Assembly (NCBI GenBank): GCA_965198005.1
Contig: CBDAOI010000002.1
Location: forward strand, 576,001 to 640,000
Source of the DNA: Spirochaetia bacterium
GTDB taxonomy: Bacteria; Spirochaetota; Spirochaetia; SZUA-6; Bin103
Direction of reading: 5' to 3'
DNA length: 64,000 bases
Part shown: positions 1-64,000 of the stretch, one piece after another
How positions within the stretch are numbered: the first letter of the stretch is position 1
Layout of the letters: the number at the start of each line of letters is the position of its first letter
Made by a program: the position numbers and the translations under genes
The notes under the pieces: model-generated
The model's database searches: none
Seen by the model: the letters and a program-made list of their open reading frames with translations, nothing else
What the model was told of the DNA's origin: nothing

Positions 1-2470
1 TCAGTGCCGCCAGATCATCGATGGTGGCACGGTCCTCCGGCCGGGTGCGCACCCGTAGCGCCACGTCCTGACGGCCGCGCTCCAGCTCGGTGGGCACCTC
101 GCCCTGCAGCTTGGCAGCCACGATCCCACCCACTTCCTCGGCGTCGAGACCCAATTCGGCCAGTCTGGGCCGGTTCAGATCGAGCACCACCTCCGGGCTG
201 GTGCCGGCCAGCCTGGCGCTGACATCGGCCAGTCCGGTGACCGTCTGCAGCCGGCCGGCGACCGCCCGTGCCGCGTGCTCCAGCACCGCGGGTGCCGCGC
301 CGCTGATGCGCGCCTCCACCGCGGCGTCGAAAGTGAGCAACGGCGGACGGCCGAAGGTGACCGTGGCGCCGGGAACGCCGGCCAGCGCGTCGCGGAGCTC
401 GGCCAGAGCCTGGTCCTCGCCGCCGCCCCGGTACTGCGGCCGCAGATCGATCAGGATCTGTCCGCGGTTCTCACGCACCTCGTTGCCGGTGCGCGACGAT
501 CCGGCAACCGCGTAGGTCTGCGCCACCGCCGGCAACTCGGCGGCGCGGCGCTGCATCTCGGCCAGAGTGACGTCGGTACGCGCCACCGGAGTGCCGGGCG
601 GCAACTCCACGTCGGCGACGATGGTGCCCTGACGGATCTCGGGAATCAGCTCGGTGCCGAGCAGCGGCACCAGACTCAGGGCGCCCGCCAGCAGCAGCAC
701 GGAGAGGAGCACCACCAGGAACCGATGCCGCAACGCCCATCCCAGCAGGCGCGGGTAGCCGCCGCTGACCACGCCGTAGAATCGTTCAAACAGCCAGAAC
801 AAGGGTGTGAGGAGCAGCCGCAGCAGCACCCCTGCGCCGCGCCCCACCGCCAGCAGGCCGCGCCCCGGTGCCGCGGCCACGCGCACCGACAGCAGATCGC
901 GGGCGATCTCCTCCGCTTGCCGAGCGGGTGGCGGAGTATCGGCGGGTGCCGGGTCGACACGGCGAGTCGCAGGCGCCGGCCTGCGCAGACCGACGGCGCT
1001 GGCCATGGGAATCAGGGTCAGTGCCACTGCCAGGCTCACCACCAGCGAGAACGTGACCGTCAGCGCCGGATCGACGAATAGCTGCCCGGCGATGCCGCTC
1101 ACGAACACCACGGGGATGAACACACACAGGGTCGTCAGAGTGGACGCAACCACCGCCCCGCCCACTTCCGCGCCGCCGGCCCGGGCCGCGGCAGTGCGGT
1201 CGGCGGCGGCGTTCAGGTGGCGGTCGATGCTCTCCAGCACCACGATCGAGCTGTCCACCAGCATGCCGATGCCGAGCGCCAGCCCACCGAGCGACATGAT
1301 GTTGAGCGAGACGCCGCCCAGGAACATGAGAAAGAAGCTGGCGATTACCGAGATGGGGATCGCCAACCCCACCATCAGGGTGCTGCGCAGGCGGCGCAGG
1401 AACAGGTACAGCACCGCGATCGCCAGCACGCCGCCGAGCACCGCGGCCTGGATCACGTCGCGGATCGACTGTTCGATGAAGCGCGACTGGTCCGCCACCA
1501 CGCGCAACTCGACGTCGACCACGCCGGCCAGCTCCTCCGCCACCTCGGCGAGGCGGGCACGCACGGCGACGGCCACGGCGACGGTGTTGGCGGCGGCCTC
1601 CTTGTGGATCGCGACCTCGACGCTGGGCTGGCGGTTGGTGCGGGTGATCGTGGACTGTTCCTGGTAGCCGTTGCGCACCTCGGCCAGATCCTGCAGCCGT
1701 ATCTGGACATCGCCAACCTCGCCCACCACGATGCGGCCGATCTCCTCCAGGTCGGCGAACCGCGCCAGCACGCGCACGATATACTCGGCGGCACCGTCGG
1801 CTATGCTGCCTCCGGTGACGTCGACGTTCTCCCGCTGCAGCCGGCTGGCGATCTGCGACAGCGAGATATCGAGCAGCGCGGCACGGCGCTGGTCGACGTT
1901 GATCTGAATCTCCTCCTCCACGCCGCCGGAGACGATGGCGGCGGCCACCCCGTCGATGCTTTCCAGGCGCTGCTTGATCGACTGCTCGGCCAGCAGGCGC
2001 AACCCTGCCTGATCGGCCACGCCCACCGCGCCCGGCGCCGCGCTACCGACGCTGATGCGCATGATCGGATCCAGCGCCGGATCGAAGCGCAGCAGGATCG
2101 GCTCCTCCGCCGCACGCGGCAGCGCCAGTTGGGCGAGCTGCTCGCGTACGTCGATGGCGGCGAAGTCCATGTCGGTGCCCCAGGCGAACTCCATGATCAC
2201 GTCGGACAGACCGGCCCGGGAGATGCTGGAGAGGTCCACCACGCCCGAGACGATCCCCACCGCATCCTCGATGGAGGTGGTGACGAAGGTCTCGACGTCG
2301 GCGGGGGCCACGCCGGGGTACTCGGTGCGGATGGTCAGGGTAGGGAACGACAGGTCGGGCAGCAGGTCCACCGGCAGCTCGCGAAACGAGATCAGCCCGA
2401 ACATCACCAGGGCCACGAACAACACCACCACCGTCACCGGACGGCGGGTCGCCAGGGAAACGATTCTCAC
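1..2470 (-). CDS. RND efflux transporter permease (AcrB/AcrD/AcrF family), 3' end outside window
   Basis: Own translation from GTG at 2470: MRIVSLATRRPVTVVVLFVALVMFGLISFRELPVDLLPDLSFPTLTIRTEYPG...; later NIMSLGGLALGIGMLVDSSIVVLESI, a typical RND TM motif. Not in the ORF track because it runs off the window. Confidence 0.93.
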   Translation of the reverse strand, partial: MRIVSLATRRPVTVVVLFVALVMFGLISFRELPVDLLPDLSFPTLTIRTEYPGVAPADVETFVTTSIEDAVGIVSGVVDLSSISRAGLSDVIMEFAWGTDMDFAAIDVREQLAQLALPRAAEEPILLRFDPALDPIMRISVGSAAPGAVGVADQAGLRLLAEQSIKQRLESIDGVAAAIVSGGVEEEIQINVDQRRAALLDISLSQIASRLQRENVDVTGGSIADGAAEYIVRVLARFADLEEIGRIVVGEVGDVQIRLQDLAEVRNGYQEQSTITRTNRQPSVEVAIHKEAAANTVAVAVAVRARLAEVAEELAGVVDVELRVVADQSRFIEQSIRDVIQAAVLGGVLAIAVLYLFLRRLRSTLMVGLAIPISVIASFFLMFLGGVSLNIMSLGGLALGIGMLVDSSIVVLESIDRHLNAAADRTAAARAGGAEVGGAVVASTLTTLCVFIPVVFVSGIAGQLFVDPALTVTFSLVVSLAVALTLIPMASAVGLRRPAPATRRVDPAPADTPPPARQAEEIARDLLSVRVAAAPGRGLLAVGRGAGVLLRLLLTPLFWLFERFYGVVSGGYPRLLGWALRHRFLVVLLSVLLLAGALSLVPLLGTELIPEIRQGTIVADVELPPGTPVARTDVTLAEMQRRAAELPAVAQTYAVAGSSRTGNEVRENRGQILIDLRPQYRGGGEDQALAELRDALAGVPGATVTFGRPPLLTFDAAVEARISGAAPAVLEHAARAVAGRLQTVTGLADVSARLAGTSPEVVLDLNRPRLAELGLDAEEVGGIVAAKLQGEVPTELERGRQDVALRVRTRPEDRATIDDLAAL

Positions 2471-2727
2471 CGCGGCCGCTCCCAGGAGTCGGCACGAGCA
2501 ACGTGCTGCATCACTGCTACAAAATACCGCACGTGCGGCCCGCTCGCCATGAACCTCATGGCTGGCGTCGCGTTCTCGGCCTGGCGCTGGCCCGTGCTCG
2601 CAACCTCGTCGGATATGTCATAGTAGGGGGCACTGAGCCACCCCCCGCATGCACCTCACACGACAGATCCCCCGGCAAGGATGATCGCTTGGCGTCTGTA
2701 AGTTCCCCTCTACAATCGGGTTGTAAC

Positions 2728-3033
2728 TTACTGACCCGCTGCTCGCTGTAACTGGGCCACGTCCGGGTTCAGTTGGCGGATCTCGCTGGCAGTGGTTTTC
2801 TCGACCGCTGCGGCGATCTTCTCCGGCAGGCCGTCCAGTTCCGTCAACTGTCTCCGTACGTCGTGGCCCAGCGTCTCCACTTCCTTGGTAAGTCGGTCGA
2901 GCCGACCGTCGACCCCATCGAGCCGACCGCGCATCTCGGCCAACCCGCTACGCATCTCGGTTGGTAGCTCGCCTACGGCCTGGAGCACGTCTTGCAACGT
3001 CGGTTCTTTGCCGTCCTCCTCGGATGTCGCCAT
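2728..3033 (-). CDS. small coiled-coil hypothetical protein
   Basis: 101-aa ORF with AGGAGG RBS and heptad pattern (LDGVDGRLDRLTKEVE); resembles ORFs at 20958-21480 and 37376-37640. Confidence 0.7.
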   Translation of the reverse strand: MATSEEDGKEPTLQDVLQAVGELPTEMRSGLAEMRGRLDGVDGRLDRLTKEVETLGHDVRRQLTELDGLPEKIAAAVEKTTASEIRQLNPDVAQLQRAAGQ

Positions 3034-3206
3034 CGGATCCTCCTGTGGTGGTGGGGTCCACTCCAGCGACTCCTCACCGATCTGACCAATCTTAGTATAA
3101 ATGCTTGACCATGTAGCCCCCGCCGGTAAACTGCTCCCTTGGGGGAGCCAATGACCGGCTGGAGCACAAGATTGACCGTGTTCAAGGAAGCCCTGACGAG
3201 GCGGCC

Positions 3207-4005
3207 ATGCCGCACCACGCCAACCGCGACGCCGGGAATGTCGAAGTCGCGCATGATCCGGGAAATGGGACGGTCCTGCATTACCTGTTCTTCACGGAGC
3301 ACGAGATTCGAATCGGCTTTCAGCGCGGCGCAGGTTCCTGGTCCTACGTCGGCCGCGACGCGGTCGACTATGGGTCCGGCCGGTCGCGGCGCACCATGAA
3401 CTTCGGGTGGGACCTGACGACGCGCTACGGGCGCGACACCGCGTTGCACGAGGTCGGCCACGCCTTGGGATTTCCGCTGGGACGAGGACACGATCCGGCA
3501 CAACATTCTACGCAAGATCCATCTGCTGTCGATCGAGGGTTCGGAATGGGACCCCGACTCCATCATGCACTATCCGTTTCCGGCGGGACTGATTCTGAAG
3601 CCGGAGCGTTATCGGGAGCAACCGCTCATTCCCGAACCGGGGCTCTCGCCGACCGACGTCAAGCAGGTCATGGCGTTCTATCCGCCGCTGCGTCCGGCGC
3701 TCCCGGAACTGCGCCCCCTGAGGTCGGCGACGCTGACGCTTGCACCGGGCGAGCAGGCGGACTTCCTGGTCAGGCCGGGGGACAGCCGCGAGTACACGAT
3801 CCGGACGTTCGGTGCGGCGGACTCGGTCCTGGTGCTGTTCGAACAGATCGACGGAGCCAACCGCTATGTCGATGGCGACGACGACAGCGGGGCCGACCGC
3901 AATGCCTGCATGCGCCAGCGGCTGGTGCGCGGCCGGACCTATGTGGTTCGTCTTCGCCTGTACCATGCGTCGCGATCGGGCGAGGTGGCAGTGATGCTCT
4001 GGTAA
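3207..4005 (+). pseudogene. zinc metallopeptidase (M12/astacin-like) with C-terminal PPC-like domain, internally deleted and frameshifted
   Basis: GSWSYVG..TMNFGW..LHEVGHALGF (HExxHxxG) in one frame; DSIMHY Met-turn and GDDDSG domain in another. Confidence 0.75.
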
Positions 4006-4089
4006 CGATACCGGCCGGAGGAATGAACCTGCGGGACCTGATTCGGGAGATTATGGACCGGGCTGAACAGCCCTGGCAGGAGGGAGCAC

Positions 4090-4306
4090 ATGCCTGTTAC
4101 CGAAACGCCCGCGCGACGGCAACCAGCTGGCCAAGCTGGTCGTCGATATGGCGACCGGGGCCGTGCCGAACGACAAGGACGAGATTCTCCAGCCGCCGGA
4201 GCCCACCGGACGCGCCAACAGCGCCAAGGCGCGGGCCGCCAGCCAGACGCCGGAGCGCCGGAGCGAGGTAGCCCGCAAGGCAGCCGCGGCACGCTGGGAG
4301 AATTAG
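4090..4306 (+). CDS. small basic protein associated with IS1-like elements (start uncertain)
   Basis: Own translation: LPKRPRDGNQLAKLVVDMATG...AKARAASQTPERRSEVARKAAAARWEN*; paralogous pieces at 20790-20960, 30600-30753 and 32860-32890. Confidence 0.65.
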
Positions 4307-4427
4307 CTGTGAGCGAGCCTCGAAGGGTCGTATGGGGTGCAGTAGGGGTGGTTGGATCTGCAGTAGCTATCTGCAATGACGGTTCTGCTTGGTGCCTTGT
4401 CGAGAGGTCGAATACGAACCGGTTGCC

Positions 4428-4637
4428 CTACAGCCAGCTTCCTGCCGGACGAATACGAATGGGTGGCGCTACCGCCGGTTCCAGGTACGCCGGCCCACGA
4501 ACAACGAGCTGGTCCTCCTCCCGGAGGAATGTGCGGAGATTCGCGATAGCGTCAGATCCACCTTGCGAAACGGGAATGATATGATCTATCTCCCAGCCGT
4601 ACACAGAGTGCACGTTACCATACTGCGTATACTGCAT
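4428..4637 (-). pseudogene. HNH endonuclease fragment
   Basis: GWEIDHIIPVSQGGSDAIANLR motif. Confidence 0.65.
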
Positions 4638-4759
4638 AGCGGAACCAAAGATGTCACGTCGCCACTCGCAAGGTGAGTAGTCTGCTATTGGTGTTCATTT
4701 AAGCCACACAGAACCATTTGTTTCTGACGTGCAGGACATTTTACCTCCCGGTAGTATGT

Positions 4760-5014
4760 TCAGTTCCCGGCCCAACAGTGCAGGTCATCGTGTTCTCTCA
4801 ACAGTTCAAAATACGCGGCTTTGCTGAGAGTACACCTTACCAAGTCCCATGCCTTTGCCGGCGGTATGCTTGAACGCCTTACACCGAATCGAGCAACCCG
4901 TTTCCCACAATCGAAAATACGAACCTGATCATGGTTTGGGGCGGAAGTGTCAAGGATACCGCCGAGTTTCATCTGGATAGTCAGAGCATCTTTTCGAGTG
5001 AAGCTGCGCTTCAT
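4760..5014 (-). CDS. hypothetical, possibly HicA-like toxin
   Basis: 84-aa low-GC ORF (MKRSFTRKDA...NHDQVRIF) whose ATG overlaps the upstream TGA (ATGA). Confidence 0.4.
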   Translation of the reverse strand: MKRSFTRKDALTIQMKLGGILDTSAPNHDQVRIFDCGKRVARFGVRRSSIPPAKAWDLVRCTLSKAAYFELLREHDDLHCWAGN

Positions 5015-5343
5015 CGAATCTCGATATAGTCCTTCAGGATGGACAATTGCCACTCCATGAATGCGCTGAGTGAATTCCTATTCTCCCTAAGACAATCAAA
5101 GGCATAGACTATGTCGTGCAATAGCGACACATACGCCTCTAAAATGTCATCCCCCTGCATACTAATCGCAGCCTCATCGAAGCTTGCCATCCAAGCTCCG
5201 TCCTCTGTTTCAAACACACGAATGGGTATCGGAACCTTCAACGTGTATCGATCCGTAGGTAAATGGCAAACATGCTGATCCGCAGTACTCCACATCGGCA
5301 CGCTTTCGCTGTCCGCACCGGTCGCAGATTTCTCAACGTGCAT
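5011..5343 (-). CDS. hypothetical, HicB-like fold
   Basis: WMASFDEAAISMQGDDILEAYVSL resembles the HicB N-terminal motif; low GC. Confidence 0.45.
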   Translation of the reverse strand: MHVEKSATGADSESVPMWSTADQHVCHLPTDRYTLKVPIPIRVFETEDGAWMASFDEAAISMQGDDILEAYVSLLHDIVYAFDCLRENRNSLSAFMEWQLSILKDYIEIR

Positions 5344-5652
5344 ATCGTGCTGGGTGCTAGAATCGTCCCGTCTGGAAGCTTAATGGTGGTAGGTGCGACG
5401 ATCACCAACTGGATAGGCACGACCTCCGTCTCGACCTTCTGAATCTGGACCTTCTGCGGGACAGGGATGCTTCCGGGTGTGGCAGGCATAGTCTGGCCGT
5501 CCTCCTCTCATGTACCGCTTAGGTATAGGTCTCATCGACCTTATGCGGATGTTCCCGGGACGACGCATGAGCGTGGAGTGCATGACCGAGAGCGTAGTAG
5601 GCGTAGCCCGCCAGTGCGAGCCCACTCTCGCCGCCCAGATGCACATCGTGGT

Positions 5653-6285
5653 TCAGGATCCACTGCAGCCACAGGCCACGGCGTCGACGATCGTCGCGCG
5701 TCGTTCATAGCGATCAGCGATCAGGTTGAACAACAGTTCGCCACCAGCGCGGTCGAACGGGACAAAGCCCAGCTCGTCGATGATCAACAAGCTCACCCGA
5801 CGCAGCCGCAGCTGCAGCCGTCCCAGTTCCCGGTCGTCCCTGGCCTCCAGCAGCTGGCGCACCAGATCGGCCGCTTTGACGAACAGCACGCGGAACCGCC
5901 GCTTGGCCGCTTCCACTCCCAAAGCGATGGCCAGATGCGATTTGCCGGTGCCGATCGGACCGGCGATCACCACATCCTCGGGCTTCTCGACGAACTGACA
6001 GGTCGCCAGTTCGATGATCTGCTGCTTGGAGACCCCCGCCATGGCATCCCAGTCGATCTGCCCCAGGGTCTTCAGGTCGGGAAAGCGCGCTTCGCGCAGC
6101 CGGCGCGCAGTGGTGCTGGCTTCACGGGCGCGGATCTCGCTGTCGAGCAGTTCCCGCAGGTATTCCGCGTAGGTCCAGGAGTCGGCACCGGCTTGGCGAG
6201 CGAGTTGCCCGTATTCACGCCGCATGGTCGGCAGCTTGAGAGACTTCAGGTGCTGCTCGATCACCGCATCCGTCAGCTCGCTCAT
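5653..6285 (-). mobile_element. istB: IS21-family IstB ATPase, C-terminally truncated
   Basis: LKSLKLPTM, RRLREARFP, Walker A GPIGTGKSH, LLIIDELGF; istA C-terminal remnant immediately upstream (~6282-6365). Confidence 0.9.
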
Positions 6286-6365
6286 CAGTCGCTCCCCAGC
6301 AGCAGCGCGTCGTAGGCAGCGGCGGGCGTCGACTCCACTTGGTAATGCTGCAGCGCCGCCGGTAC

Positions 6366-7009
6366 CGGCACCGTCGCCGGCGGCGTGCTCGGCTGTCCTG
6401 CTGAAGCATCCAAACGACCGATTGAGCGTCCAACCGGGTGCTGGGACCAGACATGCTCCGCCTGCGGGCCTCTTCGAGTACGCAGTCGAGAAACTCTAGG
6501 GCGTACTCGTACTCACCCCCTATATCACCAGCGGAATACGGTGGATAGCCCAACCTCCGATACGTGTCTCGGAACCGACCCCGCCGGTACGGCGGATACC
6601 GTGCGGGGTCGATCCCCATCATGAAATACGAAGCAGCATTGAGGCGAGTGCCCGTGGCTCCTCGTGGTAACACGCTCTCGGGCAGCTTGGCATCGAATGA
6701 GCGAACGCGGTCGCCGGGGCGGCGGCCGTCTTCGGACCACAGTTCAAAAAGCGCACCACGCGCCTCGTCCACGTTGCGGTCGATCCATCCGATGAGTTTC
6801 GTGTTATTGCGCCAGTTAACGATGTTGTTCTGCTTGTGCCCGATCGCTTCTTTCACCAGCCTCGGCCAGTCTCGTTCATCGCGTAGCAGCGCCTCGCGGG
6901 CTCTCGTCAGCGCCCTACCAAGTTCGATCTTGTATCGTTCTACCCGGTCAATCTCCTCGTACCTCTCCCTCGCCGTTGCGAGGTACGAGTCCCATGCGGC
7001 TTCCGTCAT
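6366..7009 (-). pseudogene. hypothetical N-terminal domain (possibly McrB-like restriction protein), truncated by IS21
   Basis: ORF MTEAAWDSYLA...LDAQSVVW fuses into the istA end; lies in restriction-locus context. Confidence 0.4.
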
Positions 7010-7065
7010 CGAGATGCCGGGATGTCGCGTTCGTTACGATTCTGCTGTTGAACGCGGATGTTCAT

Positions 7066-7317
7066 TCAGGTCAGAACCCGAAGAGCCTGCTCGGGTGCCT
7101 TGTCGAGTATTCGGAGCAGTGCCCTTGCCGCGCCGGTCGGGCAACGTTTGCCCTGCTCCCAGTTGCGGATCGTCTCGTGCGGCACGTCGATGCGACGCGC
7201 CAACTCCACCTGCGTCAGTCCCAGGCGCCGGCGCACCCGGCGGGTATACTGCGCCATGTCCCGCATCGCCTCGGCGTCGTCCTCGTACTGCTGCAAGCCA
7301 AGGTCCCTTTCGGTCAT
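7066..7317 (-). CDS. XRE-family HTH protein (HigA-like antitoxin), 5' disrupted
   Basis: RRRLGLTQVELARRIDVPHETIRNWEQGKRCPTGAARALLRIL. Confidence 0.8.
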   Translation of the reverse strand: MTERDLGLQQYEDDAEAMRDMAQYTRRVRRRLGLTQVELARRIDVPHETIRNWEQGKRCPTGAARALLRILDKAPEQALRVLT

Positions 7318-7319
7318 CT

Positions 7320-7650
7320 CACCTGGCGGGCAACAACCTGCTTTGAGCGCTGGTGCAGCCTGCTGCGGAAAGGGTGCGTCGCCGCGGTGATCAAGGAACT
7401 GCAGGAGTTGCACGACAGCGGCCGCTACACCGAGAAGCAGTGCTACGACATCCAAGGCGAGATCAACTACTTCACGGCGAACAAGGAGCGGATGGACTAC
7501 CCGCTGTATCGGTCGGTCGGTCTGCCGATCGGCAGCGGCGTAGTGGACAGCGCGTGCAAAAAACGTGGTCGCCGCGCGGTTGAAGCAGAGCGGCATGACG
7601 TGGTCGCTGAACGGAGCGAAGGACATGCTCCAGCTTCGGGCATCCGTCCT
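7320..7650 (+). mobile_element. ISKra4-family transposase C-terminal remnant
   Basis: YFTANKERMDYPLYRSVGLPIGSGVVDSACK, homologous to the intact copy at 19135-20433. Confidence 0.8.
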
Positions 7651-7659
7651 CTTTCCAGG

Positions 7660-7867
7660 AGAGGAACATCGTGTTCGCGGGCAACGACGCCGATGGGCTG
7701 CGGTACGGCACCACCGATTCGCCAGCCAGTCGCGCAGCAGCCCTTCCTCGATCGGGCGATTGGACCCGGTCGGACCGGTCACCCATGAAGCGGTAGTCCA
7801 ACTCGTCCCGGAGCAACGCGATGACACGGGTTTGGGTCGCGCGCTCGGACTTGCCGATGTCGTTCAC
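7660..7867 (-). pseudogene. hsdR: type I restriction endonuclease HsdR N-terminal fragment
   Basis: VNDIGKSERATQTRVIALLRDELDYRFMGD..NRPIEEGLLRDWL; cut off by the IS remnant. Confidence 0.65.
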
Positions 7868-8470
7868 CGATGACCCAGCCAGTACTGTTCGACCATCCAC
7901 AACGGCTCGCCCTTCAGGCACAGTCTGATGAGCTGAATCAGCCGTTCGTAGTCTTTCGAGTCGAGCTTCGACCAGCGGGCGAGCTGCCATTCCTTCCGGT
8001 ATCCGCCGATATCTAGCCTGGCAAGCGTTCTCAACATCGCTGCATCGATGGGTGGGTGCAGATTCTTCACCCGTGCATCGGCGTGGTACCCACCGCATAC
8101 GAGACGGGACTTCAGATAGCAGGTGATGAGTTTCGCCGCGACGCCGTGCGTGAAGGTCAGGTTGTGACGCACCGCCTGGCTCACGACCCGCCTTCGCCAC
8201 GCCCGATGGCAGACATCCATCTTCGCCGGCGCCGGCAGCCGCTCGGGGGTCGTGAAATCCTCGTCGAAACCGCAGAACTCAAGAATGTCCAGACCCTAGT
8301 TCAACCTTGAAGCGACAGCCCGCGACCGATGCGGCCCGACCGGCCGCCCACGCTGCGAACATGTGCTGGTGGCGTTCGATACCGTAGGGTTGCGCCGGCT
8401 TGTCCGCCAGCCGGGAGGCACGCGGTGTCCTGCCGCCAGGCCGCCCGTTCACCCCGATCGGACTCACCAC
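7864..8470 (-). pseudogene. hypothetical protein in RM operon (frameshifted)
   Basis: Two ORF pieces: HQHMFAAWAAGRAAS... and FTHGVAAKLITCYLK..HPPID..WSKLD. Confidence 0.55.
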
Positions 8471-8476
8471 GGTCGC

Positions 8477-10447
8477 TTACGCGGCGGCGCCCTCGCCGAG
8501 GATCTCGACGGTGACGTAACGCTTGAACTCGTCGACGCCCGTGAAGCACCGGAACCCTGCCTGACTGGCGAGGGCCAGCGTCTGCCCTTCCTCGTTCAGC
8601 AACACAGCCACGGGCTGGCTCAGCTCCTCCTGGATGCCGTTCGGCCACACGAGATCGAAGACCGCCTTCTGTTCGCCGGACTCCGGGTCCGAGAAGTCAT
8701 AGGCCACCACACCGCGGGGGAGACCTGTGGCCTCCATCCACTCGTTCAGCGATTCCAGCTGTGCCTCTTCCTCCTCGCTCGTGATGCCGCCAAGGACACG
8801 GGCCGGCACAGGCGCGACCGCCGTCGCACTCGCGAGCCACCGGGTGTCGCCGTGCAGCAGATCCTCCATACGCCGGTTGAGCTCCGCCGCCAGCAACTCC
8901 TTCCTGGCTTCGAGGAAGTCCCGAAACCTTTCCATCTTCCAGAGTGCCGGGTCCATCGGGATCCACTGTGACGCCAGGCCGCCGGGGTGACGTGTCTCGA
9001 ACTTCGGGAAGTATTCCTCAGGCAGCCGGTCGCTGATCTCCAGGTTCGTGTCCTTAGTCTGGAAGCAGAAGTTCGCGAGGGCGTTGACTTCCGGGCGCCT
9101 GTACTTGCACTCGTAGAGCCGGGCCTTCGGGAAAATGTGGTGCACCTCCAGGCTACTCATCTTGCCGAGCAGGCTCGCCTTGAGCGGCAGCCCGGCCCCC
9201 CAGTCCTTGGCTTCTCCCATGCGGGTAAGCAGGTACAGCACCGGATAGAACCGCGCGCCGAGGCTCCACCCGGTGAAGTGGCCCGGCTCGGCCCGCAGCC
9301 CCCCGTGCCAGAGCCGCAACTGCTCCAGCAGCTTGTCAAGGCCGCCGTCGTCGCCTTCGAGCGCGGCGAGGTCCTGGTCGATGAAGGACTCGGTGGAGCC
9401 GGAGAAGCGCCCCCACATGGCCGCCTGCACGAACCAGAAGAGCAGCTTGTCGCGTTCCTTCGCACTCATCGCGCCGCGTTGCTTCGCTTGGCGCTGGTCG
9501 AGATAGCGCACCATCACCGGCACGCCGAAGCGACCAAAGAACACCTGGTCGTGGTCGAGACCCAGCCGCCCGCCGATGAAATTGAGGCTCGTGTCGATGT
9601 GTTTCGTCGTGCGGGCGAGCGCGTCCTGTACCTCGGTGGCACTCTTCTCATGCAGGTGCTGGAACCTTGCCTCCCCGGTCAGCACCGTGTTCACCGAGCG
9701 CAGCAGCCAGTCGAGCGTGAAGTGGTAGCCGGCGTTGTTCCACTCCTTGAGCCTGACCTTCATCGCATCGCGCCCTTCAGGCCACTCGGCGCAGATCTTG
9801 GCGAGGGCAAGGTCGCCCTTGGAGAGCTTGGTGCCACCGCTGTTCACCCGGTTGAAGATGTTGACGACCACGTCGAGCGACTTGTCCGCGCCGGTGACTT
9901 CCTCAACGTGCAGGTCCACCTCGACGATACCGAGCAGCTGGCTCAGGCGCCCGACGTAGTCGCCGACCTTGGGCGCTAGCGCCGGCTGCTCCGTGAGGCG
10001 CGTGCGCGTGACGAACTCGCCCAGCCCCGCGATGCCCTTCTGCATCAGCTCGGTCACGTCGGTCCACAGCGGATCGCCCTTCATCTTCACCGGCTGGTAG
10101 AACTCGAAGGTCTCCATCTCCAGATGAAAGCGCAGTCCCGTGAACGCCCGGGTGTTGCCATCAAAGAACTTTGGCGCCCTCCCACGCACCACGCCGTACA
10201 GGGAGGTCATGCGCTGCTGGCCGTCGAGCAGGAGCTTCACCACCCCCGCGGCAAGCGCGCCGTCACCGCGGTGCGCGGCGGTCTTCGCCTCGGTGGCCCA
10301 CACCAGGAGCCCGCCAACCGGATGGCGGCGGTAGAGCGAGTCGAACAGGCCGCGCACCTGATCGCGGTTCCAGACGTAGCCACGCTGGAACTCGGGCAAT
10401 GCCATGTGCCCGCTGTCGATGTAGTCGAGAATTGTGGAGATCTTCAT
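8477..10447 (-). CDS. DUF262/DUF1524 (GmrSD-type) modification-dependent restriction protein
   Basis: LPEFQRGYVW, LLDGQQRMTSL and IFNRVNSGGTKL (DUF262); EVHHIFP..ALANF (HNH-like); intact 656 aa. Confidence 0.88.
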   Translation of the reverse strand: MKISTILDYIDSGHMALPEFQRGYVWNRDQVRGLFDSLYRRHPVGGLLVWATEAKTAAHRGDGALAAGVVKLLLDGQQRMTSLYGVVRGRAPKFFDGNTRAFTGLRFHLEMETFEFYQPVKMKGDPLWTDVTELMQKGIAGLGEFVTRTRLTEQPALAPKVGDYVGRLSQLLGIVEVDLHVEEVTGADKSLDVVVNIFNRVNSGGTKLSKGDLALAKICAEWPEGRDAMKVRLKEWNNAGYHFTLDWLLRSVNTVLTGEARFQHLHEKSATEVQDALARTTKHIDTSLNFIGGRLGLDHDQVFFGRFGVPVMVRYLDQRQAKQRGAMSAKERDKLLFWFVQAAMWGRFSGSTESFIDQDLAALEGDDGGLDKLLEQLRLWHGGLRAEPGHFTGWSLGARFYPVLYLLTRMGEAKDWGAGLPLKASLLGKMSSLEVHHIFPKARLYECKYRRPEVNALANFCFQTKDTNLEISDRLPEEYFPKFETRHPGGLASQWIPMDPALWKMERFRDFLEARKELLAAELNRRMEDLLHGDTRWLASATAVAPVPARVLGGITSEEEEAQLESLNEWMEATGLPRGVVAYDFSDPESGEQKAVFDLVWPNGIQEELSQPVAVLLNEEGQTLALASQAGFRCFTGVDEFKRYVTVEILGEGAAA

Positions 10448-10700
10448 ATCAGCCTTGTCCTGCCGGTGAGGAGTTCCTGCATCATGCCCTGCTTGAGGTC
10501 ACGGGTCCTGTCCCGCCGCGACTCCAACGCTGACAGTTCGGCGTCCATGTCGGCGAGTACGGCAGCGATGGCCGTTTGCTCAGGGGCAGAGGGAACCGTT
10601 ACCTCTATTCTGGAGAGCGCAGCCGCACTGATGTGCACTACTGCATTACCTTGTCCCATGCTCGCCTTCTGCGCGTTGATGGGCGACATACAGTAGGAAG
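10444..10700 (-). pseudogene. hsdS: type I RM specificity subunit HsdS, C-terminal remnant
   Basis: PSAPEQTAIAAVLADMDAEL...KQGMMQELLTGRTRL; 5' part replaced by IS3 DNA. Confidence 0.85.
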
Positions 10701-10739
10701 TCTCGTGAACACCTAATGTCAGTGATTCGGTCCGCGTTC

Positions 10740-11190
10740 TCTGGGGTGGTCCCGGTTCGTTGGACAGCCCGAGGGATAGGTTAAGGTGTATTCCGTTGTT
10801 GTCAACCCACCCCTCCTTGTCAAGAACAGGTGGCGGTAACAGGGGGTGGGGGTCCGGGGGAGGGGGGGCTTGATCCTGTGGACATTGTGGATAACTCCCC
10901 GCACCGGATCGCACACCCGCTCGCCCTCTGACCTCGGAACCCGCAATTGCCACCTGCTCCCCATGTCCGTTACGCCACCTCCCGTCCGGGCGCCGCGACG
11001 CCGCGGTAGGCCTCGGACGGCGTCCGGCCACCGAGTGCCGAGTGCGGTCGTACCTCGTTGTAGAACTCGATCCACTCGTCGATCACCCGCTGCGCCACGA
11101 AGCCGTCCGCCAACTCGTGCAGGTACACCGCCTCGTACTTCAGCGAGCGCCACAGCCGCTCGATGAACACGTTGTCCAGACACCGACCGC
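10740..11190 (-). mobile_element. IS3-family remnant (integrase core C-terminus plus right end)
   Basis: DNVFIERLWRSLKYE..WIEFYNEVRPHSALGGRTP; terminal region ...CTTAACCT..CTGTCCAACGAACCGGGACCACC. Confidence 0.85.
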
Positions 11191-11767
11191 GTCGGCGCGG
11201 AGAACGTAGCCCGGAACCTTAGTAGGCTCCAGGCTCAGTGTCGATCGGTCGGATTGCTCGTCGTCGTCGGTACAGGCTTCTACATCAGCGCCCTGCTCTC
11301 CGACTCGCCGCTTGGCGCCGCCGCGCCCGATCGCGGGTTGCGTGACCGCTTGACGCACGAGCTTGAGTTCGACGGTCCCGCGGCGCTCGTCCAGCGCCCG
11401 CAAGCGCTCGATCCCGCCCCCGGACGGTACCGATTCGGAACCGTGAAGTCGCGCGCTGGACACGTCGGCGACCGGCTCCACGATCATCTCGGCGGATTCG
11501 CTCGAGGCGGCGGCCGCGGCCTTGCGCGGATCGCCCACATCCGAACCACGGTGGGCAGGTCCAGCTCTTCCCGGATAGCGAGATGGGCCGACGTGTGTCC
11601 TATTCCGGAAGCGGGCATCGTGCGGTTCCGGTCGCGCGGCATCAACCAGACCGGCGACGTGGTGATCGACTACACCCGTAGCGCGCTGATCTACAGGCGC
11701 GGGGCCTCGCCCCAGTATGGACCTGGAGGACTCGGTGCCGGCGGACTAGCGTGCCGCGGCACGCCCG

Positions 11768-12110
11768 ATGATCGAGCCGGCGCTGCCGGAGGTTGCGCGC
11801 GGGCAGCTGCTGGTGCGGGTCAACCCGATCGGCGATCCGGACCACGCGACCGACCTGCGGCCGTGCCGCTGGCCGCGGTGGGGGCCTGATGGTGCCGAAG
11901 CTGGAGCGCGTGGTGTGAGCCGCGGACTCTGGCCGCCGAGCTGGAGGGGCGCGAGGCGGCGGCGCACCTGGCGGCAAGTTCCACCTTCCTGGTGGTCCTG
12001 ATCGAGACGGCCCGCGGCGTGCGCGACGCGGACGCCCTGCTGGAGGCGGCCGCCGGGCGCGGCACCGTGGCGTTCGCCGGCGACCCGCGTCTTCGGGTGG
12101 CAGGTGGTGC
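11768..12110 (+). pseudogene. CitE/HpcH-like lyase fragment
   Basis: LLVRVNP, LMVPKLE and VLIETARGV pieces in shifting frames. Confidence 0.5.
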
Positions 12111-12294
12111 CCATCAGCTTGCCCTGCCGCTGCTCCTGCCACACGGTCACCCTCGTTGGTTGTGCTGCCTGCGCACTCATCTCTCTAGTTCCTCCCTGCC
12201 GTCCACGGGATCGCACGCCGCCGTGGGCCAAGCGAGCAGAGCATCACCAAAACAGCCCGGCGGCGTCAAGCCCCGGACGCCGGAGCGCCGCCGG

Positions 12295-13284
12295 CTACTC
12301 ACTCGTTACGCCGCATCGGTCTGCCACCGCGCGTGCGAGCGCACGAAAGTCGCGGTAGCAACCCTGCACGGCGTTGGCGTGGCCACCGATCGCGCCGTCC
12401 GCCGGTTTCAGGGAGAACATCGGTTTCCGCGCCTCCTGTGCCAGCGGCATCAGGCTCCGAAAGTGTTTCAGCGTGGCCAGGCAATGCGGGTCGGTGTCGG
12501 TGGATGGGACGTTGTTCGCGGGCGAATCAATGACGAAGTCTCGATACGCACCCGGGATGCGGCCCATCCAGCGTTCATACGCCTTTGCCGGTCGGTTCAG
12601 CCGTACGGCATGTTGCAGCACCACGTACCCGAGCGGCTGCATCCCGCCTGGCGGCAGGTCGAGGTCGGCCACCGGGTTACGTTCCCGGCGCTCTGCCCAC
12701 TGCTTCCTCCATTGCCGTAGCGTCGGCCCGAGATTGCGCAGGCCTTGTATGGAGTACAGGTCCGGTGCCAGCGGGACCACAACGTGGTCGGCGGTAACCA
12801 ATGCCGCGCGATTCAATGCGCCGAGATTCGGTCCCACGTCCACCAGAATCAGGTCCGCCAGCATCTGTTCCGCGGCCATGCGCAGGGCACGCCAAAGCGC
12901 AGACAGCACACGGAAGGCTCGTGGCTTCTGGTCGAGACAGTCCGGCCAATTGCTCGCCAGTTCATCTTCCGCGCCCGACAACAGCATGTCGCCGGCGACC
13001 AGCCCGATCCCCACTGCCGGCTCGATCACACGCGGCTGTTGTACGTCTCCGGTTCCGTCCAGCAGTGGGCGCAGCGCGGCATAGATCGTTCCGTTACCGT
13101 GATCATCCGCCCAGAGCCGCTCCAACTCGCCATCGTCCAGAAACATGCTGGTCAGGTTGGCCTGCGGATCCAGATCGGCCACCACCACCTTGTAGTCAAG
13201 CCTGGCGTACATCCACGCGAGGTGATAGACGAGGGAGGTCTTCCCCACGCCGCCCTTGTTGTTGAACACGGCGATGCTCTTCAC
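12295..13284 (-). CDS. ParA-family ATPase
   Basis: FNNKGGVGKTSL, DLDPQANLT, DVGPNLG; start overlaps the upstream stop (GTGA). Confidence 0.9.
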   Translation of the reverse strand: MKSIAVFNNKGGVGKTSLVYHLAWMYARLDYKVVVADLDPQANLTSMFLDDGELERLWADDHGNGTIYAALRPLLDGTGDVQQPRVIEPAVGIGLVAGDMLLSGAEDELASNWPDCLDQKPRAFRVLSALWRALRMAAEQMLADLILVDVGPNLGALNRAALVTADHVVVPLAPDLYSIQGLRNLGPTLRQWRKQWAERRERNPVADLDLPPGGMQPLGYVVLQHAVRLNRPAKAYERWMGRIPGAYRDFVIDSPANNVPSTDTDPHCLATLKHFRSLMPLAQEARKPMFSLKPADGAIGGHANAVQGCYRDFRALARAVADRCGVTSE

Positions 13285-14471
13285 GGCGCAATCCGTACCG
13301 TGGCTACCACGAGAGTCGGCTGGAAAGCGAACTCGGGCGGCGGGTTGCCGTTCTCGGCCAGGGTCTGGCGGGCGAGCCGTATGCCCACGCCGAAGCGTTG
13401 CGCGAAGCCGAGGCGGTGCATGATCTCGGCCAACAGCGGATTGCGGTAGTCGGTGTCACCCGTGCCGAAGTTCTCCGGGGTGATTCTCCCGTACAACCCG
13501 CCGGGGCTCGCAATCTCTACACGGTCCGCGAACCAGTGAATTCGTACCGGTGTGTTGGTTCCTTCGTAGGTGCGGTGCATGACGGCGTTGTACGCGAGTT
13601 GCCGCAGTGCGTCGATCGGATAGTCGGGGCGGCGCCGTTCGCGCAGCGCACCCACGACCTCGGTGCGAACCGAAACGTTCAATTCGAGCAGCTCGTCGAG
13701 GCGGCGCACCACGTCGTCCAGGCGCCCGGTGAGCGGCTTCTGATCCCGGATAGGGTCCGTAATCTCGCTGCCGTCGATGCGCAGGAATTGAACGTACGCG
13801 CCGGGTACGAATGCTTGCGGATCCACTCCAAACGCAAGCACGGCCGCCCAGGTCGGCGTTCCGCGATGAACCAGCCGCAGAGACTGCAATTGATGCGCCA
13901 GCGGTCGTTCGTTCTTCTCGAGAACTTCCGGCGCAATCGCATTGGGCAGGTAACAGCGCCGTGCGAAGTCCAGATCGAGAGCCTCGATAGCGACGCCGGG
14001 GGCTGGTCTCATGTCGAACGGCACGTCGGTTGCGCGGCGGCGCTCGCTGAGTATGCGCTCGTCCGAAACGGCTGCCTCGCGTACGGAGGGACCGACGCGG
14101 ACCCAAACGCGACCGCGGTACCGTACCGGTGGATCGTGTGCCGGCTCGACGGTTACGACCGCCACGTCGCAGCCGTTCAGCAGCCGCTTCTGGACGGTCA
14201 TCGACGGCAACGGCAGGATGTCGCCCTCTCCGCGAATGTTCGCGAGCCGCGTCAGCACCTCGTCATCGATCGTCAACGACGCGCAGGCCCCGTCATCCTG
14301 AACGCCAACCAGCACCACACCAGCGCGGCCATTTGCAGGCAGATCATTGGCAAACGCGCAGATGTTCCGCCGGATTTTCGTGCCGTCGGCAACTGACCTC
14401 TTGCGTTCCACCAAGTCAGACTCCAGGTCCGACATCATTGACTCGAGTTCAGAATCGGAATATGTTGCCAT
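13281..14471 (-). CDS. AlbA_2 (Schlafen-like) domain plus HATPase_c_4 (RecG C-terminal-like) protein
   Basis: ESDLVERK..ICAFAN..GVVLVGVQDDG; YPIDALRQLAYNAVMHRTY..RVEIASPGG..YRNPLLA..GVGI. Confidence 0.85.
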   Translation of the reverse strand: MATYSDSELESMMSDLESDLVERKRSVADGTKIRRNICAFANDLPANGRAGVVLVGVQDDGACASLTIDDEVLTRLANIRGEGDILPLPSMTVQKRLLNGCDVAVVTVEPAHDPPVRYRGRVWVRVGPSVREAAVSDERILSERRRATDVPFDMRPAPGVAIEALDLDFARRCYLPNAIAPEVLEKNERPLAHQLQSLRLVHRGTPTWAAVLAFGVDPQAFVPGAYVQFLRIDGSEITDPIRDQKPLTGRLDDVVRRLDELLELNVSVRTEVVGALRERRRPDYPIDALRQLAYNAVMHRTYEGTNTPVRIHWFADRVEIASPGGLYGRITPENFGTGDTDYRNPLLAEIMHRLGFAQRFGVGIRLARQTLAENGNPPPEFAFQPTLVVATVRIAP

Positions 14472-14599
14472 TACTGATCATCGCTGCGGCATCGCCACCC
14501 GGATGTGGCGCTCGGCAAGCGTCAGGTCGAATCGTAGCACGTTCATCCTATCGCAACCAGCGCAGCGCGGTAAAACGGGCCAACTGCCGGTGCGGCCGC

Positions 14600-14668
14600 C
14601 GCCGGTCGCGACGGTACGCGCTTACAAGGGGTTGAACGTGGTCGAGCGCGCATTCCGCAGCTACAAGG
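14600..14668 (+). mobile_element. short DDE transposase remnant (IS1634-like)
   Basis: VRAYKGLNVVERAFRSYK. Confidence 0.5.
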
Positions 14669-14819
14669 GTGGCGAGGTCACCACCTGGTGGACGCTGGCG
14701 TCGTCGAGCAACGATAGGTCGCGTGCATCATGGTTGAAGAGCCGATGCCGCGTGGGTATCTGGCGCACCGCCTCCGCGATCAGCGTCAGGAGGCGCCGAT
14801 CCCGCGCGATGCGTGGCAA

Positions 14820-14967
14820 ATCACACTGCAGGTCGGCCAGGTGACGCAGCTCTCCTGGGCGACCTCGCAGCCTGCCGCACCGCCAAGCTCGGCGGCCACG
14901 TCGATGCCTGCGATGCCTGCGGCGAGGTGCGCGTATCGTACAACTCCTGCCGCAATCGCCACTGTCC
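14820..14967 (+). mobile_element. IS91-family transposase zinc-binding remnant
   Basis: ACRTAKLGGHVDACDACGEVRVSYNSCRNRHCP. Confidence 0.8.
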
Positions 14968-15100
14968 TGTAGATTCCGGGCGAGCCCTACCAGGCATTCC
15001 GGGGAACGTTACCACTGAATCCGGGCAACCTTACCAGCGATTCCGGGGCAAGCCTTCCAATTTTGGGTGGTTACCGGAATCGGTGGTAGGGATGATCGGA
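14968..15100. mobile_element. IS21-like end with multiple internal repeats
   Basis: Starts TGTAGATTCCGG, followed by repeated ATTCCGGG..TACCA units at ~22-23-bp spacing and inverted copies (TACCGGAAT). Confidence 0.55.
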
Positions 15101-15333
15101 ACGGACCGGCGCGCATCAACGTCTCTTATCGAGGAAGCTTCCCGCAGGTTGAACGCGTCCTTGATCTGAACCACCGCTCGCGGCTGGACCAGATCGACGC
15201 AGCGCTCGCGGCCGTGGGGCTGCGTCTGGATGTGGTGGGGGTCGCCGAAACAGACTCACCGGCAGCCGTCGCGACCGATGGGGCTGCAACTCCCTACGTA
15301 TAGCTGCTGCGCCTCCCGCTGTCCGGCACCGCG

Positions 15334-15800
15334 ATGGCGCTGGCGGTCGCCCTGCCCGACGTCGACCGCGACGGGCGCCGCGACATCGTGATCGGCAACG
15401 ACTACGAGGTGCCCGACTCTCGTCTACCTCAACCGGCCGAGGCACTGGGTGAAGGCGGCGCCGTTCGCGCGGACGGCTACAACACGATGGCGTTCGCCGA
15501 AGGCGACTGTCGACAACGACGGCCGCTTCGAGCTGCTGGCGGCCGACATGAAGCCGTACCGTTCGGGGAGCCGACCTCGACCCGGGGCCTGGGGACCGGT
15601 GCTGCCGCCGGACGCCCACGACACCGGACGCGCCCAGATATACGCCAACCCCTGCAGGTGCGGGATGCGGCCGGCGCGTCCCGCAACCGCGCGGCCGGGG
15701 TCGGGGTCGACGCCACCGGCTGGAACTGGTCGGCTCAGTTCGGCGGTCTGGACAACGACGGCGACCTCGACCTGTACACGGTCAACGGCATGTCGGCGAG
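15334..15800 (+). pseudogene. FG-GAP/CRTAC1-like repeat protein fragment
   Basis: DVDRDGRRDIVIGND, VDNDGRFELL, GWNWSAQFGGLDNDGDLDLYTVNG. Confidence 0.7.
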
Positions 15801-15839
15801 GCGTTCGGTCACCTGCCCGGCGCGGGGCTGCAGTCGAAA

Positions 15840-16190
15840 GACTGGCCAATGCCAGGCGGACAAAGCCCGCTCCGGATGCTGTCGCGGAGCGGGTCGAGGT
15901 CCTAGCTGCGCCGTCGGCCGAGACGTGGTGCAGCGAGGTACGCTCGTACCTTGAGTTACTGCAGCGCGTGGTGGATCAGACCAAAGCGGCGGGTGTTCGC
16001 CGGCGAGACGGTGCCGGCGAGCGAGAAGGTGGTGAGCCTGTTCGAGCCGCACACCGACATCATCTGGTGGTGGAGACCGGCAACCCGGCCGATAGTGAAC
16101 GCTGCCTGCCGATGCTGGAGCGGCACGGGAAACCTACGGCGAGGCGACGCGACGAGTGGCGTTCGATGGCGGCTATGCGTCGCGGGCGCG
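15840..16190 (+). mobile_element. transposase remnant (ISNCY-like)
   Basis: KRRVFAGETVPASEKVVSLFEPHTDII; GNPADSERCLPMLERH. Confidence 0.65.
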
Positions 16191-16242
16191 CCGCGATGCC
16201 CTCGAAATACATCCGGCAACCTGTTCCTCCTGACGCCCCGCG

Positions 16243-16477
16243 CTACTCCAACCTCAGGCCAAATGCCGAATCGCGGTGTAATTGAATATCCGCGATGTCT
16301 TCCGACGTGAACGGCGCGCTGTGGTGGGGACACTCTATCTCCTCGGCGTTAAAAACCAACACGTCGTTGAGTTGATCCCCATTCTTGAGCCGAATATCGA
16401 CTCGTTGATAACCCATGCCGGACTCGGGTAGTCTTGCAGAGCTGATCAACCCAACGCTCAGGAAGTTGGAACCGCAT
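16243..16477 (-). CDS. small hypothetical protein with PESGMGYQ motif (1-bp indel near start)
   Basis: MRFQLPERWVDQLC / RLPESGMGYQRVDIRLKNG..VLVFNAE. Confidence 0.6.
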
Positions 16478-16479
16478 AA

Positions 16480-16857
16480 CTACCTGTCTGGAATTGTGTC
16501 CGTTTGGATCAAAGTACTGGGCGGCGTATCCTGCTCGAAACGAACTTCAACACCGCCGCCTGACTGACTGTAATTCGGAGCTACTGTACTGTTGGAACGA
16601 AAACTTCCATGAGTATTGACGATGATACTCTTCGGCTCGATATCGATTACTTGGATGTCGCCATCGACGATTATCCTGCCGTCCTGATCCTGATAGCCAG
16701 CAAGTTCATGCATGTGCTCCAGGTTGATACATAACTCGGCGTTCATTATCAATAAACGATTTCCGCTACCACTCGTTTGCACAAGCTGGTACCCCATGCC
16801 AGACTCGGGTTGGGACAGCAGAAACTCTCGGACGTTGCCGTCAACCTTAGCGAGCAT
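16480..16857 (-). CDS. hypothetical protein, PESGMGYQ N-domain plus GGGVEV C-terminal motif
   Basis: GAGGAGG RBS; MLAKVDGNVREFLLSQPESGMGYQLV..LIMNAE...QSGGGVEVRF; low GC. Confidence 0.6.
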   Translation of the reverse strand: MLAKVDGNVREFLLSQPESGMGYQLVQTSGSGNRLLIMNAELCINLEHMHELAGYQDQDGRIIVDGDIQVIDIEPKSIIVNTHGSFRSNSTVAPNYSQSGGGVEVRFEQDTPPSTLIQTDTIPDR

Positions 16858-16887
16858 CCATCCTCCTCGTATGGCACACAGCGGTGA

Positions 16888-16935
16888 GGTGCGTGCCCGA
16901 TCGCGAAGTAGTTCATCCACCCGCGCAGGATCGTG
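16888..16935 (-). mobile_element. group II intron maturase micro-remnant
   Basis: Minus-strand translation TILRGWMNYFAIGHA matches the maturase RGWxNYF motif. Confidence 0.5.
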
Positions 16936-17268
16936 GCGCCACTCTTGCGCTTACCAGCGGGGAGAGGTTACGCACCTCCATGTCTTCGATCATTCTCTGT
17001 CGCAGTGGTGTCATGATGGAGTCCTCCTCGTGTAGAGACGCGTGGTCCATCAGCCCCCGGAGCGCGGCTACGCTCCGGGGGCAACCACCCGTCTCCCGGT
17101 TAGTAGCGTTCAGACACCATGTAAGGGTTTTGTTTGGGAAGGGCCTTGAGGCCCGAGACGGCAGACGCCATCCCTACCGCGAAGCGGTTTAGTTCAATAT
17201 GTACGTATGTACGATTGTCGAGCCAATCCAGCCTCACGTCGCGGCGCGCGAGTGCGCGCGACAGGAAC

Positions 17269-17707
17269 TCACTTGGTGCCGTCGCTGTGTTCGTCTGTCT
17301 CCGTGTCTTTGGTCGGTCGCCGCTTGCGTCTGCTAACAGCGAATAGGGAAACCAGCCCAATCAGAGGCGCAATCAAGGTAATCAAGCCCGTGACGCTATG
17401 GCCGGTAGCAAGCAAATATACGGCGCCGCACAATGCCACTAGCGTCACCAACAGAGCTGACCGCCTCCCCTGTCTTTCGCTATCGACCGCAGCGCCTAAG
17501 GAGATAGATTCCATCTCATGTTGATGAGCTTGTTGCTTCTCGGCCATTGTGAGCGTTCGCTCGGCGAATCCCGGCAGGATTGCTCGGCGCGTCGCTCGGT
17601 TGGGGTGCAGGCGCGGGATCGCTCGTTTGAGCATCGGGCGGCAAGTTGCTCGCCTGCGAATCAGTCGGCGCGTCGCTCGGTTGCGGAGTGGAGGGCGGAC
17701 CGTTCAA
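17269..17707 (-). CDS. DUF2335-like predicted membrane protein (frameshifted Pro/Ser-rich N-terminus)
   Basis: ILPGFAERTLTMAEKQQAHQH plus two TM helices. Confidence 0.7.
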
Positions 17708-18314
17708 TCTAATCTAACGCAAGCGTCATATGCTCATCAGATGCTGAGCGTTCATCGGGCGCCGAGTACAGATTTTCAGGGAGCGCTGGCAGCGAAGGTT
17801 CTGTGGCCACCTCTTCTTTCAGTGCGTCACATATGTAGCTGCCGACGACGACCCAAGGCTCGGCAACATGGCTTGAGCGATACGATTCAAGGTGCATGGA
17901 GCCTATCCGGCCAAGAAATGGAAACACTGAGCACGCACCAGAGAGAAAAGAGTCGAGCTTGGTCTCAGCGGATTTGCACGATCTGGCGGCTGTCCCTACT
18001 GAAAAGAAGGATGCGCTACGACGCGCAGTGCTTACACGCCATAGCTCGTCTCGATCTCGGAACATCGAACCTAGCCATTTTCGCGGTATCCGGCGCAGGT
18101 CGTGGTCACCGGTTCTCTCTGATCCACCGCTCTCACTAATCACTTTGCATCTACCACCTAAGCTAACATGAATACTGCCGATAGCGACTACAGTCAAGGG
18201 GTGACTACCCATGCCGAGCTCGGCCTGCGGGATCGCCTCGTGGAAACCGGCAGTGATAGTGCCCCCCCTCGGCGTTTTTAGGGACCCTGCGGGGGCGGCA
18301 TTCAAAGAGACCTC

Positions 18315-18870
18315 AGGTCGGCACTGAAAAGACCCCCCTCCTCGGCATCGAAAAGGACCCCCCCACGATGCACGGTTGGTGCGTGCACACAACGAACCAC
18401 GTGAGGAGGGTCAGAATGGCCAGGAGGACATCGACGATGGAACTACAGGATATCGTCCGACGACTGCGAATGGGGCAGTCGATCAAGGCGATCAAGCGTG
18501 AGACCGGCAAGCACCGGCGCGTGATCCGCAGGCTGCTGCTGCTCGCCGAGCAGGAGGGGTGGCTGGATGAGCAGGATGAGGTGCCGTCCGAGCAGCAACT
18601 CAGGAGGTGTACCACGAACAGCGGAGCGGCGAGGAGGGCCGCCGGCATCCGCTCGACTCGCACCGTGAGCAGATCGAGGGGTGGCGCGAGGAAGGCTACA
18701 GCTTCCTGGTGATCCACAAGTTGCTCGAAAAGCGGGCGGTGGAATACTCGGAGACCACGGTGCGCCGCTACATCCATCGCCACTTTCCGAAGGCGGTGCG
18801 ACCGGTGATGCGGCGCGAGACGACCGCTGGCGAGGTGATGGAGGTGGACTTCGGACACCTGGGGCTCACC
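18315..18870 (+). mobile_element. istA: IS21-family left end plus istA 5' fragment
   Basis: End GTCGGCACTGAAAAGACCCC; MARRTSTMELQDIVRRLRMGQSIKAIKRETG..; R.ETTAGEVMEVDFG. Confidence 0.85.
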
Positions 18871-19134
18871 TTGCCGCGCTCGCTCCGATGCGCGCACTTC
18901 CGCTGCCGTGCGCTACCCTCCCGGCGGCGTGGGTGTCTCCGTCCTGCGCGTGGGTTCTCGGGCGCGTGCACGGTGCGCCACGGCCGTCCGCCGGGTTACT
19001 CGGTATCGACACCCCAGTACCGTAGCCCGCGGCCGCAAGCAACTGCTTGCCCCGGACGTCGAGCGCGAGCACGTGCGCCGCCCCGGTGGCGGACGGGGTG
19101 CCAATGCCAAAAGCGGTAACAGGGGTTGACACGA

Positions 19135-20433
19135 TCAAGCGGCGGCTGCCCAGGGCTGTGGTTGGGGCTGGAAGTAGCGTTCCAACTCACCGTTGAGGAG
19201 TGCCAAGCGGGTGCGCAGCACGCACTCGTTGTCGTGGCGCTTCCAACGCATTCCGTTGCCTTTGAACCGTCGCCCGACGACAAACTTGCACTGACCTTCC
19301 ACTGAGCCGCTGCCGATTGGCCAACCAGCTGCTCGGTAGCGCGGGTAGTCCATGCGCTCCTGGTTGTTCTTGAAGTAGTTGGTCTGCTTCCAGGCAAGGT
19401 CGCTGTCGCTGGTCTTGGGCACCGCGCGCTTCATCTCGTGAATCATTTGCAGCACCTCGCCCTCCCACATCATCGTCGACCAGCGGCGGCGTCGTGCTGT
19501 ACGCAGCGATGTCGGCAGCAGATCACCATAGTCAGTGAGGTGTTTCTCAGCATGGTAGTAGTCGAGAATTTGTACCGCTCCGGGAAAGTGGGTCATCTGC
19601 AATTCCCAATTGTGGTGCGCGCCATCGGCCAGAAATAGCGTCTGCCCGGCATCCATGAAGCCCATCTGCAGCCCCGCCTGCTCGGCGTACTCGGCGAATT
19701 CCTTGCGTGGTCCGTAGCGCGCGCCCGTCCAGCGGTCGATGATCTTCTTCCCTTCCCGCTGCTCGATGACTATCAGGTTGCACTCCTTGTGACAGGTCGG
19801 AGCGCGCAGGCTCGCACGCCCCGTTACTCCTTCCAGCTCAGTGATTTGTGGACTCATCGTTCCGTCCACCTCAACCACCATCAGCGGGCACGGTCGATCC
19901 CTGCGCGCCGCTTCGATCAGAGGAGCTTCCGGAATACGCTCCCCGGTCTTCTCGGTGGTCCGCTGCACCGCCGTCGCACTTACGCTGAATCCCAGCAGCC
20001 GCTCCAGCTTCTCTGCCGCCCCCTGGTACGACTCATCAGCGCCCAGCGCGCAGATCAGCAGCGTCATCAACGGTGAGTACCCGAAACAGCCGTCCATTCC
20101 CATTTGCGCATCCAGCGGCGCTATACTCCCCGACCGATCCCGGTACCGGTAGCACCGTCGCGGGCGTACTACCTCCTCCCCAAATCGGTTGATGAAGCGT
20201 AGATTGCGCACCCGCTCGAACACCGCCACCTCGTCCCCCACCTTGATCTGGTTGGCGTGGGTCGGCTCTTCGACGCCCTCGACCACCTCCTGGACCATCA
20301 TGTCCCCAACCCAGTTCACGAACTCAAGAATCTTCCCCTCGGCGTCGTGCAGGCCGATCTGGCCGCCGTTGATACGCCCCCTGAGCTGCTTGACGAGGTC
20401 CTGAGCCTGCTCTATAATTTCTTCCGTCTTCAT
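19135..20433 (-). mobile_element. ISKra4-family transposase, intact ORF
   Basis: EVDGTM, LADGAHHNW, ILDYYHA, YFKNNQERMDY..GWPIGSGSVEGQCK..RFKGNGMRW. Confidence 0.9.
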
Positions 20434-20789
20434 GGTCTACCTGCCTCCTGAAAGTTTGCTACTTGGGCAGGTAGACCTTTTTTGTCCCTCAAGTCAATGG
20501 TTTTGCTACCGCTTTCGGCGTTCGCACCCAGCGCCGTCATATACGCTGATGGGCACCTCGTCTCCCTCATGATGCCGCACTTGGTCGGGGCCGACGTTGA
20601 TCCCACACGGGAAGGCAGCCGTCTCTGACCCTGGTACACGCCTGACTTCGCCGGCGCCAACCTCCGTGCACCGGTCGATGGCGAACTTGCGTGACCGGAT
20701 GTCGTCCCTGCAACTCAGCCACTTGCTCAGAGCGTTCTCGACGGCACAAGGGGTGACGGCGCGGAAGGTGGTCCGCTCGTATCTGGCGG

Positions 20790-20960
20790 TGGTGCCGGCG
20801 CTCCGGCGTCAGGCTTGCGGCGCGCGCTGCGGCACCTCTTGCCCGCCGGTCGGTTCGGGGACGGGATCGTCTGGCTTACCGTGGTCGACGGGCTGGTCTC
20901 CGACCGACATATCGACGATTAGCTTGGCGAGTTGGTTCGGGTCGCGCGGCCGCCGACCTA
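20790..20960 (-). pseudogene. small basic IS1-associated protein remnant
   Basis: RRPRDPNQLAKLIVDMSVG...ARAASLTPERR. Confidence 0.6.
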
Positions 20961-21480
20961 TGCAGCACCGCCCGCTGTCTGAAGCTCGGCCACGTCGCGT
21001 TTCAGGTTCGCCACGTCCGCCTGCAGAATACGCAAATCGGTGGCGTAAGTTGTTCGCTCCACAGCCGCGACGATTTCCGCGACCAAGTGGCCCACGACGT
21101 CCTTACCCGACCACGCGGGCTGGACCGCGGCGGCTATCCGCTCGAAAAGGACCAACCGCGCCGAGTCAACCCCTGGACCACACCCTCGGCAATCTCCTGA
21201 GCTAACCCGTTGTGGAGGAATGCCAACTCCTGCCTGACGAAGCGGCCGTGAATCTCCATGTCCTTGGTCAACTTAGCCATCTTTTCATCGAAACCGGCCA
21301 TCTTTTCATCGAAACCGGCCATCTTTTCATCGCGGCCATCTTTTCATCGAAACCGGCCATCTTTTCATCGAAACCGGCCATCTTTTCATCGAAACCGGCC
21401 ATCTTTTCATTAAGACTGGCCACGTTATCATAGAGCCTGACCAGCAAATCGTCTCTGTCGGCCTCCGTCATCCAATGCAC
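20958..21480 (-). pseudogene. coiled-coil protein with heptad VNTR, split over three frames
   Basis: MTEADRDDLL..(MAGFDEK)n..LTKDMEIHGRFVRQE..EIAEGVV / ..EIVAAVERTT..LKRDVAELQ. Confidence 0.65.
21276..21411. repeat. 21-bp tandem repeat (GGCCATCTTTTCATCGAAACC) x~6.5
   Basis: Directly visible; one unit is 4 bp short, which shifts the frame. Confidence 0.95.
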
Positions 21481-22122
21481 CTCCAGTGTACGGATATTCC
21501 ACTAGCTAGCTAGCTATACCACATGGTGGCACGGTTCATCAAGCGGGACCAAAGGTCGCGGCGCATCTTCATGGAGCTGGTGCCCTCGATGCCGGTGGTC
21601 ATGAGGTAGCCGGCGATGGCCCATAGTCAGGGTGCCACCGAGGGTGTCGGCGAAACCAAAGCTCAGTTTGCCGTTCACCAACACCTGGTCGTCGGCTGAG
21701 TCATCACACTTGCGTCACCTGTAGTAGTCAGCGTAATAGTCTCCGCCGCCGGGGCAGACGTTGGTGTGCTCGGTCCCCCCGATCAAGTGGCGGAAGACGC
21801 GCTGCGCCGGGCCACGGTGGCCGGGGCGATCGTGGTGGCACCGGGCGGCGACGGTTCAGCGGAGATGCCGACTGGTAGGGCTCACCGTCGGCGCCGGCCA
21901 CCAGGAAACTCGTATTCGAGCCGTTCCGCGCCCGATCCCGTCGGGCGCGACGTTTGCTGATGCTGATCCCGGTGACCTTGGGGAGCCGATTGGGGGGTCT
22001 CCATCATCGACTGCGTTCAACCGAATCGTGATCTGCGCTCCGATGCTGCTGAGCGTAGCAGTCGCCCTTTTTGCCGGGATCGTCGTATTCGTTGACACGG
22101 ACGACACGGACCTCCAATCACC

Positions 22123-22164
22123 CAACAAAAAACGGCGCATCCGGGAGGGATGCGCCGTGGTTGT
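22123..22164 (-). terminator. intrinsic terminator after msp cassette 3
   Basis: ACGGCGCATCC/GGATGCGCCGT stem plus U-run on the minus strand. Confidence 0.85.
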
Positions 22165-22186
22165 CGAAGTGACCTGGTAGGGGGGT

Positions 22187-23235
22187 CTAGTATTTGACCT
22201 TGGTCCAGGCGGTCAGGACGCCCAGGTCGTCGTTGTCCGGATCGAACAGCGATTTGGACTTCCACTTCATGCCGAGTTCGGCCATCGGGATCGCCTCGGT
22301 TAGCAGCACCTGGAGTTCGGTATCCACCTGGGACTTCTCGTTATCCAACCGGTTGAGGGTGACGTCGATACTCGGGGTCAGCTTGCCGCCGAGTGCGTCG
22401 AACCCGTAGCTGAGGTTGGCGTTGACCATCATGTCGCTCTTGTCGTTATGGGTCTTGCCCGTGGGGGTGTCGGGAGCTTCGGGATTACCGTTGGCAATAT
22501 CGAACAGTCCCCAGGAAAGCCCGAGGCTCAGGTTCTCGACCAGCCCCATTCCGTCGCCCATCGTTCCGTCGTCCTTCAGTCTGACGTCACGTCACTCGCG
22601 ACATCGTTGTCGGTGGAGTAGATGTAGTTGGCATCCAGCTTTGGTGCCGGTCGACAGCGCGAAGCCCAGCCCGGCGCCCAACTCGTAGTCGGTGCTGGCC
22701 TCTCTGCGGTGTCGGTGGCGCCGGTCAGCACGACGTCGTCGGCGCCCGCCGACAGGGACAGATCGCCGAGGTTGCCCGTGATCTTGGCCGCGAAGCCGGT
22801 CGCCCGTCCGACGGTCGGGTCGCTGTCGTCGCCCTCGATGGTCCGGACGCCCTGCAGGTCGACCGTGGCCGGGCCGATGTCCACGTCGATGTCACCGTTG
22901 ACGTACCAGTCGTGCTTCCTGGCCAACTCGTCTTCCTCGGCCGCGGCATCGTCCGCGGGCTCGTCATAGCCAAGCCCCGAAGAGACTCCCACCGCGATGC
23001 TCGGACCCTCCTGTCGAGCCCGGCGTGGTGCCGTGGCCGCCGAGATGGACGCTGAGATCCTCGTCGTCGCTCTCCGCGTTGCCGGCGTGGTCGTCATCCT
23101 CGACCGCAGGGATCAGGCCCGCCTTGTTGCTGGGAGACGTGTAGATCTGGATCGACGGCGGCCGGTTGATCAAACTTGGCGGTTACGTCCGGATTTTGAC
23201 CACGGCTAGCGCCCTCATGGGTGTGCCCCTCGTGG
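22187..23235 (-). pseudogene. msp-like C-terminal cassette 3 (no start or signal peptide, frameshifted)
   Basis: Homologous to the C-terminal part of 25736-27814; ends LGVLTAWTKVKY. Confidence 0.85.
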
Positions 23236-23318
23236 GCAGCCGCAGGTGTAGTTCGGGAACGCACCAGCGGCTGCGGGCGTGGCTTCACCGGCTGGCACTT
23301 GGCGGCGTGATCGACCTG

Positions 23319-23363
23319 ACAAACAAAACGACGGCGCATCCGGGAGGGATGCGCCGTCGTTGT
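23319..23363 (-). terminator. intrinsic terminator after msp cassette 2
   Basis: Same stem-loop as 22123-22164. Confidence 0.8.
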
Positions 23364-23392
23364 CGAAGTGACCTGCTAATTGGGGATCTAGT

Positions 23393-24415
23393 CTAGGACT
23401 TGACCTTGGTCCAGGCGGTCAGGACGCCCAGGCTGTCGTTGTCCGGATCGAACAGCGAGTCGGACTTCCACTTCATGCCGAGCTCGGCCTGCGGGATCGC
23501 CTCGGTCAGCACCAGCTTGATCTCGGTGTCCACCACGGCCTTGTCGCTATCCAACCGGTTGTACTTCACGTCGATGCTCGGGGTCAGCTTGCCGCCGAGC
23601 GCCTCGAACCCGTAGCCCAGGTTGGCGCCGACCATCATGTCCAGCTTGTCGTTGTGCCCCTTATCCTCGTTGTCGGGATTGCCGTTGGTCAGATCGTACA
23701 GTCCCCAGCTCAGCGCCAGGCTCAGGTTCTCGATGATCCCCGCGGTGTCTTTCAGGCTGACTTCCACGTCGCTCGCGACGTCCTTGTCGGTGGAGTAGAT
23801 GTAATCGGCATCCATCGTGGTGGTGTCGGTCAGCGCGAAGCCCAGGCCGGCGCCCAACTCGTAGTCGGTGCTGGCCTCTGTGGTGTCGGTGGCGCCGGTC
23901 AGCACAATGTCACCGCCCGCCGACAGGGACAGATCGCCGAGGTTGCCCGTGATCTTGGCCGCGAAGCCGGTCACCGGTCCCACGGTCGGGTCGCTGTCGT
24001 CGCCCTTGATGGCCTGGACGACCTGCAGGTCGACCGTGGCCGGGCCGATGTCCACGTTGATGTCACCGTTGACGTACCAGTCGCCCTTCCTGGCCGACTC
24101 GTCTTCCTCGGTCGCGGCATCGTCCGCGGGCTCGTCATAGGCAAGCTCCGAAGAAATCCCGACCGCGATGCTCAGCGCCTCGGTGTCGTAGCCCAGCGTG
24201 GTGCCGTGGCCGCCGAAGGTGGACGTTGAGATCGTCGTCGTCGCTCTCCGCGTTGCCGGCGGCGTCGTCATCCTCGACCGGGGGGGATGAGGCCCGCCGC
24301 GTTGCTACTGGGAGACGTGTAGACCGGATCGACGACGGACGGTTTGATCATCTTGGCGGTTACGTCCGGATATTGACCACGACAGCGCGCTCATGGGTGT
24401 GCTCCTCGTGGGCAG
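23393..24415 (-). pseudogene. msp-like C-terminal cassette 2
   Basis: Open for ~270 aa to LGVLTAWTKVKS; 5' part frameshifted; no N-terminus. Confidence 0.85.
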
Positions 24416-24493
24416 CTGAAGTGTCGTTCGGGAACGCACCACCGGCTGCGGGCGTGGCTTCGCCGGCTGGCACTTGGCGGCGTGATCGACCTG

Positions 24494-24535
24494 ACAAAAA
24501 AAACGGCGCATCCGGGAGGGATGCGCCGTCGTTGT
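24494..24535 (-). terminator. intrinsic terminator after msp cassette 1
   Basis: Same stem-loop plus A-run. Confidence 0.85.
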
Positions 24536-24558
24536 CGAAGTGACCTGCTAATTGGGGA

Positions 24559-25575
24559 TTAGTAGGAAACCTTGGTCCAGGCGGTCAGGACGCCCAGGCT
24601 GTCGTTGTCCGGATCGAATACCGAGTCGGACTTCCACTTCATGCCGAGCTCGGCCTGCGGGATCGCCTCGGTCAGCACCAGCTTGATCTCGGTGTCCACC
24701 ACGGCCTTGTCGCTATCCAACCGGTTGTACTTCACGTCGATGCTCGGGGTCAGCTTGCCGCCGAGCGCCTCGAATCCGTAGCCGAGGTTGGCGCCGACCA
24801 TCATGTCCAGCTTGTCGTTGTGCCCCTTATCCTCGTTGTCGGGATTGCCGTTGCTCAGATCGTACAGTCCCCAGCTCAGCGCCAAGCTCAGGTTCTCGAT
24901 GATCCCCGCGGTGTCTTTCAGGCTGACTTCCACGTCGCTCGCGACGTCCTTGTCGGTGGAGTAGATGTAATCGGCATCCATCGTGGTGGTGTCGGTCAGC
25001 GCGAAGCCCAGGCCGGCGCCCAACTCGTAGTCGGTGCTGGCCGCGGTGGTGTCGGTGGCGCCGGTCAGCACAATGTCACCGCCCGCCGACAGGGACAGAT
25101 CGCCGAGGTTGCCCGTGATCTTGGCCCCGAAGCCGGTCGTCGGTCCCACGGTCGGGTCGCTGTCGTCGCCCTTGATGGTCTGGACGACCTCCAGGTCGAC
25201 CGTGGCCGGGCCGATGTCCACGTTGATGTCACCGCTGACGTACCAATCGCCCTTCCTGGCCGACTCGTCTTCCTCGGTCGCGGCATCGTCCGCGGGCTCG
25301 TCATAGGCAAGCTCCGAAGAAATCCCACCGCGATCCTCGGACCCCTCGGTGTCGTAGCCCAGCGTGGTGCCGTGGCCGCCGAGGTGGACGCTGAGATCGT
25401 CGTCGTCGCTCTCCGCGTTGCCGGCGTCGTCGTCATCCTCGACCGCAGGGATCAGGCCCGCCTTGTTGCTCCGGAGACGTGTAGATCTGGATCGACGGCG
25501 GCCGGTTGATCAACTTGGCGGTTACCGTCCGGATTCTTGGCCACGACAGCGCCCTCATCGGTTGTGCTCCTCGTC
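24559..25575 (-). pseudogene. msp-like C-terminal cassette 1
   Basis: Near-identical to cassette 2; ends LGVLTAWTKVSY. Confidence 0.85.
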
Positions 25576-25669
25576 GGCAGATGCAGTGTCGTTCGGGAAT
25601 CGTTCGGGAACGCACCACCGGCTGCGGGCGTGGCTTCGCCGGCTGGCACTTGGCGGCGTGATCGACCTG

Positions 25670-25712
25670 ACAAAAAAAAACGGCGCATCCGGGAGGGATG
25701 CGCCGTCGTTGT
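25670..25712 (-). terminator. intrinsic terminator of the full-length msp-like gene
   Basis: Same stem-loop plus A9 run. Confidence 0.88.
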
Positions 25713-25735
25713 CCAAGTGACCTGCTAATTGGGGA

Positions 25736-27814
25736 TTAGTAGGAAATCTTGGTCCAGGCGGTCAGGACGCCCAGGCTGTCGTCGTCGGGATCGAATACCG
25801 AATCGGACTTCCACTTCATGCCGAGCTCGGCCTGCGGGATCGCCTCGGTCAGCACCAGCTTGACTTCCGTGTTTACCATGGAAGGCTCGCTATCCACCCG
25901 GTGGAAGGTAACGTCGATGCTCGGAGTCAGCTTGCCGCCGAGAGCATCGAAACCGTAACCAAGGTTGGCGTTTACCGCCATGTCCATCTGATCGTTATGG
26001 GTATTGTCTTCGGTGTCCGGGTTACCGTTGGTCACATCAAACAGTCCCCAACTGAGCCCGAGGCTCAGGTTCTCGACGATGCCCGCGCTATCCTCCAAAG
26101 AGACGAACACGTCACTCGCAACGTCCTGGTTGCTGGAATAGATGTAGTCGGCATCCAGTGAAGTGGTTTCGGTGAGCGCAAAACCGAGGCTCGCGCCCAT
26201 CTCCCAGTTGGTCTCGGCCGCCGCGTCGCCAATGGCACCGATCAACTCCACGTCCGCGCCCGCCGATAGGGACAGATCGCCGAGGTCGCCCCCGATCTTG
26301 GCCGCGAAACCGGTCGTCGTCGGATTGTCGCTGTCCTGGCCTTGGATCGACTGCACGACCTGCAGATCGACCTGGGCCGGTCCGATATCCACCATTATGT
26401 CACCGCTCACGTACCAGTCACCCTTCGTGGCCGACTCGTCTTCCTCGGTTTCGGCATCGTCCTCCGGCTCGTCATAAGCAAGCTCAGAAGAGACACCCAC
26501 AGCGATGCTGAGACCCTCAATATCGTAGCCCAGCGTGATGCCCTTACCGGGCAACTCGACCTGAACGTCGCCATCATCGCTAACCGATGCATTGTCGGCG
26601 TCCAACACGTCGTGCTTGTCATCGTCACCTTCGAGGGCATCGATCAACCCCGCCTTGTTGTCGGGACCCGAGAAGATCTGAATCGACAGCGGCCCGTTGA
26701 TCAGCTTGGCGGTGATCGTCGGATCCTTGATCACGATAACGCCCTCGTGGGAGTGCGCACCATGCTCATGCGGCCCATGAGTATGCGTATCGTGGGTATG
26801 TCCGGCATTCTCGGTGTTGTGCGTGTGGGAATGAGGCAGGATTGCCGGGATCTCGTACTCGCTAATGTCGAATTCGTCGAAGGCCTCGTCGTTATCGTCG
26901 CGGTCCATGGCCGTAACCAGATGATAGTGGACTGGAACGGCAGGCTGTTCTACGCCACCCACGTCCTCCGCGGGCTCCGATACTCCGGTCCGCGCAACGT
27001 TACCCCCCGCTCGTGCGACGCAGCTTGTACTACATTCATCGGTCGGTCGCGTAAAGCTCCCAGGACCGGTTTGCGGACGTGTGCTTTCGTCCACATCGGC
27101 CGTGTCTGCGTCATCCTCAAATACCGGCACTCGGGATCCTTGTTCGCCTGCGTCTGCGAAGGATGGCAGTGCATGTGTATGGGTAATTTTTGCGTATATG
27201 GGTCCAGTGTATTCGGTATCTTGAATATTAGTGGACTTTCAGGGTCGCACCCCCTCAGTTTCTCTATCCATCACATACCCTGTGTACCCACTGTCCGTAA
27301 TCTCACCGAGACTATCTGCAGGTAAACTGGAGCCGAAATACGTATTCGGAACAATTACGGGATCTTCGCTTCCGTCAATAGTGCCGTGACTATGGGGATA
27401 GGCCGGATACATGACACTACCGTCACCGGTCATGCTCTCAGTCGCGGATGGACTGGCAGCAGCGCCGCCGGTATCGGCCGTAGCCGCGCTCGTGTCCTCC
27501 GAGGTCTTGTGCACGTCATCATGACCTTGGTCGATGATGATCCGGAAGTCCTTCAGCTCGATCACGCCGATCCAGCCCGTGGAGTCCATGCCCATGTCCA
27601 TCGGGTTGGAACTGGACATCTTCGGCACCAGCGTGAGGCTGATGTTCGAGCTGAACTCGTTCTTGAACCCGAGCTTCTGATGATCCAGGTTGTAGCCAAG
27701 GGTGGCCGTGGCATCACCAGAGATCTCGAATTCCGTGTTGATAGCCATTTGCCCATACAGGCCAGCCGAGCCCGCGGCAAGTAGCACCACTAGCAGAAGT
27801 GAAAGTTTTCTCAT
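25736..27814 (-). CDS. Msp/MOSP-like major outer-sheath (surface beta-barrel) protein; one in-frame TGA at 27241-27239
   Basis: AAGGAGG RBS; signal peptide MRKLSLLLVVLLAAGSAGLYG; SGDATATLGYNLD..GFKNE (MOSP-N-like); acidic His-rich centre; amphipathic strands ending KISY. The two track ORFs are in the same frame. Confidence 0.75.
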
Positions 27815-27914
27815 CACTTCCTCCTTCAGTTATTGTCGGGGCTCCGGAGCGTCACCCGGGGTCTTTCGGGCCAACGACCCGGCAGAACCCTGCCCCCGCT
27901 TTCCGTTGGTGCGA

Positions 27915-27944
27915 ATATTGCACCGCACACTACGGCTTTGTCAA
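27915..27944 (-). promoter_or_regulatory. sigma70-like promoter of the msp-like gene
   Basis: TTGACA-N18-CAATAT on the minus strand. Confidence 0.6.
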
Positions 27945-28254
27945 CTACTATATCAAGTTGCGTCAAAGATTTTGCCCGACGCGCGAGGTCTTGTCCAGTC
28001 CCCCCGCCAGGCCGCGTAAACGCGCTCATCTCCGATCTCCTCCGCCCACGCCCGAGTGAGGCGCCGCCGCCCGCCAGGGGCCGCGCCGCCCGCTCCCGCC
28101 GGGACGCTCCGGCAGGTGCAGGTCGTGGGAAACAGAAGCATAACATACGCGCGCAGGTCGTGTCCACCCCCCAGCGCAACTTTTTGCGCGGTGGGGAGGT
28201 GGGTTCTCCCCTGCTGCGACGATCGGCAGCATGGAGGATGAATATATCAGCATC

Positions 28255-28362
28255 ATACGACACGCGTCAAGTCTACCACAAGTGGCAAGGGTACCACAAG
28301 TGGGAAATCTACCACAAGTGGCACGTCTATGACAAGTGCCGAATATACCACCAGCGGCAGGT
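28255..28362. repeat. 18-bp degenerate tandem repeat (CTACCACAAGTGGCAnnn) x~6
   Basis: Directly visible; core CCAC-AA-GTGG is palindromic. Confidence 0.85.
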
Positions 28363-28417
28363 CGTGTCCAGGGCGTCCGCCCGGCCCTGCGCCGGGCCGC
28401 GGACGGGAGGCGGGCGG

Positions 28418-28696
28418 TCATCCGGCGGCCTCCGCGGCGGCGGCATCTCCAGGGAGTGGCTCGCCGTTGGCGCGCCGCCAGGGTGCGGCCAGCATGCCCT
28501 CGATCCGCGCGACCCGTTCGCGCAAGTCGGCGACGGCGGCGTCCAGGCGGTCGAAGCGCGCTTCCAGGCGGTCGAAGCGCGCTTCCATACGCGCTTCCAG
28601 GCGATGTACGGCGTTCATCAGCAGCCCGAAGGCAGTAATGACCGCAGCCAGCAACGACACCCCCACGGCAAGCATGGCGACCAACTCGGCGGTCAT
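28418..28696 (-). CDS. small membrane-anchored coiled-coil protein
   Basis: N-terminal TM, then LEARMEARFDRLEARFDRL..LRERVARIEG. Confidence 0.7.
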   Translation of the reverse strand: MTAELVAMLAVGVSLLAAVITAFGLLMNAVHRLEARMEARFDRLEARFDRLDAAVADLRERVARIEGMLAAPWRRANGEPLPGDAAAAEAAG

Positions 28697-28844
28697 GCGG
28701 GCGGCCTCGGGGTCGGGACGCTCGGTGGGCACTGCTCGCGGCGGCCGGTTGACCGGTCGCGGCGGCGGCGGCTACCATCGGCACGCCCGGCGGGCGGCAG
28801 TCCACAGCCGCCCGGATGCGCCGGGAACGGGGTGAGAGAGACGA

Positions 28845-30062
28845 ATGGGTGCCGAATTCAGCCTTTCCATATATCCGTGGGTGTACGTCAGCAAGTTCGA
28901 CGACGGCTCATGGTACCACGACTTCATCGAGAAGCGCCACCTGTCGCCGGCGGCGGAAGCGGCGCTGCCCGACGCGGACCGGGAACAACTATACCGCGAA
29001 CGCAACCAGTTTGCAAGCCTCCCGCTGGTGACGTATTCCACGCAGTACGCGATGGCGTGCTTCGAGGGGCTCAAGGCGTTTCCGCAGCCGGACGGATCGC
29101 TCAAGCTGTTCCGCCCGCACGAGAACGGACTGCGAATGAAACGGTCGATGGAAGGGCTGTACATGCCTGGTGTTCCCGTTGACCTGTTCGTGGACGCGGT
29201 GCGCGGCGTCGTGGCCCGCAACCAGGCAATCGGCTTCGCGCCGGAGTACGATCCGGCCTGGGAGCGGGACGAGTTCGAGTCCGGGCACTCGGTGTACGTC
29301 CGACCCTTCTCATACGCCGAAGCGGGGATCGGCGTCAACCTGTGCGAGGCACCCTATTTCATTGTGGTGAGCACGCGCGTGGGCGCCTACTTCGGCGCCG
29401 GCGATTCCTCGCCCACGGTGACCACCCGCCGCATCCGCGCCACGCCCGGCGGCACCGGCTGGATCAAGTGCTGCGCCAACTACGTCACCAGCGCGCTGGC
29501 CAAGCGGGAGGCGGAGCAGGGCGGCTACCTCGAGTGCGTGTTCCTCGACGCCCGCCACCAGCGCTACCTTGAGGAGGGTTCCTCCTGCAACCTGTTCTTC
29601 GTGCTGTCCGACGGCCGGCTGGTCACGCCCGAGCTGGGCGACACGGTGCTGGCCGGGATCACGCGCCGCACGGTGATCGAGCTGGCCGCCGAGCGCGGCA
29701 TCCCGGTCGAGGAGCGCGCGGTGGCGATCGAGGAGGTGCTGGACGACGCGGTGGAGGCGTTCGGCACCGGCACCGCGGCCGGGGTCACCTACTTCAGCTC
29801 GATCCGGCACGGGGAGCGCGAGCAGGTGTTCGGCGACGGCGCCATCGGGCCGGTGGCGCACGCCTTCCGCAGCCGGCTCAAGGGGGTGCAGTACGGAGCG
29901 CTGGAGGACCGCTACGGGTGGATGGTGCCGGTGGCGGCGGGAGGGGATGACGCGGGGGACGCTGCCGGAGCGGCGGCCGCGGCGGTGGCGGCGGAGGGCG
30001 TGGCGGCGGCCGAGGGCGCCGCGGACGGGAGTGCGGCGCTGGCCGGCACGGCGCGCGGCTGA
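28845..30062 (+). CDS. ilvE: branched-chain amino acid aminotransferase
   Basis: YAMACFEGLKAF, LFRPHEN, IKCCANY (PLP Lys), EEGSSCNLF, LAGITR, GTGTAAGV. Confidence 0.93.
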   Translation: MGAEFSLSIYPWVYVSKFDDGSWYHDFIEKRHLSPAAEAALPDADREQLYRERNQFASLPLVTYSTQYAMACFEGLKAFPQPDGSLKLFRPHENGLRMKRSMEGLYMPGVPVDLFVDAVRGVVARNQAIGFAPEYDPAWERDEFESGHSVYVRPFSYAEAGIGVNLCEAPYFIVVSTRVGAYFGAGDSSPTVTTRRIRATPGGTGWIKCCANYVTSALAKREAEQGGYLECVFLDARHQRYLEEGSSCNLFFVLSDGRLVTPELGDTVLAGITRRTVIELAAERGIPVEERAVAIEEVLDDAVEAFGTGTAAGVTYFSSIRHGEREQVFGDGAIGPVAHAFRSRLKGVQYGALEDRYGWMVPVAAGGDDAGDAAGAAAAAVAAEGVAAAEGAADGSAALAGTARG

Positions 30063-30355
30063 GCGGACTGCCTCAGAACGGCACTCCGAACACGAGGAAG
30101 CCGGAGTACGCCCGGGTGCCGGCGCCCAATGCCGGCGCCGCCCGCTCACCCGCACCGATCGAGAAGCGGTCCTGACGATACGTGCCACCCAGGCCTGCCC
30201 GAATCGCGTTCTCAGCCAACTTCGACGTCAGCGTCTCTCCCGGATACACGGGACGACCGTCTGCGCGCCGCTGAACGTTCGCTCTACGTCCGGAGCACCA
30301 CGCAGCGAGACCTCCCCGCCACCCACGGGAAGCGTGCTCTCCGGCTGCAACCCGA
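30063..30355. repeat. ~290-bp post-ilvE segment, repeated at 32075-32366 and split at 33489-33545 / 34486-34520
   Basis: Direct sequence similarity between the copies. Confidence 0.9.
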
Positions 30356-30356
30356 T

Positions 30357-30508
30357 GTAGTCGTGAGCGTTGTAGCCGCGCCAACTGCCCAGCTCGGCGT
30401 CGGTGAGCAGGCGCCCGCGGTACCCCTGCTTCTCGACGTAGAACGCCAGCCGGCGGAAGAAGCGCGCCTGCACCGCGTAGCTCGCGGTGTCGAAGATCAG
30501 CACCGGCG
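30357..30508 (-). pseudogene. 152-bp displaced copy of the internal part (38423-38574) of the gene at 37841-39631
   Basis: Near-identical sequence (LIFDTASYAVQARFFRRLAFYVEKQGYRG..). Confidence 0.92.
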
Positions 30509-30599
30509 GGTGAAGGGCATCGGATCGCCATTCGATGCCACGCCGGTGTACACCCTATTTCGAACACTATCTGACCCGTCGGCGCCATGTCGACCGTGC

Positions 30600-30753
30600 C
30601 GATCTTGCGACCGGCGAGGCCGAGGAGACCTACGTCGACCCCGCCAAGCAGCGTGGCGCCAAGAAGGGTGGCGAGGCGCGCGCCGCTACGCTCAACCCAG
30701 AGAAGCGGCAGCGGATCGCCAAGGACGCGGCCGCCAAGCGCTGGGAACAGTAG
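30600..30753 (+). pseudogene. small basic IS1-associated protein (C-terminal part)
   Basis: DLATGEAEETYVDPAKQRGAKKGGEARAATLNPEKRQRIAKDAAAKRWEQ. Confidence 0.7.
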
Positions 30754-30763
30754 GCCGGGTTGT

Positions 30764-31099
30764 TTACCTGTCTTCGCGATGGCCGCGGGCGAGCGTTTGC
30801 CTGATGAAGCGGGACGCGAAGCTCAGGAAGGGCAGCAAAGCCGATGCTCCGAAGGCGACGACGCCACCGCGCGGCAGGTCTAGCAGGAACCCTGTGAAGG
30901 CTGCCGCGATGAGGGCAAACGCCAATAGTCCGGCGATTATCTGCCCTCGCTCGGACTTCTTGATGTCGCTGGCGACGAGCAACTCATTCATCTTGCGGCT
31001 ATGCTCTTGCGCCTTGGTTGCCAGATCAAACGTCGTATGCGCGGACCAACTCCGGCGGCGGATACGGCCCTTGGTAGATCTCGATGCTCTGCCGGACAT
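30764..31099 (-). CDS. DUF2335-like membrane protein (cargo)
   Basis: AHTTFDLATKAQEHSRKM..SERGQIIAGLL plus two TM segments. Confidence 0.55.
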   Translation of the reverse strand: MSGRASRSTKGRIRRRSWSAHTTFDLATKAQEHSRKMNELLVASDIKKSERGQIIAGLLAFALIAAAFTGFLLDLPRGGVVAFGASALLPFLSFASRFIRQTLARGHREDR

Positions 31100-31156
31100 T
31101 AGGTTTGTCGGGTTGCTTCTCCTTACCCGGCGTGGCGTTCCGCTCTCGACGGTTGC

Positions 31157-31504
31157 TCACTTGCGTGGCGCGAGATGGCCTTTGGCCGCCACGCGATTAA
31201 AGGCGCGTCCGAAGTGCACAAAGGCGTCGGCGAAGTACCGTTCGATTTCCGCTTCCTGCTCCTCGATGGTCGGCGGACTGGCATCATAGTCACTGAGCAC
31301 GTCCAGGAAATCCACGGCGGTCGCCACGCCACCCCAAAAGGTCGGCCTCGTCAGAAGTCGTGGGCTTCCGTAGCAACACTGGTCTATCGGCTCGGCCTGA
31401 CGTAGTCGAATGGCCCGTTCGAGCCCAATAGGCCTGCGGCATTCCGCAGTATGGTGAGTGGCGCGCCGTTGCTTGGAAGCCTTGCGAACGGTGGGTACTA
31501 GCAT
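31157..31504 (-). CDS. hypothetical cargo protein
   Basis: RPTFWGGVATAVDFL..EAEIERYFADAF; directly upstream of the DUF2335-like gene; start uncertain. Confidence 0.5.
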   Translation of the reverse strand: MLVPTVRKASKQRRATHHTAECRRPIGLERAIRLRQAEPIDQCCYGSPRLLTRPTFWGGVATAVDFLDVLSDYDASPPTIEEQEAEIERYFADAFVHFGRAFNRVAAKGHLAPRK

Positions 31505-31609
31505 CGTAGTCATCCTCTCTATGTGCCAAGGTGCTATAAATGAAACCAAACTGCAGCGCATTCGTCAACCACCGGCATACTGCTGCCGCCGGGGAAGAGA
31601 AAACTGCCT

Positions 31610-32074
31610 CTGGCCAAGCGCGAGGCGGAGCAGGGCGGCTACCTCGAGTGCGTGTTCCTCGACGCCCGCCACCAGCGCTACCTCGAGGAGGGTTCCTCCT
31701 GCAACCTGTTCTTCGTGCTGTCCGACGGCCGGCTGGTCACGCCCGAGCTGGGCGACATGGTGCTGGCCGGGATCACGCGCCGCACGGTGATCGAGCTGGC
31801 CGTCGAGCGCGGCATCCCGGTCGAGGAGCGCGAGCAGGTGTTCGGCGACGGCGCCATCGGGCCGGTGGCGCACGCCTTCCGCAGCCGGCTCAAGGGGGTG
31901 CGGTACGGAGCGCTGGAGGACCGCTACGGCTGGATGGTGCCGGTGGCGGCGGCGGGGGATGGCGCGGGGGACGCTGCCGGAGCGGCGGCCGCGGCGGTGG
32001 CGGCGGAGGGTGTTGCGGCGGCCGAGGGCGCCGCGGCCGGGAGCGCGGCGCTGGCCGGCACGGCGCGCGGCTGA
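31610..32074 (+). pseudogene. ilvE: ilvE 3' copy 2 with 102-bp internal deletion
   Basis: Matches ilvE ~29496-30062; deletion between two GGAGCGCG sites. Confidence 0.92.
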
Positions 32075-32479
32075 GCGGGCTGCCTCAGAACGGCATTCCG
32101 AACATGAGGAAGCCGGAGTACGCCCGGGTGCCGGCGCCCAATTCCAGCGCCACCCGCTCACGCACACCGATCGAGAAGCGGTCCTGACGATACGTGCCAC
32201 CCAGACCTGCCCGAATCGCGTTGTCAGCCAACTTCCACGTCAGCGTCTCTCCCGGATATCGGGACGACCGTCTGCGCGCCGCTGAACGTTCGCTCTACGT
32301 CCGGAGCAGCACGCAACGAGACCTCCCCGCCACCCACGGGAAGCGTGCTCTCCGGCTGCAACCCGAGGTCGCCGACCAGGCGTTGGGCATCCCGAACCGA
32401 TGCGGCCGCCAGCACCGGCACGGTCGGCATGGCGCCGACGCTGTACGTCGCCAACAACAGCATCGGCAACGTGCCCACC

Positions 32480-32563
32480 GAGTATGATCGCTACGGCGTG
32501 GGCATGGTTCTCCAGCTTCTTCGAGAAGGCGTTGGTGAGGCGGGTGAAGCGCCTCGGCGACAT
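32480..32563 (-). mobile_element. IS1-family (ISMhu11-like) transposase remnant
   Basis: RRFTRLTNAFSKKLENHAHAVAI. Confidence 0.75.
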
Positions 32564-32590
32564 AGATAGATAGAATAGATAGATAAGGAA

Positions 32591-32623
32591 GGCCGCCAGG
32601 GAGATGCTTTTTCCCCGGCGGCC
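32591..32623. other. GC-rich hairpin just upstream of the unusual tRNA
   Basis: GGCCGCCAGGGA...TCCCCGGCGGCC inverted repeat. Confidence 0.6.
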
Positions 32624-32639
32624 TGCATGTGACGCATCG

Positions 32640-32737
32640 GGCGGGTTGGCAGAGAGGCCGAATGCAGCCGGTTGAGGGCCGGTAGCTTAGGGTGCTCACA
32701 CCACCTTAGGCCGTGGGTTCGAATCCCACACCCGCCG
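32640..32737 (+). tRNA. atypical tRNA: anticodon GAG (Leu) on a Ser-type body with a 10-bp variable stem
   Basis: Acceptor GGCGGGT/ACCCGCC; D arm GCAGAGAGGCCGAATGC; anticodon arm GCCGG-TTGAGGG-CCGGT; V arm GCTTAGGGTG/CACCTTAGGC; T arm GTGGG-TTCGAAT-CCCAC; discriminator G. Confidence 0.85.
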
Positions 32738-32985
32738 TACCGCCGCCTACGTCACTAGTGCCATAATTCAGGGTGCCAGCGCAAGCTAGCTCGGAGTGGT
32801 GGAGTGGTGCCCCAGCGGGCGGCGGCGCCTATCCGGCCGATCTCCCGCCGGCGCTCCGGGGTCAGGTCTCTTGGGTAGGGTGGGCATCATGCTCCTCCTG
32901 GGACGCCATAATAAGTAGCGGCGACCGATCATGTCCGCAGTATACCGCGTGCCATTAACCTTTACAAGCAGTGCAAGCCGTGGTA

Positions 32986-33488
32986 CGGAGTACGATCCGG
33001 CCTGGAGCGGGACGAGTTCGAGTCCGGGCACTCGGTGTACGTCCGACCCTCACGCCCGAGCTGGGCGACACGGTGCTGGCCGGGATCACGCGCCGCACGG
33101 TGATCGAGTTGGCCGCCGAGCGCGGCATCCGGTCGAGGAGCGCGCGGTGGCGATCAAGGAGGTGCTGGACGACGCGGTGGAGGCGTTCGGCACCGGCACC
33201 GCGGCCGGGGTCACCTACTTCAGCTCGATCCGGCACGGTGAGCGCGAGCAGGTGTTCGGCGACGGCGCCATCGGGCCGGTGGCGCACGCCTTCCGCAGCC
33301 GGCTCAAGGGGGTGCAGTACGGAGCGCTGGAGGACCGCTACGGCTGGATGGTGCCGGTGGCGGCGGCGGCGGACGGCGCGGGGGACGCTGCCGGAGCGGC
33401 GGCCGCGGCGGTGGCGGCGGAGGGCGTGGCGGCAGCCGAGGGCGCCGCGGACGGGAGCACGGCGCTGGCCGGCACGGCGCGCGGCTGA
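32986..33488 (+). pseudogene. ilvE: ilvE copy 3 with internal deletion
   Basis: Joins ilvE ~29243-29308 to ~29624-30062. Confidence 0.92.
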
Positions 33489-33688
33489 GCGGACTGCCTC
33501 AGAACGGCACTCCGAACATGAGGAAGCCGGAGTACGCCCGGGGTGCATTCTTTCTGTGTGGTAGCGCACTAGCGGTGCCACCGGCATCGAGCATGGCAGC
33601 GAGCGCGGCCAGGCGCAGCCGGTTAGCGCAGCCGGCGATTGGCGTTGACATCGAAGATGCCGCACGGATACGTTCGCCGGCGGGTCTC

Positions 33689-34345
33689 ATGGCCGACGAG
33701 CGGGCAGCAGAGCAACCGGACACCGACGAGCCGGGGCAGGCGATCAGTCAGCCGCACGACAAGTACTTCCAGCGCGTGTTCTCGAACGAGCAGGACGCCG
33801 CCAGCCTGCTGCGCACCTGCGTGCCGCGCCCGCTCGCCGACACGCTGAAGTGGTCGACGCTCGCCCTGCTGCGCGGTCGCTTCGTGGCTGACGACTGGCG
33901 GCGCAACGAGACCGATCTGCTGTATTCGGTGGAGCGGGAGGGTACGGAGACGCCGGTGCTGGTGTACGTGCTGCTGGAGCATCAGTCGACGCCGGACCAG
34001 TGGCTGCGGCTGCGACTGCTGGGTTTGCGGACTTGGTAACGGCCGCGGCGCCACAGTGGCGGTGGGTGCCGAGGTTTGAGCATCCGCTGATCGACCAGAC
34101 GGAGCTGGGCGCGCGAATCGGTGACGGGCGCGGTAGCGGCGCGGGTGTTGCAGATCGCGATGATGGCGACGTTTCGGGAAGCGCCGGAGGAGTTGCTGGA
34201 ATGGGTGACGCGGTTGATTGGGGAGTTGTACCGCGCCAAGGGGTTCGAGGAAGTGGCGAAACACGTGGAGTACGTGCTGGCGACGCAGCCGGAGGCACAG
34301 CGGAAGCTGTTTGCGGAGGCGTTGCGGAGGAACGTGCCGGGCCAC
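33689..34345 (+). pseudogene. Rpn/YhgA-like PD-(D/E)XK recombination-promoting nuclease, internally deleted
   Basis: QPHDKYFQRVFS..ETDLLYSV..VYVLLEHQSTPDQWLRLRLL. Confidence 0.85.
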
Positions 34346-34728
34346 GGGAATCGACGAGGCCACATTCCGGCGCCTCAGGCAGCGAATCGACGCAAAGGAC
34401 AACGGGGCGGATTCGACCGTCTGAGGCCGCCGCAGCAACCTCGACGGCCGCCTGCACGCCGCTACCACACTGAGGAATGCACCCGACCCACGGGAAGCGT
34501 GCTCTCCGGCTGCAACCCGAGGTCGCCGACCAGGCGATGGGCATCCTGAACCGATGCGGCCGCCAGCACCGGGACGGTCGGCATGGCGCCGACGCTGTAC
34601 GTCGCCAACAACAGCATCGGCAACGTGCCCACCGGGTGTTCGTCTTCACGGAGAAGAACGTCCGACAAACCCGACACAATCGCTTCAGCATGGTTTCCTC
34701 AGTTAGTGGGGGGGCAGTATGCTACCGC

Positions 34729-35517
34729 ATGGCTCTCAACGTGAGCGCAGCCGCGATGAACCCGCCTGGCACGATACACACCGGACCGCTCGGCTCCACC
34801 GTGCACGTGCTGCGCGCCGATTCCGAGACCGTCGCCGAGTTGGCCGCCATCGACTGGAGCCTGCGCTTCCGCCGCGTCTGGCTCGACCCGATGCGAGGGA
34901 TCATTGCTCTGACGTCGCCGTCTCACTCCCACGAGGATCTGTCCACGATCCTCGACAACATCGTGGACATTGCGGCGAGTATTCTCGCCGGCGCGACGAA
35001 AGGGTTGCGCAGCACGCGGCTGCGGCGGCGGGATGACCCCCCGGGCACGGGAATGGAGCCCGACTGCGCGTTCTATGTCGGCGCGCGTGCCAGGGACTTC
35101 CGTGCTGCTATGGTCGAAGGTACGGCCGCGGCCGAGGCCTTCATCGAACGTACCGCGCCCGATCTGGTGATCGAAGTCGAGATCACCAACGCCGATGAAG
35201 GTAAGATCGAACGCTATGCCGAGTTGGGGGTGCGAGAGCTGTGGCGCCTGCACGGCCGCAAGGAGTCGTGGGAGTTGCGTGCCGATTTTCTCGCCCTCCA
35301 CGCCAACGCTGCGCCGCGCGAGCTTGACGCTTCGGAAGTCGTCCCGGGGCTCACCCCGGGCGATGTGTGCGAAGCGGTCGACGGGGTGCGCGCCGGTGTG
35401 ACCCACGACGAGCGGACGCAAGCGGTCGCCCGCATCGTGCACCGGCGCCAGTCGCCCAGCGTGCGGGTGCGTGAGGAGGAGGAGGTCCGGTACCTCGCGC
35501 GTTCGGCCGCACCGTAG
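34729..35517 (+). CDS. Uma2-family endonuclease
   Basis: SPSHSHE, MEPDCAFYVG, APDLVIEVEIT, KIERYAELGVRELW. Confidence 0.85.
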   Translation: MALNVSAAAMNPPGTIHTGPLGSTVHVLRADSETVAELAAIDWSLRFRRVWLDPMRGIIALTSPSHSHEDLSTILDNIVDIAASILAGATKGLRSTRLRRRDDPPGTGMEPDCAFYVGARARDFRAAMVEGTAAAEAFIERTAPDLVIEVEITNADEGKIERYAELGVRELWRLHGRKESWELRADFLALHANAAPRELDASEVVPGLTPGDVCEAVDGVRAGVTHDERTQAVARIVHRRQSPSVRVREEEEVRYLARSAAP

Positions 35518-35601
35518 AACGCGCGGCGAGGCAGTTGGGCCGGGTACACGGCGGCGTCGGCACCGAGGAAATGGGGACCCCGCTGGGCGGCGGCCGCAAG
35601 G

Positions 35602-35990
35602 TCACCGCATCGGCCAGTCATCCTCGGTCCACCGGCGATCAGTGACGCCCACGGCCTGCGCCGGCGTCATCTTCAGCTGTAGCCACGGTGCGCCGCGCCC
35701 GTCGCTCCTGAATCGCCACCGTATACCTTGATCAGCATCGCGTAATCCACGTCGCCGCCGAAGGCGCCGCGCACGGCCGTCAGGTAGGCGCGGTGCCCGT
35801 CCGTGGTCAACTGCACGCGATTCCGAAGGCGGCTCGCCAGATCCTTCATGAACGGGATCGCGGATGCGGCCGAGCGGTCGCCGATGAACCAGGAGGGAAC
35901 CAGCTTGGTGTCGGCGCATATGGCCGTCCAGGTCCACACGTCGCCGGCCTCCGGCGGCGCGCTCTTGGAGCGCGCTACTTGCAACGCTAG
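35602..35990 (-). mobile_element. IS1-family (ISMhu11-like) transposase remnant
   Basis: GDVWTWTAICADTKLVPSW..QLTTDGHRAY..VDYAMLIKVYG; LKMTPAQAVGVTDRRWT. Confidence 0.85.
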
Positions 35991-36001
35991 TAGGGCGCCG
36001 C

Positions 36002-36259
36002 TTATAGGAGCTTGAGCCCGCCAACGATTACCAGCGCAACGACCAGCGAAGTGCCTATCGCCCAACGCAGGGACGACACCTGCTTCTCGGCAATCAAGGT
36101 CTTGATGGACTCGATGTCGGCCTTTGTGGCTACGTTCTTGGAAAGGTTGTTTACCCGTTCCTCTAGCCGTACCAGCCTCGCCTCGAACCCGCCACCACCG
36201 TTTCCCGCCCCCGATCCGGTGCTGGCACCCGGAAAGTCTATAGGCTGAGGGCTTCCCAC
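36002..36259 (-). CDS. small coiled-coil protein with C-terminal TM (cargo)
   Basis: FEARLVRLEE..ATKADIE..LRWAIGTSLVV. Confidence 0.65.
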   Translation of the reverse strand: MGSPQPIDFPGASTGSGAGNGGGGFEARLVRLEERVNNLSKNVATKADIESIKTLIAEKQVSSLRWAIGTSLVVALVIVGGLKLL

Positions 36260-36504
36260 GACCTGAGCTTCTCCCAGATGTTCTGAGCGGCGTAGCCGTG
36301 GTATCCCCCAACCTTCACGACCACTCCTGTGCGCTGGTCCGCGCCTATACGATAAGCTGTTGCTATTTCAGTTGACGTGGGCGCGACACCTTCCCCTAAG
36401 GCCAAGCAGGTGGTGTTCGCAACTGCGACATGATCATGGACCCCCGGCGGTGGTTCCGAAGGGACGGGGTCGCCATCTGTATATGCCACCATGAATACTT
36501 CCAT
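36238..36504 (-). CDS. hypothetical cargo protein
   Basis: 88-aa low-GC ORF ending GYHGYAAQNIWEKL; overlaps the next gene. Confidence 0.6.
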   Translation of the reverse strand: MEVFMVAYTDGDPVPSEPPPGVHDHVAVANTTCLALGEGVAPTSTEIATAYRIGADQRTGVVVKVGGYHGYAAQNIWEKLRSWEALSL

Positions 36505-36724
36505 AGTCCGTGTCTCTACTATATATCAGACCAACGCACCGGTCCACGTCTATGCGTTGCTTTGGCGAGCATTAACGTGCAACGACGCCCTCCCTTGAAA
36601 AAGCTATGGCCACCGGAGGGTGGGGCCATAGGGTCTGCCGCCCAACACATGGGTCGGCAATTGAGGATTTCTATGAAGAATATGGGAACAGATCGCCCGG
36701 ATGTCGAGGGGGCGTCACGGCGGC

Positions 36725-37378
36725 CTGGTCACGTATTCCACGCAGTACGCAATGCCGTGCTTCGAGGGGCTCAAGGCGTTTCCGCAGCCGGACGGATCGC
36801 TCAAGCTGCTCCGCCCGCACCTCATACGCCGAAGCGGGGATCGGCGTCAACCTGTGCCAGGCGCCTTATTTCATTGCACCAGCGCTACGTCGAGGAGGGT
36901 TCCTCCTGCAACCTGTTCTTCGCTGTCCGACGGCCGGCTGGTCACGCCCGAGCTGGGCGACACGGTGCTGGCCGGGATCACGCGCCGCACGGTGATCGAG
37001 CTGGCCGCCGAGCGCGGCATCCCGGTCGAGGAGCGCGCGGTGGCGATCGAGGAAGTGCTGGACGACGCGGTGGAGGCGTTCGGCACCGGCACCGCGGCCG
37101 GCGTCACCTACTTCAGCTCGATCCGGCACGGTGAGCGCGAGCGGGTGTTCGGCGACGGCGCCATCGGGCCGGTCGCGCACGCCTTCCGCAGCAGGCTGAA
37201 AGGGATGCAGTACGGAGCGCTGGAGAACCGCTACGGGTGGATGGTGCCGGTGGTGACGGGGGGGGTACAGGGGGGTGATGCGAGGGGCCCGGCCGCGGCG
37301 GTGGCGGCGGAGGGCCTTGCGGCGGCCGAGGGCGCCGCGGCCGGGAGCGCGGCGCTGGCCGGTGCGGCGCGCGGCTCA
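36725..37378 (+). pseudogene. ilvE: ilvE copy 4, more diverged, with two internal deletions
   Basis: Pieces of ilvE ~29025-29120, ~29308-29364 and ~29557-30062; stop changed TGA to TCA. Confidence 0.92.
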
Positions 37379-37640
37379 GCCATCGCCACGTAGCGCCAGG
37401 AGCCCTCGTTTCTGTAGTCCCTCTACTACGCCAACCGCTATCTCCTTCGCCAACCCGCCATTCGCCATGTGCCCGAACGTCTCGCGGACCCACCGCCCGT
37501 GGGTCTCAAGATCCTGCGTCAGGGCCGTCATGTCGCCCTTCAGAGCCGTCATGTCACCCTTCAGAGCCGTCATGTCGCCCTTCAATTCATGGCCTCAACT
37601 CGCCGCAGCACTCGCCCTGAAACTCGCCCTCACTCACCCT
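37376..37640 (-). pseudogene. coiled-coil protein with (MTALKGD)3 heptad repeat; paralog of 20958-21480
   Basis: 21-bp repeats at ~37524-37584; LTQDLETHGRWVRE..LAKEIAVGVVEGL; AGGAGG RBS; 5' frameshift. Confidence 0.65.
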
Positions 37641-37840
37641 CTGACCTCCTGACGCCCCGCCTTGGGGGGGGGGCGCGTATACCAAGAATGAGTGTACATT
37701 GAGCCAGCACACAGGGCAATCGGGGCGCATTCCCTGAGTGTGGTAGCCTTCGGGCTGCCTCCGAGTGGGTTTGGTCGATTTGCTGAGGGGGTGAAGCGGG
37801 GAGCTCGATATCGGCGACCTTCCGGGTGAGCGCGGCGGCG

Positions 37841-39631
37841 TCAGCGGTTGAGCAGGCTGAGCTGGGTGCCGTGGACGCCGCTGGTGGCGGCCAGGGCGGC
37901 AGCCAGCGTGCGGTGCGCCGCGCGCCAGCGCTCCACCGCCCCGCCCACCGCGGAGATGACGCGCGCCTGCTCCGGGTGGCGCGCGCGCAGCCGGCCGCTC
38001 CACAGCCCCAGGAAGTTGGCCACGCGGGCGGTGTCCTGCTGCAGCAGGTAGGCCTGAAACTCGTTCACCACCAGGAACTGATGGTCGACGTCGTAGCCCA
38101 CGGTCGCCAGCAGCAGGCGCCAGAAGGTCTGCTCGTCGGCGCTCAACTGCTGCCACAGCGCCAGCACCTGGGCGCGGTACTCGGGGTGGGTGAAGTAGAG
38201 CCCGTGCAGCGCCTCGTGCGCCAGCAACAGGCGGCGGAGCGGCGCGCCCGACTCCTGCGAGATCGACAGCACCGCGCCGGCCACCGCGCTCCAGCCGCCG
38301 TTGGGGTCGATGCTGATCACGCCGTGGGTGAGCGCCACGCCGCGCAGCCGCCGCTCCTCGGCAGTGAGCGCCACGCCGGATGACTGCACCTCGGTGAAGA
38401 ACCGCGCCAGGTCGGCGGCCGCGTAGTCGTGGGCGTTGTAGCCGCGCCGGCTGCCCAGCTCGGCGTCGGTGAGCAGGCGCCCGCGGTACCCCTGCTTCTC
38501 GACGTAGAACGCCAGCCGGCGGAAGAAGCGCGCCTGCACCGCGTAGCTCGCGGTGTCGAAGATCAGCACCGGCGCCGCGGCGTTGACGCGGGCGGCGTTC
38601 CAGGCGTACAGCTCGAAGGCGGGCTGCCGCCAAGTGGTCGGGGGCAGCGCCAGCACGGTGCTGAGGTCGGCGGCCTTGGCCACCAGGTCGCTGCCGGCAC
38701 CGCCCGGCTGCACCTCCACCGCGGCCGACACCAGCCCCGTGGCCGCGGCGCCGGCCGCCGCCTGCAGGTGCACGCGGCGCGGCCGGAACCCTACCTCGGC
38801 GCCGTGCAGGTGTACGAACTGGCGGCCGGGGCGCAGGGTCAGGGTGAAGGCCGCGCTCCGGCCGGCGGCCTCGTCCGCCTCCTGCAGGGTGATGCGCAGC
38901 TCGGTGCCGTCGCTCTCGGCGGCGTTGTCGAGCTGCAGGGCCAGCAGCCACGGCTGCTCCGGGGCCGGGTACTGCCAGGGGGCCACCTCCAGGTCCACCG
39001 GCCACACCGCGCGGCCGTCGAAGCGCGCCGCGGTGCGGGGCGCGAGGCCGCTGCCCGCCAGCAGGGTGGCGCCGTTCACGAACAGGCCGCCGCGGTGGCC
39101 GGCCACGCCGGCCGCGCGCAGCTTGAGGGTGCCGGGGCCGGCCTCCGGCGGGGCGCGCACCCGCAGTCCCCACAGCAGCAGCGGGTCGCGGATCGCCACG
39201 TGGTAGCGGATCGGCCCCGCGCCGCCCAGCCGGATCTGCTCCGCGTGCGCCAGGTTGCCGGCGGCGCGGTACAGCTCCACGGTGAAGTGGTCGAGCTCGC
39301 TCTCCACCTCCAGCGCCACCGCCTGCCCCGGCTCCAGATACACCGGCTTCGCCAATTCGAACAGGGCGGTGGCGAACACCGCGTACTGGGGCGCCAGGCT
39401 GGCGCGGTCCAGCTCGGCGGTGCGCGCCGCCGCCGCCTCGGGGCGCTCCCGGCGATGGGCGCGCACCGCGACCCGCCCCCCGTCCAGGGCGGTAAAGCGC
39501 AGGCCGGGCGCGACCAGCCCGCAGCCGGCGAGCGACGCACCCAGCACGGCGGCGGCCAGGACCGCGCCGACGGCCCGGCCGGCGGTGTGCGGCGGCGAAT
39601 GAAGGAACACCTCACCCCTCATTGTCGGCAC
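37841..39631 (-). CDS. hypothetical exported/lipoprotein with possible HExxH motif
   Basis: Lipobox-like SLAGC; FFRRLAFYVEKQGYRG, GYNAHDY, LLAHEALHGLYF. Confidence 0.75.
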   Translation of the reverse strand: MPTMRGEVFLHSPPHTAGRAVGAVLAAAVLGASLAGCGLVAPGLRFTALDGGRVAVRAHRRERPEAAAARTAELDRASLAPQYAVFATALFELAKPVYLEPGQAVALEVESELDHFTVELYRAAGNLAHAEQIRLGGAGPIRYHVAIRDPLLLWGLRVRAPPEAGPGTLKLRAAGVAGHRGGLFVNGATLLAGSGLAPRTAARFDGRAVWPVDLEVAPWQYPAPEQPWLLALQLDNAAESDGTELRITLQEADEAAGRSAAFTLTLRPGRQFVHLHGAEVGFRPRRVHLQAAAGAAATGLVSAAVEVQPGGAGSDLVAKAADLSTVLALPPTTWRQPAFELYAWNAARVNAAAPVLIFDTASYAVQARFFRRLAFYVEKQGYRGRLLTDAELGSRRGYNAHDYAAADLARFFTEVQSSGVALTAEERRLRGVALTHGVISIDPNGGWSAVAGAVLSISQESGAPLRRLLLAHEALHGLYFTHPEYRAQVLALWQQLSADEQTFWRLLLATVGYDVDHQFLVVNEFQAYLLQQDTARVANFLGLWSGRLRARHPEQARVISAVGGAVERWRAAHRTLAAALAATSGVHGTQLSLLNR

Positions 39632-39835
39632 CGATCGTGCGCATGACAGTCGCCAGCCCCATCTGACGTGCGAAGACGAGTAGTTCGTTATCCGGCGTGG
39701 AGGCTTCGGCGGTCGAACCGGCGGGGACGGAACTGTTCACCGTGGATGATGCTGGCGCTGCTGCCGGTGGCGCGGATCACGTAGAGACCCACATATCCTG
39801 CGGAGTAGCCGGTTCTCGGTGTGCAATCCGGTCGG

Positions 39836-40618
39836 CTATCGGGTGTTCTCCCGCTTCTGAAGGTAACGCCACCCGGCGCACTCAGCAAGCAGCTCCGCGA
39901 CTTCGGGATAGGCCGAGGACTGTCGGGCGGGGTAAATCCGACAAGCCCGGGGCTCAGCGCAGGGCAGGCGGGCTGCTACCTCGGCCTGGAGCAGGTCGCG
40001 TACGGCCGCCACCGGCAGCGGGAAGCCGGCCGCGTGCAGCGTGGTGCAGAACGCCTGGTGGCCGCGCCCGCGGCGGTAGTCGGGCTCCTGCGCCGGGTAG
40101 GTGAGGTAGCGTTCGAACTCCGCGGGGTCGTTGGCGACCAGCACGCTGGCCTGGTAGAACAGGATGAGGCGGCGGCGAAACACGCTGGTGCCGGCGATCT
40201 TGCGCTCGCCGATCGCCAGGTCGGAGATGCCGCGCGGCGCCACGCCGCGCACGCCGGCCCGTTCCAGCGCCGCGCGCAGCCAGCCGTTGATGGCGTGCGC
40301 GTAGGCGCGGCTACGGTAGGGGTGGGCGACCGCGGTCACCAGCGCCACCACCACCTGACCGGGAGTCAGCAGCACGGTGCCGCCGCCGCCGCGCCGGCGC
40401 CGCACCGGGATGGCCGCCGCCCGCGCCGCGGCCTCGCGCACGTCGGCGGCGGCGCTGCCGGAGGCGCCGAGCACGATCACCCGCCGGTGCGGCTCGTACA
40501 CCCGGAGCTGCGGCGCGCCGCACCGTTCGTAGGCCTCCAGCAGATCGTCGTTCTCCAGCGGCGGCGGGCGCAGCGGTTGCCGCGGTCGCGCCACCACGGC
40601 CGGCTGGTCAAGCGCCAA
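39836..40618 (-). CDS. lipoate-protein ligase A/B family protein
   Basis: VRRRRGGGGTVLL, SDLAIGERKIAG. Confidence 0.82.
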   Translation of the reverse strand: MALDQPAVVARPRQPLRPPPLENDDLLEAYERCGAPQLRVYEPHRRVIVLGASGSAAADVREAAARAAAIPVRRRRGGGGTVLLTPGQVVVALVTAVAHPYRSRAYAHAINGWLRAALERAGVRGVAPRGISDLAIGERKIAGTSVFRRRLILFYQASVLVANDPAEFERYLTYPAQEPDYRRGRGHQAFCTTLHAAGFPLPVAAVRDLLQAEVAARLPCAEPRACRIYPARQSSAYPEVAELLAECAGWRYLQKRENTR

Positions 40619-41840
40619 AGCGCGCCACCTTGCCGGCGTAGCCCAGCGCGATCGGCAGCAGCGCGCAGCCGGGAATCACCCCCCACGCACCGGCCGCGCA
40701 GGCGCGTTCGCCGAACGCCGCTACGGTGTCCGGGCGCCCGGCGGCGGCGTGCAGCAGGAACGGCACCGGGTGCGCGGTGTGCGCGCGCGCCACGCTCGGG
40801 GTGGAGTGGTCGCCGGTGACGATCACCACCTCGGGGCGCAGGCCAAGCAGCCGCGGCAGCAGCGCGTCCACGCGCTCGATCTCGGCCACCTTGGCGTCGA
40901 ACTCGCCATCCTCGCCGGCGGAGTCGGTGTACTTGTGGTGGAGGAAGAAGAAGTCGTAGTCGGGCCAAACCCGCGCCAGCGCCGCCGCCTGCGCCTCCAG
41001 GTCGGGCAGCTCGTCGAGCGCCTCCATCCCGACCAGGCGGCTCACGCCCTTGTAGTCGGGGTACACCGCCAGCGCCACGCCGCGCAGGCCGAAGCGGTCG
41101 CCGAGCGCGGGAATCTCCGGCAGCCGGGCGAAGCCGCGCAGCAGCACTTCGTTGGCCGGGCGCTCGGCCGCCAGCAGGGCGCGGGCGCGCTCGATGAAGC
41201 GGGCGGCGAGGCCGGCGGTGCGGCGCGCGGCCGCGACCGCGTCCGGCGGCGCGCCGGCGGGTGCTGCCCCGGCCGGCGGGCGCGCGGGAACGCCGGTGGC
41301 CTGGGGATCGGTGTCGGTCACCCGGTCGCTCAGATTGGAGCCGCGGAATACCACCATCGCGCGGTAGTCGCGCACCGCGCGCACGGCGACCTCGACCTGC
41401 GGCAACTCGATGGTGTCGAGCAGCGCGGCCAGGCGGATGCAGACCTCGGTCGGGATGCGCCCGGCGCGCCGGTCGGTTACCACGCCGGCGGGGTCGCGGG
41501 TGGCGAAGTTGAGGCGCGCCGCAACATCTCCGGTGCGCACCGGATAGCCGATCCCCAGCGCGGCCACGATGCCGCGCCCGATCGGGTAGCGCAACGGGTC
41601 GTAGCCGAACAGCGCCAAGTGGCCCGGCGCCGAGCCCGGGGCGATGCCGTACCCTACCGGCAGGTGCAGCCCGCATTCACCGGACCGCGCCAGCTCGTCG
41701 AGGTGCGGCGTGCGCGCCGCCTCCAGCTCGGTGGGACCGCCCGCGGTGCGCGGCAGCCCGCCCAGCCCGTCGAGCACCAGCAGCAGGATGCGCGCCTCAT
41801 TGCGCACCACCAGCGGCGTGATCGGCACGTCTTCTTCCAT
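40608..41840 (-). CDS. apgM: 2,3-bisphosphoglycerate-independent phosphoglycerate mutase (ApgM type)
   Basis: LLVLDGLGG, TPHLDELA, PGSAPGHLALFGYDP, HHKYTDSAGEDG, TGDHSTP. Confidence 0.92.
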   Translation of the reverse strand: MEEDVPITPLVVRNEARILLLVLDGLGGLPRTAGGPTELEAARTPHLDELARSGECGLHLPVGYGIAPGSAPGHLALFGYDPLRYPIGRGIVAALGIGYPVRTGDVAARLNFATRDPAGVVTDRRAGRIPTEVCIRLAALLDTIELPQVEVAVRAVRDYRAMVVFRGSNLSDRVTDTDPQATGVPARPPAGAAPAGAPPDAVAAARRTAGLAARFIERARALLAAERPANEVLLRGFARLPEIPALGDRFGLRGVALAVYPDYKGVSRLVGMEALDELPDLEAQAAALARVWPDYDFFFLHHKYTDSAGEDGEFDAKVAEIERVDALLPRLLGLRPEVVIVTGDHSTPSVARAHTAHPVPFLLHAAAGRPDTVAAFGERACAAGAWGVIPGCALLPIALGYAGKVARFGA

Positions 41841-41902
41841 ATGTAGTGGCGTATAGGGGCGTCGGTACCGGCATCCGCCGCGGGGGGCGGCGGGCCGAGC
41901 GC

Positions 41903-42403
41903 CTACCCGCCGGCTGAAGCGGCGACCACGTTGACGGTCCGGGTGCTCGGCGAGCCTGCTTCGAAGTCACCCGGCTCCACCGCGTAAATCGTGAACTCGA
42001 TGGTCCGGTTGGTCGCGAACACGTCGCCCGCCCCCACCAGGTAGGAGAGCGCACCGGTCGATTCCTCAGCCTGAATGACGCAGGCTTGAGAGCCCTCGGC
42101 CGCGCGCGTACCCGAATCCTCGAGATCCACGTGCACCACGATTCTCTCTCCCGCCGGGGGGGCCGCAGTGCACGTAATCGTGACGAACTGGCCCTCCGCC
42201 ACCGGATTGGGCCAGACGCTGCTCAGGTATACGCCGAGCACGCCCGGCGACGGCGGCTCGATTACCGGCTCCTCGGCGGTCGGACGCCTGTCCGCGGGAG
42301 AGGTCGCCTGACCGGTCGCGGCATCGCTGTCGTCCCCCCCGCCGAACGCCTCCTCGAACAACGCGCAGCCGGAGGTCAGCAGGAGGACAACTCCGCACAG
42401 CAT
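41903..42403 (-). CDS. hypothetical lipoprotein
   Basis: LLLTSGC lipobox; Ig-like beta-rich C-terminus. Confidence 0.6.
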   Translation of the reverse strand: MLCGVVLLLTSGCALFEEAFGGGDDSDAATGQATSPADRRPTAEEPVIEPPSPGVLGVYLSSVWPNPVAEGQFVTITCTAAPPAGERIVVHVDLEDSGTRAAEGSQACVIQAEESTGALSYLVGAGDVFATNRTIEFTIYAVEPGDFEAGSPSTRTVNVVAASAGG

Positions 42404-42566
42404 TGCCCCGACTCCCACGACGGAGTGATGCCGCCGATGGTGACGGCAGCCGTGCGCTCGACGATTCGATCCAGTTTCGTACATTCAAGACCCCTCATGC
42501 TCCGGACTTTCGGTGAAACGAATACAATGTATTTCCCCAAGGGACAACCCGTTCGATATTCGATGT

Positions 42567-43856
42567 ATGGGATCGTTGCGCCCGACGGCGCGTAACCGGA
42601 TCATCGTGCTGGGGGCGATCATGCTGGCGCTGCTGCCGGTCGGCTCCGCCCCGACCCCCGCGGTGCGGCCCGCCCCCGCCAGCGGCTTCGCCGAGGTGCG
42701 CGCGCTGTGGGTGGTGCGGACGGCGCTGGGCAGTGCCGCGCAGGTGCGGACGATGGTGGCCGAGGCCGCCGCCGCCGGCTTCAACACGCTGCTGGTGCAG
42801 GTGCGCGGCCGGGGCGACGCGCTGTATGCCTCCAGCCTGGAGCCGCGCGCCGAGTTCCTCACCGGCGACCCGGAGTTCGATCCGCTGCAGTTGGTGATCG
42901 AGGAAGCGTACCGGCGCGGCCTGGCGGTGCACGCCTGGGTGAACACCCATCTGGTATGGGGCCCGGTCAACCCGCCGCGCAGCCCCGAGCATCTGGTGAA
43001 CGCCCACCCCGACTGGCTGGCGGTGCCGCACGGTCTGGGGCGGCAGCTCTACCATCGCGACCCGCGCAGCCCCGAGTACGTGGCGCGGCTGATCGAGTAC
43101 GCGGCCGCCAACATCAAGTCGATCGAGGGACTGTTCACCAGCCCCTCGCACCCGGCGGTGCAGGATCGCGTGCAGCGGGTCTGGATGGATCTGGCGCGCA
43201 ACTACGACCTGGACGGCATCCACTTCGACTACGTGCGCTTCCCCTCGCCCGAATTCGACTATTCACGCGGCGCCCTGGAGCGGTTTCGCGCCTGGGCCGG
43301 ACTGCGCCTGCCGGCGCGGCGCATGCGGGAACTGGACGCGGCCGCGGAGCAGGATCCCTACGCGCTGGTGGAAGCGCTGCCCGAGTGGTGGCGCGTGTTC
43401 CGCCGGGACAGCATTTCCATGCTGGTGCGGCGCATCTACGTCGACGTCAAGCTGCTCCGTCCCGGCCTGATCGTGTCGGCGGCGGTGCTGCCCGACCGCG
43501 GCGCGGCGCGCGAACAACGGTTCCAGGAGTGGACGAACTGGCTGGCCGAGGGGATCCTGGACGTGGTGGTGCCGATGGCGTACACCACCGACCCGGAGCG
43601 GTTCCGCATCTGGATCGCGCAGGCGCGCGTCGCCGCCGGCAGCCGGGAGCGGATCTGGGCCGGAGTCGGGGGTTACCTGAACCCGGTCGGCGGCACGCTT
43701 GAGCAGATCGAGCACGCGCGCCGCGCCGGGGCCGGCGGCGTGGTGCTGTTCGCCTACGCCACTCCGGCCGCGACCCCGCCGGAACCGGGCGCCCCCGCCC
43801 CGCTCGCGCGGATCGGGCAAGCGGCGTTCGGCCCGACGGCGGCCCAGCCACGCTGA
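42567..43856 (+). CDS. glycoside hydrolase family 10-like (GHL10/YddW) protein
   Basis: EVRALWV, QVRGRGDALY, VHAWVN, YDLDGIHFDYVRFP, VVPMAY. Confidence 0.88.
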   Translation: MGSLRPTARNRIIVLGAIMLALLPVGSAPTPAVRPAPASGFAEVRALWVVRTALGSAAQVRTMVAEAAAAGFNTLLVQVRGRGDALYASSLEPRAEFLTGDPEFDPLQLVIEEAYRRGLAVHAWVNTHLVWGPVNPPRSPEHLVNAHPDWLAVPHGLGRQLYHRDPRSPEYVARLIEYAAANIKSIEGLFTSPSHPAVQDRVQRVWMDLARNYDLDGIHFDYVRFPSPEFDYSRGALERFRAWAGLRLPARRMRELDAAAEQDPYALVEALPEWWRVFRRDSISMLVRRIYVDVKLLRPGLIVSAAVLPDRGAAREQRFQEWTNWLAEGILDVVVPMAYTTDPERFRIWIAQARVAAGSRERIWAGVGGYLNPVGGTLEQIEHARRAGAGGVVLFAYATPAATPPEPGAPAPLARIGQAAFGPTAAQPR

Positions 43857-43865
43857 ATTGCGCGT

Positions 43866-44216
43866 TCATGCCTCATCGCGCTTCCCTTGGCGGTCCAACT
43901 CCCTCGCCACGAATGGCGCATGCCGCTGCAGGTAGGACCAGCTTATCTCTCGGCACCAGTAATCTACGGCAAACTTCCGCCGCGCTTCACGGCATTGCGA
44001 GTCGTTGAGCCGCAAACGCTCAATGGTATTGGTCACGTCGGCCTCAATGCCATCGGGAAGCCCGGTACCCGGCACCACCTGGAATTCGTACAGTTCCAGA
44101 GCAAACCATCCGTCCTTGACCTCGAACGGGTCCAGCACCTGGTCAACGCATCCCTTGCGGGCGTTCATCAACGCGCAGGCCAGGCGGTAGTTGCTCCATT
44201 CGTAGACCGGATCACG
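43866..44216 (-). pseudogene. HNH-type partner nuclease, N-terminally deleted
   Basis: YEWSNYRLACALMNARKG..VLDPF..TIERLRLN; the upstream CxxC..DH part is missing. Confidence 0.65.
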
Positions 44217-45502
44217 GCTCGCCCCCGCACCGATTCCACGAATGCATTCCAACGCACCCAGAATACGTCGGGATCGGGCAGCACCGAACGAAGGTGTTCG
44301 TGTGCCTCCATAACTTCTTCGAGTTTCGGAGCCTGCTGTTGGAGCAGAGTTCTCGCTCGAAGGATCGCCTGCTCCGCCTCGACACTGCCGCGATCGGTGG
44401 CTAGATCGAAGGCCTCACTCGTGAGCCAGTGGCCGGCGCTGCCCCGCGGCGTATATTGGCGCCGCTGCAGGGTTACCCGTGGCGGCTCATCGACCAGATC
44501 GAGGTCGAACCATGCGTCCTGTTTCGGGTCGAACCATGCTTCAGTGGACCCGAGCACGAGCGGGGAGTGGGTGGCCGCCACGAGCTGAAAATCTCTTCCG
44601 GCGAAGGGTTGGGTGTCTTCATTGCCGAAATCTCGCAACGCCTTCAGAATCGACCGCTGCCAGCGGGGATGCAGATGGCTCTCGACTTCGTCGAACAGCA
44701 TGATCACGCGCTCGGTGACTTCCTCGCCCAACTGCCTGGCGGCGATCCGATGCTCGCTCCAGGCCCACGTCAACACATATGCCAGTGCGCATGCCCGACG
44801 AATTCCCGACGAGGCATGGAGTATCGGCACCGCACCTGCGTAGGAGGTCTCTATGGAGGGATAGTCCAGCGGGTCATCGACCGCAAGCCGCATGAGCCCA
44901 CCCGGTGTGATGACCTCCTCCGGCGCACCGGGAGACAGCGCCCGCAGTGCGGCAGCCATGGCAGTCGCGTTGTCATCCTGCGCCCGAATCCAGGTTGACC
45001 AGTCTCGCACCAGACCGTTGCAGACGGGAACATCCTCGTTGGTCCCGGTCCACAGACCCTCCCAGACCTCGGCCTCGGTGAATACGTACGCCAAGGGCCT
45101 TTTCCGCGGACCCAAGTTTCGGGCGGGGTCCCATACGGAAAACGACCCGTCGGCATGAGCATACACCACGAGCCCCGCGTTCCATCGACGTTCATTCTTG
45201 AATGACCACTCTTCGGCCCGTTGCAAGTACCTTGAGGTGGCCTCGATACTGTCGCTCTTGGCTGACAGACGAAAGCGGATCGACGCCGGCCTTGCAGGGT
45301 CAACCGGTCGGGCCGGCAGCCCGCAGGTCATGTGCCGGTTAACCTCGCGGGGCCAGTGCCGCGTGAGCGCCCACCACGCGGTGTCCAGCAGGAAGCTCTT
45401 GCCGAGACCGTTGTCACCGGTCAGAAGGTTTACCCGCGATGCGAATTCGATCTCCATCTCAGGCGCAGGTCCCGTGTTTTTCAGTCGCAGATACTCAAGC
45501 AT
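44168..45502 (-). CDS. AAA_21/ABC-type ATPase (PtuA-like)
   Basis: LLTGDNGLGKSFLL, HASSG, MLFDEVESHLHPRWQR, ATHSPLVL. Confidence 0.85.
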   Translation of the reverse strand: MLEYLRLKNTGPAPEMEIEFASRVNLLTGDNGLGKSFLLDTAWWALTRHWPREVNRHMTCGLPARPVDPARPASIRFRLSAKSDSIEATSRYLQRAEEWSFKNERRWNAGLVVYAHADGSFSVWDPARNLGPRKRPLAYVFTEAEVWEGLWTGTNEDVPVCNGLVRDWSTWIRAQDDNATAMAAALRALSPGAPEEVITPGGLMRLAVDDPLDYPSIETSYAGAVPILHASSGIRRACALAYVLTWAWSEHRIAARQLGEEVTERVIMLFDEVESHLHPRWQRSILKALRDFGNEDTQPFAGRDFQLVAATHSPLVLGSTEAWFDPKQDAWFDLDLVDEPPRVTLQRRQYTPRGSAGHWLTSEAFDLATDRGSVEAEQAILRARTLLQQQAPKLEEVMEAHEHLRSVLPDPDVFWVRWNAFVESVRGRAVIRSTNGATTAWPAR

Positions 45503-45539
45503 GGGCAGCCTCTCGCTCAGTACGAGCGTACTGCCTACT

Positions 45540-46235
45540 CTACGGTGATCCGGCGGGCGTGTATATCTTTTCGGGATAGGGGCACCAGCGCGCGACCGGG
45601 CAGCGGTCGCACTCGGGGCGGCGGGCGCGGCAGCAGCGGCGGCCGTGGTAGTTGACTACCGCCGACAGCTCCGACTGCTGCGCCGCGGGGATCAGGGCGC
45701 GGACCTCGGCCTCGATCCGGTCCGGGTCGGTGGCGGTGACCAAGCCGAGACGGGTAGCCACGCGGCGGAAGTGGGTGTCCACCACCACGGCCGGGGCGCC
45801 GAACCAGTGTTGCAGCATCACGTTGGCGGTCTTCCGACCCACGCCCGGCAGCGCCGCCAGTTCTTCGATGGTGGCCGGCACCGCGCCGCCGTGCTCGGCG
45901 CACAGCGCGCGGGCGCAGGCGATCAGGTTGCGCGACTTGTTGCGGAAGAACCCGGTCGAGCGCACCGCGCTCTCCAGTTCCCCCTGATCCGCGGCCGCGA
46001 GCGCCGCCGCATCCGGATAGCGGGCGAACAGCGCCCGCGTCACCGTGTTCACCCGCTCGTCGGTGCACTGCGCGGAGAGGATGGTCGCCACCAGCAGCTC
46101 GTAGGCGTTGCGGTGGTGCAGCGGGCACGGCGTGTCGGGGTACTCGCGGCGCAGCCGCCGCCGGATGGCCGCGGCGCGGGTGCGCAGCTCGCCCAGGCGG
46201 CGGGACTCGGCGGCACGGTCGGATACCTTATTCAT
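45540..46235 (-). CDS. nth: endonuclease III
   Basis: LVATILSAQCTDERVN, LPGVGRKTANV, VVDTH, C-X6-C-X2-C-X5-C. Confidence 0.95.
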   Translation of the reverse strand: MNKVSDRAAESRRLGELRTRAAAIRRRLRREYPDTPCPLHHRNAYELLVATILSAQCTDERVNTVTRALFARYPDAAALAAADQGELESAVRSTGFFRNKSRNLIACARALCAEHGGAVPATIEELAALPGVGRKTANVMLQHWFGAPAVVVDTHFRRVATRLGLVTATDPDRIEAEVRALIPAAQQSELSAVVNYHGRRCCRARRPECDRCPVARWCPYPEKIYTPAGSP

Positions 46236-46309
46236 TGGGCGGACCGGTCAAGGCAGCACGGCCGTGTGCCAGCTCGACCATGCGCGGGCGCGGGCGCATC
46301 CCGCCGGCA

Positions 46310-47765
46310 TCATGAACCGCCGGCCGGCGGCGGTTCCCAAAGACGTTCGAGCGATACCACTCCGGCGTCGCCGTATGCGGGCCCGTGATCCCCGGCCGGC
46401 CGCGCCTCGGTCGGCTCCAGCGGCGCCCCCTCCCAGCGTGGCGCCACCGGCACCGCCGGCAGCGGCGTACCATCCGGCCGCCGGAACACAAGCTGCCCAT
46501 CCGCGCCAGAGACCACCTGAAACCCCTCCTCGTGCACCGCCCGGTGGTGGTAGCGACACACGAGAACCAGGTTAGAAAGTCGCGTCGCCCCGCCGTCTGC
46601 CCAGTGCACGACGTGATGCGCGTCGCAGTGGCGGAGCTGACAGCCGGGGAACTGACACTGATGGTGGTCTCTGACCTCCAGCGCGCGGCGCAACGGGGCA
46701 CCGTGCGCGTTCTCGCCCGACCTCCAGGACTGCGCCGTCGGGAGCGTGGGTACGCGGCCGGCGTCGCAGGCGATGCGGCGGGCCGCGGTCGTAGCGAGGT
46801 GAATTTTGGGATGACCGCCGCGCCGGCGGCGCGGGTGGGTCGGCCGTCGGCGCCGGTGCCACCGGTGCGGGGCTGCGCGTCGGCGGCGGGGGCGTCGGGG
46901 TGCTCAGGCGCGTCCGCGCGGTGACCGGCGGTGCGACCGGCTGGGCGGCAGTCTCACCGGCGGCGCACGGTGCTGCCGGCATCGCCGGTGGCGAGTCCGG
47001 CCGGTGCCCCGCGTTTCCGCTGAACTGGCCGGCGTCAGCGGCCGCGCAGCCGGCTGCCGCCGCGCCCGGGGCGCTCGCTGCCGCGGCCGGAGCACCGGCG
47101 CACGTTTCCGCGGAAATCCCGGGTAGCCACGGGGGAAGGGGCAGTCTCACGGGCAGTCTCACCGGCGGCCAACGCCGGCACGTGCACCGTCACCTGGTAG
47201 CGGTCACGGGTCCAGCTTGGCTTTCCGACTCCCAGCGCATCCGCGCGCCGTTGCGAGGCAGTGCACTCGGTGCCGTCCGCCGCCGCCGCCGGCACCTGCT
47301 CGGCCTCCAGCGCCCGCGGCCCCCACCTCCGGCAGACCGCCCGCGCAGCACCACCATCCCGTCTTCGTCCACCCGCGCTCAACCCGCGCCGCGCCAAGGC
47401 ACCTGCGCGCCATCGTCGCCGGCCGCCGCGCTCCTCCCGGTCCACCCGCCGCCAGCCGCGCACCAGCCGCTCCACCTGCTCGGCGGTCGCGCCGCACGCC
47501 ACCGCCAGCAGCCGCGCCTCGGTGAGCGGGGTCGCCACCCGAGGCGGTACCTTCGCAGCACCCGCAGGCCATGGCGGCGCTCACGTGGTTGAGGTCGGCC
47601 AGGGCGGCGGCCACGGCAGCTTCTCGCGCGCGGCGCCGTCGAGGCCGGTGCGCCGGCCAGTGGGCGCACGAGCAGCCTTCCCAGCCGTGGCGGCGGTCGG
47701 CGTAGGTCGTCATACCTGCGCGCGGAGAGTTCGGCGATGCGGTCGCCGAGCTGATTCGATGGCGG
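46310..47765 (-). pseudogene. DUF222/HNH element, highly degenerate
   Basis: QLGDRIAELSA, ATAEQVERLVRGWRRVD, RRALEVRDHHQCQFPGC..DAHHVVHWADGGAT.LSNLVLVCRYHH across several frames. Confidence 0.8.
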
Positions 47766-48066
47766 CGGCGCCTGATTGTTCCGCGGCCGCTGGGCGGTTT
47801 TGGACGGGGCCGTAGGCGGCGGTGGCGGGCTTGGTTCGGCGATTTTGGAGTTTCGTGGCCGGATGGGGTTTCGCTCCAGCGCTGCTAGGGCCCGGGTGCG
47901 GGACACGTGGGTTGGCGCGGGGCCGAGGCGGACTGTGGCGCTCCAAACGCTGGATATTTTTTGGCGCTCGCACCGCCTTACGTGACAGTTTGTGACCCCC
48001 GGGCCGCCGGTCCGGCCGCGCGGTATGCACGCCGGCGGCGGGCCGGCTACACTGGGCGGCGACGCG

Positions 48067-48930
48067 ATGGCCCAACCAACGGTGGTGATCACCGGCGCCA
48101 GCCGCGGCATCGGCCTGGCGGTGACGCGGGCGCTGTGCGCAGCCGGATACGGGGTGGTTGCCGGGGTACGCGCCCCGCGGGCGCTGCCGGAGGACGCGCG
48201 TCTCGCCGGCGTCCACTACCTGGGGCTCGACCTGACCGACTCCGCTTCGATCGCCGCCTTTGCCGCGGCCGCGGGCGAGCTGGCCGGCTCGTCGCTGCTG
48301 GCGCTGGTCAACAACGCCGGCGTGGGCGCCCTGGGCGCGGCCGAAACATTCCCGCCGGCGCGCGCCCGCCGAGTGCTGGAAGTCAACCTGTGGGGCGCGT
48401 TGGACCTCACCCGGCGGTTGCTGCCGCGGCTGCGGGCGCGCGCCGCGCCGGGCCGCCCCACGTACCTGCTCAACGTCGGCTCGCTGATCGCGGAGTATCC
48501 GGTGCCCTACCACGCCGTGTACGCGGCCTCGAAGGGGGCGTTGCGCGCCTACACGCTGGCGCTGCGCGGCGAACTGGCCGCCCACGGGGTGGCGGTCGTG
48601 CTGCTGGAGCCCGGCGACGTCGCCACCGGCACCACGCCCGTACGCGCCGCCGGCGGCGCCGCCGGGGATTCGCCGTACGCGGTGGCCGAGGCGACGGTGG
48701 AGCAGGCCCGGGCGCGCAAGATGGAAGCCGCGCCGCCGCCCGAGGCGGTGGCCGCGCGCGTGCTGGCGGTGCTGGGCGCCCGCCGGCCGCCGCCGATCGT
48801 GGCCTGCGGCGGCAGCGCGCCGCTGCTGCGCTTCGCCCGCCGCCTGCTGCCCGACCGCGCCGCGCAGGCGCTCACCCTGCGCTCCTACGGCCTCGGCAGC
48901 CGCGGCCGCCCGCGCGGCCACCGCGCGTAG
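48067..48930 (+). CDS. short-chain dehydrogenase/reductase
   Basis: TGASRGIG, LVNNAG, YAASK. Confidence 0.92.
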   Translation: MAQPTVVITGASRGIGLAVTRALCAAGYGVVAGVRAPRALPEDARLAGVHYLGLDLTDSASIAAFAAAAGELAGSSLLALVNNAGVGALGAAETFPPARARRVLEVNLWGALDLTRRLLPRLRARAAPGRPTYLLNVGSLIAEYPVPYHAVYAASKGALRAYTLALRGELAAHGVAVVLLEPGDVATGTTPVRAAGGAAGDSPYAVAEATVEQARARKMEAAPPPEAVAARVLAVLGARRPPPIVACGGSAPLLRFARRLLPDRAAQALTLRSYGLGSRGRPRGHRA

Positions 48931-49024
48931 GGTCGCCGGGGTCGCACGGAACGCGCCCACACCGCCGGACCACCGGAGCGCACCGTTGACGCCGCCACGG
49001 CGAACGGGGTACCGTCGGTCCGTC

Positions 49025-49591
49025 ATGGCCGTGATCTCCATACCGCGCCCCCTGCGCGAGAAACTCGGTGCCGAGGCCGCCGATTCCCTGGCAGACCTCT
49101 TGCACGAGTTCAGCGCCGAGCATCGCGAAGATCTCGTCGTTGTGGTGGAGGAGCGGTTCGCCCGCCGGGTCGCCGAGTCCCGCGATGCGGTACGCAGCGA
49201 GATACACAGCTTCCGCGACGAGCTGCGTAGCGAGATGCATGCCGGCTTCCTCGACCTGCAGAAGCAGATCGGCGCACTGCGTGCGGAACTCGGCACGCAG
49301 ATCGCCGCCGTGCGTACCGACTTCGGCATGGAGATCGCCGCACTGCGTGCGGAACTCGGCACACAGATCGCCGCAGTGCGTACCGACCTCGGCAAGGAGA
49401 TCGCCGCCGTGCGTGCGGAACTCGGCACGCAGATCGGTGACGTCCGTAAGGAAATCGGCGAGATCCATAAGGAGATCGGCAGCGTCCGGAAGGAGATCAC
49501 CGTACAGACACGCTGGATTCTGGCAGTCCTGGTCGCCGCGGCGACCCTGATTCCGTTCATTCAGCGGCTCGCGGAATCACTACTGCCGTGA
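49025..49591 (+). CDS. coiled-coil protein with 11-aa repeats and C-terminal TM (Bdr/DUF1640-like)
   Basis: IPRPLREKLG..; (AALRAELGTQI/AAVRTDLGKEI)n; QTRWILAVLV. Confidence 0.75.
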   Translation: MAVISIPRPLREKLGAEAADSLADLLHEFSAEHREDLVVVVEERFARRVAESRDAVRSEIHSFRDELRSEMHAGFLDLQKQIGALRAELGTQIAAVRTDFGMEIAALRAELGTQIAAVRTDLGKEIAAVRAELGTQIGDVRKEIGEIHKEIGSVRKEITVQTRWILAVLVAAATLIPFIQRLAESLLP

Positions 49592-49608
49592 TGCAGAGGG
49601 GCGCGCAA

Positions 49609-49681
49609 CGGGATGTAGCCCAGCGGCTAGGGCACCTGCTTTGGGAGCAGGAGATCGGAGGTTCGAGTCCTCTCATCCCGA
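49609..49681 (+). tRNA. tRNA-Pro(TGG)
   Basis: CGGGATG/CATCCCG acceptor; CCTGC-TTTGGGA-GCAGG; GTTCGAGTC. Confidence 0.95.
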
Positions 49682-49698
49682 TCCCGATTCTTGCCACT

Positions 49699-49772
49699 GC
49701 GTCCATAGCTCAGCCGGATAGAGCAGCAGCCTTCTAAGCTGCGGGTCGCGCGTTCGAGTCGCGCTGGACGCG
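49699..49772 (+). tRNA. tRNA-Arg(TCT)
   Basis: GCGTCCA/TGGACGC acceptor; GCAGC-CTTCTAA-GCTGC. Confidence 0.95.
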
Positions 49773-49845
49773 ACGCCCGGCGCGCGCGCGGCCGGCCGCC
49801 CCCGAAACCTGCCGCCCGGTCTCGCGCCGCGCCGGTCAGCCGGTG

Positions 49846-49945
49846 GCGCCTGCCGCCGATGCGCCTGCGCCTGCCGCCGATGCGCCTGCGCCTGCCGCCG
49901 ATGCGCCTGCGCCTGCCGCCGATGCGCCTGCGCCTGCCGCCGGAT
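49846..49945. repeat. 21-bp tandem repeat (GCGCCTGCGCCTGCCGCCGAT) x~4.5
   Basis: Directly visible, intergenic. Confidence 0.92.
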
Positions 49946-49952
49946 GCGCCGG

Positions 49953-51491
49953 TCAGTCCGCGGGGGCGCCGCCGCCGGCCGCGGCCAGCAGCCGTTGCAG
50001 CTCCGGCAGGTCGAGGCCGGGGTAGGCGGGATACGCCTGCAGCAGTTCCGCGACGTCGGCGCGCACCGCCGCCTGCACTGCCGGGTCGAGCCGGTAGCGG
50101 GTGCGGCTCGGGGCGCCGGCTCGGGCCCCCTTGGTGATGCGGGCGGGCTCGGTCGCCGCCACCACGCGCGCGATCTGGCCGGCCACCTGCGCCATCTGTT
50201 CCTCCGCCATCCCCAGCGTGGTCAGCGCCGGCGTGCCCAGCCGCAGCCCCGACGTGTACCAGGAGCCCTGGGGATCGTCCGGCAGCACGTTGCGGTTCAC
50301 GGTGATCCCGGCCTCGCGCAACGCCGATTCCGCCTGGCGGCCGGTCAGCCCGCGCGCCGTCAGGTCGAGCAGCAGCAGGTGGTTGTCGGTGCCGCCGGTC
50401 ACCACTTGCAGCCCGCGCGCCGTGCAGGCGGCGGCGAGTGCCTGCGCGTTGGCCACGATCCGGCGCGCGTAGCGCGCGAACTCCGGCTGCGCCGCCTCGG
50501 TGAACGCCACCGCCTTGGCCGCCATCACGTGCGGCAAGGGGCCGCCGAGCACCAGCGGGCAGCCGCGGTCGACCGCCGCTGCCAGCTCGGCGCGGCACAG
50601 GATCAGACCGCCGCGCGGGCCGCGCAGGGTCTTGTGGGTGGTCGAGGTGACGATGTCCGCGAACGGAATCGGATTGCAGTCGCCGCCGAGCACGCCGCCG
50701 GCGACCAGCCCTGCGAAGTGCGCCATGTCCACCATCAGCACCGCGCCCACCGCGTCGGCGATGGCGCGCAGCCGGCGGAAGTCGATGGCGCGCGGGTAGG
50801 AGCTGTAGCCGGCCAGCAGGATCAGCGGCCGCACCGCGCGCGCGCGCCGCTCGACCGCGTCGTAGTCCAGGCGGCCGGTGACGCGGTCGACCCCGTAGGC
50901 ATGGCACTCGAACATCCGGCCCGACACGTTCGGTCGGTAGCCGTGGGTCAGATGGCCGCCGGACCCCAGGTCCATGCCGAGCAGCCGCTGGCCGCCCAGC
51001 TCGGCGCGCAGCGCTTCCCAGTCGGACGCGCTCAGCGCCACCGCCGACTTGGCGCCCAGCCGCTCCAGGCGCGGCTGCTCCACGCGGGTCGACAGCACGG
51101 CCCAGAACGCGACCAGGTTGGCGTCGGCACCGCTGTGCGGCTGCACGTAGGCATGCTCGGCCCCGAACAGCTCGCAGGCCAGCGCCGCGGCGCGCCGCTC
51201 CACCCGGTCGACGTTGGCGCAGCCGGCGTAGAAACGGTGGCCCGCCACCCCCTCGGCGTACTTGTCGGTGAGCAGGTTGCCCATGGCGGCCTGCACCGCC
51301 AGCGAGGCGTAGTTCTCGCTGGCGATCAGCTTGAGATGCGCCCGCTGATCGGCCAGCTCCTGGACGATCGCGGCCGCCACCTCGGGGGCGAGTTCGCAGA
51401 TCTGGTCCAGCGCGGCGACGTAGCCGGCCATCGGGGCCGTTACCTGATCCGGAGGCGTTGTCGCGAGATAGGAACTGAGTAGATGAGCCAT
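49953..51491 (-). CDS. glyA: serine hydroxymethyltransferase
   Basis: [52 protein letters not shown]. Confidence 0.97.
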
Positions 51492-51592
51492 CGGTCGAGT
51501 GGGGCAAACATACCGCCGGCAGGGGGTCGTGTCAGGCGCTTTCTCCGCGTACGATCGTGTGCGATCGTGTGGAATCGTGTAAAATCGGGGCC

Positions 51593-52159
51593 ATGACGCC
51601 CACGACGCCGACGCTGAAAGATGCCGAACAACTGCTGGTGCGCTACATTGACAGTGACGCGTTGCGCAACCACTGCCGCGCGGTGGCCGCCACCATGGGC
51701 TACGTCGCCCGCCGGCGCGGGGAGGATCCCGAACGCTGGGCGGTGATCGGCTTGGTGCACGACCTGGACTGGGAGAAGTTTCCCGAGCAGCATTGCCGCA
51801 AGACGGAACAGATCCTGGACCAGGCCGGGTGGCCGGCCGACTACGTGCGCGCGGTGCTGTCCCACGGCTGGCAGATCTGCACCGACGTGGAACCGCGCAG
51901 CGAGCTGGAGAAGACGCTGTACGCAGTCGACGAGCTGACCGGCTTCGTCACCGCCTGCGCGCTGGTGCGGCCGTCGAAGAGCGTGCGCGATCTGGAGGTG
52001 AAGTCGGTGAAGAAGAAGTGGAAGAGCGCCGCGTTCGCGGCCGGGGTGGATCGGGAGGTGATCGTGCGCGGCGCCGGCATGCTGGACGTCGAGCTCGACA
52101 GCCTGATCGAGACCGTGATCCTGGCGATGCGCGAGGTGGCGGACGAAATCGGATTGTGA
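51593..52159 (+). CDS. HD-domain (HDIG) hydrolase
   Basis: [40 protein letters not shown]. Confidence 0.9.
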
Positions 52160-52179
52160 AGCATCGGAGGAGGTTCGAC

Positions 52180-52614
52180 ATGGCTGAAGAGACCGCCACG
52201 GCCGCACCCGAGGCCCACCCGGGCAAGGTGCGCAAGAGCGACGCCGAGTGGCGCCGCCAGCTCACCCCGGCCCAGTACCACGTAACCCGCCGCAAGGGCA
52301 CCGAGCCGCCGTTCAGCGGCGCCTACTGGAACACCAAGCAGCCCGGCGCGTACCACTGCGTGGCCTGCGGCAACGAGCTGTTCGCCGCCGGCGACAAGTT
52401 CGACTCCGGCACCGGCTGGCCGAGCTTCACCGCGCCGGCGGCGCCGGAGCAGGTGGGCACGGCGGCCGACCACAACCTGTTCATGCGCCGCACCGAGGTG
52501 CTCTGCAACCGCTGCGACGCGCATCTCGGCCACGTGTTCGACGACGGCCCCGCGCCGACCGGGCTGCGCTACTGCATCAACTCGGCGGCGCTCGACTTCC
52601 GGCAGGACGGCTGA
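52180..52614 (+). CDS. msrB: peptide-methionine (R)-S-oxide reductase
   Basis: [44 protein letters not shown]. Confidence 0.96.
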
Positions 52615-52646
52615 CGCCGGCCGACGCGGCCGCCCGGAGCCGCCCA

Positions 52647-52675
52647 TTGACAGTTCCGCGCAGGGGTCGTAGGTT
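52647..52675 (+). promoter_or_regulatory. sigma70 promoter of the tRNA cluster
   Basis: TTGACA-N17-TAGGTT. Confidence 0.7.
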
Positions 52676-52699
52676 TCCGCTACGCCGCAGTTGCGTCTC

Positions 52700-52773
52700 G
52701 GTGGGTGTAGTTCAACAGGTAGAGCACCAGACTGTGGATCTGGAAGTTGTGGGTTCAAGCCCCATCACCCACC
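52700..52773 (+). tRNA. tRNA-His(GTG)
   Basis: G-1, GTGGGTG/CACCCAC acceptor, CCAGA-CTGTGGA-TCTGG, C73. Confidence 0.95.
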
Positions 52774-52779
52774 CTCCCA

Positions 52780-52853
52780 GCGCCTGTAGCTCAGATGGAT
52801 AGAGTGCCGGACTTCGAATCCGTAGGTCGCAGGTTCGAGTCCTGCCGGGCGCG
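52780..52853 (+). tRNA. tRNA-Arg(TCG)
   Basis: GCGCCTG/CGGGCGC acceptor; CGGA-CTTCGAA-TCCG. Confidence 0.93.
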
Positions 52854-52905
52854 ACGGACGACAGAGCAGCGTAGCGCGCGCCCGGCGCGGGACGCTGGGC
52901 TGCAT

Positions 52906-52978
52906 GGGCCGTTAGCTCAGCTGGCAGAGCAGCAGACTCTTAATCTGCGGGTCGAAGGTTCGATCCCTTCACGGCTCA
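52906..52978 (+). tRNA. tRNA-Lys(CTT)
   Basis: GGGCCGT/ACGGCTC acceptor; GCAGA-CTCTTAA-TCTGC. Confidence 0.95.
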
Positions 52979-52991
52979 TTGCGCATCGTCG

Positions 52992-53073
<82 letters not shown>

Positions 53074-53134
53074 TGGCGGAGCTCGCCGGCTTCGGCGGCG
53101 GGTTCCGGCGGCCATGCCGGCGGCAATGCCGCAG

Positions 53135-53206
53135 GCGGGAATAGCTCAGTGGTAGAGCTCCACCTTGCCAAGGTGGAAGTCGCGGGTTCGAATCCCGTTT
53201 CCCGCT
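53135..53206 (+). tRNA. tRNA-Gly(GCC)
   Basis: GCGGGAA/TTCCCGC acceptor; CCACC-TTGCCAA-GGTGG. Confidence 0.95.
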
Positions 53207-53219
53207 CAGGTAACGCAGG

Positions 53220-54587
53220 GTGACCGTAACCACTCAGAATTTCTCCGTATCGGCGGACAGCAAAGTTCAGTTCACGCTCACGGTGGCCGGCGCCAGCGTG
53301 CAGGAGGCGTTCGACAAGCGGCTGGCCGAGTTGCGCCGCAAGGCCCAGCTCAAGGGGTTTCGCCGCGGCAAGGCGCCGCGCGACCTGCTGATCCGCAAGT
53401 TCGGCGATTCGCTGCTGGCCAGCACCACCCAGACCGTGATCGAGGATGCGATGCGGGAGGTGGCGGAGGAGATGCCCACGCCGCTCGCCAACCCGGAGGT
53501 GCGCATCGACCAGCGGCCGACGCCGGGGCAGGACTTCACTTTTTCCGTGACCTACGACAGCTACCCCGACGTCGAGTTGGGCCCGTACCGCGACCTGACC
53601 CTCGACGAGCCGCAGGTCACGATCGGCGGCGCCGACCTGGAGCGCGAGCTGGCCCGGATTCAGGAACGAAACGCGGCGGTGGTGGACAAGGCGCCCGCCG
53701 CCGGCGCCGGGGACGAGGTGCAGGTGGCGCGCGGCGACGTGGTTACCGTCAACCACGTCGAGCAGGACGACGCCGGCCGGCCGGTGGCGGCCAGCGAACG
53801 GCGCGACTTCGTGTTCGAGGTGGGCACCGGCTACAACTTGTACGAGATGGATGAAGATCTCATCGGCATGGGGCGCGGTGCCGAAAAAGTAATCACGAAG
53901 GTGTTTCCGGCCGACTACCAGCATCGGCATCTGGCCAACCGCGCGGTCACGCTGCAGGTCACCGTGACCGCGATCAAGGAGAAGCAGCTCCCTGACCTCG
54001 ACGACGAGCTGGCGCAGGACGTGAGCGAGGAGTTCGAGACGCTCGACGACCTCAAGGCGGACCTGCGGCGCCGGCTGGAACGGGACGCGGCGCAGCGCGT
54101 GCGCGCGGACCTGACCAGCCAGCTCCTGGAACGCGTGGTGTCCGCCTCGCGGGTCCCGCTGCCCGGAACCATGATCGCCGCCGATCTGGAGGTGGAGTGG
54201 CGCCGGTTCGCGGCCCGCTCCGAGTCGGCCCCGGAGCAACTGGAGGAATCCCTGTCCGCCGCCGGCCGCAGCAAGGAGGAGCTGCTCGAGCTGTGGCGGC
54301 CGGCGATCGAGCAGCGCACGCGGGTGATGCTGGTGCTGGAACGGCTGGCGACCGCCGAGCGGATCGAGATCGGCGACCAGGAACTGGACGCGGCGGTGGC
54401 CGCGCAGGCGGCCGAACGCGACGTGGAACCCGGCCAGTACCGCGCGCGGCTGGAACAGGCCAAGCTGCTCGACCATCTGCGCACCGAGCTGCGCAACCAG
54501 AAGCTGTACGACCGCCTGCTGGCCGCCAACACCGTGCGCCCCGGCAAGGCGACGGCCTATCTGGACTTGGTAGAGGGGAACCAGTAA
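53220..54587 (+). CDS. tig: trigger factor
   Basis: GFRRGKAP motif, LPDLDDELAQ; directly upstream of clpP. Confidence 0.95.
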   Translation: MTVTTQNFSVSADSKVQFTLTVAGASVQEAFDKRLAELRRKAQLKGFRRGKAPRDLLIRKFGDSLLASTTQTVIEDAMREVAEEMPTPLANPEVRIDQRPTPGQDFTFSVTYDSYPDVELGPYRDLTLDEPQVTIGGADLERELARIQERNAAVVDKAPAAGAGDEVQVARGDVVTVNHVEQDDAGRPVAASERRDFVFEVGTGYNLYEMDEDLIGMGRGAEKVITKVFPADYQHRHLANRAVTLQVTVTAIKEKQLPDLDDELAQDVSEEFETLDDLKADLRRRLERDAAQRVRADLTSQLLERVVSASRVPLPGTMIAADLEVEWRRFAARSESAPEQLEESLSAAGRSKEELLELWRPAIEQRTRVMLVLERLATAERIEIGDQELDAAVAAQAAERDVEPGQYRARLEQAKLLDHLRTELRNQKLYDRLLAANTVRPGKATAYLDLVEGNQ

Positions 54588-54611
54588 ACTACCGTTGCCA
54601 CGCACTCCACC

Positions 54612-55209
54612 ATGAACGAACAACTCAACACCCTGGTTCCGATCGTCATCGAGCAGACCGGCAGGGGCGAACGCTCCTACGACATCTATTCGCGGCTGCT
54701 GAAGGACCGCATCATCTTCATCGACGGCGAAATCTTCGATCTCACCGCCGACCTGGTGGTCGCCCAGCTTCTGTTCCTGCAGTCGCAGGACCCCGACCGC
54801 GACATCCAGCTCTACGTCAACTCGCCCGGCGGATCGGTCACCGCGGGGCTGGCCATCTACGACACCATCCAGTACGTCCGGTCCGACATCCAGACCGTGT
54901 GTCTGGGCCAGGCGTCGTCGATGGGGGCGCTGCTGCTGGCGTGCGGCACCCGCGGCAAACGGTTCGCGCTGCCGTCGGCGCGCGTGCTGATCCACCAGCC
55001 GTGGGGAGGCGTTCAGGGGCAGGCCGCCGACATCGGCATTCAGGCGCGCGAGTTGATCCGCATGAAGAAGCTGATCATCCACTACTTCGCCGTGCATACC
55101 CAGAAGAAAGACGACGAGATTGCGTCCGACCTGGAACGCGACTACTATATGTCGGCCGACGAGGCGCAGGCGTACGGCCTGATCGATCGGGTCATGGTGC
55201 GAGGAGAGA

Positions 55210-55232
<23 letters not shown>
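54612..55232 (+). CDS. clpP: ATP-dependent Clp protease proteolytic subunit
   Basis: [34 protein letters not shown]. Confidence 0.97.
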
Positions 55233-56460
<1,228 letters not shown>

Positions 56461-56462
56461 GT

Positions 56463-57038
56463 ATGCTCGTACCTGCTAACGTTTGGACGGTGGTCAAGGC
56501 GCGCGACGGCAACGCGGTATTGATCCGGCCAACCGGCTCCGATTCGGTGGTCCCGATCTTCGTCGAACCGACCGTGGCGCAGTCGATCGTGGTCGGGCTG
56601 GGCGACGTGCACGTGGCGCGGCCGCTGACGCACGACCTGTTTCTGGCGGTGCTCCACCGGTTGGACGTGCACGTCAACCGGATCGAGATCACCGCGATCA
56701 ACGACAATATTTTCTACGGGCGCCTGGTGCTGATCCAGGACGAGCACGAAGAGCTGATCGCCGATGCGCGGCCGTCGGACTGCATTGCGCTGGCGGTGCG
56801 GGTGAAGTGTCCCATCTTCATCGACGAGGACGTGGTCAACCGGGTCGGGATGCCGGTCAGCTCGGTGTCCGGCGTGGACGACGGCCAGCGTTCGGGGCAG
56901 CCGGGCGAGGCCGCCGGGGAGCAGGACGATTCGCTGCTCGCGCAACTGCACCGCGCGCTCGACGAGGCGGTACAGGACGAGGACTACGAAGAAGCGGCCA
57001 AGCTGCGCGACCGCATCAACGAGATGGAAAACGACTAG
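56463..57038 (+). CDS. bifunctional nuclease (DUF151) with UVR domain
   Basis: VPIFV, RPLTHDL, DARPSDCIALA, EDYEEAAKLRD. Confidence 0.9.
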   Translation: MLVPANVWTVVKARDGNAVLIRPTGSDSVVPIFVEPTVAQSIVVGLGDVHVARPLTHDLFLAVLHRLDVHVNRIEITAINDNIFYGRLVLIQDEHEELIADARPSDCIALAVRVKCPIFIDEDVVNRVGMPVSSVSGVDDGQRSGQPGEAAGEQDDSLLAQLHRALDEAVQDEDYEEAAKLRDRINEMEND

Positions 57039-57140
57039 GAGTCTGTCGGATTGCGACAGACTCATAGTCGTCGGTGGGGATGGGCCGAAAGCGACGCCGC
57101 AGGCGACGGTTTCGGGGCGCTAGGCGGGTCCCGACGGGGC

Positions 57141-57812
57141 CTAACGGTGGCGGGTCACGCCGTGCCGCGGGCAGGTGGCCTGCACCGGACAGCGTGAGCA
57201 GTGCGGGGCCAGCGGCGTGCACACCTGCTGGCCGTAGCGCACCAGCACGGCGTTGATCGGAATCCAGTAGCGCCGCGGCAAGACCGCCGCCAGTGCCGCC
57301 TCGGTGGCGTCGGGGGTGCGGGTGGTCACCCACCCCAGGCGGTTGCAGATGCGATGCACGTGGGTGTCGACGCAGATCGCGGGGATGCCGAACCCCAGCC
57401 CCAGCACCAGATTCGCGGTCTTGCGGCCCACGCCGGGCAGGCGCAGCAGGGCCGACGGCGACCGCGGCACGCGGCCGCCGTGGTCGCGCAGCAGGACCGC
57501 GGCGAGCGCCCGCAGGTGGCGCGCCTTGGTGCGGTAGAACCCGGCGGGATAGACCAGTTCGGCGACCTCCGCCTCCGGGGTGGCGGCCAGCAGCGCCGGC
57601 GTGGGGGCGCGGGCCAACAGCCGCCGGGCGGCGGGGCCGGTCACCTCGTCCCTGGTGCGCAGCGAGATCACGGTCGCCACCAGGATGCGGAACGGGTCGC
57701 GCGGCTCCGTCCCCTCGGCCTGGGCCGCGGCGGTGGCGGATACCAGCGGCAGCGTGTGCCCTACGCGCGCGGCGAACCGGTCGAGCGTGCGTTTCCAGGG
57801 TACGCGGGAGAT
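57141..57812 (-). CDS. nth: second endonuclease III-family glycosylase (start uncertain)
   Basis: DPFRILVATVISLRTRDEVT, LPGVGRKTANLV, VDTHVHR, 4Fe-4S Cys motif; frame is open well upstream of the track start. Confidence 0.88.
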   Translation of the reverse strand: MSRVPWKRTLDRFAARVGHTLPLVSATAAAQAEGTEPRDPFRILVATVISLRTRDEVTGPAARRLLARAPTPALLAATPEAEVAELVYPAGFYRTKARHLRALAAVLLRDHGGRVPRSPSALLRLPGVGRKTANLVLGLGFGIPAICVDTHVHRICNRLGWVTTRTPDATEAALAAVLPRRYWIPINAVLVRYGQQVCTPLAPHCSRCPVQATCPRHGVTRHR

Positions 57813-57816
57813 GGTG

Positions 57817-58629
57817 CTAAGCGCGGACGGCCGCCAGCCGCTGGAAGATCATCTCGTGCACCTTGTCCTTGTCCTTGCCGAGGGAAAAGGAGATCTCGTC
57901 GACCAGCAGGGTCAGGGCGTTGTCGTACAGCTTGCGCTCCAGGATCGGCAACTCCTTGACCTTGCTGCGATGGTAGAGCGCCCGCACTACCTTGGCGATG
58001 TCGGTCACCGTGCCCGCCTTGAGCAGATCGAGATTCATCTGGTAGCGCAGCTTCCAGTCGGTCGGAATCGGCTCGAAGTCTTCCCCGACCAGCTTGAGGG
58101 CGCCGGTAGCGGCCGGCTTCGGCACGATGGCGCGGATACCGAGCTCGTCCGCGCGGTCCACCGGCACCATGATCGTCATGTCCGACACCTCGAGGTAGAC
58201 GATGTAGTAGAGCAGCATCTCGTCGCGGAACTTGAGCTCCTCGATCGAGCGGATCTGACCGACTCCCTGCAACGGGTACACGAGCTGCTGGCCCACCTTG
58301 TAGGGCAGCTTGCGCGGCTTGGACTTGGCGGCCTTCCTGGCGGTGGCGGCCTTCCTGGCGGTGGCGGTCTTGGCCGCGGCCTTGGTGGCGGCCTTGGTGG
58401 CGGCCTTGGCGGAGGTCGACTTGGCCGATGCGCTCCTGGTCGAGGTGGTTCTGCCGGCAGCCGTGCTGCTGCCGGCGGTCTTGCGGGTCGCGGCCTTGGA
58501 GCTGCTCGCGGTGCCCTTCCTGGTGCCGGCCCCGGGCGAGGTAGCCTTTGGCTTCACCGTCGGAGTCGTGGCGGTCCCGCTCGCCTGGGCGCGCGGCGCT
58601 CTCCCGCGGACGCCGAATGTAAACATCAC
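57817..58629 (-). CDS. carD: CarD-family transcription factor with Lys/Ala-rich N-terminal extension
   Basis: YKVGQQLVYPLQGVG, MVPVDRA..GIR, DWKLRY, LPILERKLYD. Confidence 0.9.
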   Translation of the reverse strand: MMFTFGVRGRAPRAQASGTATTPTVKPKATSPGAGTRKGTASSSKAATRKTAGSSTAAGRTTSTRSASAKSTSAKAATKAATKAAAKTATARKAATARKAAKSKPRKLPYKVGQQLVYPLQGVGQIRSIEELKFRDEMLLYYIVYLEVSDMTIMVPVDRADELGIRAIVPKPAATGALKLVGEDFEPIPTDWKLRYQMNLDLLKAGTVTDIAKVVRALYHRSKVKELPILERKLYDNALTLLVDEISFSLGKDKDKVHEMIFQRLAAVRA

Positions 58630-58733
58630 GGCGAATAATAATGTCGCGCGTCCGCTGGGGCAAATCTTGCCGGTGCCGGCGGTGCCGGCGCGGGTCGTAG
58701 CGGAACGGGGAGTCGATTACAGTAGTACCCGTA

Positions 58734-59420
58734 ATGCGCCGCGCCGTAGCCATTCTCGCCTATCCGCTGCTGTTCGCCGCCATCTTCACGGTTACGCTGC
58801 TCTACCGCCAGGAGATCTGGGCGCTGGCCACCGCTCCGGCCGAACTGCGCGACTGGGTGCGCGGGTTCGGGGTGGCGGCGCCGCTGATCTTCCTCGCCGC
58901 GCAGGTGGTTCAGGTGGTGATCTTCATCATCCCGGGCGAGGTCCCCCAGATCGCCGGCGGCTACCTGTTCGGGATCGCCTGGGGGCTGGCGCTGACCTCG
59001 GCCGGGATCGCGCTCGGCTCCGCCATCGCGTTTCTCGCGTCGCGGCTGCTGGGCGTCGAGTTCCTGCGCGCCGTGCTGCCGGCGGACCAGCTCGAACGGA
59101 TGGAGAAGGTCGCCGGGTCGCCGCGCGCCACCGCAACTTTCTTTCTGTTTTTTCTTGTGCCGGGCATCCCCAAGGACATCCTGTGCTACGTTGCCGGGTT
59201 GTCCCCGATGCGGTTCACGGTGTTCATGGTCATCTCCACCGTGGGCCGGCTGCCGGGCATTGTCGGCAGCGTGATCATGGGCGACGCCGCGGCCGGGCAA
59301 CGGTGGCTGTTTGCGGGGATCATCTTCGGCGTGGCGGCGCTGCTGTTCGGGATCGGCTTGCTGCTGCGCGCGCGGCTCACCGCGCTGTTGGAGCGGTTCG
59401 CCGGCGGCCGCGACCGGTAG
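58734..59420 (+). CDS. TVP38/TMEM64 (VTT/DedA) membrane protein
   Basis: IIPGE..AGGYLFG, FLVPGIPKDILCYVAGL, GRLPG. Confidence 0.9.
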   Translation: MRRAVAILAYPLLFAAIFTVTLLYRQEIWALATAPAELRDWVRGFGVAAPLIFLAAQVVQVVIFIIPGEVPQIAGGYLFGIAWGLALTSAGIALGSAIAFLASRLLGVEFLRAVLPADQLERMEKVAGSPRATATFFLFFLVPGIPKDILCYVAGLSPMRFTVFMVISTVGRLPGIVGSVIMGDAAAGQRWLFAGIIFGVAALLFGIGLLLRARLTALLERFAGGRDR

Positions 59421-61104
59421 CGGTTCCGTCCGCGGCGGCGGCCACGCCGCGCGGCCCGCTCACCTGCCGGAAGCGGATGAACCGGAACGGATGGATGTCG
59501 AGCGGGTTGGCGAACCACCCGTCCAGGCGGCCGCGGCTGACCAGGTTGTAGGCAACCATGTGGCTGATCGGCAGGATGACCGCTTCCTCCAGCAGAATCG
59601 TCTCCGCGTCCGCCAACGCCCGCAGGCGGTCGGCGCCGGTGGCGCGCACCGCGCGCTGCACGGCGCGGTCATACTGGCGACTGGCAAAGGCCGCGTCATT
59701 GAGATTGCTCGAGCGCACCCACATCTGGAGGAAGCTCAGCGGGTCGGCGAAGTCCCCGACCCAGGACTGGTGCGCCAGGGTAAAGTCGCCGGCGCCGATC
59801 TCCGCCAGCAGGTCGCGGTAGCGGAACTCCTGCACCGACACCTCCACGCCCAGCCGGCCTTCCCAGGTCTCGCGCATCAGCTCGGCGACGTGCCGCTGCA
59901 GGCTGCCGCCGACGATCTTGATCGAGATCGGCGGCAGGCCGCGGCCGTTCGGGAAACCGGCCTGGTTCAGCAGCCGCAGCGCGCGCCGCTCGTCGGCGGC
60001 GCGGATCCCGATTACCTCGGGGTACTCGGCGCTGGCCGGCACCAGCACGTCGCTCGGCACCTGCATCCTGGCGCGGTCGCGGATCTGCTCCCACGGCAGC
60101 AGCAGCGCCAGGCCGCGCCGCACGCGCTCATCGTCGAACGGTGCGCGATCGGACCGGAAGTAGAAGTAGGTCGTGGCGTACAGGGCGTTGAGTACCAGAT
60201 ACGGCCGGAGCTGCTCCGAATGCTCCCAGTTGTTCGCCCAGTGCACCTCGCCCTGCCGGAACGCGCGCGTGATCTCGGCCGGATCCTCGATGAAGCGCAC
60301 CTCCACCCGGTCCAGCTCCACCTGCCCGCTTCCCCAGTAGTATTCATTGCGTTCCAGCATCAGCACCCGGTCGGTCCACTCCACCACCCTGAACGGGCCG
60401 TTGCCGATCAGCGTGCCGGCGCGATCCCAGTTCGCCGCCCCGAGGTAGCCGGGGTGGATGGCGGAGAAACTGTGGTGCGCCAGCACCTTCAGAAAGTGAT
60501 CGGCCGGCTGCTCCAGCTCCACCTCCAGCACGGTGTCGCTCAGGGCACGTATTCCCACCCGATCGGGGTCGGCCAGCTCGCCGCTGCGATACGCCTCCAC
60601 GCCCTCGATCACATCGAACAGAAACGAGTACTCCGCCGCCGCGCCCGGGTCGATCATGCGCAGCCAGGACTGGCGAAAGTGCTCGGCGTGCAGCGGGTCG
60701 CCGTTCGAGAAGCTGGCGCCAGCGCGCAGGTGAAAGGTGTACCGGCGGCGGTCGCGCGAGATTTCCCAGCGTTCGGCCTGGCCCGCGACCGGGTTGAGAG
60801 TGAGCGGATCGTAGGCGACGAGCCCCTCGTAGACTGCGGTGAAGAGCTGCGCTTCCGTGGTCGAGAAGGTATGCAGGGGATCCAGCGAGAACTGCTGGGG
60901 AGCGTAGGCGACCACCAGCGTGCGCGCGCCCGGTTCGAGCTCGCCGGCCGGTTCGGTCGGTTCGGTCGAGTCGGTCTGCGCGGTGACGCCCGCGGCCGCG
61001 AGACTGCCGATGAGCAGCGCCAGGCAGCCGACCGCGCGGGGCGAGCGCCGGCCCCTGCCGCCGGCAGCCCTGCCGCCGGGAACCCTATCGACGAAAGAAG
61101 GCAT
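59377..61104 (-). CDS. peptide ABC transporter substrate-binding protein (OppA-like)
   Basis: SLDP, VYEGLV, YTFHLR..FSNGDP, GNGPF, WVGDFADPLSFL. Confidence 0.92.
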   Translation of the reverse strand: MPSFVDRVPGGRAAGGRGRRSPRAVGCLALLIGSLAAAGVTAQTDSTEPTEPAGELEPGARTLVVAYAPQQFSLDPLHTFSTTEAQLFTAVYEGLVAYDPLTLNPVAGQAERWEISRDRRRYTFHLRAGASFSNGDPLHAEHFRQSWLRMIDPGAAAEYSFLFDVIEGVEAYRSGELADPDRVGIRALSDTVLEVELEQPADHFLKVLAHHSFSAIHPGYLGAANWDRAGTLIGNGPFRVVEWTDRVLMLERNEYYWGSGQVELDRVEVRFIEDPAEITRAFRQGEVHWANNWEHSEQLRPYLVLNALYATTYFYFRSDRAPFDDERVRRGLALLLPWEQIRDRARMQVPSDVLVPASAEYPEVIGIRAADERRALRLLNQAGFPNGRGLPPISIKIVGGSLQRHVAELMRETWEGRLGVEVSVQEFRYRDLLAEIGAGDFTLAHQSWVGDFADPLSFLQMWVRSSNLNDAAFASRQYDRAVQRAVRATGADRLRALADAETILLEEAVILPISHMVAYNLVSRGRLDGWFANPLDIHPFRFIRFRQVSGPRGVAAAADGTATGRGRRRTAPTAR

Positions 61105-61705
61105 CGATCGGGTTGCGGCCCAGCCGCAGCCAGACGTACAGAAATCCCGCGATCAGACCGCCCAGGTGAGTCAGGTGCGAGGTGCCCGGCTGGAACCCGG
61201 TGAGCGTGCCCAGCACGGCGATCCCCGCGAACACCAGCACCGCCATCGGGGCGCGCAACGGCAGGAACCAGAACAGGTAGATCTCGGCGTCCGGGTAGAG
61301 CGTGGCGAAGGCCAGCATCACCGCGAACAGGGCGCCGGAGGCACCGATGATGATGACGGCGCTGTTGGCCGAGAACAGCAGCGCGAACAGCCCCGCGCCG
61401 ATGCCGCTCAGGAAATAGAAGGCCAGGAACTCGGTGCTGCCGAGGTGCCGTTCCACCGGCGTGCCGAACCACAACAGCCCCAGCATGTTGAAGATGATGT
61501 GGTACAGCGAGCCGCGCGAGTGGAGGAACATGTACGTGAGCAAGGTCCACCACCGGCCTTCCACCGCCGCCGGGGGAATCAAAGCCAACTCCACCACCAG
61601 CGCCGGCCTGAGGAACTGCAGCATGAAGACCGCGACGTTGGCGAGAATCAGCCCCATGGTGGCGTTGTAGTATCGGTACGGCATGAGGCGGCGGCTGACA
61701 GCCAT
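61085..61705 (-). CDS. rhomboid intramembrane serine protease
   Basis: WWTLLTYMFLH, HIIFNM, GASG, HLTHLGG. Confidence 0.92.
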   Translation of the reverse strand: MAVSRRLMPYRYYNATMGLILANVAVFMLQFLRPALVVELALIPPAAVEGRWWTLLTYMFLHSRGSLYHIIFNMLGLLWFGTPVERHLGSTEFLAFYFLSGIGAGLFALLFSANSAVIIIGASGALFAVMLAFATLYPDAEIYLFWFLPLRAPMAVLVFAGIAVLGTLTGFQPGTSHLTHLGGLIAGFLYVWLRLGRNPIDAFFRR

Positions 61706-61785
61706 CGCTTCTGAAGGTACCAGCCGCCGGCCGGGGGAGGCAACTCGGCCCGGGGAGCCAGGGGAGCCAAGCCCGGCGGTTGCGG

Positions 61786-62868
61786 CTAGTTCTCGACCAG
61801 CGCGCCGGTGAGCTGCTCGATCGCCGCCAGCGCGGCCGCACCGGGAAGATCGGTGCGCGCCTTGAGCTGATCCAGCGTTTGCCGGTACGCGGCGTGCGCG
61901 ATTCGCCGCGCTTCGTCGATTGCGCCGGTACCGTCGAGCAGCGCGATCGCCTCCTCGATCAGAGCGTGGCGGTCGGCCCCCGCAGCCGGCCGGCGGATCG
62001 CGGCCAGCAGCTCCTGCAGCCGCGCGCGCGCCGGCGCATCGCGCTGGCAGTAGAGCACCACCGGCAGGCTTTTCTTGCCTTCTATCAGGTCGTCGCCGCG
62101 CCGCTTGCCGGGATTGCCGGTGGTGAGGTTGAGCACGTCGTCGACGATCTGGAAGCAGACGCCGAACTCCTCCCCGCGGCGCCGCAGGAACCCGGTCAGT
62201 GCGGCGGGCGCGCCGGCGGCCACCGCTCCCAGGCCGGTGGCCAGTCCCGCCAGGCTGCCCGACTTGAACCGGCACATGGTCCGGTACTCTTCGACCGTGG
62301 GCAGCCGCGCCGGATCGCGGTGCCAGAGGATGTCCAGTCCCTGGCCGTAGTGCATCCGCTGCAGGGCCTCGAAGTACAGCCGCACCACCTCCAGCTCGGC
62401 GGCGGCGCCGAGCCGGGCGGCGGCGATGCAGCTCGCCGGCAGGAAGTACAGCAGGTTGCCGGCGTTGATCGCCAGATCCAGCCCGTGCCGCAGATGCACG
62501 GCCGGCTGTCCGCGCCGCAGGTCGGAGCCGTCCTCGATGTCGTCGATGATCAGGCTGCCGGTGTGGGCCAGCTCCACGACCGGACACAGCGGCACGGCGG
62601 TTTCTTCCGCGCCGCCGCACAGACGGCACGTGAGGACCAGCAGCAGTGAGCGCCAGCGCTTGCCGCCGCGCGCGATCAGGTCGCGGGCGGGCGCTTCGAT
62701 CTCCAGGAGCTGCCGCTGATCGCCGAACTCCGCGGTCGCATTGCCGCGCTGCCGCCACACGGCGCCTGCTTCCGCACCCGCGGCCGGGGGAGCGTCCGGC
62801 AACGCCGCCGCCACGGCCCGCTCGATCTCGTCCAACAGACGCGCGAAGGGCGCCGGAGCCGCAACCAT
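61786..62868 (-). CDS. polyprenyl diphosphate synthase
   Basis: GGKRWR, LIIDDIED, GQGLD, FQIVDDVL, DLIEGK. Confidence 0.93.
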   Translation of the reverse strand: MVAAPAPFARLLDEIERAVAAALPDAPPAAGAEAGAVWRQRGNATAEFGDQRQLLEIEAPARDLIARGGKRWRSLLLVLTCRLCGGAEETAVPLCPVVELAHTGSLIIDDIEDGSDLRRGQPAVHLRHGLDLAINAGNLLYFLPASCIAAARLGAAAELEVVRLYFEALQRMHYGQGLDILWHRDPARLPTVEEYRTMCRFKSGSLAGLATGLGAVAAGAPAALTGFLRRRGEEFGVCFQIVDDVLNLTTGNPGKRRGDDLIEGKKSLPVVLYCQRDAPARARLQELLAAIRRPAAGADRHALIEEAIALLDGTGAIDEARRIAHAAYRQTLDQLKARTDLPGAAALAAIEQLTGALVEN

Positions 62869-63046
62869 CGCCGCCAGCCTAGTCCAAACCCGCCAGCGAG
62901 TGCAACGCCGCACCGCGCAGCGCATGCGCAGCGCACGGCGCGCACGGTGATGGCCGCGCGCTACGCGCCGCCCGCGCCTCGAAGCGAGACTTTTCCGGCG
63001 GGTTTGGGTACCGTGCGTCCGTGCGGTGCGACCTGGGCGGAGAGCG

Positions 63047-64000
63047 GTGAGCGGCGAGCGCGTCATCAAGTTCGGCGGCAGCTCGCTGGCGGACAGCGAA
63101 CGGCTGGACCGCGCGCTGGCGGTGGCCGGGCAGCGGCTGGCCGCCGGCGGGGTGGCGGTGTTCTCGGCCATGGGGGGGACGACCGATCGGTTGATCGACG
63201 CCGCGCACACGGCGGCCGGCGGCGGCGACACGCGGGAGCAGATAGCCGAACTGCGCACGCGCCACGTGCAGGCGGTGCACGACCTGTGTCCTCCGCGCGC
63301 CCAGTCCGCCATCCTCACGCGGCTCCAGTTGCTGCTGTCGGAATTGGAGGACGTGCTGCACGGCGTGAGTCTGCTGCGCGAGTGCTCGCCGCGCACGCTC
63401 GACCTGGTAATGAGCTTCGGCGAGCGGCTGATCACCACCATGACCGCGGCGCTGCTGGCCGAGCGCGGCGCACCGGCGCGATTGGTGGACGCGCGCGCGC
63501 TGATCGTGACCGATGCCGAACACGGGCGCGCGGCCGTGCAGTTCGCGGTCACCTACGAGCGGATACGCGCTACGCTGCGGCCCGCCCTGCAGGCGCGCGC
63601 CCCCGCGCTGTGCGTGGTGCCCGGGTTCATCGGCGCCAGCGGCGCGGGCGTCACCACCACGCTGGGGCGGGACGGATCGGACTACACCGCGTCGCTGCTC
63701 GCGGCCGGGCTGCAGGCGGGCGAGCTGGAGATCTGGACCGACGTCGACGGCGTGCTGAGCGCCGATCCGCGGCACGTCCCGGAGGCGTTCGTGATTCCGC
63801 AGCTCAGCTACCAGGAAGCGATGGAGATGTCCTACTTCGGGGCGCGCGTGATTCATCCGCACACCCTGATCCCGGTGGTGGAGCAGCGTATCCCGGTGCA
63901 CGTGCGCAACACCAGGCGGCCGGAGCAGGCCGGCACCCGGATCACGCACCAGCCGAGCGCGGACAGCCGGGCGATTACCGGGATCGCCTCGGTGGACTCG
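63047..64000 (+). CDS. aspartate kinase (possibly bifunctional ThrA), runs off window
   Basis: Own translation: VIKFGGSSLAD, SAMGGTTD, SFGERL, TTLGRDGSDY, IWTDVDGV..ADPR, FGARVIHP. Confidence 0.93.
   Translation, partial: MSGERVIKFGGSSLADSERLDRALAVAGQRLAAGGVAVFSAMGGTTDRLIDAAHTAAGGGDTREQIAELRTRHVQAVHDLCPPRAQSAILTRLQLLLSELEDVLHGVSLLRECSPRTLDLVMSFGERLITTMTAALLAERGAPARLVDARALIVTDAEHGRAAVQFAVTYERIRATLRPALQARAPALCVVPGFIGASGAGVTTTLGRDGSDYTASLLAAGLQAGELEIWTDVDGVLSADPRHVPEAFVIPQLSYQEAMEMSYFGARVIHPHTLIPVVEQRIPVHVRNTRRPEQAGTRITHQPSADSRAITGIASVDS

Follow-up and report, generated by a model that had tools for sequence, protein, structure and literature searches.

The window, the whole 64,000-nt stretch of DNA analysed here, derives from a Spirochaetia bacterium and carries on its minus strand a gene with a ribosome-binding site (RBS) and signal peptide (27814->25736), followed by three repeat units, A, B and C. 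The features are:

27969..27997, minus strand: candidate promoter, TGGACA-17-CAAAAT, upstream of the full gene (consensus match only)
27820..27824, minus strand: RBS GGAGG, 5 nt before the ATG at 27814 (read from sequence)
25736..27814, minus strand: copy G, the full gene of the expressed type, 693 codons in one frame (frame analysis)
27239..27241, minus strand: in-frame TGA at codon 193, in the variable loop (frame analysis)
25675..25864, minus strand: 3' block near-identical to copy A (last ~42 codons, 3' UTR and terminator)
25679..25707, minus strand: intrinsic terminator of the full gene (hairpin)
24502..25678, minus strand: unit A (spacer 25678-~25560, truncated copy, terminator 24530-24502)
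23327..24501, minus strand: unit B (spacer 24501-24395, truncated copy, terminator 23361-23327)
22132..23326, minus strand: unit C (spacer 23326-23219, truncated copy, terminator 22158-22132)

The four copies are direct repeats on the minus strand, spaced by 1206, 1166 and 1177 nt and 74-98% identical. Each unit of ~1.17-1.2 kb comprises a spacer, a 5'-truncated copy and a common terminator, the same hairpin being found after all four copies (25707-25679, 24530-24502, 23361-23327 and 22158-22132). The spacer (~88-130 nt) is 88-94% identical among copies A, B and C, all of which start at the same His-rich ..HE(E/G)H..VTAK.. stretch and lack a start codon, signal peptide and the first three strands. 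A consensus scan found no sigma-70-like site in the three spacers, and a terminator precedes each copy. Copy A ends in KVSY (stop 24561-24559), copy B in KVKS (stop 23395-23393) and copy C in KVKY (stop 22189-22187); these C-termini, together with KISY and the other peptides quoted by the first-pass annotation, are all present in the sequence. Its remark that the copies resemble one another more than the full gene is borne out by an identity of 96-100% between A and B as against mostly 60-88% between G and A or B. All three copies are frameshifted within their first ~80 codons. Copy A is then open over its last 316 codons and copy B, with several 5' frameshifts, over its last 303, whereas copy C, the most diverged, is broken throughout, barrel included. 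The earlier picture of one gene and three repeat units holds for the array, the spacer, the start point and the terminator, but must be amended for the frameshifted copies and the TGA within the gene. No further family member was found in the 4.9-Mb genome outside the array.

Within copy G, 27814-~27530 codes for the signal peptide and the three initial strands, ~27529-26770 for a His-rich loop that is hypervariable, and ~26775-25739 for the rest of the barrel. The gene is collinear with alleles of 659 and 696 aa and shares its MRKLSL start with the full-length alleles P0004 and P0082. Further promoter-like consensus sites occur at 28137-28370, and a hairpin with a T-run lies 3' of the orthologue in six of the six relatives' loci listed. 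Relatives of the same genus are titled Spirochaetia or Spirochaetaceae MAGs. The middle loop is as hypervariable as the barrel, and silent copies of it were found nowhere in the genome. The TGA at codon 193 would seem to reflect either a nonsense mutation or a fault of assembly; TGA is the stop of four of the six Pfam-supported ORFs in the window. If the codon-193 TGA is real, the window's expressed copy is inactive and the genome ill suited as a model of the working state.

The product had been taken for a major sheath protein. The Pfam models MOSP_N (PF02707) and MOSP_C (PF02722) match neither the window protein nor P0004, P0006 and P0010 (E <= 10), nor anything in the bacterium's own genome (E <= 1). 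A more distant kinship does emerge from profile-profile comparison by hhalign of 30 family sequences with 11 full-length proteins carrying MOSP_C matches over the cut-off (probability 95.2%, E 2.5e-8, 393 aligned columns); this alignment starts at the signal peptide and extends almost to the C-terminus, similar signal peptides supplying part of the score. Among named ESM Atlas clusters, the nearest (scores 0.96-0.97, 196-205 shared features) also contain both MOSP_N and MOSP_C. These sequence comparisons support a distant Msp/Tpr relative within the TprK superfamily. An AlphaFold2 model of the homologue P0010 (mean pLDDT 68.7) has ~20 strand elements across residues 27-460. Its VIA-align matches span model residues 23-461 and include OccAB4 (5dl8_A, Z 15.0, 292 aligned, rmsd 6.7), OpdQ (3t24_A, Z 15.0) and maltoporin (1mpr_A, Z 14.1), which at 8-12% sequence identity inform on fold only. 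The whole mature chain is predicted to form one porin-like barrel, resembling the 18-strand barrels of the OccD/OprD and maltoporin type in fold.

Differences between the gene and the copies, previously described as concentrated in acidic loops, affect strands and the rest of the chain equally. Over the last 250 codons, G and A differ at 32 of 140 amino acids in predicted strands and 28 of 107 elsewhere (23% and 26%; Fisher p 0.55), and synonymous divergence is high over the whole length. Per 30-codon window, pS is 0.29-0.74 and pN 0.07-0.21, with the exception of the last 41 codons (pS 0-0.10). The full gene differs from the copies by a dS of 0.50 and a dN of 0.15, and the G-type shows this dS against every copy. 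Indels, unlike substitutions, lie only in loops. Variation between G and the copies is not confined to discrete regions with invariant flanks, and the 5' anchor that they share is just 62-81% identical. The expressed barrel of the window differs from each copy at ~22-25% of nucleotides (~75-78% identity), the last ~190 nt excepted. Between A and B, omega is 0.51 and not separable from 1 (binomial p 0.11-0.29).

Mosaicism is present among the copies. Copy A is a C/B mosaic, C-like 5' and B-like 3' of 25339: along its informative sites it agrees with C at 15 of the first 28 and with B at 103 of the other 108 (p <= 1e-4). Differences between G and A number 5/191 (2.6%) in the 3' block against 213/869 (24.5%) upstream (maximum chi-squared, permutation p <= 5e-4). 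This G/A tract is 98-100% identical, the non-coding 3' UTR included, where B and C diverge, and it contains the longest exact match of G to a copy (61 nt). On sequence grounds, 25675..25864 is a tract of recombination or homogenisation. Recombination of the copies among themselves, and of the 3' end of G with copy A, is statistically supported, and the copies probably recombine with the active gene. Short-read contigs of runs X1, X2 and X11 contain hybrid joints, C/B and G/A, that keep the register; the G/A hybrid contig of run X1 is weak at a depth of 2.8. Given the divergence of the expressed barrel from every copy outside its last ~190 nt, it was not built from these copies; upstream of 25864 it differs from A by the 24.5% given above, so the expressed variable sequence is not assembled from the genome's own cassettes.

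Comparisons with other strains were made at the protein level. A 19,796-nt contig holds the full-length P0004 with cassette ORFs P0078, P0077 and P0086, and a full gene with cassette ORFs is found on each of three further contigs (5,821, 15,852 and 2,065,258 nt). The array is kept in at least five assemblies despite decay, with varying cassette content, and the same array stands behind differing expressed alleles. Other assemblies show the out-of-frame reading of copy B again, in P0005, P0069 and P0074. Some frameshifts in the cassette ORFs of other assemblies may be sequencing errors. The array was seen in no relative species among those compared.

The first-pass annotation proposed a search for cassette alleles at the expressed locus; in other assemblies, full-length genes carry a cassette-type (AB) barrel behind an identical N-terminal half. 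P0002 and P0003 are identical in their N-terminal and middle parts but have G-type and AB-type barrels respectively, the swap starting no more than ~25 codons from the cassette start and stopping before the shared 3' block. Between P0079 and P0082 there are five barrel differences, every one of which matches cassette A/B states, and a single difference in the N-terminal and middle part. In a tree, five AB-type expressed alleles nest in the AB-cassette clade, apart from the window's G-type, and at 10 of 13 polymorphic sites of the AB expressed alleles the minority state is also found in cassettes (leaving out a private loop patch of P0004). Seven near-fixed sites separate AB expressed alleles from AB cassettes, and P0004 differs from all three cassette ORFs that share its contig. 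In its 5' piece, copy A has 67-76% identity to the AB expressed alleles, compared with 91-95% over the 3' 250 aa. No donor copy for the G-type barrel was found, and expressed-site diversity (G-type, P0006-type and middle loop) far exceeds the cassette repertoire.

Contigs of RNA run X7 cover the 5' end of the gene and barrel sequence of both the G-type and the AB-type. The expressed-allele states at 25279/80 (A->D) and 23973 (V->E) account for all RNA depth there and for 0-47% of depth in the DNA runs. The RNA and DNA runs belong to different studies and were compared as contigs, which lose rare variants; the RNA contigs hint that the copies are transcriptionally silent.

Our data on balance favour a reservoir of promoterless pseudogenes that arose and was reshuffled through unequal crossing-over and that occasionally exchanges with the expressed gene. 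The product of the locus is, with similarly modest confidence, an outer-membrane barrel, porin-like, highly expressed, hypervariable between strains and distant kin of Msp/Tpr. In this model, a 1.17-kb segment that begins where the His-rich loop ends and stops ~100 nt beyond the terminator would have been duplicated once in tandem, which would account for the constant spacer/copy junction. The segment would later have been amplified and reshuffled through unequal crossing-over, the copies persisting as silent pseudogenes that gather frameshifts. Two outcomes would follow when the expressed barrel and one of the downstream copies recombine in misalignment: either the 3' part of the expressed allele is stored in the copy behind an old, decayed 5' junction part, or the 3' part of the copy enters the expressed gene. 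Such two-way exchange would make the array a passive reservoir and a fossil record of barrel alleles. Patches would pass to and from the active gene at ordinary recombination frequencies, and most expressed-site diversity (middle-loop modules and the G, AB and P0006-type barrel classes) would stem from allelic replacement between strains. The anatomy of the array, the mosaic copies, the G/A 3' tract and the barrel swaps in the population are observed; in which direction and how often exchange takes place, that the copies are silent, and a selective agent, be it phage, host or grazer, are inferred. The constant junction and conserved spacer might just as well be the sign of a dedicated arrangement of donors, persistence of the array despite decay may reflect selection, and patches common to expressed alleles and cassettes may represent cassette-to-gene conversion at a higher rate than this model supposes.

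A dedicated antigenic or receptor variation system, with maintained silent donors and high-frequency non-reciprocal conversion into one site as for tprK, vls and msp2/p44, is an unlikely explanation. It would fit a protein of the TprK superfamily with one expression site and a contiguous promoterless array, retained in several assemblies with differing cassette content. It would also fit the P0002/P0003 swap, the cassette A/B states that distinguish P0079 from P0082, and the presence of G-type and AB-type barrels in one RNA run. The silent-cassette archive of the first-pass annotation survives in these respects, and in the evidence for recombination, but loses its loop-confined variation and its cassette-built expressed gene. 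Such a system is further at odds with a gene that shares only its last ~190 nt with its own copies, the seven near-fixed differences, the mismatch of P0004 with its neighbouring cassettes, the divergent 5' anchor, the frameshifted copies, the lack of a G-quadruplex motif in 21000-29000 and the absence of arrays in relative species.

Those same near-fixed differences, frameshifts (copy C above all) and species-specific arrays would suit inert relics, decaying leftovers of tandem duplication whose similarity reflects duplication age, the rest being allelic recombination between strains. The near-neutral A-B omega and the much wider diversity of the expressed site point the same way. We regard this explanation as slightly less probable again, as without exchange it does not anticipate the G/A identity extending through the 3' UTR, the many polymorphisms common to expressed alleles and cassettes, the nesting of AB expressed alleles among cassettes when the window's own gene is G-type, or the weak G/A hybrid contig. 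A stack of alleles from several strains, misassembled in tandem, is highly improbable even for a metagenome-type source population with several co-existing alleles. The junction of spacer and copy start is present in no allele of the gene, identical junctions and frameshifts turn up in independent assemblies as well as in short-read contigs from three DNA runs, each of a different study, and the 19.8-kb contig unites a full gene with three cassette ORFs. The array is real.

A further reading, rather unlikely, is a self-renewing allele archive in which unequal crossing-over both retires the current barrel and redeploys stored ones. If true, this would be a heritable memory of surface variants in a sponge symbiont population, evading phages or host recognition. 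It would operate by reciprocal array recombination, unlike the non-reciprocal segmental conversion of tprK and vls, and in a non-pathogenic, high-GC marine spirochaete.

Unidirectional, high-frequency conversion is the defining property of vls/tprK systems, and the present array falls short of demonstrating programmed switching of that kind. Treponema pallidum TprK is described as having seven discrete V regions, which 53 short donor cassettes alter through segmental, non-reciprocal conversion (PMC10063172, PMC8480903). Like TprK, whose superfamily it shares, the protein here is a spirochaetal outer-membrane barrel with one expression site and silent, donor-like chromosomal sequences. Unlike the TprK donors, each copy here is a whole 3' gene copy of 1.17 kb that carries its own terminator, and all lie in tandem directly downstream; divergence affects strands and loops alike, and conversion into the expressed gene is putative. 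Msp2/P44 of Anaplasma is also a barrel protein, with dispersed pseudogenes that have conserved ends on both sides. These truncated silent 'functional pseudogenes', ~100 in number, are described as able to replace the variable part of this surface protein at its one expression site (PMC11946796). The near-identical 3' block of the gene and copy A could similarly serve as an anchor, whereas the three copies here are tandem and frameshifted with a poorly conserved 5' anchor. The accounts of Borrelia depict a single vlsE expression site adjoining a contiguous promoterless array, cassettes sharing ~90% identity with the central region of the cognate vlsE, and random, segmental, unidirectional conversion (PMC11499132) into what is a lipoprotein rather than a barrel (PMC2632889). 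The present locus resembles vls in its single expression site beside contiguous promoterless copies, and differs in the ~75-78% identity to its expressed barrel and the terminator on each copy. Copies and gene are oriented head-to-tail here. In Helicobacter pylori, the outer-membrane barrel paralogues babA/babB and relatives undergo ordinary homologous recombination, which needs no dedicated machinery and gives rise to chimeras among the expressed genes and to homogenised 3' ends. Those partners are complete genes at separate loci, unlike the truncated pseudogene copies in tandem array considered here. For Treponema denticola msp, the abstract (PMC3004910) reports a central region heterogeneous among samples and, as far as it was listed, mentions no downstream truncated copies. 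The hypervariable middle loop here is reminiscent of that variable centre.

To our knowledge, recombinational surface variation with silent copies is recorded almost only from animal pathogens. Here an uncultured spirochaete associated with sponges has a related architecture behind a distant relative of Msp/Tpr, and the population data reveal that genes identical elsewhere have exchanged barrel and loop modules. Should the copies feed the expressed gene, the TprK superfamily would have evolved cassette-assisted variation outside pathogenesis, and selection in the symbiosis would then point to phages or to phagocytosis by the host. Otherwise, the array would represent a dated fossil series of retired porin alleles, of use in studying the beginnings of such systems.

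The array that the first-pass annotation had described, a full-length gene followed by three silent and divergent partial copies, is real. An assembly artefact, in which strain alleles are stacked in tandem, was rejected because the same junctions and frameshifts recur in independent assemblies. The elements of the locus are as follows.

27814-25736, minus strand: full gene G, with an RBS (GGAGG), then ATG at 27814 and a frame running to TAA at 25738-25736
26770-27529, minus strand: middle loop of G, ~240 residues, hypervariable, His-rich and predicted to be disordered
27241-27239, minus strand: in-frame TGA, codon 193 of an otherwise intact 693-codon porin gene
25678-24502, minus strand: unit of copy A
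24501-23327, minus strand: unit of copy B
23326-22132, minus strand: unit of copy C

The three units, each of 1166-1206 nt, lie 3' of G on the same strand and are built alike of spacer, gene copy and terminator. The spacers share 88-94% identity, all copies begin at one common point, where the His-rich stretch ends, and each terminator is the same 11-15-bp hairpin that ends the full gene. A consensus scan, which does not exclude other promoter types, found no sigma-70-like site in the spacers, and to that extent the cassettes are promoterless. Every copy carries frameshifts within its first ~80 codons, after which A stays open for 316 codons and B for 303; in C the frame is broken inside the barrel too. 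The open last ~300 codons were rejected as a sign of selection, since copies of such recent origin would not yet be expected to contain stops (A vs B: dS 0.043, dN 0.022, omega 0.51, the last based on ~20 changes and indistinguishable from 1). The spacer matched nothing in the loci of six relatives, in three loci from metagenomes or in the remainder of the window, and a motif scan of 21000-29000 yielded neither a G-quadruplex motif, as upstream of pilE, nor another special recombination signal. The rest of the 4.9-Mb, 4-contig genome holds no further family member.

Gene G reads as a single 693-codon frame interrupted at codon 193, within a poorly conserved acidic stretch. Its product is collinear end to end with P0004 (659 aa, 58% identity) and P0082 (696 aa, 64%), full-length alleles of other assemblies in which residues 1-96 of G are identical. 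Recoding is a disfavoured escape for this codon as TGA terminates four of the six Pfam-supported ORFs of the window; with TGA an ordinary stop, G is either inactivated or miscalled in this assembly. The expressed gene has a GC content of 55.6-59.4% (25739-27817), lower than that of the silent copies (64.3-65.0%, 22190-25672) and of the window (66.8%).

The protein had been called Msp-like, which holds as a distant kinship. MOSP_N and MOSP_C gave no Pfam match even at E <= 10 for pieces of the window protein and three homologues, which drew only sub-threshold OMP_b-brl and Autotransporter hits; P0082 matched no NCBIfam family. Profile searches of the own genome with MOSP_N and MOSP_C found nothing, nor did one with FlaA, which is uninformative as its positive control matched nowhere either. 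By hhalign, a 30-homologue profile aligned collinearly over 393 columns with a profile of 11 MOSP_C-bearing proteins (probability 95.2%, E 2.5e-8), and the nearest named ESM Atlas clusters bear MOSP_N and MOSP_C. On these profile-level matches the window protein is probably distant Msp/Tpr kin and not a member of the Pfam MOSP families. Modelled with AlphaFold2, both P0004 (mean pLDDT 61.8, mostly > 80 in the barrel part) and P0010, a short homologue (mean pLDDT 68.7), show a single barrel from residue ~27 to the C-terminus. The closest structures are 18-strand porins (OccAB4, Z 15.0; OpdQ, Z 15.0; maltoporin, Z 14.1), and Foldseek returned generic barrels. As the first three strands and the long loop are encoded 5' of the duplicated segment and the copies hold only the remaining strands, the copies alone would be unable to form a barrel. 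The middle loop has ~30% identity between window and P0004, P0082 being closer, and ends in HxH repeats (..HSHTHNTENAGHTHDTHTHGPHEHGAHSHEG..) that suggest candidate metal binding; same-genus relatives have only a short version.

Within the genus, nine of ten genomes have exactly one match, in a frame of 449-512 aa (eight at 43-48% identity, one at 29%). Weak matches occur in 5 of 13 genomes of a second genus, and none was found in 17 genomes of other families of the order. A class IV aminotransferase gene adjoins the porin gene in five of six relatives' loci, as it does in the window at 28845-30062, and in none of the six does another barrel copy lie within 6 kb. Because these loci are single-copy, the array is judged young and specific to the species. 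The neighbourhood is variable and defence-rich. It includes a GmrSD_N restriction endonuclease (8477-10447, minus), a Schlafen AlbA_2 + HATPase_c_4 protein (13281-14471, minus) and an AAA_21 (AbiEii-like) ATPase (44168-45502, minus). An ISKra4-family transposase-like ORF of 432 aa (19135-20433, minus; near end-to-end model match, 201.3 bits against a cut-off of 205) lies 1.7 kb past the distal array end. On both sides of the porin locus stand small minus-strand ORFs in which heptads are encoded by 21-nt repeats, in tandem and in frame, at 21134-21480 (6.6 copies of MAGFDEK at 21276-21410; frame broken by a 17-nt unit) and 28418-28732 (2.2 copies of EARFDRL at 28542-28587); neither matches an NCBIfam family.

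DNA of close alleles was recovered neither from metagenomes, where three distant loci (42-44% identity) were all that a scan found, nor from genome contigs scanned with P0004, and cross-strain comparisons were consequently made at protein level only. Protein searches returned full-length alleles and many cassette-like ORFs from other assemblies, including the following contigs.

19,796-nt contig: full-length P0004; cassette ORFs P0078, P0077 and P0086
5,821-nt contig: full-length P0082; cassette ORF P0066
15,852-nt contig: full-length P0075; cassette ORF P0080
2,065,258-nt contig: full-length P0006; cassette ORFs P0067 and P0069

Frame disruptions in various places affect at least 9 of 16 cassette ORFs (read by eye; some are possibly sequencing errors), and the frameshift of copy B is real and shared, since its out-of-frame reading recurs in P0005, P0069 and P0074. 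The alleles P0002 and P0003 are identical in their N-terminal and middle parts, whereas their barrels are of the window gene's type (G-type; a handful of residue differences from the window) and of the type of copies A and B (AB-type), respectively; P0003 and P0079 have identical barrels and different middle loops. From these comparisons loop and barrel are shuffled as modules. The P0006 barrel has 46% identity to the window's and a long Thr/Pro-rich insertion, and P0067 and P0069, recorded on a contig matching its 2,065,258 nt, are ~90% identical to copies A and B. In a maximum-likelihood tree of barrel parts, G-type, C-type (like copy C) and AB sequences form one clade (support 100/99), in which G-type comes from expressed genes only, C-type from cassettes only, and the AB clade mixes five expressed alleles with cassettes. 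The P0006 type falls outside, despite the AB cassettes on its contig. Expressed-position sequences of different strains are thus not mutual closest relatives, which requires that this position be replaced or trade sequence with the array.

Recombination has also left traces within the window. Gene G and copy A are well diverged (dS 0.50, dN 0.15, omega 0.30), and their amino-acid differences occur at similar rates inside predicted strands (32/140) and outside them (28/107), contrary to the earlier view that variation lies mostly in putative loop segments; a confinement to loops is rejected, and indels alone are so restricted. Their nucleotide differences fall from 213/869 upstream of 25864 to 5/191 downstream (p <= 5e-4), in a tract that extends over the 3' UTR, non-coding sequence in which B and C are different. 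Copy A itself is a mosaic with a break at 25339 (p <= 1e-4): of its informative sites, 15 of the first 28 are C-like and 103 of the other 108 are B-like. Part of the window stretch occurs in 15 public runs from five studies, the four RNA runs being labelled sponge metagenome, and we compared the assembled contigs of four runs, one per study: X1, X2 and X11, treated as DNA (their kind is not on record), and X7 (RNA). Contigs of X1, X2 and X11 cover the copy/spacer junctions, with in-register hybrid joints between C and B in X2 and X11 and between G and A in X1 (depth 2.8). In X11 a 1300-nt contig runs from the 5' end of the gene through a middle part of another kind and the conserved junction region into B-like barrel sequence. 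Contigs of all three runs skip 248 nt at 22006-22255 (copy C 3' end, terminator and flank; shorter side of the joint only 29 nt), which would mean that the array ends differently in other strains. An X1 joint, 24267 to 28382, was dismissed as unreliable (shorter side 21 nt).

The X7 RNA contigs include the gene's 5' end, a G-type barrel with the K-to-Q state of P0002, AB-type barrel sequence and a middle loop of the window's type, with 32 mismatches and 12 gaps, that extends over the codon-193 stretch. Placed on cassette coordinates, they carry the expressed-allele states A to D at 25279/80 and V to E at 23973 at all RNA depth; in the DNA runs these states take 3.4/23, 17.4/100.2, 7.1/15.1 and 0/31.3 of depth. 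This points to an expressed AB allele, and not the copies, as the source of the AB-type RNA, and to expression of two barrel types within a single sample, but only weakly, because contigs drop variants and the runs are from different studies. Contig holes being no evidence, we made no use of the X7 gaps over the spacers and copy C 3' end, which the DNA runs cover, nor of the small depth total that X1, X2 and X11 give for the G-type barrel.

Were variation cassette-driven, the silent copies would supply the expressed barrel. Exchange of some kind is indicated by the 13 polymorphic sites of AB-type expressed alleles that lie outside a loop patch private to P0004, 10 of which have their minority state in cassettes, and by P0079 and P0082, which have one N-terminal/middle difference and differ at five barrel residues, all in states of copies A and B. 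Such patterns in the aligned proteins argue for some exchange between expressed alleles and cassettes. Four observations nevertheless speak against the cassette-driven explanation: seven near-fixed states common to AB-type expressed alleles are missing from most cassettes, P0004 differs from each of the cassettes with which it shares a contig, no silent copy corresponds to the G or the P0006 type, and the middle loop is as variable as the barrel with no silent copy at all.

We favour instead a model of duplication and unequal crossing-over. A single illegitimate tandem duplication would have created the spacer/copy junction, and unequal crossing-over would have enlarged and reshuffled the array. 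Where the expressed barrel crosses over with a downstream copy out of alignment, the product would be either a new copy that pairs an old cassette 5' part with a 3' part of expressed type or an expressed gene whose 3' part comes from a cassette, with an array one unit shorter. The model would explain why the junction is constant, why the copies share decayed 5' parts and have young, intact 3' parts, why copy A is a C/B mosaic, and how the G/A 3' tract and the hybrid joints in reads arose. Copy A has 67-76% identity to AB expressed alleles in its 5' piece and 91-95% in its 3' 250 aa, a contrast weakened by the fast evolution of the L3 loop among expressed alleles.

No description of this array was found in full-text searches of the literature. 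In how it works, the locus comes closest to the silent-copy systems TprK, Msp2/P44 and vls, whose decisive feature is unidirectional high-frequency conversion. It differs from them in having no discrete variable regions and in an expressed sequence that is not assembled from its own genome's cassettes. On these two points the proposed antigenic archive loses ground, whereas the silent-copy layout and some exchange speak for it, and the interpretation is partly supported.

What the first reader, a model, noticed from the sequence alone, without database searches (positions are those of the whole stretch)
32640..32737. Chimeric tRNA: serine identity elements with a leucine GAG anticodon, located in mobile cargo
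Seen: a complete 7/5 cloverleaf with anticodon loop TT-GAG-GG, G73, a G15:C48 pair, a D arm GCAGAGAGGCCGAATGC, and a 10-bp variable stem with no unpaired base before position 48. The host tRNA-Leu(TAG) at 52992 instead has A73, A15:U48 and a short arm. Established: bacterial SerRS ignores the anticodon and recognises the long V arm, G73 is typical of tRNA-Ser, and LeuRS needs A73 and A15:U48. Inference: this tRNA could insert Ser at CUC/CUU codons (deliberate mistranslation, a toxin/anti-phage function or a decoy), like allo-tRNAs but with a canonical fold. It lies between IS1-like remnants, downstream of a TAGAAT -10-like box (32571-32576) and a hairpin. C3:G70 is atypical for tRNA-Ser, so charging is unproven.
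Basis: partly seen in the sequence, partly recalled or inferred. Interest (0 to 1): 0.92.

Follow-up and report, generated by a model that had tools for sequence, protein, structure and literature searches.

The report
Serine-type tRNA with leucine anticodon
This is an intact transfer-RNA gene built like a serine tRNA but reading a common leucine codon, so if active it would put serine where leucine belongs; it belongs to a scattered, little-described group of such mis-wired tRNAs found on mobile DNA.

Summary
Window 32640-32737 (+) is a 98-nt canonical 7/5 class II tRNA (Rfam 49.5 bits) with anticodon GAG, G73, G15:C48 and a 10-bp variable stem abutting C48. Models I built from relatives' tRNAs score it 67.1 bits as Ser and 35.5 as Leu. 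The host keeps a normal tRNA-Leu(GAG), present in 25 of 25 genomes searched. The odd tRNA was found only in this genome among 61 (BLAST) and 401 (pattern). DNA contigs from two studies reproduce it without change, and sponge RNA-library contigs cover it; their strand is unknown and may be antisense. New here: a second Ser-type tRNA with anticodon CAG elsewhere in this genome, and 14 metagenomic relatives with Leu anticodons, variable regions up to 51 nt and strong covariation. Most likely it accepts serine and decodes CUC/CUU, a 7/5 counterpart of the allo-tRNAs (Mukai 2017). Charging, expression as a tRNA and biological role are untested. The proposed plus-strand promoter is not supported. 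This scan has flagged 8/4 and 9/3 allo-tRNA-like genes with Leu anticodons on other DNA.

The parts
32640..32737 (+). 98-nt class II tRNA gene with canonical 7/5 cloverleaf, serine-type body, discriminator G73 at 32737 and no encoded CCA
   Evidence: Rfam 49.5 bits; segment table; Ser model 67.1 against Leu model 35.5 bits; fold z -3.96
32672..32678 (+). anticodon loop TTGAGGG with anticodon GAG at 32674-32676 (reads CUC/CUU) and G37; the seven letters are the same as in the host tRNA-Leu(GAG) loop
   Evidence: sequence
32684..32712 (+). variable region: A44, 10-bp stem (32685-32694 with 32702-32711), 7-nt loop CTCACAC (32695-32701), C48
   Evidence: ARAGORN reads this loop as a Val anticodon loop; it matches the host tRNA-Val(CAC) loop at 6 of 7 positions
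32590..32624 (.). G+C-rich hairpin 15 nt upstream of the tRNA; on the minus strand a T-rich tail follows it, so it looks like a terminator there
   Evidence: inverted repeat I4, 13-nt arms 92% complementary; sequence. The terminator scan did not call it
32489..32563 (-). short remnant of an IS1 family transposase gene, followed by an ATAG-type low-complexity run up to about 32587
   Evidence: 85% match of 32498-32551 to an annotated IS1 family transposase on a plasmid; 25- to 70-fold higher contig depth here than in the flanks; no full copy in the genome
32908..32967 (-). two sigma-70-like promoter matches pointing toward the tRNA (TTGTAA-17-TATACT and CGGACA-18-TATTAT)
   Evidence: 2 found against 0.2 expected in shuffles
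32786..32899 (-). AGGAGG box (32899-32894), ATG at 32890 and a 34-codon open frame ending at TAG 32788-32786; a transcript from here would run antisense through the tRNA to the hairpin
   Evidence: sequence; inference
32615..32915 (.). stretch covered by contigs from two sponge metatranscriptome libraries of one study (295 nt, 32615-32909; 268 nt, 32648-32915; no differences); strand not known
   Evidence: table 8
32481..32985 (.). 505-bp single-copy segment holding the tRNA, set between duplicated pieces of the neighbouring genes
   Evidence: self and genome BLAST; repeats
31610..32480 (+). duplicated block: 3' part of the class IV aminotransferase gene, its downstream spacer and the first 150 nt of the Uma2-like gene (copies of 29496-30355 and 34486-34634)
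   Evidence: Pfam
32986..33546 (+). another partial copy of the aminotransferase 3' end, followed by a multi-copy Transposase_31 (YhgA-like) element at 33535-34491

Best explanation
The gene encodes a structurally complete class II tRNA whose acceptor stem, D arm, tertiary core, variable-arm geometry, T arm and discriminator are those of a bacterial serine tRNA, and whose anticodon loop is that of tRNA-Leu(GAG). Inferred mechanism: once transcribed and processed, it is charged with serine by the host's seryl-tRNA synthetase, which ignores the anticodon and reads the long variable arm, G73 and G1-C72/G2-C71. LeuRS rejects it (G73, no A15-U48). It is probably methylated at G37, is delivered by EF-Tu like any Ser-tRNA (its T stem equals that of host tRNA-Ser), and decodes CUC/CUU in competition with the genuine tRNA-Leu(GAG), giving Leu-to-Ser substitutions. 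It is an acquired, non-essential extra gene in a rearranged, mobile-element-rich spot. It belongs to a scattered family of canonical-fold serine-type tRNAs with leucine anticodons and oversized variable arms. Because CUC plus CUU make up 27% of leucine codons here, its activity must be low or conditional; a convergent antisense transcript is one candidate brake. Shown: structure, identity features, model scores, family and covariation, presence in independent DNA, and presence of the locus in RNA libraries. Inferred: charging, decoding, regulation and role.
For: It is a real tRNA. Identity features read: G73, G1-C72, G2-C71, G30-C40, C11:G24, G13/A22, G15:C48, and a variable stem flush with C48, as in the four host tRNA-Ser. 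The T arm plus C48 is letter-identical to host tRNA-Ser. All five host tRNA-Leu have A73, C2-G71 and A15/U48. These are the determinants and antideterminants named in PMC9976931 (passages). Isotype models: Ser 67.1 against Leu 35.5 bits. Controls: host Ser 96.7-99.5 against 27.7-41.4; host Leu(GAG) 37.3 against 106.6. The D arm plus anticodon-stem pattern shared by this tRNA and its CAG sister hit 131 tRNAs in genome and viral collections, 125 of them with Ser anticodons. Family: 14 of 26 metagenome pattern hits are 7/5 tRNAs with anticodons TAG (8), GAG (5) or TAA (1); 16 of the 17 aligned sequences (these 14, the window tRNA, its CAG sister and one MAG tRNA with a GTC anticodon) have G73; all 17 score higher on the Ser model than on the Leu model. 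Across those 17, 97.9% of cells are paired and 18 of 25 pairs show changes on both sides; 0 of 500 shuffles reach this, and slid controls give 37-51%. A genuine tRNA-Leu(GAG) is present in 25 of 25 genomes, so this one is an extra. One SerRS with the N-terminal arm domain is intact. DNA contigs from two studies cover 32524-33000 with no change inside the tRNA, and RNA-library contigs cover 32615-32915 with no differences. Precedent: the (8/4) allo-tRNA-GAG inserted Ser at CUC in E. coli and was toxic (PMC5389517). tRNAs with engineered or extended variable-arm tips remained translationally active (PMC7590224).
Against: No aminoacylation or decoding data exist. No plus-strand promoter was called. 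The contigs from RNA libraries cannot show strand or transcription, and their ends fit minus-strand signals better, so they may not represent the tRNA at all. The Ser-model score is about 30 bits below genuine host tRNA-Ser, and the host tRNA-Tyr scores 69.1 on the same model, so that model partly measures class II architecture. C3:G70 replaces the A3:U70 that is invariant in the 36 relatives' tRNA-Ser. The 10-bp variable stem is longer than any of theirs. The family was collected with a pattern that fixes the D arm and part of the anticodon stem, and the alignment was fitted to the Ser model, which inflates uniformity. Unrestrained Leu-to-Ser decoding at 2.8% of all codons should be harmful, which argues for silence.
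Confidence: 0.55

Rival explanations
1. Silent passenger: an intact-looking but unexpressed tRNA gene, recently brought in with mobile DNA and stranded in a rearranged region. The RNA seen over it is an antisense read-through from the neighbouring minus-strand promoter and has no function.
For: No plus-strand promoter was called, while two minus-strand promoter-like sites, an AGGAGG-ATG start and a hairpin bracket exactly the stretch covered by the RNA-library contigs. The gene sits in a 505-bp orphan segment among gene fragments. It was found in 1 of 61 related genomes by BLAST and 1 of 401 genomes of the phylum by pattern. The expected toxicity is high.
Against: All 27 stem pairs and all conserved tertiary positions are intact. 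The wider family shows compensatory changes, which means selection on the fold. A second such gene sits in the same genome in a different setting. The identical sequence is held in DNA from two studies.
Confidence: 0.25
2. A non-decoding tRNA-like RNA: it is made, and perhaps charged, but serves as a decoy, regulator or handle. For example it could be a substrate or sponge for a tRNA-targeting enzyme, or a scaffold whose enlarged variable arm (an anticodon-like CUCAC loop) binds a partner.
For: Variable regions of 18-51 nt go far beyond what SerRS needs. CTCAC occurs in 6 of 17 family variable regions against 2 of 98 in canonical tRNA-Ser; this is a post hoc count and two of the six are near-orthologues. 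The variable-arm loop matches the host tRNA-Val(CAC) anticodon loop at 6 of 7 positions. Mukai 2017 found that many allo-tRNA-UAU species were inactive in translation and suggested links to transposons or toxin-antitoxin systems.
Against: Every feature needed for ribosomal decoding is kept: U33, G37 after G36, a 7-nt loop, a 5-bp anticodon stem, a canonical T loop and T stem. The anticodons in the family are restricted to leucine boxes by my search pattern, so nothing can be read from that. No conserved partner gene was found: only a transposase recurs, in 4 of 14 loci, and it is a neighbour rather than part of a unit.
Confidence: 0.13
3. It is a true leucine acceptor, an unusual tRNA-Leu isodecoder charged by LeuRS.
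For: The anticodon loop is letter-identical to the host tRNA-Leu(GAG) loop. ARAGORN labels 8 of the 14 metagenomic relatives tRNA-Leu, and gives no call for the other 6, but it does so by anticodon alone.
Against: G73 is an antideterminant for LeuRS. A15-U48 and the Leu-type D loop are missing, and it has G2-C71 instead of the C2-G71 of all host tRNA-Leu. The Leu model scores it 35.5 bits against 106.6 for the real one.
Confidence: 0.05
4. Assembly or sequencing artefact, such as a chimeric join or a wrong anticodon base.
For: The surrounding region is repeat-rich and mosaic.
Against: Single 510-nt contigs from DNA runs of two studies span 32524-33000 with 0 and 1 differences, none in the tRNA, at the same depth as unique flanks. 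One of the two runs may be the assembly's own source.
Confidence: 0.02

Closest known systems
(8/4) allo-tRNA-GAG of Silvibacterium bohemicum and other allo-tRNAs (Mukai et al. 2017, PMC5389517; passages and section 14 read)
   Same: Serine identity elements with a long variable arm combined with a leucine anticodon (GAG, and in the 9/3 class UUA/UUG/CUA/CUG readers). Sporadic distribution. Neighbourhood of transposons and other mobile genes. Experimentally inserts Ser at CUC and is toxic in E. coli.
   Different: Allo-tRNAs are defined by an 8/4 or 9/3 acceptor/T branch and Sec-like long D and anticodon stems. This tRNA has the canonical 7/5 branch, a 3-bp Ser-type D stem and a 5-bp anticodon stem. 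Its variable stem (10 bp), and those of its relatives (regions up to 51 nt), are longer. It comes from a different phylum than those reported (Clostridia, Proteobacteria, Acidobacteria, per PMC7609411).
tRNA-Ser(CAG) of CTG-clade yeasts, including the competing Ser and Leu tRNAs of Ascoidea asiatica (PMC6041473, search listing and abstract only; PMC11415595, passages)
   Same: A canonical-fold serine tRNA with a leucine CAG anticodon decodes a CUN codon as Ser, in Ascoidea alongside a Leu tRNA for the same codon. The sister gene in this genome carries CAG.
   Different: That case is eukaryotic and nuclear, inherited within a lineage, and tied to a codon reassignment with depleted CUG usage. 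Here the codons are the commonest leucine codons (CUG 64%, CUC 24% of Leu codons), the normal Leu tRNAs are present, and the genes are strain-specific.
tRNA-ProX (ProA/ProN/ProT) of Streptomyces and Kitasatospora (described in PMC11415595, passages read)
   Same: Bacterial, genetically encoded tRNAs that join the body of one isotype to the anticodon of another and so encode mistranslation.
   Different: Those have proline identity with Ala, Asn or Thr anticodons, and (recalled) come with a dedicated synthetase paralogue. No second SerRS N-domain gene was found here.
Canonical bacterial tRNA-Ser
   Same: Geometry, determinants, and a T arm identical to the host's. The D arm and anticodon-stem pattern is shared with 125 ordinary tRNA-Ser from many phyla.
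   Different: Anticodon GAG with G37 instead of a Ser anticodon with A37; C3:G70; a 10-bp variable stem; not conserved in relatives.

Membership tests
bacterial tRNA-Ser (SerRS substrate) | Class II long variable arm in Ser geometry (one unpaired base 5' of the stem, none before position 48) | tested here: met
   A44, 10-bp stem, then C48; same layout as 36 tRNA-Ser of the host's order
bacterial tRNA-Ser (SerRS substrate) | Discriminator G73 with G1-C72 and G2-C71 | tested here: met
   sequence; determinants as listed in PMC9976931
bacterial tRNA-Ser (SerRS substrate) | Ser-type core: 3-bp D stem with G13/A22, C11:G24, G15:C48 | tested here: met
   That this core is the Ser hallmark is partly recalled (Asahara et al.), and partly drawn ('characteristic tertiary structure')
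bacterial tRNA-Ser (SerRS substrate) | Isotype model: Ser scores above the other class II isotypes | tested here: inconclusive
   Ser 67.1 against Leu 35.5 bits. No Tyr model was built, and the host tRNA-Tyr itself scores 69.1 on the Ser model. Tyr is excluded only through its identity elements (A73 and U35 are needed)
bacterial tRNA-Ser (SerRS substrate) | Serine anticodon (NGA or GCU) | tested here: not met
   GAG at 32674-32676, confirmed by independent DNA contigs
bacterial tRNA-Ser (SerRS substrate) | Serylation by SerRS | not testable with these tools
   needs an aminoacylation assay
bacterial tRNA-Leu | A73 discriminator | tested here: not met
   G73; all 25 Leu tRNAs aligned have A
bacterial tRNA-Leu | A15-U48 pair and Leu-type D loop (G18G19 placement, A20a) | tested here: not met
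   G15:C48 and a Ser-type D loop
bacterial tRNA-Leu | Leucine anticodon | tested here: met
   GAG; loop identical to the host tRNA-Leu(GAG) loop
allo-tRNA (Mukai 2017) | 12-bp acceptor branch split 8/4 or 9/3 | tested here: not met
   7/7 acceptor pairs and 5/5 T-stem pairs; an eighth acceptor pair would be T with C
allo-tRNA (Mukai 2017) | Ser identity elements combined with a non-Ser anticodon | tested here: met
   see above
allo-tRNA (Mukai 2017) | Sporadic occurrence near mobile or toxin-antitoxin genes | tested here: inconclusive
   IS1 remnant, Transposase_31 element and duplicated gene fragments lie nearby. In the family, a transposase in 4 of 14 loci and an integrase in 1. No toxin-antitoxin genes were identified, and PADLOC was not run

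The most novel reading that the evidence does not exclude
The locus is a two-RNA toxin-antitoxin-like module. The toxin is a serine-charged tRNA that misreads the common leucine codons CUC/CUU. A convergent transcript with its own promoter, ribosome-binding site, short reading frame and terminator runs antisense across the whole tRNA and keeps it unprocessed or degraded until that transcript falls away. With the sister CAG tRNA, the cell would carry switches able to corrupt 91% of leucine codons. The oversized variable arms with a recurrent CUCAC, anticodon-like loop would be a second control handle shared by a so far undescribed family of canonical-fold mis-wired tRNAs.
Probability: 0.12. Interest if true: 0.85.

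Novelty: new variant of a known kind. Interest (0 to 1): 0.6.

Why it matters
Genetically encoded mistranslation in bacteria is known from two cases: allo-tRNAs, which have odd 8/4 or 9/3 folds, and the proline-type tRNA-ProX. If this tRNA is active, an ordinary-looking serine tRNA needs only a new anticodon loop to become a proteome-wide Leu-to-Ser mistranslator. Such genes would then circulate on mobile DNA in nature, here in a sponge-associated, high-GC bacterium with two of them. Standard annotation hides these genes: ARAGORN calls this one tRNA-Val and its relatives tRNA-Leu. The very long variable arms would also be natural examples of the 'tagged tRNA' designs used in synthetic biology. 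The locus gives a compact, testable case for how a cell tolerates or uses a toxic tRNA.

Tried and rejected
1. tRNA as cargo of an insertion sequence. A SWIM plus DDE_Tnp_1 transposase gene lies 275-400 nt downstream, on the same strand, in 4 of 14 metagenomic loci. In one contig, however, another copy of that element lacks the tRNA, and the shared sequence starts only after the tRNA's 3' end. The host genome has no such transposase (tblastn), and the flanks of the window tRNA match no relative's flanks. The transposase is therefore a neighbour, not a carrier.

2. A separately encoded antisense partner, a lead from earlier notes. No direct or inverted repeat of the anticodon arm lies within 600 nt of the window tRNA beyond shuffled expectation (14 of 21 against a shuffle maximum of 14). 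Only 1 of 17 family members (L158) stands out, at 17 of 21.

3. A plus-strand promoter at TAGAAT was not called.

4. An upstream hairpin as a family trait is weak: median z -2.04 against -0.38 in 80 canonical tRNA-Ser, one-sided p 0.02, and raw energies do not differ.

5. RNA cover. The RNA-library contigs do not cover 32578-32604 or 32929-33000. Both libraries come from one study and contigs cannot show ends, so I do not count this as evidence for a discrete transcript. DNA carry-over in the libraries is not excluded.

7. Wider searches. The Leu-anticodon pattern gave 0 hits in viral contigs. The 505-bp segment gave no match in the phage collection, and in plasmids only the IS1 piece matched.

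8. The first genome contigs pattern was too broad.

9. The ARAGORN reading as tRNA-Val(cac) is rejected. It needs a poorly paired acceptor stem and ignores the perfect 7-bp stem that the Rfam alignment uses.

10. Twenty neighbouring reading frames in the family loci gave Pfam hits in only 6, with no family recurring.

11. Five literature searches returned no description of canonical 7/5 bacterial serine-type tRNAs with leucine anticodons. Supplementary files of Mukai 2017, which may list irregular 7/5 species, could not be seen.

Full report
WHAT IS THERE. Window 32640-32737 (+) matches the Rfam tRNA model over its full length at 49.5 bits (E 5.4e-09, gathering score 29). The whole-genome search finds the same match, as one of 44 tRNAs. 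From the sequence:
- acceptor stem, 7 of 7 pairs; T stem, 5 of 5; anticodon stem, 5 of 5
- canonical T8, A14, G18G19, A21 and T loop TTCGAAT
- anticodon loop TTGAGGG, with GAG at 32674-32676 and G37
- discriminator G73, and no encoded CCA (host tRNAs also lack it)
- a 29-nt variable region: one free base, a 10-bp stem, a 7-nt loop, then C48 directly

The free-energy fold gives the same cloverleaf (-50 kcal/mol, z -3.96). ARAGORN does not find the 98-nt gene. It reports a tRNA-Val(cac) at 32665-32738 because it takes the variable-arm loop CTCACAC for an anticodon loop.

SERINE OR LEUCINE. The genome has five ordinary tRNA-Leu (anticodons CAG, GAG, TAG, CAA, TAA) and four tRNA-Ser.
- All the Leu tRNAs have A73, C2-G71, A15 with U48, and a short variable stem followed by an extra base.
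- All the Ser tRNAs have G73, G1-C72, G2-C71, C11:G24, G13/A22, G15 with C48, and a variable stem flush with C48.
- The window tRNA has the Ser state at every one of these positions. Its T arm together with C48 is letter for letter that of the host tRNA-Ser. Its seven loop letters are those of the host tRNA-Leu(GAG).

The identity review PMC9976931 (passages read) lists the variable arm, G73, G1-C72/G2-C71 and G30-C40 for serine. It lists A73, A15-U48 and D-loop features for leucine. [quoted passage not shown]

I built covariance models from 36 tRNA-Ser and 25 tRNA-Leu of the host and its order. Scores in bits:
- window tRNA: 67.1 on the Ser model, 35.5 on the Leu model
- host tRNA-Ser: 96.7-99.5 and 27.7-41.4
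- host tRNA-Leu(GAG): 37.3 and 106.6

Two cautions apply. The host tRNA-Tyr scores 69.1 on the Ser model, so that model partly measures class II architecture, and Tyr is excluded only by its need for A73 and U35. Also, the window tRNA scores about 30 bits below real tRNA-Ser, because of its acceptor stem (C3:G70 where the 36 relatives have A3:U70), its anticodon loop and its long variable arm.

AN EXTRA GENE, NOT THE HOST'S LEUCINE tRNA. The genuine tRNA-Leu(GAG) is found in 25 of 25 genomes searched, at 95-98% identity within the genus. BLAST finds the window tRNA full length only in this genome among 61. Elsewhere only its T arm matches, at the tRNA-Ser clusters. A pattern for its D arm, anticodon stem and NAG anticodon hits 1 of 401 genomes sampled from the phylum, namely this one. 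That hit list shows a second gene, at G000:C4:2198550-2198642 (-). It is 93 nt long with anticodon CAG, G73, a Ser-type D arm, an 8-bp variable stem, a C31/A39 mismatch and a T loop TCCGAAT. It scores 48 bits on Rfam, and 61.3 (Ser) against 35.7 (Leu) on my models. It lies in a 1.4-kb spacer between metabolic genes and is flanked by imperfect direct repeats of about 45-50 nt. In 412 long reading frames, CUC, CUU and CUG make up 24%, 3% and 64% of leucine codons. The two anticodons together therefore address 91% of leucine codons. One SerRS gene with the tRNA-arm-binding N-domain is present and intact. A paralogue lacking that domain would not have been seen.

A WIDER FAMILY. The D arm plus anticodon-stem pattern shared by the two genes was scanned against genome and viral collections. 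It returned 131 tRNAs, 125 of them with Ser anticodons, so the body is that of ordinary tRNA-Ser in many phyla. The six exceptions carry:
- CTA, in three viral contigs
- TAT, in one viral contig
- GCA, in one viral contig
- GTC, in one Gemmatimonadaceae MAG

Adding an NAG anticodon to the pattern and scanning metagenome contigs gave 26 hits. Fourteen are 7/5 tRNAs with anticodons TAG (8), GAG (5) or TAA (1). The other 12 are not tRNAs. Rfam scores 13 of the 14 at 32.7-58.5 bits; L170 was below its E-value limit, but ARAGORN and my Ser model find it. For the 17 sequences aligned (the 14 hits, the window tRNA, its CAG sister and the MAG tRNA with a GTC anticodon):
- G73 is present in 16.
- Variable regions span 18-51 nt.
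- All score higher on the Ser model than on the Leu model.
- 97.9% of cells are paired and 18 of 25 pairs carry changes on both sides; 0 of 500 shuffles reach this, and slid controls give 37-51% paired.

The set was chosen by a pattern that fixes the D stem and part of the anticodon stem, and the alignment was fitted to the model. The figures therefore describe a real but pre-selected group. The nearest relative of the window tRNA in this set is L175, at 76% identity over 87 nt.

SURROUNDINGS. The tRNA sits in a 505-bp single-copy segment (32481-32985) inside a mosaic. Four partial copies of the 3' end of a class IV aminotransferase gene are present (the full gene is at 28845-30062). With them are copies of its downstream spacer and of the start of a Uma2-like gene, and a multi-copy Transposase_31 element at 33535-34491. 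Left of the tRNA, 32498-32551 matches an annotated IS1 family transposase at 85%. That piece has 25- to 70-fold excess depth in the metagenome contigs. No full IS1 copy exists in the genome. 'Mobile cargo' is thus a fair but loose description: this is a rearrangement hot spot with mobile-element debris, not a defined element.

In the family loci, neighbours are mostly unannotatable: 14 of 20 reading frames have no Pfam match. There is a transposase in 4 of 14 loci, an integrase in one and a DUF4145 protein in one.

IS IT REAL DNA, AND IS IT EXPRESSED? DNA contigs from two studies cover 32524-33000. One shows 0 differences and the other 1, at 32557, outside the tRNA. One of the two runs may be the assembly's source. 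The GAG anticodon is therefore not an error.

Two sponge metatranscriptome libraries of one study each hold a contig that lies wholly on 32615-32909 or 32648-32915, with no differences. Contigs show neither strand nor ends, and DNA carry-over is not excluded.

The sequence offers more signals on the minus strand:
- two promoter-like sites at 32967-32908, against 0.2 expected in shuffles
- an AGGAGG box, an ATG at 32890 and a 34-codon frame
- beyond the tRNA, the 32624-32590 hairpin followed by a T-rich tail

No plus-strand promoter or terminator was called. I judge it more likely than not that the RNA seen is antisense to the tRNA. Whether the tRNA itself is made is open. Standard RNA-seq would under-sample it in any case (my own knowledge).

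MECHANISM AND RIVALS. The best reading (0.55) is a serine-accepting decoder of CUC/CUU that competes with tRNA-Leu(GAG). It would be an acquired gene kept at low or conditional activity. The experimental precedent is the (8/4) allo-tRNA-GAG, which inserted Ser at CUC and killed E. coli on induction (PMC5389517). Engineered variable-arm tips are compatible with translation (PMC7590224). The rivals are:
- a silent passenger with incidental antisense read-through (0.25)
- a non-decoding tRNA-like RNA that uses its enlarged arm as a handle (0.13)
- a true leucine acceptor (0.05)
- an artefact (0.02)

COMPARISON AND NOVELTY. It works like an allo-tRNA-Ser but fails that family's defining test, the 8/4 or 9/3 branch. 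It has everything of a tRNA-Ser except the anticodon. It parallels the yeast tRNA-Ser(CAG) and the bacterial tRNA-ProX in principle. Five full-text searches and the passages read in two reviews gave no description of canonical 7/5 bacterial serine-type tRNAs with leucine anticodons. I class it as a new variant of a known kind. Earlier notes of this scan (8 of 129 shown) describe 8/4 and 9/3 allo-tRNA-like genes with GAG, UAG or UAA anticodons on mobile DNA in other genomes, some with proposed antisense partners. I tested that lead here and found no separate partner for this tRNA.

Noticed in passing
G000:C4:2198550-2198642 (-), outside the window; locus L013:8551-8643: Second serine-type tRNA with a leucine anticodon (CAG) in the same genome: G73, 8-bp variable stem, C31/A39 mismatch, T loop TCCGAAT (C at position 55). 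It lies in a 1.4-kb spacer between a DAO/GCV_T dehydrogenase gene and a TauD-like gene and is flanked by imperfect direct repeats of about 45-50 nt. No full-length match in the 60 other genomes searched; the only outside hit, in G015, covers about 40 nt of the 5' flank.
   Followed up: partly
variable arms of the family (window 32695-32701; loci L164, L166, L169, L179, L183): The 5-mer CTCAC occurs in 6 of 17 family variable regions against 2 of 98 in canonical tRNA-Ser (Fisher p 1e-4). The motif was chosen after looking, the family arms are 1.7 times longer, and two of the six are near-orthologues. In the window tRNA and in L164 it sits in a 7-nt apical loop that resembles a tRNA-Val(CAC) anticodon loop.
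   Followed up: partly
L170, L175, L140 and G000:C4 tRNA: T loop TCCGAAT (C instead of the near-universal T at position 55) recurs in four otherwise different mis-wired serine-type tRNAs, which suggests a tolerated or selected variant rather than decay.
   Followed up: no
viral loci L141, L152, L153 (anticodon CTA), L140 (TAT), L155 (GCA); MAG locus L090:5112-5205 (GTC): Canonical-fold serine-type tRNAs with non-serine anticodons also occur on viral contigs, including an amber-reading CTA species in three contigs, and in a Gemmatimonadaceae MAG (aspartate anticodon, same D loop as the CAG tRNA of this genome).
   Followed up: no
L158, about 70-90 nt downstream of its tRNA: A 21-nt stretch is complementary to the tRNA's anticodon arm at 17 of 21 positions (shuffle maximum 14). 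It is the only family member with such a candidate antisense partner.
   Followed up: no
window 28845-37420: Four partial copies of the 3' end of a class IV aminotransferase gene (29496-30101, 31610-32113, 32986-33546, 36725-37420), each followed by different DNA. This is as expected if elements repeatedly entered at, or recombined with, the end of this gene. No integrase was found nearby.
   Followed up: partly
L179:4600-12100 and L183:1-1710: A SWIM zinc-finger plus DDE_Tnp_1 transposase element is present in three diverged copies in one 15-kb contig, one of them directly downstream of the mis-wired tRNA. Related copies lie downstream of the tRNA in L165 and L170, which may reflect a target preference.
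   Followed up: partly
window 32629-32634 and 32750-32755: The leader GTGACG and trailer CGTCAC flanking the tRNA can pair (6 bp) and would extend the acceptor helix in a precursor. This may be chance in G+C-rich DNA.
   Followed up: no
window 28256-28363: Five tandem 18-nt units (TACCACAAGTGGCA-like) lie upstream of the aminotransferase gene.
   Followed up: no
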